A DNA stretch of 64,000 bases. Source: the human T2T-CHM13v2.0 reference genome, Homo sapiens. Position 1 is the stretch's first letter. Each line of letters starts with the position of its first letter. Below, piece by piece: positions 1 through 64,000 of this stretch. The notes under the pieces were generated by a model, which saw only the letters and a program-made list of their open reading frames with translations, was not told the origin of the DNA and searched no databases. The stretch lies in assembly GCF_009914755.1 (NCBI RefSeq), contig NC_060928.1; one strand, given 5' to 3'. The translations under genes were made by a program, and so were the position numbers.

Positions 1-60
1 AGGGAGGGAGGGAGGGAAAAATGGGAGATGGAAGGAAGGGTGGGGGAAGAAGGAAGGAAT
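1..60 (+). repeat. Polypurine (GGGA)n/(GGAA)n low-complexity tract, cut by the window edge
   Basis: agggagggagggaggg...gaaggaaggaa read directly. Confidence 0.85.
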
Positions 61-2009
61 TGAACAATTTCTGATGTCTGCCACATGGTACAGGTTCTGC
101 CCAGAAAAGAGAGGCCTTCAGTTGACCAGTAATTTTGTCTAATGCAAGGGTGGAGTATGAATAAGCCCACTTGGCCACCAATTAAAAGTCCATTCTCTAA
201 TCAGCTCTAACAGTACTGATGATGGCATTATAACTCCAATTTGTTGACACCTAAAATCTCTTAACTGGCTCTGAATTCAGGAAGGGAAAGAGTTTATTGA
301 GCTCCCAATGCCAACACTTTGTGCTCAAAGTTTCAACGGTGTCTCTAACCTCCTTTATAGCCTATTCTCTTTTATTTTTTGCAATGCCTGTTCCTGCCAA
401 AATACACAATCCACTGTTTCACACACTCCTCACTCCAGTGTTTGCCTCATGGTGTTCTCTTTGCATGAAATTCCATTTCCCACTCTACTTCAGTATAACA
501 AAATGCTACTCATAATTCATTTATTTGAATACAAAGGCCCAATGCAATTTTTACCACTCCCAAAACTCTTCCCAGATGCCCGCAGCTGAGGTAATCTTCC
601 CTTCCTCTGAATTCTCAGCGCTACTTCTCTGTATCATTCTGATAGTGACCATCTCCTATTTGATTTACTTATATATCCTAAACCTTCCTGATATAACTTC
701 TTCAAACAGAATCTGAAGGAATTGGTAGGAATAATAGCCTAAGACAAGAAAGGCATCCTTGTTGAAATCAGCCTGAGCAAAAAGTAAGACCCATGAATGT
801 CTAACTCATGTTCATGTGGAGTGCAGGAAGCACAGGGGCATGTAATATAAGCTAAGAGCAGAAAAGGACACCGCACTAATCTAATTATACTAATTCTAAT
901 GACAACAGAAAGCCAACATAAGTCAGCATGGGAAAGAGACATAAACAGTAACATGGGCAAGCATTTATCAGGCTAAACAGATTCTTACATATTTGTCAAA
1001 ATCTATTTCATTCACACATACCATTTGGGCTAAGACTTACTGAGTGATTGTTTTCTCTATTTCTGTTCTTAACTTCTTTTACAAATTAGGCCAAAAGTTT
1101 GAAGTAAGTTTAGTCTAGGTCTAGAATACCTATTCTGTATTTGAAAAGAGAGCCCATTTGTATACCTGAAATTGACCCAATTTAGGATATGGGCTCAATT
1201 TAAGTAAAATATTGCATCATATTAAATAAAAAAGTTCACTTATACTTCTCATGCTTCTTACCAAATACTACTTGCTTTTTCACAAAACTGTGACACCCTT
1301 TAATTACAAGATACCGTGTCCCTGGTTTTTCTAGACAACAATCCCTCCTTAGTGGGTACCTTTTCCCTACTTTTTTAACCTGACTGTGCCTAACAGTCTG
1401 AGTTTTACCCATTCCATAGTTAATTCTCCCAAGGACAGGCAAAGAATTGACTTTTTACAAGTTCACTTTAAAAAATGGCACTTCCTGAGACCCAGATTTC
1501 CCATTTGTCAATGAATTCCGAAGGGCTCCTTTCAGAGCAACAGCTTCTCAAAATGAGGAGATGAGGGAGGTGGTTGAGCAGTAGTTTTTTCTTCCTCTCA
1601 TTCCCCCAAAAATGAATAATGAAAACCTGGCGCAAAATCTCAGAATATCTGCTCATCTCTGTGTTGGGTAGAGTAAACCTACAAAGAAGGAAAATGGCAA
1701 GTGAGGGGAGAGTTTGAAGGCATAAAAAGAAAGAGTTAATAAATAGACCAAGGACTGAGACTGGAAAAGGAGACAATAATGGGCATGAAAGTAGATACAC
1801 TTTGTTTTTGTTTCTGTTTTGGCTTTAAGGAGGAAAAATCCCATCTGGTACATGTTTATCTTCTATGTTTTCTAAGAGATTCTGAAATCTATGTCGCCAT
1901 AAGGCCTTACACTATGATCAATGGATATTTGTTGATTTCATTTTAATTTCATTCAAATCAAGAATTGTACCCATAAATTCTCTCCATGCCCTTATAGGGG
2001 TAGAAAAGA

Positions 2010-2170
2010 GGAGTTTGAATCCTGGGTTCACCATGTACAAACTTTATCAAAGTTAATTAGCCACTTCCCAGGGTCGCAGCAAAGATTCAGTGAAATAACG
2101 TGCAGAAAGTGTCCAATGCCTGACATATATTAAGCACTCAACAAAACATAGTTACTGTTATTATTCTTGT
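2010..2170 (+). mobile_element. MIR fragment
   Basis: tttgaatcctgggttcacca ... aatgcctgacatatattaagcactcaacaaa...gttattatt resembles the MIR core and 3' end. Confidence 0.6.
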
Positions 2171-3762
2171 TCTCATTTTCCTTCCAACTTCCCTGTCTTT
2201 AAAGAACACAGCCCCAGCCCTTTGACTGTGACACTATGGTTCCATAATTCTCAACCACCACACCTCAACACATCATTGTTGGGATCAGCAATGAGGTATG
2301 CCTCAACTAATGTGCTTATGATATAGAATAACTTCCAAAATTTTTGAATGGTTTTTTGGAAAATAAATGTTATTGAATTCCTATCCCTATAAAGCTATCC
2401 CCATGATAATATCACTCTTAGTCATTTACATTCCAGTGAGCTCTCAAGTAGGACCTTCTCCCCCAAACTTACTGCCGGCCCTAACCAATAAAGTCACATT
2501 TACTATATAAAGAGACTTAAGTCTCCATTCCTATTTAGAACTAAGATCTGAGTCTAAATCTGCATAAGCAAAAACTCACTAAGTTATTCTACTAAATAGA
2601 GGATTACAGGTCTATATCCCTCCAGCCAAAACATTGGCAGAGACTTTAAAAGGACAGTTTTTTCTTTGACATGCTCAAATTAGGCAGGACCCTGCTCCCC
2701 ATCACCCCCGCCTTCTCACTAGGTCTAAGGGAAAATGGGAACAGTACGATCAGCACGAGCCCTCCGTGTCTGTGGGCTTTTTCCATGCCTCCAAAAAACA
2801 TCATCTTAAGAGGAGATTTGGAGTTTCATGAACAATTTCATGATATCTGTCTTCTGGGAGAACTGGAAACAGAAACTGAGCTGTAAATGCTAGACTGTCA
2901 TGCCTGAGAGCAACTTCCATTTTCCATTCTGGATTGGTTTTAAAATATGGTATCATTCCCAGAACCTTTAAGAATAATTCAACTTTTACCTACCCACCCT
3001 CTCCCTTTGCTTTTAATCGTTCCCCCAAATCAGATGCCACGCAAGAGTTTAACATTCAAATCTGCCAAAAAATATAAAAAACTAGTGAGTACAAATCTGT
3101 TAAGAGTTAGAGACAGTTTATGGAAATACATATTTTAAGTACTCTGCATTAAAAAGAAAGAGCACATTATCTGAGACATGCCTCACTGGTGACCCCAACA
3201 ACGATGTGTTGAGGCGTGGTGATTCAGAACTACAGAACTACACAGTATGACCATAGAGGGCTGGAGGTAATGGCTAAAAACAGGAAAGTGGGAAGGAAAA
3301 TGAGAACTGCGAATAATAAAGTAAGTTTCATTGAGTGCTCACTTGCAAGTGAACATCATCTTGTTTTTGTTTGGAGTTGCTATCTTTAATATTTCAAGGA
3401 AATACAAGACCAGCAGAGGGAGTTGGTGACAAAGGGATTCATGCACCAAAGCAGAATCCGAAACCAATGTTGGTCTATAGTGGCTGAGGAATAAAGAAAG
3501 TAAATTCCAGCAGCTCCCGGAACATTCTGCTGAGGTTTTCACAGCATTTCAAGTTGCTTCAGAACAGCAAGGGAAACCTAGGGGGATCCCTCTGGGAGCA
3601 AACGAATAGAGAGGATATGCTACGCTGCTGTGAATGAGCTGTGAGAGGGCATAAATCCATAGGGCATTTCGCTCTGTTCAAGCAACCCATGATGGAATCA
3701 CCAGGATTCTTCACATATAAATCCAGAGTAAGATTTTCCTTTAAAAGTAAGTAGGCTTTCAC

Positions 3763-4144
<382 letters not shown>

Positions 4145-5341
4145 TCATCCAGGAAATCAGAAATGTACACTACACTCTTCAGTAACCACCCATCGACCCT
4201 CGCCCCCCATGCTGTAAGGGTGTTGAGTTATTTGATGATTAAATGAGAGTTGGATGCTACCTGACACCCTTGCAAATCAGAGTCCTCATACAACTAGCCT
4301 CGGTATAGTGACACTTTCAAAAGCAATAGGAACCTACTCTGAACACCAAAAAGAAGAATGCGGCTCTTCACTTCGGGTTTTCTTGAAGGGATAATGAGAA
4401 TCTATATGCTGCTTCAAACAAATAAAACTTCCTTAAAATCTGCCTTAGACATCCTTCTCTTTCCTCTAAGGTTTCACACTCATGCTAGCTACAAAATCCC
4501 TCCCTCTCTGTCATGTAACGTTGCACACATTCGCTCTTTTTTTACCCTGTCCCCACCAGTTTGCTCTCTGTCCACCTACTCCATGCTCCCAACTTGGGAA
4601 CTGCCAACTGCATGCAGTTCCAGAAAATTAAGAAGTCCACTCTCTCAGCCAAGCCTTTTCTCATCACTTTCATTGCAGTAAATTTATATTCAGAGTTATG
4701 CAATGACCTTAAGGTATAGTTAGATGAGTTTTGAAATGTGTATGTGCAATCAACACACCAATCAAAATAGAGAACATTTAAATCAGCCCAGAAGGCTTCC
4801 TTGTTCCTCCTCCCAGTCACTCCCACGCCCCTAAGCAACCACAGCTTTCATTTCTATCACCATAGATTAATTTTGCTCGTCCTTAACTTTACATAATGAG
4901 ATCACACATGTGCTTTTTTGATTCTTTTTTCATTCAACATAAGTTTTTTGAGATTCATCCCTATTGTTTCATGTTTTAGTAGTATTCTATTAACTCTATA
5001 CACCATAATTTATTTATCCATTCACCACGGACATCTGTTATTTCCATTTTGGAGTGACTATGAGTGAAGCTGCCATGAATATTATCGCATGAGTCTTTTT
5101 GCAGACATGTTTTCATTTTGGGGGGGTAAAAATCTAGGAGCAGAATTGGAGGGTCATAGGGTACCCATCTAACTGCTACAGAAACTACCAAAACACTTCT
5201 AAGTATTTTACCAGTAACATATGAGTTCCAGCCGCTGCTCCACATCCTCATCAACATTGGTGTTATCAGACTATATTCTTCCAATATGTAGCAGGCCTTT
5301 TTATTTTCTTAATGATGTCTTTTGATGAGCAAATTTTTTAA

Positions 5342-5737
<396 letters not shown>

Positions 5738-6243
5738 TGCAATGGTATTCTGCTGTGTTGTCTTCTAGAAGCTTTGAAGAAACTTTTAATCTTGGGTCTA
5801 TAAGCAATCTCAAATTAATTTTCATGTACAGTGTGAGATTGTAAAGTTTTTCCCCAAACAGATGTCCAATCATTCCAGAATGATTTATTGAAAAGACTTT
5901 CTTTTTACCACTAAATTGCCCTGGTACCCTTGTCAAAACTCAATGTGAGGATATCTTTCTGCACTCTAATTCTGTTCCACTGAATTATTTGTCTTTCTTA
6001 ATGCTTATTCTGCACTCTCTTGATTAATATAGCTTTATACAAGGTTTTAAATCAAGTAGGGAAAGTTCCCCATCTCCCAACCCCCAAATGTTTGGCTGTC
6101 CTAGATCCACTATATTACCATATAGATTTTAGAATCAACTCACAACTTTTATAAAATGAGCTTGTTGGAAATGTCAATTGGGACAGTGATAAAGGTATAG
6201 ATCAATTTGGGAAGTAGTGACATCTTAAAAGTACTAAGTATAC

Positions 6244-6550
6244 CATATTAGTCTGTTCTCACACTGCTAACAAAGACATACCTGAGACTGGTATAAAGGA
6301 AGGAGGCTTAATGGACTCACAGTTCCACATGGATGGGGAGGCCTCACAATCAGGTCAGAAGGTGAATGAGGAGCAAAGTCCCATCTTACATGGCAGCAGG
6401 GACTTGCCTTGTCTCAAATGAGGGTTTGGACTTGGACTTCTGAGTTAATGCTAGAATAAGTTAAGACTTTGGGGAACTGTTGGGAAGGCGTGCTTTGTTT
6501 TGAAATGTGGGGACATGAGATTTGGGGTGGGGACACAGCCAAACATACAC
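6244..6550 (-). mobile_element. THE1 (ERVL-MaLR) LTR carrying an inverted THE1-internal 3' fragment
   Basis: Antisense LTR ends (tattagtctgttctcacactgct... and atgagatttggggtggggacacagccaaa) flank sense THE1-int-like sequence (gacttgccttgtctc...gagttaatgct...ttttgaaatgtg). Confidence 0.8.
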
Positions 6551-8631
6551 ACTAATGCATGAACATTATATACCTCTCCATTTATTTAGATCTCCTTTAT
6601 TTTCTCTCAGCAGAATTTTGTAGTTTCCAGTGTACAAGTCCTCGTGCATTTTATTAAATTTATTCTTAGTTATCTGATTTTTGATACTATTTAACAACTC
6701 AATTTTTAAAATTTCATTTACTACTTTTATGCTAACATATAGAAAAACAATTGCTTGTGGTATATTGACCTTGTATCCTCACATTTTGCTAAATTCACTT
6801 ATTTGTAAATTATTATAGATTACTTAGGCTTTTCAACATAATCATGTCATCTGTGACTAAAGATTATTTTATTTTATCCTTTCCAATATTTTGCCTTTTA
6901 TTTCTTTTCCTTGCCTTACTATTCTGACAAGGACCTTCATATTACAATACTGATTAGAAGTGGTGAGAAAAGCACATTTTTCTTTTTCCTAATCTTAGGA
7001 GGAAAGCATTTAGTGTTTCATGTAAGTATAAAATTAGCTATAAATTTTGGGTAGATGCCCTTATTAGGTCCTATTTTCAGTTTGTTGACAACTGTTTTAT
7101 TTTAATCTCAAATAAGTGTTGTTTTTTCAAATACTTTTGCTGCATTTATTTAGATGATTATATAAATTTTTCTCTTTTTTTCTAGTAATGTGGCTAATTT
7201 ACATTGATTTTCAAATGTTGAACCACTTATATTCCTGGGATAAACTCCGCCTGGTTTTATGATCCTTTTCATACATGATTGGATTTGATTTTCTAATATT
7301 TTACTGAGGATTTTTATGTCTATGTTCATTAGAGATACTGGCTGTAATTTTGTTTACCTGTAATGCTTTGATCATGTTGTGATATTAGGATGATCCTGGC
7401 CTTATAACATGAGTTGGGAAACATTCCGTCGCCCTATATTTTCTGAGTTTGTCTGACATTAGTACCAGTAAACTATTTGGGCCTGGTATTTCAAGGAAAA
7501 AGAGTGGGTAATTATTAAAAATTCTATGTCTTAAGTAGATACAGAGCTATTGTGATTTTTCATTTCTTTTTGTGTCAGTTTTGTAAACTTGGTTATTTGT
7601 CCATTTCATGTAAGTTGTCAAATTTACTGAAACAAGTTTACATACCCTTTTTAAGGTATGTGGGATCTGCCATTATATCCTCACTTTCATTCCTGCTATT
7701 AATAACTTATCTTCCCTCTCTTTTTTTCTTGATAATGCTTGCTACGGGCTTATCAATTTTATTAGTATTTTCAAAAAACTTTCATATGGTAATTTTCTCT
7801 AATATTTGTGTTCTACTTCATAGGATTTCCTCTTTGTAATTCTTTGCTTCTATTTTCTACCTTGCTCTGTCTTCTTTCTTTCTTCTTTTCTAATATAAAT
7901 ATGTAAAACATTTCCCTCTAATAATTATTTAACTGAAGTTCACAAATTTTTATATTGTATTTTTATTACCATTCAATTCAAAATATTTTCTAATTTCCAT
8001 TTTAATTTCTTCTTTGACTCATGGATTATTTAGAGGAGTATTGATTGATTTTCAAATACTTGGGATGTTTTCTTCTTTCTAGAAATCCTATGGTTATTTA
8101 TTTCTAATTTAATTCCATTATGATCACAGAACATAGTCTATGACTTCAATCCTTTAAGTGCATTGGTACTTTTTCATGGTCCAACACGTGATCTATGATG
8201 CTGAACATTCTATGTGTACTTGAAAACAATATGTTCTGCAACTGTTAGATAGAAAGTTCTGTAAATGCCAACTGTGTTAAGTGGAGGAAAGAGTTGTTCA
8301 AATCTATATTCTTGGATTTTTTGTTTGTACTTTTGCCTACTTGACCAATCAACTACTAAAGAAGGGTGTTAACATCTCTAATTTATGTGTTTTATTCTTT
8401 CTCCCTGCACTTTTATCAGATTTTTCCCCAAGTATTTTGAAGCTATTATTAGGTCCATGCACATTTGGGTTTATTATGTCTCCAATGATTAATTGACCTT
8501 TTATGGTTATGAAATATCTTCCTTTATCTGTGGTAATAATTTTTGTCTTGAAGTCTACTTCATCTGAAAAGACAAAGCCACACCAGCTTTATCATGCTTA
8601 TTGTCTAGGTAGTGTATTTGCTAACCTGTCA

Positions 8632-9032
<401 letters not shown>

Positions 9033-12000
9033 ATTTTATCTTTATCTTTGTTTGGTTTTTCAGCAGTTTGAGGATGATTTGCTGAAGTGTATTTTTCCTT
9101 TTATTTTCCCTGTTTGGGATTTGCTAATGTTCCTAGATATGGACATTGATTTTTTTTTCCAAATTTGGGAGATTATTAGCCCTTATTGATTCATATTTAT
9201 TCATATATATATATATATATTTTCATTGCTCCATTCACTCTCTTCTCCCTAAGGGATGCCAATTATATGTAAGATAGACTTCTAAATATTGTGCCAGAGT
9301 TTACTAATGCTTTAAAAATATTTTTTAAATCTTTTTTCTTTTCATTCTACAGATTAGACTTATTTCAGATATTATCCTTTTCATTTCTGAATTTCCTTAG
9401 CTAATTTTCATAGTTTTTATTTTCTACTGTCATTCCCACATATTCTCTCATTAGAAACATGCTGTCCTTTAAGTCCTCGAACACATTTTTTAGCAGCTGT
9501 TTAAAAGTCCTTGTCTGCTAAATCTAACCTTTGTGTCAACTTGGGTTATTTCTCAGGGTTTGATGTTGGGTCACACAGTTTCATGCTTCTTAACATGTCT
9601 CGTAAGTTTTTTTTATTGTATGCTGAATATTGTGAGTGATACATTGTAAATAGCCTGAATTATGTTGTCTCCCTTTAAAGAGTTGACATTTTGTCCTTAG
9701 GGGATAGCCCTTGCTTGAAGGCATAATCCTTATTGCTAAGGTGTGGGTTTTCTGTAATCTCAAAAGAATGCCCAAGTTGTACAGCGAATCTCTTCACCTC
9801 TGTCATGGAAAACCAATTATCTCCTAGCACTGGATGAACTCTGGCTTCTCCATGTCAGCTCTCTTCCCAACTGCATCTGTTCTCTGCTGCACCTCAGAGT
9901 CTGGGCCAGCATATGCACAGCCCAGGCCTAGGCCATGGTCCTATGGTAAACACCCACGCAGATTCTCAGAACTTCCCTCTAAGCAACTTCCTTTTCTCTA
10001 GCACTCTACCCACAAAGCTTAGCAGCCCTCAAGTCCCAATCACTGCCTCTCAGTTCAGCAAGAACACTGCTCCTCAAACTATGCCTCATTTTGCTGCAAT
10101 TAGAAAGGCGCCCTGAATCAAAGTGCCAGGGCCAACAAAGGTATCATTCCTGTTCTCTTCTCTCAAGAATCCCAGTCCTGCTCTGCCTATTGTCCAACAC
10201 CTGAAAACATCTGTCTCATATATTCTGTCTGATTTTATAGTTGTTTATGGTGGGAGGACAAGTCCAGTATTGGCTACTCTGTTGTAGCTCGAAGTGCAAA
10301 TGATATAGCTCTTATTGTTTTTCTTGTGAAAATCAACCCCACCCAAGAATGTTAATGACTAAATTCCTTCATCTCATTACATCTTACTCCAGGAAAGTTT
10401 TTTGGAATCCTGACAAATCTATTACACAGTTTTCTCTCAGAGGACTTACATGTTATATGTACTTGTGGAAAGAAAATCTCTTCTGACTTGCAGCATAGAT
10501 CCTACCTTCCTTTCTTCTTTTGCTATTGTGTTGGACAACATTGTCAATTTCCCAATGGCATCTGACTGTATATCCCACAGTTTCTTCCAACAAATCTTGG
10601 GACTGAGACATAAGTGACTGCGTTGGAAAGGAAGTTATCAGCATCATGTTCCAATCTTCCCCTCCTTGGGGTCTCTCTCACAAAAGAAAAAAGATGCCAC
10701 ATCTATCAATCATTTTCCTCATGAATGCAGTGAGATACCAAATACTGCAAGAACTATGAAAGCAGCCACCCTCCCAAGTTCTAGGCAATCCTGAGACTGT
10801 CCCACACATACTGGTGTCTGCAATGAGTCAAAGAATAAATGCTCACAAAAATCTGTTTTATGGCAACATGAGGGAGGACAGGATACACAAGGAAATGCCC
10901 AAATTCTGGGACTCAGGCATCTTTCGCTTGGGATTGAGGGCTCTCTAGCTGCTTCACCATCATGGGGATTTTCTTACTTGTTACAAATCTGGCTTTAGAA
11001 GGTTGAGTCATATGGACCTTAACTTCTATTTCTCCCAGGTATCTTGTATACGATCTCTGTTAATTTGCTATTGAAAGGTTTCTATGTTCTCCTCCTTTTT
11101 TATATCAACCCCAACTTGCTTAACCAAGAGCAAAAACTTGGAGCCTCTCAGGTATGTGGTGGAGGCAGAGGTTATGTGTTAACTCTGAACTATTGCATAG
11201 CCCTCATCCAAGTAGACATTCCAAGCTGAACATACACATAAAACCTTTTCTTTTTCTTGTGACAGGAAGTCCTACTTTTTTCTAAATCCCAGGATTGCTC
11301 TGCCTTTCCACATACTTGTTTTAAAGTAGTCACACATTTCACCAGAAACAAAGTCCTGGTTGCTTTCTGTCACAGCTGAGAGCACTGACTCTGAAAATCC
11401 CCCACTATGCCAGTGAGGTGCCCCACACAACCCTGAGACTCTCCCCCTCAGTCTTGGTACAGTGCTTCCCATAAGTTCCTGCAGGGTCTGGGAGGGTGCA
11501 GTTGCACCAGTGCTTGCAAATATCTGCTTAATGGCAAACTCCACAGTGGCAGTCCCTGGGAAACCATTTTCTATTGGTAGGTCAGAGCAAAAGCCCGGCA
11601 TAAAGATATGCATTCCCTTTACTAAATCCTGCATTTTCTCTTTTTTCATGACCCCTTTCCTCCTCATCTCCTTACAAATGCAAAAGTTTCTATAACTAGA
11701 CCCTCCCTGCTGCTCCTCCCACCCACCCCAAGTACCGTCCACCTCTCACCCTCAGACTGCCCATGTCATGGAAAGTTTCTCTGGGTTTCTGCTCAAATAG
11801 TATCTTTCATCTCTGTACGTATTTGATATGGAATTAACCTTAGAAAACAAGTTTAAGAATGAGAAAGTTAATACTAATATAACTTTAAAATTAACTTCTC
11901 AATACCTATGTTCCAGAATTTTAGTGATAAAAATGCAAATTTAAAACACTTCTCTCATGTGTGAAATACATTCAGCCAGATCATTTTAAAATTACATTAA

Positions 12001-13935
12001 TCATATTATCTCATTTGTCACTCAATGATTACTCTGATTTAAATATTATGATGGTGCCAGAGCTATATTTAATGAGCAAATTTAATAAGAATAGCACTGA
12101 AACTCTATCCAAGAAGCTTAATAGTCCTTGAGGAAAACTTTCATAGGAGATCAATCTATAATTTGTATATGTTGACCACGGAAAATAAAATGTACTGGCT
12201 TTTCCTAAAATAGGCCATCATTATTTTGTATATAACTTATTTTTTAATTTAATAGTTTAAAGTTAAAAAGGAAAGATTTAAGAATTATGAGAGGAAAGGT
12301 CAAATGCAATAAAGCAAGATAGCCAACTAGAAGCCCTTAGCACTCATTCCCACACAAATACAGCCAAAACAAAAAATAAACAACTACATATTGATGAAAA
12401 TAACTAAAGGAGAGTGCTGGAGTACATCAAAGGAATAGCAAAAACCCTGTGGAGCACAGTAACCTAGGACAGACACAAAGAAAAGAGAAGAAAACATCTG
12501 GCCTCCACCACCCCATCACCCAGTTGGGATCAGCTTGGAACTAGGAGGTACTTTTTTTTGCGGAGAAAAAGTAAGCAAGGGGACCCCAGCAGTCCTCATC
12601 ACCACTTTTGACACCTACAGACCTCACCACTGGGAACATCTGAGGTTCTCACAGAGGCTAAGCCCAGATGAGTGAGCTGCGTGGAGTTCCCCTGGGGAGA
12701 TGATGCCTTGGATGCCCAGAGCAGTCACACAAAATGGGCCTGAGATAAAGGAGCTCATCATCTCCTGTGGAATCAGTGCCTTGGACAAGCCAAGCAGTCA
12801 AGCATCTCAGGACTAAGCTGACGTGGAGCCCCATGTCCTAGAGAAACCGAGCATTGGCTGAGCTCAGACACCTAGTCCCACAGGCCAAGTGACCGCAGTA
12901 CCCTGTTTCCCTGGAAGTGGAGTAGAGTCTGGGCTGCTGAGTCCAGGGAGTGGAGTCATTACTGTGTTGCCCCTGCCTCCCAGGGCCCAAGTGACAGCTA
13001 TGCTCCACCATTCCAGAGTCCTTGCTGCTGCCATACTTGACCCCACAGAATCTGAGATACTGCCATGTCCCATCATCCCAGGGTCCAGAGTCACCATTAT
13101 GCAGTGTCTTATCTTCTGGGGCCTGAGTTTCCACTGTGCCTTATTGGTTCTGGTTCCTAAATTGTGATTGTACCCTGTTCACCGAACTCAAACCTCCAGA
13201 GAATCTCTTCTTTCCCAGAGACAGGCCAGTACCGTGCTCTGTCCCCAAGGGTCAGCTACAACCTGGCCTCCTGAGCCTGAGCTGACAGGGGATTCCTCAG
13301 AGTAACAGATCCCAACGTTGTGGGTAATCTTCATCCAAACATGCCTTGGAGACTCACCCTGTACCCCAAGACCCTGGTGCCACAATAGGCTCATAAGCTC
13401 CTGAGCACAGGACTCTGGCTCCACAGCCACTCTGAGCATTTGTGTCCTGGAACCCAGCACCAATGCCGTTGCTTAAGGCTCATGTCAGACATGACACCAA
13501 GAGGGATCCCCTCAACTAAGATTACCCATTATAGGGAAAACAAGAAGAAAAGGTCCCAAAAGCCCTCACCTCTGAGGACCCTAACAACCTATGCTCTTGC
13601 CACCACTGCCACAAACTCCTGTAGCCTAGCCCACTGAAACACCATAGTCATCACTGACATTGATTGCAGCTGAAGAACCTGCACAGATGCTATACCACTG
13701 CATCTACTTGGAACCAAAGTCATCACACCCTTCCCAACTGGCACACTAAGACCCACCTGTAGTGAAAGTTTTTCCTTACAAAAGCCACTCCGTAAAGTTT
13801 GGAAGAAGTGATTATTCCACCAGATGCTCAGCCAGCAATGCAGGGCCACAAAAGAATGAAAAAGCAAGGAAACATGATACCACCAAAAGAACACAATGTC
13901 TAGTAACTGACCCCAAAGAAAAGTAAATTTATAAA

Positions 13936-14800
13936 TTGCCTGAAAAAGAATTTAAAATAATAATCTTAAGGAAACTCAGCAACATACAAGAGAATACAGA
14001 TAGAAAATTCAATAAAATCAAGAAAAAAATTGATTACTTTAATGAGAAATTCAGCAAAGAGATGGATATCATACAAAAGAACCAAGCAGAAATCTTGAAG
14101 CTGAAACATTCAACGAATAATATAAGAAATAAAATAGAGAATTTCAACAGTAGACTACATCAAGAAGAAAAAAGAATCTCTAAACTTCAAGATAGGTATT
14201 TTGAAAATACCCAGAGGGCAAAAAAAAAAAAAAAAGAAAATATAATGAAAAAGAGTGAAGACAGCTGGGCACGGTGGCTCACACCTGTAATCCCAGTACT
14301 TTGACAGAGCAAGACTCCATCTCAAAAAAAAAAAAAAAAAAAAAAAAAAATGAAGGCAGCCTATGGGACTCATGGGACACCAATAAGCAAACAGACATTC
14401 ACATTATAAGAGTTGCAGAAAGAGAAGAGAAAAAGATAGGGACAGAAGCTTATTTAATGAAATAATTCCCAGAAGTTTCTTAAGTCTTAGAAGAGATACA
14501 GACATTGACATCCATGAAGTTCAAAAGTCTCCAAATAGATTCAATAGTTCAAAGGGGTGTTCTCTGAAGCACATTATAATTAACCAGTCAAAAATCAAAG
14601 ACAAAGAATTTTTAAAGCAGCAAGAGAAGTGTCAAGTATTGACATATATAGGAATCCCCACTAGACTACTAGTGAATTTCCAGCAGTAACCTTGCAGACC
14701 AGGAGAGAATGAGATGTTATACGCAAAATGCTACAAGGAAAAACAACAAAAACTGTCAGTCAAGAATACTATACACAGGAAATACGTCCTTCAGAAATGA
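13936..14800 (+). pseudogene. Decayed L1 ORF1p coding sequence
   Basis: Translation PEKEFKIIILRKLSNIQENTDRKFNKI...KNQAEILKLK...NSRLHQEEKRISKLQD resembles the L1 ORF1p coiled coil; broken by an Alu and frameshifts. Confidence 0.85.
14265..14350 (+). mobile_element. Internally deleted Alu (first ~38 nt joined to last ~20 nt plus poly-A)
   Basis: gctgggcacggtggctcacacctgtaatcccagtactttg|acagagcaagactccatctc-A(n); TSD-like tgaagacagc / tgaaggcagc. Confidence 0.9.
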
Positions 14801-15060
14801 TGGAGGAGATCCTGCCATTTGCTATAAATGCCATTTGCTATAAACCTGGAGAACATTATGCTAAATCAAAGAAGTCAGACACAGAAAGAAAAATATTGCA
14901 TGATCTCACTTATATGCAAAATCCTTTTTTAAAAGGTCAAATACATAGTGATAGAGAATAAAACAGTGGTTATCAGGGTAGAATAGGGATGGGTGGGAGG
15001 AAATAAGGAGATGTAGGTCAAAGAATACAAAGTAGCAAATAAAAAGAATAAACAAGTCTG

Positions 15061-15350
<290 letters not shown>

Positions 15351-33054: not shown

Positions 33055-33510
33055 GACTGTTCATCATTTTTTTGGCTGCTTGACACCTACTCCCCCTCTT
33101 TCCTTCCTTTTGTGGGGGACATCCTCAGTGCATGTGTTTTGATGGGACGCCAAGTCCTACTTCTCACTTCAAAAGCCAGAGGAGGCCAGATACTCCCTCT
33201 CCTCATTCTTGGCAGATAGACTGCAGACAGGTGTCCTAGGCTTAACCAAACAAAATGTTTCCACACAAAAACTTAGATTTGTGAGGAAAGGACACATGGA
33301 AAAGGAGGCAGCGTAGAACTCAGCCTCAGCAGCAGCACCCAGCGGCAGCACATTTCTTAGACCATCTTGGCCATCTGACCCAGCTCTCCCAGTTTCTGCC
33401 CAAACCCTTATTCTCATTTTCTAGATTTTAGATCAATTTTTTAAAGTTACCCAATATCCTTCCCATAAGTTTTTTTTTTTCTATTAGATATGGTCTGTTT
33501 CCATTGTCAT
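33055..33510 (+). mobile_element. Old ERVL/MaLR-like LTR
   Basis: LTR-like 3' end (ccaatatccttcccataagtttttt...ggtctgtttccattg); subfamily not determined. Confidence 0.45.
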
Positions 33511-33574
33511 ATAATTTCAAAATTTCAAAACTTCTCTTCTGTCATCAATGTCTCCTGTGTATAACAAGCATCAT

Positions 33575-33800
33575 CCAGTAGTGAGTAGCCACGACTCTGG
33601 AATAAATCCCTGCTGGGCTTTTCCCCTAGCTCTCCTCCTTACTAGCTGTGTAATCGTATGCAAGCCACTCACACACTGTGCCTCAGTTTCCACATCTGCA
33701 AAATATGGGTCATAACATTAACCCATGTCATGGTGGTGTACGAATAAATGAGATAATATAAAGGGCTTACCACAGGGCTTGACACCTAGTAACCATGAAT
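33575..33800 (+). mobile_element. MIR
   Basis: cttactagctgtgtaatc...ctgtgcctcagtttccacatctgcaaaatatggg...aaatgagataatatat. Confidence 0.85.
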
Positions 33801-34539
33801 GTTGGGGGTGATTATGATAGTGGGATGACAAGAGTAATGTAGGTGTCTCCTAAATAAGCCATGATCTCTGTCCTTAGCACTTTGGGACCTAAGTGAAGAG
33901 GCAAGAGGCATACATGTGAAATATTCCATAAGTAGAAAAGAATGGCATAGCATGCTTGCAGATGACACAAATGTGAGTCTAAAACCTGTTGTCATGTCAG
34001 TTCATAAAATGCTCTTTTTTCAACCAGCCATATTTATGCCACTGAAATATTAGGCCATACCCTACAGCCATGAAAAGTTTTCAGAGTCCAACTGAGAACT
34101 TCTGACAGGCTAAGATCAAAAGAGAAAACTAGAAAAAGGCATTCATTTCAAGCCTGGGCAGCATCAAAAATCCAAAAGCACTCCCCAGGAACATGAGTCT
34201 GTTTCCATGTGCCCTAGGGATTCTAGTCAGGCATATGGAGACCCAAGGCAGGATAAAATTAAAATATGACCCCACAGGATCCTCCCTGGGGAACGTGGGA
34301 AATAATTCCCCTGGATGAAGAGTTAACTCCAAAAGGAGTCTCTTCCGTAGAGCAGACAATGCTGTAGAATTCTTGGACCTGTTCTCACAGCAAAAGTCTG
34401 AATTATGTATCTTTTAAATTCTAAGCATGAGTTGTGTGGTGTAGCATCTATCAATCTTCTTCAAAATGTATCCATCCCCCACTTATCTAAAACAATTACT
34501 TATAGGAATTCAATTTCAGGATCATCTAGTACATTGCTT

Positions 34540-34960
34540 TTGGGGATTCAATTTCATCTTTTCACTCTAAATTCCCAGTTGTTCCAGCACCATTTTTTAC
34601 AAAAGACCATCCTACCCTGTGGCCCTGCAGAGCCACTTCTGAAATAAATCAAGTGTCCACACGTGCAAGTGCTTCTGGGCTCTCTTCTGTTCCATTGATT
34701 GATCTGTCTATTCCCACACCAGCAATGCCCTATCTTAATTGCTATGCTTTTATTATTAGCCTTCTTATCTGGTAGCTCAAGTCTCCTCACCTTGTCCTTC
34801 TTTCAAACATCTCAATTATTCTTAGCTGTCTACATGTTTATGTGTATTTTAGAATCAGCTTGTCAAATTCTACCCAAAAAAATCTGCTGAGATTTTTCTT
34901 GGGATTGCATTGCATCTAAAGATCAGTTTAGGGCAGCATTAGCATCTTTACAATATTGAA
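34540..34960 (-). mobile_element. L1M fragment
   Basis: cagttgttccagcaccatttt...tctgttccattgatt...ttttagaatcagcttgtcaa...ttgggattgcattg. Confidence 0.85.
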
Positions 34961-36748
34961 AACTAGAGTGAACAGACCTCAGCTTGGATGCAGGCGGGGG
35001 GAGATTTAACACTAAATTTTCTAAGTTTGGACAATTACAGGAGGGTGGGGATCCTGTTTACTGAAACAAGACAGTGTGTATGACTTAAAGAAATCATAAA
35101 ACTTATTTCATAAAGAAAACATAAAACTTATATCATAAGCGGTAGTACTGGTTCAACATACCAGTATCATTCAGCACTAACATATACTTTTCTCTTTTTT
35201 AGATACTTATATATATATTGTTAGATATATCACACATCTTTTGTTAGATATATTCCTAGTCATCTTCTTTTATATTTTCTTATTCCTTATATTATTGTAT
35301 ATAGGAATACTCCTGAGTTTTTATGTTAATCTTATATATTGTAAAAATCATCTTATAATTAGTTGATATATTTTCTCGGAATTCTCTATGCAGATAATAA
35401 CATCAGTCCCAGTTAAATCTCTTCCAGGACTTGTAATGGCGTTTCAGGATTCTTGTCCCATGAGGACATAGGGATATCATGATTCTAGCCTCAAAGCCCA
35501 CAGATGGCCTGAATCAGTTTTTGGTCACCTGGCTCTAAGTTCCCAGACTCCATGGGCCTTCAGCCTTCTTTACATACAGAAGCTGAATTCTTAGCCATCA
35601 CTTTCTGCTTTCAGACCATCCCAAGCCGAATGCCCAATAAGCCTAAGGCTTTGGTTCCAATGAACATTTAAAAAATTTCTGTCCTATTTGTATTCCACAG
35701 AGAGGAAGGTGTTCATTTGAAGCCTGGATACATATTTTTGTTTCATATTTTAATATTTACCTGCCATTGTTATTTGTTTATAAAGAAGGGAATGCATCAA
35801 GGTATAAACCACCTGTGCCACTTTGTCAGAAGTTAATACAACCACCCTTACTATCTCTCGACTATGGGAAATGTTTTGAACAAATACTGTGTGCAAAATA
35901 ATTAGCATGAAGTTCTAAGAGATCATAAAACAAATCATTTTAAAAAGATGATGTTAGCTATTTTGTCTAAAGAGCAACTTGAATAGTCCATCTTTTTACA
36001 TATTCTCCTGGAGGCTGCAACATGGATTATATCTTATCTTTATATTCCTAGAGTCAGGCATGCAATAATGCTAAAGACTCTCAGCTTATCTACAACTATG
36101 ATTTGTCAATTTAATTTTAAAAAATTAAAATAAAAACTCAGTGGTGTGCTGGTTGTCTTAAAACAAGCCACATAACTTTCAGTGCCTCATTTTCTTTATC
36201 AGGCAAAAGTTGTGTTGTAATAACAACTATTTCAAATAAACCATGATGACATATAAGTTGGGAGGAAATAATAGGAGTTAAAGGTCTTACATTGTTCAGT
36301 AAGAGAGTAAAGGTCCTAATTTGTTTTAGACTTTAAGTTAAATACGCATGTTAAAATAGGCCAGGTGAACACTAAAAGAATAGGCACAAATAATAAAATT
36401 TTCAGGATAATGGAGTAATAGAATGAAAAAAAAAAAGATGAGAAAAAGACAGAAAATCTCAATCAATCCAACAGCTGTGCCCCAGATCCAGTCCTAACCC
36501 TTCTCCACTAGGATCTGTGCCCTTCAAGCCTAATCTTGCATGGACCACAGACTGAGGTTCCTTTGCTTCTGGAGTGAGCTCAGCCATCCAATAGGAGAAA
36601 GGATAAGAAAGCAGAGAGAAGAAAGGGAGGGAAAGCAGGGTGTCTACTCCCTAGCTCCATTTTACAGGGCCTTCAGCTTCTAGAGGGAAGGGTCTACAGA
36701 TCTCTCTCTCTATATATATACACCTGGTTCCAGTAACTGCTACCTTCC

Positions 36749-37538
<790 letters not shown>

Positions 37539-37930
37539 CTCCCCTCACTAGGCTCCTGCAGTGGCCTCGCTGCTCTCACTGGCTCCAGGCCACCTTCTAT
37601 CTCTTGTGGTTTTCCTACACTTTGTCCATGCCTTCATATATAGTCACTAAACAACAATCTACAAATTGCCAAATTACCCAGTTTCAGAGTTCATCAGTTT
37701 CATGCCAGAACCTTGACCAATGCAGAAAGCAAAAGAAAAAAGGAAAAAAGAAACACAAAAATCTTGACAAAGAGAAAGTGCATATGATGATAGATGAAGA
37801 TAGTCAATCCAAATATCAGTCATAGACATGGATAAACGTCATGAAGTAAAACTGAGCAAAATAAATCAAGTTACAGAGAATACATACAAAATTATATGTT
37901 TACATGAAATTCAAAAACTGGCAAATAATG

Positions 37931-38210
37931 GGCTGGGCATGATGGCTCATGCCTGTAATCCCAATACTTTGGGAGGCTGAGGGGAGATGATTGCTTGAGA
38001 CCAACCTGGACAATAGAGTAAGACCCTGTCACTACAGAAAATTTTAAAAATATAGCCAAGCATGGAGGTGTGCACCTATAGCCCCAGCTCCTTGCGGGGC
38101 TGAGGTGGGAGGATCGCTTGAGCCTGGGAGGTGGATATTGCAGTGAGGTGTGATTGTGCCACAGCACTATAGTTTGGGTGAGAGAGTGAGACCCTGTCTC
38201 AGAAAAAAAA
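37931..38210 (+). mobile_element. AluJ
   Basis: Diverged dimer with J-type right arm; small left-arm deletion. Confidence 0.9.
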
Positions 38211-38479
38211 TAAGTCACTGGCAAAAATAATACAATATATTGTTTAAATTATACATATTGAAGTAGTAAATTTGATGAGAAAGATTAATACAAAATTTAG
38301 AATTATAGCTTATAGCTATAAAGGTGGAATACAGAAAATTTCCAAGGTGTTGGTTTCTTAAGCTGGGTAAAGGGTACATGAGTGTTTTTTTTATTATAAC
38401 TAACCTGTACCTATATGTATTCTGTGTACTCTTATGAAGATAATGTGCTTCCCAATAAAAATTGTAAGGTTAAAAAGTG

Positions 38480-38990
38480 AGTTAACATTATCAGTGATAA
38501 GCCATGTTGATAGCATGTACTTCTGATATGATGTGATGAAAATGGTATTTTACCTCTGTGGTCTTCTTTCCCCATAATTTATCAGCCCAGTCAAATCCTG
38601 AGAAAAATGTAGGACAAACCCCAAATTAAGGGACATTTTACAAAATACCTGATGAGTAATCATCAAAACTACCAAAGTCATCAAAACCAAGGAAAGTCTG
38701 GGAAACTGTCACAGACCAGAGGAACCCAGGGAGACACGCTGCATAAAGGTAACGTGGTGTCCTGAATGGGATCTCGCAATGGAGAAAGGACAAGAGGGAA
38801 AACTAGGGATATTAAGAATGGAGTTCAATCCATAGTAATGCACCAAGGTTTGTTTCTTTGTTTTGACAAATGCACCATGGAAATATACGAGGTTAACAAT
38901 AGGGAAAACTAGATGAGGGGTACACAGAGAATCTGTACTATCCTTGCAATTCTTCTGTAAATCTAAAACAATTCTAAAAAAATTATAAAA
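38480..38990 (+). mobile_element. L1MC/MD-type 3' end
   Basis: atgttgatagcatgtac...gggacattttacaaaatacctg...gtcatcaaaaccaaggaaagtctg...ttctgtaaatctaaaacaattctaaaa. Confidence 0.8.
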
Positions 38991-39093
38991 CTTATTAGAA
39001 GCAAAAACAAAGCTAACTTTTTAAGATTGATCAGCAAATTCTCAGTCATCACAGTTACTATGCCAGATAACATTTAAAAATTACAGAAATTAT

Positions 39094-39415
<322 letters not shown>

Positions 39416-40504
39416 TTAGAAATAATGAATACCTCTGGCCAATAAAAAAAGGGTACAGATTTTATATCCTCTCATTTACCTCCTAACAAAATAATCCAAA
39501 TTGTACCTACCAGCTACCAAAAATTAAAACCAATAAACTAGATTAGCATCTGAAGGTTTTATAGAGGACTTGTTACACAAATGTTAAATGCAAGCTGCAA
39601 AAATTTATCTTGTTGTTAGTGCCAGTATTATTTGAGTCTGAGCTTGATGAGAAACCTGAAATAGGCTCAGTGACAGCAAAAAGTGAAGGTCAAGGCAGAG
39701 TGGAAAGTAGGATAGCTAAGTGTTGAAGGCATACAATATAATCATATATAACATCGTGATAAACATCCTTATTCACAAACTTTGTAAACCTCTCTGCTTC
39801 TTTTGCTAAATTCCCCAAAGTAGAAACAATGCTGGGTCAAAGCATAACCTTCTTTACTGCTCTCTGTAGGGAAATCCTGTCAGGGGGTTCCCCAAAGACT
39901 GAACTAACCTGCCCTCTACCTTCATGTTATTTTTCCCACAGTAATGCTCAATTGATAAATCTCACTCCTAGTTTTAATGTTTTTATCAATAATAAGGCTG
40001 AATTTTTAAAATTGTATTGGTCCTTTGTGTGTCTTTCAACAAATTATTATATCACTTACACTGCCCATTTTTCTTAAAAATATTAAGTAGCTCTTTATAG
40101 CTTATTATCTATACTATATGTTGTAAGTACTTTTTTCCATCATGATTGCTTGATTTCTAATTTGGGATGCAGTGTTTCTGATTAATTAAATGTTAGATTT
40201 GACTGCATGAAAAGCTATTATTTTCTTTTATTACTGCTTTTCCCTGTGTTTTCATGTTAAAAAATACCTCGTGATACTCTCAATATCAGAAAATGTGTCA
40301 CCTATATTTCAACCACATTACTGTATGGTTTATTTAAAAATCCTTTATCCAGAAATTTATTTTGGAGTATGTGATGTGATATATACATATACAATAAACA
40401 TATACTGTAAACATGTATTTGGCTCGTATACATGAAGTAGGAACCAGCATGTCCAGATTTTTATTTGGGCTAAAATTTGTATAAATCAGAAAGGATTCTT
40501 TTAC

Positions 40505-40848
40505 TGTTTTATGGTTCAATATGGTAGCTAGTAGCCACACTTGGTTACTAAGTGCTTGAAATGTGGCTGTATTACAATGCACATGGAGGTATATTGTAAG
40601 TATAAAATACACAGGGGATTTCAAAACTTAATTTGAAAACAAAGTATGTAAAATATCTCAATAATGTCTTCCATCGATTACATGTTGAAATAATAAGATT
40701 TGGGATATATTCTTTAAATAACATATAGTATTACAATTAATTTCATCTGTTTCCTCTTCCTTCTTTTGGTGTGGGTACTGGAAAATTTTAAATCATGTAT
40801 CTGGCTCACATCGGTGGCTCACACTACATTTCTTCCGGACAGTGCTGA
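40505..40848. mobile_element. MER33/MER3-like hAT-Charlie fossil
   Basis: caatatggtagctagtagccacac...gcttgaaatgtggct...ggacagtgctg. Confidence 0.8.
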
Positions 40849-40899
40849 TTTAGTTCCTGCATTCAAGTTAGGCCTCCTTGGCTCCTTTTCAGTTTAGCC

Positions 40900-41068
40900 C
40901 CTTGCTACTCAAAGTGTGAGCCCTAGACCAGCCTTAGACAGTTCACCCAGGAGCTTATTAAAAATGCAGAATCTCAGGTCCCACTCCTGAACTATTAAAT
41001 CAGAATCTGTACTTTAAGGAGACACCTCCAAGTGACTCCTTTGCACAATAAAATGAGAACCACTGCTT
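40900..41068. mobile_element. MER5A
   Basis: ctactcaaagtgtg...aaatgcagaatctcaggtcccac...gagaaccactg. Confidence 0.85.
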
Positions 41069-41627
41069 CCATCAATAAACGTCCAAAACTTGGCCATCTC
41101 ACTCCTACCACTAACCACTCTCATGATGAAAAAAGGATGGGAAACATAAATTCAGTGACAGGGAAGGGAAGGCAGCGACTACTGAAAGCCTAAAACAAAA
41201 CAAGCCCAATCTAGGCTTTCTTTGGGTAGAGAGAACTCCCTAGATTACTCCAAAATCAGGTAATTCAACAAAACAAAGACCTTTGCTTATTGGGTTTATG
41301 TTTTTAATCAAGAAATATAAATACTATATGTATTTTATAGGTTTCTTTGGAGGGGAAATCTTTTAGAATCTATACAACCAATTTGTGCTATGGCCCCTGA
41401 CATTTTTTCCATTCCTGCAAATAAACTTTGATTTTGAGTAACATATTCGTTGAATCTGGCTTACTTTGTTCTTCCTTGACTGACTTACAGTACCTCTTTC
41501 AACTTTTCTCTAAAATAATATGTTTTTAAATCATTATATATAAGGAAAACTGAAAAAGTATTCTTTAGTCTCCTACATAGAAACACACTATTCCAAAAAT
41601 TCTTTTTTCTTAGAGGCTAAACAGTTA

Positions 41628-41820
<193 letters not shown>

Positions 41821-42179
41821 AATTACTCCTCTCAGTCCCCCTGTATACTTCCTCACTGTCAGTCACCCTCCTTAAGGAGGTTAGAGTAACAAGACATTTG
41901 CCCCTAAAATCATCTTGCCAGGTAAACCTAATCAAATGGTCATCCTCTGCCTGCCCTACCTAATACCAAACACTGAAATGGCACAAGGTATGGTGAAAAG
42001 TGCAAAGGAGACAGGGCTGAGTCTGGCCCATTTTGAGTGATAATAAAGAGCTTGGAAGGCTAAATGTGAATCTCTAGTAGGACAATGGCAAGCGATGCCC
42101 AAGAGACTGTAGAGGCCAGGCCACTAATTTCTGGCTTTCCATTCTGTTAAGTGGATCTTCTTGTCTAATCATGAGCCAA

Positions 42180-43500
42180 CAGTTCGCTATTTTCATTACT
42201 TTAATTTTAGGGTAGCTTTAATATCTGGTTGTACAGGCATACTCTTACAATTCTTTTTCAAGATTTTCTTGGTTATTCTCACCTACATTTTTTGTTCTTG
42301 CAGAACTTTAGGATAATCTTGCCAAGTTTAATTTCCCATGGGTTTTGACTAGATTTGCGCTAACATCGGTAAACTTATATTGAATCATTCAATTCACGAA
42401 CATGTTACAACTCTCCATTTATTCAGGTCTTCTTTTATGTACCTCCATAAAATTTAATAGTTCTCTTTCCAAAAGTCCTGCACATTTCCTAGTCGCTTTA
42501 TTCCTAAGTTGTCTATATTTCTGTTGTTATAGCAGATGTAATCATTTTTAAATTTTTTTCCTTTTACTTAATTATGCAGCAATACATGAATACAAAGTCA
42601 TTACAAAACATTACAGAAGAGTAAAACCAAACACTCTGGTCATTAATCCTACAAACCCTCACTCTTCCCACCAAAGGGGACATCTATAAAGAGTTGGGCT
42701 CATGTCCATCAAGACAATTTTCCATGCCCCTTAACTATTGTTGAGTTTGTGGCTTTGTTATGTTTTGCATAAACAAGATTGTACTATGTATTTTCTTTAT
42801 GACTTTTCATACAGAAGTGTTGTCTTAGAAAAGTTTCCAGGTGCATAGATATGGCTATACCTGTAGTTGCATATTATGCTATTATAAGAATTTGACAATA
42901 CATTTAATACATTTCCCTACTAATGGACATTTAAGTCACCAGAGGCTTTTCACACTGAAAGCACTACTTCACCAAACATACATATACATAGATTTATATA
43001 CATATTTATGCCAGTATTTTTGTAGGTGAGATTTATAAAGATGGGAGTTCTGGGTCAACATATGAGCATTTTAAGAAATTGAAAGCTACTATCAAATTGC
43101 CCTGAAAGAAGGATTTACCACCTGTGCCAACATTCTGAAAAAGTCCATTTTCCCATACCGTTTATATTTTACATTTTCACTCTTAATTTTTGGCAATTTG
43201 CCAAAATGTTATGAAATACTTGTTTTTTAGTTAATATTACACTGAAGAACTGAGGAAGATATTTATATTTGCATTGGCTATATCAATATTTTCTCCTACA
43301 GTCTGTCTTTTCCTAGCTCCTCTTTGATAAGCTATGAATTTTCTCCTTAATCCCATGAATCTGCTCAAGGAGCTCTATTTTATTATGAATATGGATTTCT
43401 TGTCTGTTATATATGCATTCCATACTGTCATTTTCTTTTTAACTTTGTGCTGTCCCTTGTCAACAGAATTTTTTCATTTTATATAGTTAAATCTGAGCTT
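42180..43500 (-). mobile_element. Old L1ME fragments
   Basis: tctccatttattcaggtcttcttt...atggacatttaag...tgggtcaaca...caaattgccct. Confidence 0.7.
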
Positions 43501-45789
43501 TACAAAATATGTGCTTTATTAACAAAATGTTAAGTAACAAAATCCAGAGGTGTATCTAGTAACTATTATAATTTCAAAGTAGTTATGACCACAAACAATA
43601 TTTCAAGATATCTGCAACAACCATAATGCTCTACGAAAATAGCTAGTATTTCTACTGTTGACAAAATCCAGGTCCTGCTAATACTACTGAGGTTTGCCAC
43701 ATTGTAATTAAAGGAAACAGTAAATTTTAGATGTGGTTAATTGATAATAAAGATGTGGTTGTTTTCCCATTCAATTTTGCAAACTCCTTGGTCCAAAGTC
43801 ATCTATTTATTGAATTCTTTCCTAACCACCTTCTGGCAAAGTTAACTATTCTTCCTCTGTGATCCCACATCTGTCTACACTTGTACTCACAGAATGCTCT
43901 GTGCCAAGTGCTTCACTTTCCTTATCTCATTTCCCTCAAAAGACAGCTCCTGGAGGAAAGGACTAGAGTGAGACGAAGCTGATGGAGCCAGTGCCCTGCC
44001 TTAGAACCCTGGCATACACGGCCTAGCATGAGTTATAAAGAGGCTGATGTACTAAAAAAGTGTACGATTGATGGTTAGCAAACAAATGAAACTGTACTTG
44101 CAATGCACAATTGGAATTTATGTTCAAAATCTGTCTATAGTCCCACTGTGCTGGTGGCTCACATTTTATTGTGGTGCTGATCTTCTATTCTTCTATCAGC
44201 GATTCTCAACCTTGTTTTGAAATTATTGTCCCTCAAAAGAGCCTTTTTTGGGCATTTTTTCCTAATTGCCCGCATGAAATTTTAATATTACAGACTATAA
44301 TATACATGTATAGCTATTCATGTACCATGACCCTTTGGAGGGCCAAAAACCATTGTCATAATTTTTTTTTATTTCCCCAAACCAAGTTTTGCCCCTGCTA
44401 ACAATTCATAGACCAAAATGAAATTCTAAGAAAGATGAGTATATCTGTATTCTATTTTAATGAGACATCAAAATCATAAGCCATTGTGTTTCTTACACAG
44501 AAAAAATGTTATGTTGTACCCTTCTTATCCCTACAGGCTAAGAAGTTGTAAGACCAAAGAACACAGTATTAAAGAAGATATAAAGAGAGGCATTTAAAAA
44601 AATCACAATTGAACCCTACACTCCTTGCCACATAACTCAGACTCTTTCAGTTTCACCAAATAATGTCTTTCACATGTTTATTACTCCATATGTCATTAGA
44701 GAAAATACAGGATGCCTGGAGTTATAATGTGCAAAAGGCATACACATATATCTCACCAGTAAGTTGAGAGTTACTATGACGTCTCTTTGAACTTTGCCAG
44801 CATTTTAGAAAAATGACTCAAACTTTTGCTGGCATGGGCAAAAATAAAGCAGAGTCACAGCACTGACAGTCCTTTGATATTAGATTGTTGTTAAAAGAAA
44901 GGATGCAAAGTCTTTGCTGGAATCATGTACTAAAATAGAACGGAAAGCCTCATTGACTTAAAAGCTAAATGGAAATTGGTTTGGTCATATTTTAAAACTG
45001 TAGCCAAAATATCTTCAATATGATAATACAGTATGTTCAAAAGATTTCTGCATCAACTGTAGCAACCTGTTGAGTCTTTGAGAGCAAAAAAGATAACATT
45101 CTGAATCAGCATTTTGGGAAGCAAAGGGATTACACAGTTCATGAATTAATTAAACAGAGTAAATAATGTTCTTTTTCCCCAACCTTCTTAAATCAAATAC
45201 ATGTAAAGTCTATTTTTTAAAAGCACACAGTATGCAAAATATTTGTCATAAAATAAAAGTAAACTGAAAATTGGTAAAGCTCTTTGTATTTGCAGTGATG
45301 ATTGCTGGCAAATAGGATAACATAAATAAAAGTTTTTCAGAAAAGTTTTTTCCTATTTTCATTGTGAAAACTCCTCTTGTACCAGAACATTCTTTCCCTG
45401 AATTAAAAAAAAAACTATAACACAACATTTATCAGTTAGCAAAACTCAATTTAATATAGTTTAAAACTATTAAATTTGTACTGAATGAGCTACGTCACCA
45501 CTTATTAGACTTTTTTTTTAACTTGAAAGTCTCAGTGTTTATAAAGCACTTCTTGTTTTATAAAAACAGCTATTTATTAATAAACATAAATGTACACATA
45601 TGACCAATAAGCTCTTGTGGTTGAAAGGTTTGAGGAGGGAAAAAGACATAAACCGGGGCCACAGTCGATTGCATCCAGGTAATATTCTGGTGAGTGATAT
45701 CACTGGGAAGAACTGAGCTTTGTTTTGCCTCTATCTTCAATAACCATTGGGTAAGTCAATGGGTAAATTTTGTTTACCACTAAACCAAA

Positions 45790-48700
45790 GTCTCCTTCAT
45801 AACCTCATCAAATATACCATACTCATCCCCTACTCCAAACATCATTATATCATCGTCATCTGGGTGACCTTTCAGCCTTGTTACCGCTGGTGACAAAATT
45901 TAGTGGGCAGGTACACAGAATTCAACTTGCTCCCAGTCAGACCACCACTTATCCTTCCTAACTCATGGTGCCCCATTTTACTGCCTAAATGAGTCATCCC
46001 AAGGAGGCTACAATCTTCTGATCATCTGTCTCCCCTACGTGACTTTCAGGGCAGACCTTACTATCATTCCTCCACCTTGTTGACCTCAATTCCCATAAAA
46101 ATGTAGAGTCTCAATCCCTAGACTCTCTTACCCTACATGGCTCTGTATATCCTGTAACTGACTCAAACATGCCCTTCCTGAATCCCCCAAACCCCTTGAC
46201 TGTACCTTGAATAATCCAGGTCTATGACCTCAGGAAAATCCCCTATGTTCTCACCCTCTTCTCTGAATATTCTCTTCACTTTTTTGCTGTCACTGAAAAG
46301 TGGACACCCCCCCCCCCCCCACACACACACACACACCAGGACATTGCTTACGTTGACACCTTCTTGTGTAGCAGCTGTTATTTTTCCCCCACATCCCTAC
46401 TGCCAGTGGGCTGGAAGAGAGGTGTATATCCTCTTTGCTGCTTCCAAGCTATTTCTCTTTCCTCCTTCTTGGAATCCATAATCCCTTTAAGGCACATGTC
46501 ATCAGAGACACAAGCTACCTCTCCTTATAATTATCTACTGTATTCCTGAGGATTCCCCACTTATTGTTAGAAGATTTTGCTATGGTTCCCTGTCTTTCTC
46601 TTGGTCACTAGTTTTCTTATCTGCATAGATAACTCATCCAGAACCCTGGTGCCAAGGTCCATGCCCTCCTCATGCAAAAAACTCCTGTCTCCCAGTCCTC
46701 CTCAGACACACACCCCTCTGCTCATGCCCTGTCATCATGAATGCCAATAACTGCACCATCTACACACACCCCAAACTCAACTTTCCCTTTCTTTGACCAC
46801 CTCCTCCCCTCTGTCCAGCCTACTCACTCCAGTATCCACTCCAACCACCTCCAACAACCACCACTGCCTCATGCCCTCACTTCCTTCTTATATTATTTAA
46901 ATTCCATGGTCCACTGTTAAAGTCACCCCCATGCCCAAACCCTTACTTCCATCGCTCCTAAGTTAGTTAAACCCAACTCTTCACCTATTAGATATTTCTC
47001 TAGACCAATACGGCTAAACAAAAAAACAGTTACACTGGCTCATCTCCCTTAAAACTTACTAACACAACCTCAAGTGACAATCGAAGCTACCTGGAAAATA
47101 AAATAAACTACCACTCAAGGCTGTGGTAAAATAAATTTCTCTCCTGAGTGGACATTTTCATTCTCACATACACATTGTGGAATGCTCTCTCTTCAAAAGG
47201 CTCTATTCCCTCTACCACCTGCACTCTGAGATGACTGTCAATCCTGTTTCTCTTATTTCCCTGAGAACACAAAAGGTAACCAGAAGAGAACTTCCATATT
47301 TTCCCACCCACAAACTACCATCCCCACTGCAAACATACCCACAGACTACACCTTTCCCATAGAAATGGATTAATTGTACCCTCTCCACTAGGGCTCTGGG
47401 CCCCATCCCATCTCACCTACTCCAGGACTCTGCACCTGCAATTATTACATATCATAGGCATCATCAATTGTTCCCTTTCTCAGGATCATTCTTTCAGTAT
47501 ACAACATGCTGTTAGTTCTCAAAAAATCTCCACTGAGACCACACAGTTCTCCAGCTACACCACCCTCCCCATTCTGCTATCCAAATGAATCATGGAAAGT
47601 GAGGAGTGTCTTCTTCTCTTTATATTCCACTCCATTAAAACTGCTTGTCAAGATCACCAATGAGCTGCTCACTGCTTGTGGCCCATTCTTAGCCCTCATT
47701 TGTATCCAGCTTTCATTTGACAGAATTGATCACTTGCTGATTCTTGAAAACATTTCATTCTCTTTGCTTCCAGGATCCAGTGTTCTCCTGATTCCTCTCC
47801 TCCCTGCCCAGCTGCTTTTTCTCAGCCTCCTTGCTTCCTCCTTCTGTTTTGGGATGGACTTCTGCATGGCCCAGCCCATGGGCCTCTTTCCTATTTACAT
47901 TCAACGCACTGGTGATGGGGCCCAAACTAATGGTTTTGATACCATCTGCTAGCTGATGACCCTCAAATTCATATCTCCAACTCAAACCTCTTCTGAATTT
48001 CAGAATTGTATATCCAATTCTGATATATATTCAGATGTATATATCCAACAATGTATGCCTAGCTGTTATCTCACTTGGATATTTTTTAGGTATCTCAAAA
48101 TTAACATACCCCCAAATCAACTCCAAACTTCTTCCCCTAAACCTCTTCCCCCAGGTGCCTGCATTTTCATTCACCCTATTACTCAGGCCAAAATTCACAC
48201 AGACAGTCTGTCTGGCATTGCCCTCATCCAGTTCATCAGCCAATCTTGTCTTCTCCACAATGAGAACATATCCTGAATCTGATTTCTTCTCCCCACTTCC
48301 ACCTCCACTTCTACCACCCTGGGCTGAGCCAGCACCACCTTGCACCTGCATTACTGCAACAGCCTCTTCACGGCTCTCCCTGCTTGGAATCATGCTGTAT
48401 CACCCCCAGCACCACCCTCACAACACCATCCCACCACACAGCTCCAGGTGATCTTCTCAAAGGATAAATCAGATCATGTCACTTTGCTGGTTTCAAAAGC
48501 CTTCACTCACTTTCCTCCACACTCAGGATAAGATGCAAAGTTGTTGCTGTGGCCTACAAGGCAGGCCTCATATTGGCTGGCCCCTGACCATCTCTCCACA
48601 TCTCTTCCACGCGCCCCGTTCATTCCTCATTTAGCTCCAGCCACAGTGCCCTCCTGGAGTTCTGCAAACCCAGCCAGCAGGCTACCACCTCAGAGTGTTT

Positions 48701-49060
48701 GCGCTTTACTTGCTGTCTTTTCTACCTAGACGACTGGTCCCACACAGTTGGGCATGGCAGCTGGCACCTCACCACACTCAGGTCTTGGACCAATGGTTAC
48801 CTCTTTAGACAGGCCTTCCTGACCACCTTATCTGAAAGAGCAATGGCTGTCACTCCGTCTCCTCACCCTGCTTTAATTCTACTCATACATTTGTCACTAT
48901 GCACCATGAGTTGTTACTTCTTCATTATCTTTCTCTCCCACTAGACTGGCTCCCTTAAGGCAGAGATATTGGCCCACAGTGTTATCTTTAGGGCTTAGAA
49001 TCGAGTCTGGAACCTAGTAAAGCCTCCATAAATAAATATTTCCTGAATGAATTAATTCAT
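45790..49060 (+). mobile_element. Long (~3.2 kb) L2 remnant with 3' end
   Basis: Pyrimidine-rich L2 body (cttgtcaagatcaccaatga, tgctgatgaccctcaaat-like, aaatcagatcatgtcact) ending aaatattt...tgaatgaat. Confidence 0.85.
46307..46336. repeat. C14 homopolymer followed by (AC)n
   Basis: Read directly. Confidence 0.9.
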
Positions 49061-49302
49061 AAATCAATCTTGTCTTCATGCTCTGAGAAAACTAACCTTA
49101 TTGAACAGGAAATCAATTTCTTCAGGGCATTTAACAAAGGAGGCAATTTCCCAGGTCACTTATGCAAGTAACCGAAGGAAACTGTTTTGTTTTGTTCTTA
49201 ACGTATAATTCGTTCTTCTTGCTCCTCCAAGCACCTCCTAGAAAAGCCTCAAATAGTTGGTTGTTCTAAGTGCACCTCCCCTTACAACGAAAGCATAGGC
49301 CA

Positions 49303-49612
49303 GGCCGGGCATGGTGGTTCACACTTGATCCCAGTGCTTTGGGAGGCCAAGGTGAGGGGATCACTTGAGCCCAGGAGTTCAAGACTAGCGTGGGCAACAT
49401 AGTGTGACCCTGTCTCTACAAAAAATAGAAAATAATTAGCTGGCTGTGGTGTTGTGTACCTGTGGTCCCAGATACTAGGGAGGCTGAAGTGGGAGGATTA
49501 CTTGAGCCTAGGAGTTCTAGGCTGCAGTGAGCTGTGATCAGGCCACTGAGCTCCAGCCTGAGTGATAGAGCAAGATACTGTCAAAAAAAAAAAAAAAACG
49601 AAAGAAAGAAAG
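49303..49612 (+). mobile_element. AluJ
   Basis: J-type dimer; TSD gaaag(c/t)ataggcca. Confidence 0.92.
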
Positions 49613-50249
49613 TATAGGCCACCTGCCCTTCTGGTCGAGCCACCAACATCCCTCGAGTAGAACAAAAACTGATGATAGAATCCTCATTATAAGAATGCAT
49701 TTGTCTACCCCTGAAAAATGACTTCAAAATCTCTCAGGGTACAATCAGAAAAAGAGTTTCATTACTGAATTTATAGAAGATGAGAATATTCCTTGGAGAA
49801 CTTTTTAAAATAATTTCATCTACATTTTCCTGTCAGAAAGAACTCTTCACCTTCTCCTTTTCCAATAATGAGTCTAACTCTCCTATGTTAGATATGTGGC
49901 GTCAGCTCTTAATAAATCAATAAGATTTCTCAGGAAATAGATAAGACTTAAAAGTCTAATCCATAATAGTTTACATTAGAAATCTGAAGGTTAAAGAGGT
50001 TGCCTTTAAGGCTTTTATCATGGCTCTGAAATGGAATTTCATGAATCAATACATCCTTGAGAGTCAAATGTAGAGCACCATATTTCGATTTGTACCAAAA
50101 GTTAAATATACACTAAAGTTATCACAGACCCGCTGTCAAGAGAAAGTCTTGCTTTACATAGAGTGAAGAAGGTAAAGCCTAGAGTCTGTTTCTGGAATTT
50201 TCACTGACAGACAGATTATAGTCTTGAAAGAATTAACTGTAAAAATAAT

Positions 50250-50445
50250 GAGGCAGTTCTCAGTTACACAGTATACTATTTAATCCTCAGAACAACTTCA
50301 GGAGGTGGGTCCTATTATCATCTGCATTTTACAGATGAGGAAACTGAGTCAGAGAGTGTTTATGACCTGCCTGAGATCATATACAGAGAGTAAGGGATTG
50401 AGCTGGAACCTGAGTGCAGGCGATCTGGCTGGAGTCCATGCTCAG
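50250..50445 (-). mobile_element. MIR
   Basis: tttaatcctcagaacaac...cattttacagatgaggaaactgag. Confidence 0.9.
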
Positions 50446-50772
50446 CACTCCTCCAAATGACATTACATGATGGGACCTACAATGCTGCCTCTCCTGACAT
50501 TTGGAAATTATCAGATTTCAAGAATAAAGCAAGTTACTGGCTAGAAAAAAAAAGGAGGCAAATAAATTAGTTAGAGTTGCTCTTCGACCTATTCAAGTAC
50601 AATTTACTATCAACTATGCAAACTTAGAGTGTTAGCTTGTTTTCTCATCAAATTACTTTTGACTGAGGTAGTGGACACACTTCACCTGTGAGGAAGGTGT
50701 ATAGAACTACACACAGGCACACTCATACACACGCACACACACACACACACATAATAAATGCAAGTAAAACTA

Positions 50773-51103
<331 letters not shown>

Positions 51104-51689
51104 CTAAATAAGTGGTTTATATCAATGTCTGTATCCTGGTTGTAATATTATACCATAGTTTTGCCTCTATGTTGCTGCTGAGGTAAGCCAAATAAATAGT
51201 ATGTGGATGTCTCTGTATTCATTATTCCTCCCAACTATATGCACATCTACAATTATCTCAATACAAATTTCAATTAAAAATTATTAAAAATATATATCTT
51301 TAGGGTTTTTGATATTTTGAAAAATCACTTTCAAATGGATTTGGATTCTCCATACTGAATTTCAAACTATTTTTTGCTCTTAACAAGATGGAGCTTGAGG
51401 AAAAATCACCTGGAAACTTTATACCATGAGGTATTCTCAAGAGGGCTTTAATAACAATATTCAACTGCAGTCCTGATGTGGTGCTGTCTTTACTGAGAAG
51501 TTAAAACTATTATATGATGGTCAGCGATGTGGAAGGCACACTACCTTTTTAGATAATTTTTATGTAACTGAAATAGATGAATAAGAAAATTGTAAACAGG
51601 GAAGGATACCTTTTCCAAGCAACCTGAATGTGGCAGACACCTTTTGATCATAAAACATATCCCTTAAACACACTCCCTCAATCCTACGT

Positions 51690-52820
51690 TTCTCTCCATG
51701 CAGAAGACAAAATTCTTCAAAGAGCTGCCTAATTCCTTGTTGACTTCCTTTCCTCACCTCCTATTCCCTCTTCAAACTACCTCAGTCCTGTTTCAACCCT
51801 CACAACTCATCCCATTAAATTCAACTGAAAATTACTGCACTCAGTTCCTTGCCTTGTCCTCAGCCTCTGAGGCTGCTTTCCCTCCCTGCTTCCGCATTCC
51901 CTCTTCCATGGCTCTTCTGGTTTCCTCCACATCTCAGGTGCTCCTTTGCACTCTGCCCTATGAGCTTGCCCTCCCATTCCTGGCTATGACATGTGGGCGC
52001 TCCTCTCTCCCTAGGTAATCTGATGCAGGCCTATGACTTCATTTTATATCTATGAATGTATCTTTTGCTCACTATTTTATGTCTCAAGACCAGAACTCTA
52101 TATCTCAGATGCCTCAAGTGTCCTCAATATGAAAGCTGGATGTATGATCTTTTCCCCTTTACAGAAGCAAGTAACCCAAGAGTTCTTTTACACCACTCTC
52201 AATATCCAACCCCTTAGCAACCCACTTACCCGCTTATCCTTGTAAGGATTTCTCAAATCTGTGCACTCCTCTCCATCACTCCTGCCACCACCCATATCCC
52301 AGCTACCACTATTTGTCATCTCAACTAAAGCAAGAGCCTGCTAACATATCTCCCTGGCTTCACTCATGCCCCTGACCTCCATCCAAGTGAGCTTCTTGTG
52401 ACCCCCATGCTTAAAACACTTTGATGACTTTTTACTATAAAGACAAAATCCTTAACACGGCCCCCTGCTCTCTACTCCAGCCATATGAGCACTTCTTTGT
52501 GGTTTTCACAGAAGCTGTCTCTGTTTCCTCTGGCTGAGCCAATCTTTCCAGTTTGTTTGCCGAATGAATTTCTACTCACCCTTCATACTTCAGCTCCATG
52601 AACAATATTTCCTCAGGCAGGACGTGCCTGTCCTCTCCATCCCCCAATATAGGCTCACACATTGCCATATGCCATTCTTTGTAGCACTTACTGATATTTA
52701 AATGCAACTTCCATCTGTGTGATTGTATGGTTAATGCGTGCCTCCTCACTGGACTGTAAACTCCTCAGGGAAGAAACATGTTTACATGTACTCATCACTG
52801 TACTCATGCCTGACACACTC
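51690..52820 (+). mobile_element. L2 fragment
   Basis: Pyrimidine-rich L2 body and 3' motif cactggactgtaaactcc...catcactgtactc...cctgacac. Confidence 0.75.
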
Positions 52821-53153
52821 CCACAAACACACCTATATTGAGGAAATAGCACCAAAAATAAAAGGTAGATTTTAGAAATGGTAGAAATTGTGCCTCTGCC
52901 TTTCTGCCCCTTCGCACCCTGGCTGGAGAAGAAGATGAGGTTTTATAATTATATACATGATAAAATTTGTCACTTAAATATCCCCAAAATTGAAAAAAAA
53001 AAATGCTGTCATTGATACAACTGTTATTTAAATATTACCATTCATGTTTTAATTGAATTATGATATTTTCAATTAATCTTGATTTTTCCCCATATCTCCA
53101 TTCCACAGGTAATAAAGAAGTAAAAAAAATGAGTAAATAAGTTTTTTAATTAA

Positions 53154-53447
<294 letters not shown>

Positions 53448-54244
53448 ATCTTTATTTTCTCTCAAAATTTTAATTCACAAGTAAAAGCTGAAAATGTGTA
53501 TAAATAAGGAGTTTTATATTGTTAAAATAATAATGCAATTTTCAGATGTTTAACTTATTAGACAAATGGCATTGCTAAAAATTTCCCTTAGGGCATCATT
53601 TGTTTGCCTTCACGTTTGTGATAATCAACGTCATAATTTTATCAGTGTCTTCATAGCTTTTGTAACTACACAAAAAATCTTAACGTGAGCATCACATCCT
53701 TTCCTCCTTCCACTCTCACCTTTCCACAAACAAGAGAAAGTTACCAGCTTAGCCTTACCCTGTCCCTTGTGGCTTTGAGTACAGAAAATGGGAAATTCCA
53801 TGCAAGTGGATCTTCAAGAGGAAAACAGTTAAAGAACTATACTCCTCATGGGCTGAACATGCAGAAGGAGCCGACCCCTGGGAGAAGGTTACCCTGGGGA
53901 AACAGCACAGAGGTTGCTGAGAATCCAAAGAGAAAGGCGACAGTGGGAAAGGGAAGATAACATAGATGAAGGAAAACACTTCTTGGCTAGGAGGGCTGCA
54001 GTCTCCCAAAGTTATAAGTGCCAAAGAATAGAAAGGGGACGAGGGACTTTAATGAGATTTGACTTGAACGGTACTTGAATGCTGTTAAGTACTGGAGGGA
54101 GTTTCAGGTGGACTGGAATTCTTGCTTGGACTGTGCATCTTCCAAAAGACATGCTCACATCACACTTTCTTTACCAATCGCTAAAAATAAGAATACTTAT
54201 TCTGCACTTACTCAGTGCTGGATACTACAGAGAATGTTCCTGGT

Positions 54245-55842
54245 TCAAGCAACTATCCTAGACTTACTAGTAAGAATTTTTTGGCCAGAAGGTGAGAAAT
54301 GCATCCATCAAAAATTTAGGAGCCAGCCGGGCAGGGTGGTTCATGCCTGTAATCCCAGCACTTTGGGAGGCCAAGATGGGTGGATTACCTGAGGTCAGGA
54401 GTTCGAGACCAGCCTAACCAACATGGTGAAACCCCATCTCTACTAAAAATACAAAAATTAGCCAGGCATAGTGGCACATGCCTGTAATCCCAGCTACTTG
54501 GGAGGCTGAGGCAGTAGAATCACTTGAACGCGGAAGGCAGAGGTTACAGTGAGCCATTGCACTCCAGCCTGGGCAACAAGAGTGAAACTCCCATCTCAGA
54601 AAAAAAAAGAAAGAAAAAAAAATTTAGGCGGCTTCCACCTCAGTGAAATGTCTAGGGGTCCAGTGGTGTGGGGCACGTTGAGATATCCCTTCTAAGGTGA
54701 AAGATAATTTGTTGCATCTGGTCCCTCCTACAGCCAGGAAAGAGGTATATGCCTGGTGATCCTCTTTGGATTTTGGAGGCAACATATTTCCCATTTGAGT
54801 GTGCTACTCCAGTCCATTCACTGAGTGACCCAAAAGCTGCTAGTTTTCAGTGGGTCCTGAACAGAATAAGGTTCTGTAACAAGTCCAGGATGCTATGCTG
54901 GCTGCTCTGATTCTTGGGCCAAAGGATCTGGCAGATACAATGGCTTGAAGTGCCAGAGGCAGACAGGGATACTGTCTGGAGCCTTTGGCAGGCCCAGCTA
55001 GGTGAATCACAGCACAAGCCCTTAGGATTTTAGAGCAAAGCCCTGCCATTCTCTGCAGACAACTACTCTCCCTTTTGAGAAATAGCCTTTGGCTTGCTAC
55101 TGGGCCTTAATAGAAATTGGACACTTACTACGCTCATCATGAACAGGATGTTAATGACCTTCCAAGATATAAAGTTGGGTGTGCATAACAGTAATCCACT
55201 ATCAAATGGAAGTGTTATTAATATATATAGGCTCAAAGTGGCACTGAAGGTACAAGTAAGTTACATGAGGAAGTGGCCCAAATCCCCATGGACCTGACTC
55301 CTGCTATGTTATCTCCTCTCCCTCTGTCCACAACTACAACCTTATGGGAGAAAACTTGGGCCTGTTCACAGATGCTTCCACATGACATGCAGGCACCATC
55401 TGAAAGTGGACGGCTGCAGCACTATAGCCCATTTCAGGAACACCTATGAAGGACAGCAGCGAAGGGAAATCCTCCCAGAGGGCAGAACTTCAAATACTGC
55501 TTCTGGTTGTTTATTTTGCTTGGAAGGAGAAATGGCCAAATGTACAGTTCTATACTGATAAATGGGATGAAGCCAGTGACTTGGTCGTATGTTGAGAAAC
55601 TTGGAACATGATTGGAAAATTGGTGAAAAGGTCAGGGGAAGAGATATGTGGACAGACTTCTCTAAATGGGCAAAAATACTTGAAGATAATTGTGTCCCAC
55701 GTGCATGCTCATCAAAGGGTGGTTTCAGCAGAGAAAGAGTTTAATATCAAGAGGACAGGATGACTTGTTCTGTTGATACCAGTCAACCACTTTCCAGACA
55801 CTCCTGTCATTGCCCAAAGGGCTGATGTACAAAGTGGCCACA
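54245..55842 (+). mobile_element. Decayed ERVL internal pol segment (RT C-terminal part and RNase H), split by an Alu
   Basis: Translates to SVKCLGVQWCGAR*DIPSKVKDNLLHLVPP, EGKSSQRAEL and VSHVHAHQR, resembling ERVL/HERV-L pol motifs; many stops and frameshifts. Confidence 0.9.
54323..54622 (+). mobile_element. AluS
   Basis: Dimer; TSD aaaatttagg. Confidence 0.93.
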
Positions 55843-56120
55843 CAGTCATCTAGTGCTTGTGACACACCACAACATAAACACAAAATCCATAATGCCAATT
55901 ATCATCATGGGTTTGTGCCCATGTTGATATATATAGCTCATCATACAGCTTGATACTATAGTTCCACACAATTTCTACACAGAATGGAAAGAATATATTT
56001 GTTTATTTACATCTTTAATATAAGGTAGCATTAAGCCTCTAACAAATATTCATTTGTCAATCTAATACTCTCCTAACATGTATTAACTTGTCAATTTAGC
56101 ACCCTACTAAAGAAGCTTTA

Positions 56121-56454
<334 letters not shown>

Positions 56455-57214
56455 TCATATATCTCAAATGTGAAAAATCTAAATCCATCCAAATAACCCT
56501 AAATTTTTTTTCTGAAACTAAGAAGGATCTACATAAGTGTTCCAGGAACAAAATGTTGTGAGAAAAACAAGCAGTATTTGTTACTTATTACAAATTGAGT
56601 ATGATAGAACCAGGCAGCTGGAAGTCCTTTTATTTGACAATCACAAAAGCATCATCTTCAGGATAAAGGCTTTGCAAACATCTCAAAGGACACAGTAAGC
56701 ACTTCCACTTCGAGGACTATGAAATGCTAGATATTCTAAGAATCCCTCAGGCAATAAGTTAAACAGAAACTGGACTGACTACAACAAGCTTATTGCCTTG
56801 CTAAGCTCACAGCGAGGTGTAAGCTGAAGTCCAGGTCTTGGGAAAGAGGAGCATTAAGAATAAAGAGATGCAGCTAAACTTTGAGACCATCCCGTGCATG
56901 CAGGCAAAAATGGAGAGCCAAACCTGAGAGGCCCACATCCAGCTGGAGCTCCTGAAGGAAGCACTGTCTTTCCTATTTAATAAGGGCCTTACGGGACTGC
57001 AGTTAGACATTTTAGGGGACTGCATAGTAATGCGACACTGCTGGAGACAGAAAGGGGCAGACACAGGGGCCCTATTGCATCCTAGATGTGAAATCTATTT
57101 AAGGGGGTGGGGGTGGTGGGCAAAGATAGAGAGAGCTCAAGAGGGTTGTATTTAGGAAATCATAAAGATTTTTTTCACCGTTTCTAGCAAGACAAGGATT
57201 CCAGACATCTTCAG

Positions 57215-57613
57215 AGTATCCAGCAGTTAGCTGACAGCCTCCAGCTGCCATGCCTTCAGGATCTGTGGCAGCATCCTATCCCCAAGCCTCTCCTCGTCAA
57301 TGCCTAAACATGTTGGGGCTGGGCTTTCCTGCTCAATGGTTGACTCATCTGCTGGGCAGTCTTTGCTGTAGAGGACCCCCTGGTCTAACCAAGATTTTTT
57401 CAAAGCTCTATTCAGTCTGAGTCTCTTCCTGCCCAACCTCCTTCCTTCCTTCTTTCCATTCACAAGTGTCAGACTGGCATCACAGTCTGAGTCCTACCCA
57501 CCTATTCCTTCTCCCTTGTCCCTGTGTCCTTCACAAACTTCCCTCCCAATGAATCTCTTGCCTATCTAATTCCATCATGGAGGCTGAACCTCAGAGCATC
57601 TCTGAACTGACAT
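57215..57613 (+). mobile_element. Old ERVL LTR (LTR16-like)
   Basis: gctgacagcctccagctg...cacaagtgtcagactggcatcacagtctga...ccaatgaatctcttg...gaactgaca. Confidence 0.65.
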
Positions 57614-58023
57614 AATAATCAATAGTGCTATTTTGTATTTGTTTTATTTTATAAGAAGGAAATACTGTTACTGTGATAAAAGCACATTAAATTTCATGAA
57701 TGCTATGCAATTACTTATTTTTTAAAGCATTAATGTGACAAATACTAATATAGCTCTTAGCTTTCATACACTAAAACTAGTAAATTATTTAATACATGCA
57801 ATTGATGAAAATGAAATATTAAATAGAAACTATAACTACTTATGTACAATGGTCCAATCATTTTATATATTCCCATTGTTCAAATAGCATTTATACACAC
57901 ATGCGCGCGCACACACACACACACACACCCCTTGCCAGGATATCGATGTACTCAGCATAACATGCTCAGGCCTTTCAAAAGAAATTGTTTTAATCAGAGA
58001 AATAAGACAACAATCTGCCTATT

Positions 58024-58229
58024 CTTTTGTTTTGAGATGGTGTATCTCTCTATCACCCAGGCTGAAGTTCAGTGGCATGAACATAGCTCACTGCAGCCTC
58101 ATACTCCTGAGCTCAAATGATCCCCCTGCCTCAGCCTCCCAAGTAGCTGAAACCACAGGTGTACGCCATCATGCTCAGTTAATTTTTCTATTTTTTATAG
58201 AGATGGGGTCTCACCATGTTGCCCAGGCT
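58024..58229 (-). mobile_element. AluJ, 5'-truncated
   Basis: Right arm plus part of the left arm; 15-bp TSD aacaatct(g/a)cctatt. Confidence 0.9.
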
Positions 58230-59579
58230 AACAATCTACCTATTAACCCCAAATTAAATATTATTCTACATATGGACTTAAAAATTATTACATTTGTAAT
58301 TTGGATTATGTTAGTTATCACTAAACAAATATTAATTTTGTTTCGATAGCACCCTGGGAACTACAACCAGGCAAAACTGCAAAGCAAATGAAGGTAAAGC
58401 TGCCTATGACCCCCCTCCCATTCATTTTTAGTCTTTCCAAGTTCTTCTCCATCCCAGTACTACTTCAAGGCTATAAACGAGGCTCCCCAGAGTCCACAAA
58501 ATGTTCCCTCCAAGAGGACATCCTCTAAAGTATTAACAAGTGATACCAGCTCATAGTACAGTTGCTTTTCAGAAAGAAAATAATCTGAGCTGCAGTGAAA
58601 ACTGTCCCACAGAGCTAACCCTGTGACCTGGATCTGAGGGGATTAAAGGCAAAGCTCACTGATTTGAAAAGTGAAATACAGCTGACTTCAGCTTTCCTGC
58701 TGAACCACAGCTTTCTAACTATTCCTTGTCAAAATGTGTGTCACTACAGGCTTTGTCATCAATGATGTCAATGTGAGGCAGCAGCTAAAGAACTGTGTGA
58801 AGACAAAAATGTTAAATAAGAAAAATGCACATATAAACTTTCAATTACCTGTAAATATGTCAGAAGTCCAGTGTAGTAAACACTCCTTCACAAGTCTTTA
58901 AAATCCAAACCTCTGTTAAATTCACCAGGTCTAGGCCTGCTTTCTGGTACTGGTGTTCAGTTCATAACATCTGATTTCCTTCTTTGAATTTATAATTCAT
59001 TTACCAACCATTTAGGCTCAGTAACAAACCTACTTTAGAAAGAGCCAGGCCAGCTCAAGAGAACGACTGGATCTGGGCCATTTTATGTAAACAAAGAATC
59101 ATCTGACTTCATGAATTGTCAAGGGAAATATCATAGGAAGGAAGAGATGGGAATGGAAAAATTAAATACTTCTGTAAATTGCTTGGATCCTGTCTTTAAC
59201 ATACATTTTGTGATATGAGTTCCCACCATGTCTGCAAGTGATTTTGTTTATTAAATGCCCTTCACACACATTATTTTATCTAATTACGAAAACAATTCTA
59301 TGTTGTAGGTTTGCTTGGCTCCATTTTGCACAAAAGGAAATCACTTCTGGTGGAATTTCAGTGATTTAGATGAAACTTACACTTGCCATGTGGCAGACTG
59401 GGGAGTAGACTCCAAATAAGAACTGTACTACGCAGCTTCTTTGCAAAATGCCATGCAGCAATTTTCTTTCGCTCAACACAATATTTCAAAAAGGTATTCA
59501 TAGCTGCTCAATAAAGTGTTTCTTGGCCACAAAAGATTACCATGCTACAGGATTTACAAGATTAAAAGTAATAATTTGG

Positions 59580-59873
<294 letters not shown>

Positions 59874-60069
59874 GTAATAATTTGTTCTCCAGGCTGCGCT
59901 TCTATCTAGGCTTCTGTATATATAGTATATAGGTTTTCTGTTTTGCCTTTTGTTGTAAAGTTGTCAGGAGTCTGTCTTCGCTGCTATAGTATCTCTCCAC
60001 CAGGAAACTTTCTTTTAATTTGCTATCTCTCAGGGGCTGTGAGATTGGAAACCAGACTACCATGTTAAA

Positions 60070-60436
60070 ATCATTCATATAGCAAGCATTTATTGAGCCT
60101 CTTTTATTTATCATCAACAGTGCAGTAGCTGCTGATGATCTGAGCTCCTTTAGACTCAGTCCCTGTCCTCCAGGAATCTGCAGTCCAACGGAGAAGATAA
60201 GCACACAGAGAGAGGAACCCAACAGTGGAGCTCCAGATGCTAATGCAGATATGACACGCTGCTGTGAGTGCACAGGAGATGCGGAAACTAGCTCCGTCTC
60301 TGAGAACGGTTCTCGGAAGTGAGATGTGAGCTGGATTTTGAAGAATATATACAATTTTATTAAGCAAAACAGAGGAAGTGAGGGAATTACAGGCACAAAA
60401 GAACAGAGCATGAGAAAAGTCATGGTATACTGGAAG
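60070..60436 (-). mobile_element. L2 3' fragment
   Basis: tcattcat...gcatttattgagc...cagtccctgtcctccaggaatctgcagtc...tgagctggattttgaag. Confidence 0.8.
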
Positions 60437-61116
60437 GACTTGATGGATTTAGAAAAGGTAGACAACTTAAAATAACAAGTCAAGGAAGACGTTCTATAAA
60501 ATAAACTTTGAGTCAGAGCTATAGGTAAAGGGCATGAGGTTAGTAGATGAACTTGTTGACATCTATTTTGGGTTTGCAGAGGACTTTTTTCTTACATTCT
60601 GGTTAGATGTGTTTGATATTATAATATATTTGGGCTATAAGTAGGTAAACTGTTATTGCCATATGGGACTTTTTTGCGTTGTGATTTTTTCCACTAATCA
60701 ACCTCAGTTTACTCATAAGTACCCATGTATAGCTTACCTGTAACATGTACATACTAAAATATAACTGCAACCCACTAGAGTATGAGTTCCATGAAGGCAT
60801 GACCATCTGTTTTCTTCATTGTTGATTCCCCAGCCCCTAGAGCACTTAAATGTTTGTTGACTGAATAAATGCACAAGTTCATTTATGTTGTGCTTTACAT
60901 AAGTTTACCTACTTATAGTCTAATTATATAGTAATTTCAAACACATCTAACCAAAAAGTAAGAAAACAGGCCTCCGTAAACCCAAAATAGATGTCAACAA
61001 GTTCATCTACTAACCTCATGCCCTTTAGCTCTAGTTCTGACTCAAAGTTTATTTTATAAAACATCTTCCTCAACTGCTAACTTTAAATTGTCTAACTTTT
61101 CTAAATCCATCAAGTC
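60437..61116. repeat. Long inverted repeat: 215-bp arms (60437-60651 and 60902-61116) with a 250-bp spacer
   Basis: Manual alignment of arm 1 to the reverse complement of arm 2 gives 190/215 identities without gaps and a 50-bp perfect block (taaagggcatgaggttagtagatgaacttgttgacatctattttgggttt). Confidence 0.97.
60770..60870 (+). mobile_element. Short L2 3' end inside the inverted-repeat spacer
   Basis: cactagagtatgagttccatgaaggca...ttccccagcccctagagcac...aaatgtttgttgactgaat. Confidence 0.75.
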
Positions 61117-61489
61117 GTGCAAATCATTTTCATGTCTATTACCTTCTTTTATCCTATTAACATGACACAAATAAAAGCAAGCACCATTTTAACTAAATGA
61201 GAAAGTACTCACCCATGCCTGGTTCCTCTAGCTCCCATCACTATGGCCTTAATGCTTCCGTGGCAACATTTAAGAATGGCGCACACATCCCTGCCTTTAG
61301 AGCTACTATTGGCTCATCCCCAAAACAGCCATGCAAATTTTTCTTCACAAGAAAAGCTTCTACAAATCCAACAACCAGCAGCGGTAGTGTTGACGATTTT
61401 GTTTTTTAGAGTATCTATGCCATCTGTTACATCTGGCTTATAACAGGGTGAGCTGAATTGACAAGTGATACCCAATTACAGTAATTATT

Positions 61490-61672
61490 CTAGGGTCCAC
61501 AGAATCACCTGGAGGGCTTGTTAAAGCACAAATTGCTTCTCTCCCCCGCCTCTTTCTACTGCCAGTTTCTGCTTCAGTACACCTGGGGGGAGCACGAGAA
61601 TTTGCATTTTTAACGAGTTCTCTGGTGTTGTTGATGCTGCTGGTCCAGGGACCACACCTTGAGAACCACTGA
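61490..61672. mobile_element. MER5A
   Basis: agaatcacctggagggcttgttaaagcaca...atttgcatttttaac...tgctgctggtccagggaccacaccttgagaaccactg. Confidence 0.9.
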
Positions 61673-61945
61673 TCTGGATAATCAGGACAATCCATTCACT
61701 CTACTATTGTAATTACATCAGTATGCCCTCTGCCTTTTTGTTTAACTTTTTTTCCTATTTTTAATCCACATCAATCTTCAGTCATATACAGAAATAAATG
61801 TTCAGATATAGAAATAAATGTTAATTCGGATACATTATTTTATGAAAACTGAAGTTTCATTCACCTTCTTGCCAATTAAAATGAGTTAAAAGAAGAAAAA
61901 AGTACACAAGAGGGGAAGGTAACTGCAGAGAATTAGTATAACATT

Positions 61946-61995
61946 ATTTTTAAATGAAATACTTCAATTTATTTTTAAATGAAATACTTCAATTT
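61946..61995. repeat. Exact 25-bp tandem duplication
   Basis: atttttaaatgaaatacttcaattt occurs twice in a row. Confidence 0.95.
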
Positions 61996-63528
61996 AGAAC
62001 AAGTTTCTATCACCCAAAGAGAAACAATATTTTGCTAAAATTCTAAATAAAATCCTATAACTGTATTAATAGAAAATCAGACCCATATTTCCAAATGAAT
62101 GGAATTTTCATTATGGAATCAAGTTACTTGGTTCATAAACTTAGTATGTAGAAGCTCTATGCTTCCTAAGGACAAACTGGAAAACAGCTGTTACGGTTTT
62201 TCTTCTCCAAGCCTTAATTTCACAGAGAAGCGCTAATATTCTCTTGTTCATTATATCATATAAGCACCTCACAGTGTTTCCCATTATGAGATTTATCTTG
62301 TTTGCTTTGAAGTTAAAAAGGGAATGATTGTCTGGCCAAGTCAGGACTCATGAAATTCTAAAAGTCGATGAGCTCAATTTTGAAATAAAATGCCGTCTCT
62401 TGCACACACCATATTAAATCTAGAAATCTGTATTTACATGGCTGTTAAATGATATTCCATGTTACAATCCAAATATCTACATATACTATACAAATATGTG
62501 CAGATATATGCTGAAAACTCTAAAGAAAATAAAACAAATGGAATTCTCTGTTTTCAAGTGTTGATAATTAGAATGTTCACTGATTCTAAAGTTTATTAGA
62601 CTGGTGGTAGTATCAGTTCAAATACTGTCCTCTAAGGTTGCAGTTTCTCAGGTGCACACACAAATATTCCACAGATGCATACACAGCAGAGTTAATCCCC
62701 AAAAAACAATGAAAACATCATTACAATACTCTGATGTACCCAATCTTCTGATCTAAAAAATACCAAATGGAGATTTCACAACAGAAAATACTACAGTGAT
62801 AACTGCTTTCATCAACTGACCCCAAAATATTCTATTACATTTCCAAGAAGATAATGTCTTTGCAGTTACACAATGGAGGCCAGAATTTTAAAGAACTATG
62901 AAGAATTCCTACTCCCCATGTGTGGAAATAAGCCAAATCAGAAAGTAGCAGCTCCCATAGAACATTTCAACATTAGATTTGTCAGGGGAGTTATGCTTCC
63001 TCTGAAGCATATTCTCACGACAAAATGGAATAGCCCTGAAGGTAGAGTGTATTTGAGAATCTCTCGTTTAAAAACCCTGAGAGGGAAGGTTAGGATTGAA
63101 GCATTTGCCCAAGTGATAAAACTCCTGCCTTCAAAGCTCTCATTATAGAATTTCTTCAAAGGAATTTTACGTTTCATTAAAAAAAAAGAAACAAAAGAGA
63201 CTTTAAAAAAATCATCAAAAAATCCAAAAATCAAAGTTTTTGCTCTTCTCTTCTCAATGAAAGGGAAAGCAAAGGCAAAGAGCCCCGACCACCGTCCCCA
63301 CAAATGATGTGCCAGTCCTCCCTGTCTGATATCAGACCCTTCCCTTCCCTTGCCCTGCTCTGCCTTGCCCTTCCCAGGAATGACCCTGCAGGCTACCTCT
63401 CTCAGGCACCCCTGCGAAGTGGCTTCTAGTTAGATTTACATAATGGGATGTGGCAGGAGACTGAGGGCCAAAGGAAGGTCAGCTCCAAGATGTGGCAGTC
63501 CTTTTCTCTGTCTCCAGCAGTATCTACA

Positions 63529-63531
<3 letters not shown>

Positions 63532-63568
<37 letters not shown>
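63532..63568. repeat. (TC)n microsatellite
   Basis: About 18 units read directly. Confidence 0.95.
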
Positions 63569-63570
<2 letters not shown>

Positions 63571-64000
63571 GTCTATCTCCCTCTCTTTCTCTCGCTCATG
63601 GTTTCCAACTTACAAAACCCAATCCAGATGTAAAAATAGAATATTCAAGACCTAAATGTACCCACTTAACCCAACAAGTACTAATCTAATACTTAGGTAG
63701 GGTCTTCCCAACATTAAATCTGCCAGGCCACCAATTCTACACCTGATGGACCAGCAGCTGATTGGAGCTTTTCTCTGCATTGTAACCAATATTATTAGCA
63801 TGAATAGCTCAGCAATACCAAGGTTGTACACAGATCACTGGTACATTTCTACTGTTACAAATGAATTAATACCCTATCTATGAACCTGAGCTTCAGTGCC
63901 TCATCTTAAGCTGGCATTAATTATACTGGTTCAACTGACAAAAGTCTCCAATGATTTAATTAGAGATGGATACAGAAGGGAAAAAGCAAAGCAAAACACA

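What the first reader, a model, noticed from the sequence alone, without database searches (positions are those of the whole stretch)
60437..61116. Non-Alu 215-bp inverted repeat able to form a long dsRNA hairpin or cruciform
Seen in sequence: arm 1 (60437-60651) matches the reverse complement of arm 2 (60902-61116) at 190/215 positions. The arms are equal in length and align without gaps, although one short cluster could alternatively be drawn with two compensating 1-nt gaps. The spacer is 250 bp. I do not recognise the arms as Alu, L1, L2, MIR or a known MITE, and the flanks (ctggaag / gtgcaaa) show no TA or 8-bp target-site duplication. Established knowledge: duplexes of this length in pre-mRNA are substrates for ADAR and can feed Dicer (endo-siRNA) or dsRNA sensors such as MDA5 and PKR, and inverted repeats promote inversion of their spacer. 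Inference: a local inverted duplication that may act as a structured RNA element on either strand.
Basis: partly seen in the sequence, partly recalled or inferred. Interest (0 to 1): 0.8.

Follow-up and report, generated by a model that had tools for sequence, protein, structure and literature searches.

The report
Old single-copy inverted duplication in intron
A 215-base stretch deep inside a DCHS2 intron was copied backwards 250 bases away tens of millions of years ago, leaving a one-off hairpin-forming repeat that looks like an ordinary mutational fossil, not a mobile element or a known RNA gene.

Summary
Arms 60437-60651 and 60902-61116 match at 190/215 positions without gaps, with a 250-nt spacer, sharp ends and no target-site duplication.

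It is not a transposon by the tests I could run. The T2T genome holds no other copy, and the same search finds 72-88% identical copies of a neighbouring old repeat. The spacer carries an L2-like 3' tail only 66% identical to its family consensus, whereas each arm has diverged about 6%. The arms therefore split long after the spacer sequence was in place.

Best reading: a local inverted duplication of the template-switch or fold-back type, about 30-60 Myr old, decaying roughly neutrally.

Either strand folds into a ~215-bp imperfect duplex. On the DCHS2 sense strand 198/215 positions pair and the longest perfect run is 50 bp. It is a plausible nuclear ADAR substrate. It is shorter and less paired than the >300 bp, >96% class that two genome-wide studies treat as likely MDA5 ligands.

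Transcription, editing, small RNAs and primate orthologues could not be tested. It is a new member of a known kind, of low to moderate interest.

The parts
60437..60651 (.). Arm 1 of the inverted repeat (215 nt, 32.6% G+C)
60652..60901 (.). Spacer (250 nt), which becomes the hairpin loop
60740..60881 (+). Old L2-like 3' tail fragment inside the spacer. It is 66% identical (93/140 aligned positions, 40 gap columns) to a consensus of 40 genomic tails.
   Evidence: The family name L2 is recalled. PMC4476161 (passage) says L2 ends in a TGAA repeat.
60902..61116 (.). Arm 2, the reverse complement of arm 1 at 190/215 positions
60526..60575 (.). Mismatch-free 50-nt core in arm 1. Its partner in arm 2 is 60978-61027.
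   Evidence: P = 0.020 for a run this long with 25 randomly placed mismatches
60088..60318 (-). Context only: a second L2-like 3' tail on the minus strand in the left flank, head to head with the one in the spacer
   Evidence: 64% identical to the consensus over 114 aligned positions

Best explanation
This is a fossil of one local mutational event. During replication or break repair in an early anthropoid or primate ancestor, a 215-nt stretch was copied in reverse-complement orientation and laid down 250 nt from its source. The likely mechanism is a template switch or fold-back priming (the '3-2-1-4' type of the four-point model, or a small MMBIR/FoSTeS-like event). The two copies have since drifted apart at roughly the neutral rate. 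When the DCHS2 intron is transcribed from the minus strand, the RNA can fold into a ~215-bp imperfect duplex closed by a 250-nt loop. By established ADAR substrate rules this would be edited promiscuously in the nucleus and discarded with the intron. Shown: the repeat, its uniqueness in the genome, the absence of transposon hallmarks, the greater age of the spacer, and the predicted fold. Inferred: the mechanism, the date, neutrality, and any editing.
For: (1) Single copy. A genome-wide DNA search with the whole element, one arm or the spacer finds only this locus. A 26-nt core allowing up to 3 mismatches is found only in the two arms, with 0 control hits. The same DNA search with a neighbouring 221-nt old repeat gives 1309 first-look candidates and 39 non-self scored hits at 72-88% identity. 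The blank for the arms is therefore informative down to about 72% identity.
(2) There is no target-site duplication of 2-12 nt at the ends. The only shared word is a 5-mer 12-13 nt away.
(3) Age order. The arms differ by K80 = 0.127, about 6.3% per arm. The L2-like tail in the spacer is only 66% identical to its family consensus and carries large deletions. The spacer is therefore old host DNA, not the inside of a young element.
(4) All four junctions are sharp and the arms are equal in length and ungapped, as expected from a single copying event.
(5) The 12% divergence between arms rules out an assembly or read-chimera artefact, which would give near-identical arms (inference).
(6) There is no sign of selection for pairing. 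Of the 13 transition mismatches, 8 give G:U on the gene's sense strand and 5 on the other strand. Transitions:transversions are 13:12.
(7) Template switching is a documented one-step source of inverted repeats and hairpins in human DNA (PMC5453318, passages).
Against: The event was not seen directly. No outgroup genome was available, so I cannot show a pre-duplication state or say which arm is the copy. No microhomology is visible at the junctions, although later substitutions could have erased it. At 215 nt copied across 250 nt, it is larger than any event in the great-ape template-switch catalogue (median 12 nt, maximum 128 nt). That scan only searched within +/-100 nt (PMC7954356, passages). 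Mismatches are not evenly spread: a 50-nt perfect run has P = 0.020, and the poorest 81-nt window holds 3 mismatches (P = 0.049). This hints at later arm-to-arm conversion or constraint. Membership of a very old, highly diverged repeat family cannot be excluded: the same DNA search also missed the L2 tail in the spacer.
Confidence: 0.75

Rival explanations
1. The arms are the terminal inverted repeats of a non-autonomous DNA transposon (a MITE with long TIRs), and the spacer is its interior.
For: The architecture is superficially right: equal arms, sharp outer ends and a 680-nt total length. The genome DNA search cannot see families as diverged as L2; it missed the L2 tail in the spacer.
Against: No other copy exists in 3.1 Gb, by DNA search or by a 26-mer with up to 3 mismatches, while the positive control finds 72-88% copies of a neighbouring repeat. 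A family young enough to keep its arms 88% alike should leave copies about 88% alike. There is no TSD. The interior holds an L2-like fragment several times more diverged than the arms. The termini do not resemble the hAT, Tc1/mariner, piggyBac or MuDR ends that I recall (recalled, not tested).
Confidence: 0.08
2. The hairpin is a selected RNA element in DCHS2 pre-mRNA, or in an unannotated transcript. It could be an ADAR-editing hub, a Dicer substrate giving endo-siRNAs or a young miRNA, or a splicing or intron-processing structure. Whatever its origin, pairing is maintained.
For: The predicted folds are very stable: -324 kcal/mol on the plus strand (z = -29.5) and -332 kcal/mol on the minus strand (z = -26.6). 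A 50-bp perfect core is longer than expected (P = 0.020). Template switches are reported to create hairpins and de novo miRNAs (PMC10710096 and PMC8794818, search listing only).
Against: No Rfam family matches within the element. There is no strand bias towards G:U-tolerated changes (8 against 5). 17-20 of the 215 positions are unpaired. The location is deep intronic and no other transcript is annotated (hub table). Stability follows trivially from the duplication. Searches for DCHS2 with 'inverted repeat' gave 2 unrelated papers, and DCHS2 with 'A-to-I' gave 0.
Confidence: 0.07
3. The arms are two independent insertions of the same interspersed repeat in opposite orientation, like an inverted Alu pair.
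For: Two L2-like tails do lie head to head in this region, so opposed old repeats occur here.
Against: The arms have identical end points, no gaps and 88% identity. No related copy exists anywhere else in the genome. Profiles of the L2 3' region built from 37-40 genomic copies do not detect the arms: nhmmer gives nothing, and the best semi-global z is 1.6, with 37/500 and 30/500 shuffles scoring as well.
Confidence: 0.02
4. It is an assembly artefact, a palindromic chimera in the long-read assembly.
For: Missed-adapter or fold-back reads can create false palindromes (recalled).
Against: Such artefacts give essentially identical arms with no spacer or a tiny one. Here the arms differ at 25 of 215 positions and are 250 nt apart.
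Confidence: 0.01

Closest known systems
Template-switch mutations (four-point model; Loytynoja & Goldman 2017, PMC5453318; Walker et al. 2021, PMC7954356)
   Same: A reverse-complement copy of nearby sequence is laid down in one step. This creates an inverted repeat that can form a hairpin, without a target-site duplication. The geometry fits the '3-2-1-4 / 1-4-3-2' type, which makes up 31% of the human-chimp events.
   Different: Catalogued events are far shorter (median 12 nt, maximum 128 nt) and were searched only within +/-100 nt. Here 215 nt were copied across 250 nt. The ancestral state was not observed, so the event is inferred, not demonstrated.
Inverted Alu pairs and other repeat-derived intronic dsRNAs (the main ADAR substrates)
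   Same: A long imperfect intramolecular duplex in a pre-mRNA intron, of similar arm length and pairing to the 15 Alu-type inverted pairs in this same window.
   Different: The arms are not Alu and belong to no detectable repeat family. They arose by local duplication, not by two insertions. The spacer is much shorter: 250 nt against 880-4929 nt for the window's other pairs.
'Non-repetitive' predicted dsRNAs of the dsRNAscan catalogue (PMC11838218)
   Same: It falls in that class. About 497,000 non-repetitive dsRNAs are predicted genome-wide, with a median of 75 bp unedited and 144 bp edited. Edited ones tend to have more than 30 contiguous bp and shorter loops. This one has 50 contiguous bp and a 250-nt loop.
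   Different: I could not confirm that it is listed. The one supplement file held as text does not mention DCHS2, and the full tables were not available. It is longer and more stable than the class medians.
Long, nearly perfect dsRNAs considered likely MDA5 ligands (Barak et al. 2020, PMC7006430; PMC11838218)
   Same: An inverted duplicated sequence inside a pre-mRNA.
   Different: It fails both published cut-offs (>300 bp and >96% identity or pairing): it is 215 bp and 88% identical, or 91-92% paired counting G:U. It is intronic, so it is not expected to reach the cytoplasm.
MITEs / non-autonomous DNA transposons with long terminal inverted repeats
   Same: Two equal inverted arms around a short interior, 680 nt overall.
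   Different: Single copy, no TSD, and an interior older than the arms.

Membership tests
DNA transposon / MITE | Multiple related copies in the genome | tested here: not met
   Only this locus is found. The positive control for the same search finds 39 copies of a neighbouring repeat at 72-88% identity. Families as diverged as L2 would be missed.
DNA transposon / MITE | Target-site duplication directly flanking the terminal inverted repeats | tested here: not met
   The immediate flanks differ at every length from 2 to 9 nt. The only shared word is a 5-mer lying 12-13 nt from the ends.
DNA transposon / MITE | Interior of the same age as, or younger than, the termini | tested here: not met
   The spacer holds an L2-like tail 66% identical to its consensus, against about 6% divergence per arm.
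DNA transposon / MITE | Terminal bases typical of a superfamily; match to a Dfam/Repbase consensus | not testable with these tools
   No Dfam or RepeatMasker library was available. My impression that the termini fit no superfamily is recalled only.
Template-switch / fold-back inverted duplication | Reverse-complement copy close to its source, one contiguous ungapped block | tested here: met
   215 nt, ungapped, 250 nt apart.
Template-switch / fold-back inverted duplication | Ancestral (outgroup) sequence lacks one arm | not testable with these tools
   No primate or mammalian genomes are held. Only the window's own genome could be searched.
Template-switch / fold-back inverted duplication | Microhomology at the switch points | tested here: inconclusive
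   No extension of similarity beyond the arms. About 6% later substitution per arm could hide 1-3 nt of microhomology.
Inverted Alu pair | Both arms are Alu elements | tested here: not met
   Alu-related Rfam matches lie only at 59581-59860. The arms are not among the masked stretches in the hub table.
Known structured RNA / miRNA family (Rfam 15) | Match to a covariance model | tested here: not met
   None of the 5 matches at E <= 1 in 59500-62000 lies within 60437-61116.
Long nearly perfect dsRNA (putative MDA5 ligand class) | >300 bp and >96% identity or pairing | tested here: not met
   215 bp; 88.4% identity; 195/215 (plus strand) or 198/215 (minus strand) paired counting G:U. The cut-offs come from passages of PMC7006430 and PMC11838218.
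ADAR substrate (editing-enriched region) | Long duplex in a transcribed RNA with clustered A-to-I sites | not testable with these tools
   The duplex is predicted. Expression and editing data (GTEx, REDIportal) were not available. A literature search for DCHS2 with 'A-to-I' found 0 papers.
LINE-2 (L2) derived sequence (arms) | Significant, collinear match of the arms to a profile of the L2 3' region | tested here: inconclusive
   Profiles built from 34-40 genomic copies detect the two tails but not the arms. Semi-global alignment gives z = 1.6 for either arm. One isolated local score (z = 4.26) appears for arm 2 only and not for arm 1.

The most novel reading that the evidence does not exclude
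The repeat is an unusually large single-step template switch: 215 nt copied across 250 nt, beyond the 128-nt maximum of the great-ape catalogue. It would have created a long hairpin de novo in DCHS2 pre-mRNA in an anthropoid ancestor. Its mismatch-free 50-bp core would be kept by recurrent arm-to-arm template switching, gene conversion or selection, and the hairpin would be a primate-specific source of heavily edited RNA or endo-siRNAs.
Probability: 0.06. Interest if true: 0.5.

Novelty: new member of a known kind. Interest (0 to 1): 0.25.

Why it matters
It is a clean, datable example of a hairpin-forming inverted repeat that arose from unique sequence without any transposon. Its size falls between the short template-switch mutations (tens of bases) and the kilobase-scale inverted duplications studied in disease. 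Outgroup genomes could confirm a one-step origin. That would extend the documented size range of local template switching and give a natural test of how fast a long intronic duplex decays when nothing maintains it. There is no sign that it matters for DCHS2 or for innate immunity.

Tried and rejected
(1) Are the arms part of an L2 element?
- I recalled two short motifs of the L2 3' region. Both are real high-copy motifs: 1679 and 73 genomic matches against 0 in the controls.
- I fetched 40 of the 49 perfect matches to the first motif and 40 of the 73 matches to the second. I masked Alu-like parts in 32 of the 80 loci and built profiles in several ways.
- Tail profiles found the two tails.
- A global MAFFT profile of 38 loci found nothing in the region.
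- Three seed-iterated nhmmer profiles found nothing, or only a 29-nt piece of the spacer tail.
- Sliced profiles of 34-37 loci did not hit the arms.
- Local and semi-global alignments to the profile consensus were not significant. The left flank, which by eye continues the minus-strand L2, reaches only z = 1.5. The arms reach z = 1.6.
- One of 24 local tests was high: arm 2, plus strand, against the furthest-upstream slice (z = 4.26, 0 of 300 shuffles as good). The matching test on arm 1 gave z = 0.06, so I treat this as chance.
- Result: an L2 origin of the arms is neither shown nor excluded, and the polarity of the duplication (which arm is the copy) stays open.

(2) A sequence-only covariance model of the two arms could not be run on this genome.

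(4) Coding potential: three ATG ORFs of at least 40 aa overlap 60400-61150. The two I scanned have no Pfam match.

(5) Published lists: DCHS2 is absent from the supplement text held for PMC11838218 (1 file) and for PMC7006430 (3 files). In the latter I saw only 2 of the 11 chr4 rows, and its list is limited to >300 bp and >96% identity.

(6) A cruciform seems unlikely. Single-stranded DNA folds at -183.6 kcal/mol. I judge extrusion from duplex DNA with a 250-nt loop and 12% mismatch to be unlikely, on recalled knowledge only.

Full report
**What is there.** The window lies wholly inside one intron of DCHS2. The gene is on the minus strand, and none of its 20 exons falls in the window (hub table). 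At 60437-60651 and 60902-61116 there are two 215-nt arms that are reverse complements of each other at 190 of 215 positions. There are no gaps, and 250 nt lie between them. The 25 mismatches are 13 transitions and 12 transversions, and 2 of them lie at CpG sites. Similarity ends abruptly at both the outer and the inner ends of the arms. The match is far beyond chance: blastn gives E = 1.6e-76 within the window and nhmmer gives 4.7e-42. The window holds 16 inverted pairs of at least 80 nt lying within 5 kb of each other. This pair is the most complementary and has the shortest spacer, and the other 15 all overlap ~300-bp stretches that the hub lists as masked repeats.

**Not a mobile element by the available tests.** The T2T genome (3.1 Gb, 24 contigs) contains no other copy.
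- The whole 680 nt, one arm and the spacer each retrieve only this locus.
- A 26-nt piece of the perfectly conserved core, allowing 3 mismatches, occurs only in the two arms, with no hits to the reversed control.
- The blank is meaningful. The same DNA search with a neighbouring 221-nt stretch (61480-61700), which is an old interspersed repeat, gave 1309 first-look candidates and 39 non-self scored matches at 72-88% identity.
- The limit of the search is also visible. It did not find relatives of the L2-like tail that sits in the spacer, so families as decayed as L2 would escape it.
- There is no target-site duplication. The immediate flanks differ at every length tried, and the only shared word is a 5-mer 12-13 nt from the ends.
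- Rfam has no match inside the element. Its 5 weak matches in 59500-62000 are Alu-related (59581-59860) or a mir-544-like repeat at 61504-61634.
- Two of the three ORFs that overlap the region have no Pfam match.

**The spacer is much older than the arm split.** I recalled a 28-nt motif as the 3' tail of LINE-2. It has 1679 genomic matches with up to 2 mismatches, against 0 for the control. A passage of PMC4476161 states that L2 ends in a TGAA repeat, but the family name otherwise rests on my memory. I built a profile from 40 of the 49 perfect-match loci. It finds two such tails:
- Plus strand at 60739-60881, inside the spacer (E = 7.5e-13).
- Minus strand at 60088-60318, in the left flank (E = 1.6e-7 to 1.6e-6).

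They are 66% (93/140) and 64% (73/114) identical to the profile consensus and carry large deletions. The arms differ by K80 = 0.127, about 6.3% per arm. The arms therefore split several-fold more recently than the spacer repeat was inserted. This is hard to reconcile with a transposon that delivered arms and interior together, or with two ancient insertions.

**Date.** With substitution rates between 1.0e-9 and 2.2e-9 per site per year, the split is about 63 to 29 Myr old (the rates are recalled). This is an inference, and it assumes no gene conversion.

**Origin and polarity.** The simplest account is one local event that copied 215 nt in reverse complement and inserted them 250 nt away. Such a template switch or fold-back priming event is known to create inverted repeats and hairpins in one step (PMC5453318, passages). 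The catalogued great-ape events are much smaller (median 12 nt, maximum 128 nt), but that scan was limited to +/-100 nt (PMC7954356, passages).

I tried to decide which arm is the original by asking whether either arm continues a flanking L2. Profiles of the L2 3' region, built from a second recalled motif (73 matches against 0 control hits; 40 of the 73 loci fetched), do not detect the arms. Targeted alignments reach only z = 1.6. One isolated high score appeared for arm 2 alone (z = 4.26). Polarity stays unresolved without outgroup genomes, which these tools do not hold.

**Structure and likely behaviour.**
- The plus-strand RNA folds at -324 kcal/mol, against -136 +/- 6 for shuffles.
- The minus-strand RNA, which is the sense of DCHS2, folds at -332 kcal/mol.
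- Single-stranded DNA folds at -184 kcal/mol.
- Counting G:U pairs, 195 positions pair on the plus strand and 198 on the minus strand, out of 215. The longest uninterrupted helices are 52 and 50 bp.

By established ADAR rules such a duplex would be edited if it is transcribed. Being deep in an intron, it would be nuclear and short-lived.

It misses both cut-offs (>300 bp and >96%) that two genome-wide studies use for likely MDA5 ligands (PMC7006430 and PMC11838218, passages). It belongs to the class of about 497,000 'non-repetitive' predicted dsRNAs, though it is longer and more stable than their medians.

I see no signature of selection for pairing. The 13 transition mismatches split 8 to 5 between the strands on which they would be G:U-tolerated.

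The one oddity is that the mismatches avoid the middle of the arms. A 50-nt perfect run has P = 0.020, and the poorest 81-nt window holds 3 mismatches (P = 0.049). This could be chance, a later conversion tract between the arms, or weak constraint.

**In print.** Searches for DCHS2 with 'inverted repeat' gave 2 unrelated papers, and DCHS2 with 'A-to-I' gave 0. The supplement text held for the two dsRNA catalogues does not mention DCHS2. Most of the large tables were not available, so the locus may well be listed there.

**Verdict.** The repeat is real, unique in the genome and cleanly delimited. It is best explained as a 30-60 Myr old local inverted duplication that is decaying about neutrally. 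It is a plausible but unproven nuclear ADAR substrate, and it is not a new kind of element.

Noticed in passing
window 61480-61700 (core about 61500-61672): A ~170-nt old interspersed repeat just right of the element. It gives 1309 first-look candidates in the genome and 39 scored copies at 72-88% identity. Two further copies lie in the window, at 27602-27706 (+) and 40899-41010 (-). It matches Rfam mir-544 weakly: 39.3 bits against a gathering score of 66.5.
   Followed up: partly
window 60088-60318 (-) and 60740-61881 region: 60740-60881 (+): Two ancient L2-like 3' tails lie head to head, 64-66% identical to a 40-copy consensus. One is in the left flank and one is inside the spacer of the inverted repeat.
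   Followed up: yes
window 60526-60575 and 60978-61027: A mismatch-free 50-nt core of the arms. It is longer than expected from 25 randomly placed mismatches (P = 0.020). It could be a conversion tract or chance.
   Followed up: partly
window 59902-60423 (-): A 173-aa ATG ORF spans the edge of the Alu and the minus-strand L2-like tail, with no Pfam match. My rough estimate is that a 64-kb window gives about one ORF of this length by chance.
   Followed up: partly
window 59581-59886: An Alu element (Rfam SRP-like matches at 59581-59697 and 59716-59860) lies 550 nt left of arm 1. It contaminated my first repeat profiles.
   Followed up: yes
window 60902-61116 (+): Arm 2, but not arm 1, gave one high local alignment score to the consensus of the furthest-upstream L2 slice (z = 4.26, 0 of 300 shuffles as good; the arm 1 equivalent gave z = 0.06). 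This is unexplained and probably chance among 24 tests.
   Followed up: partly
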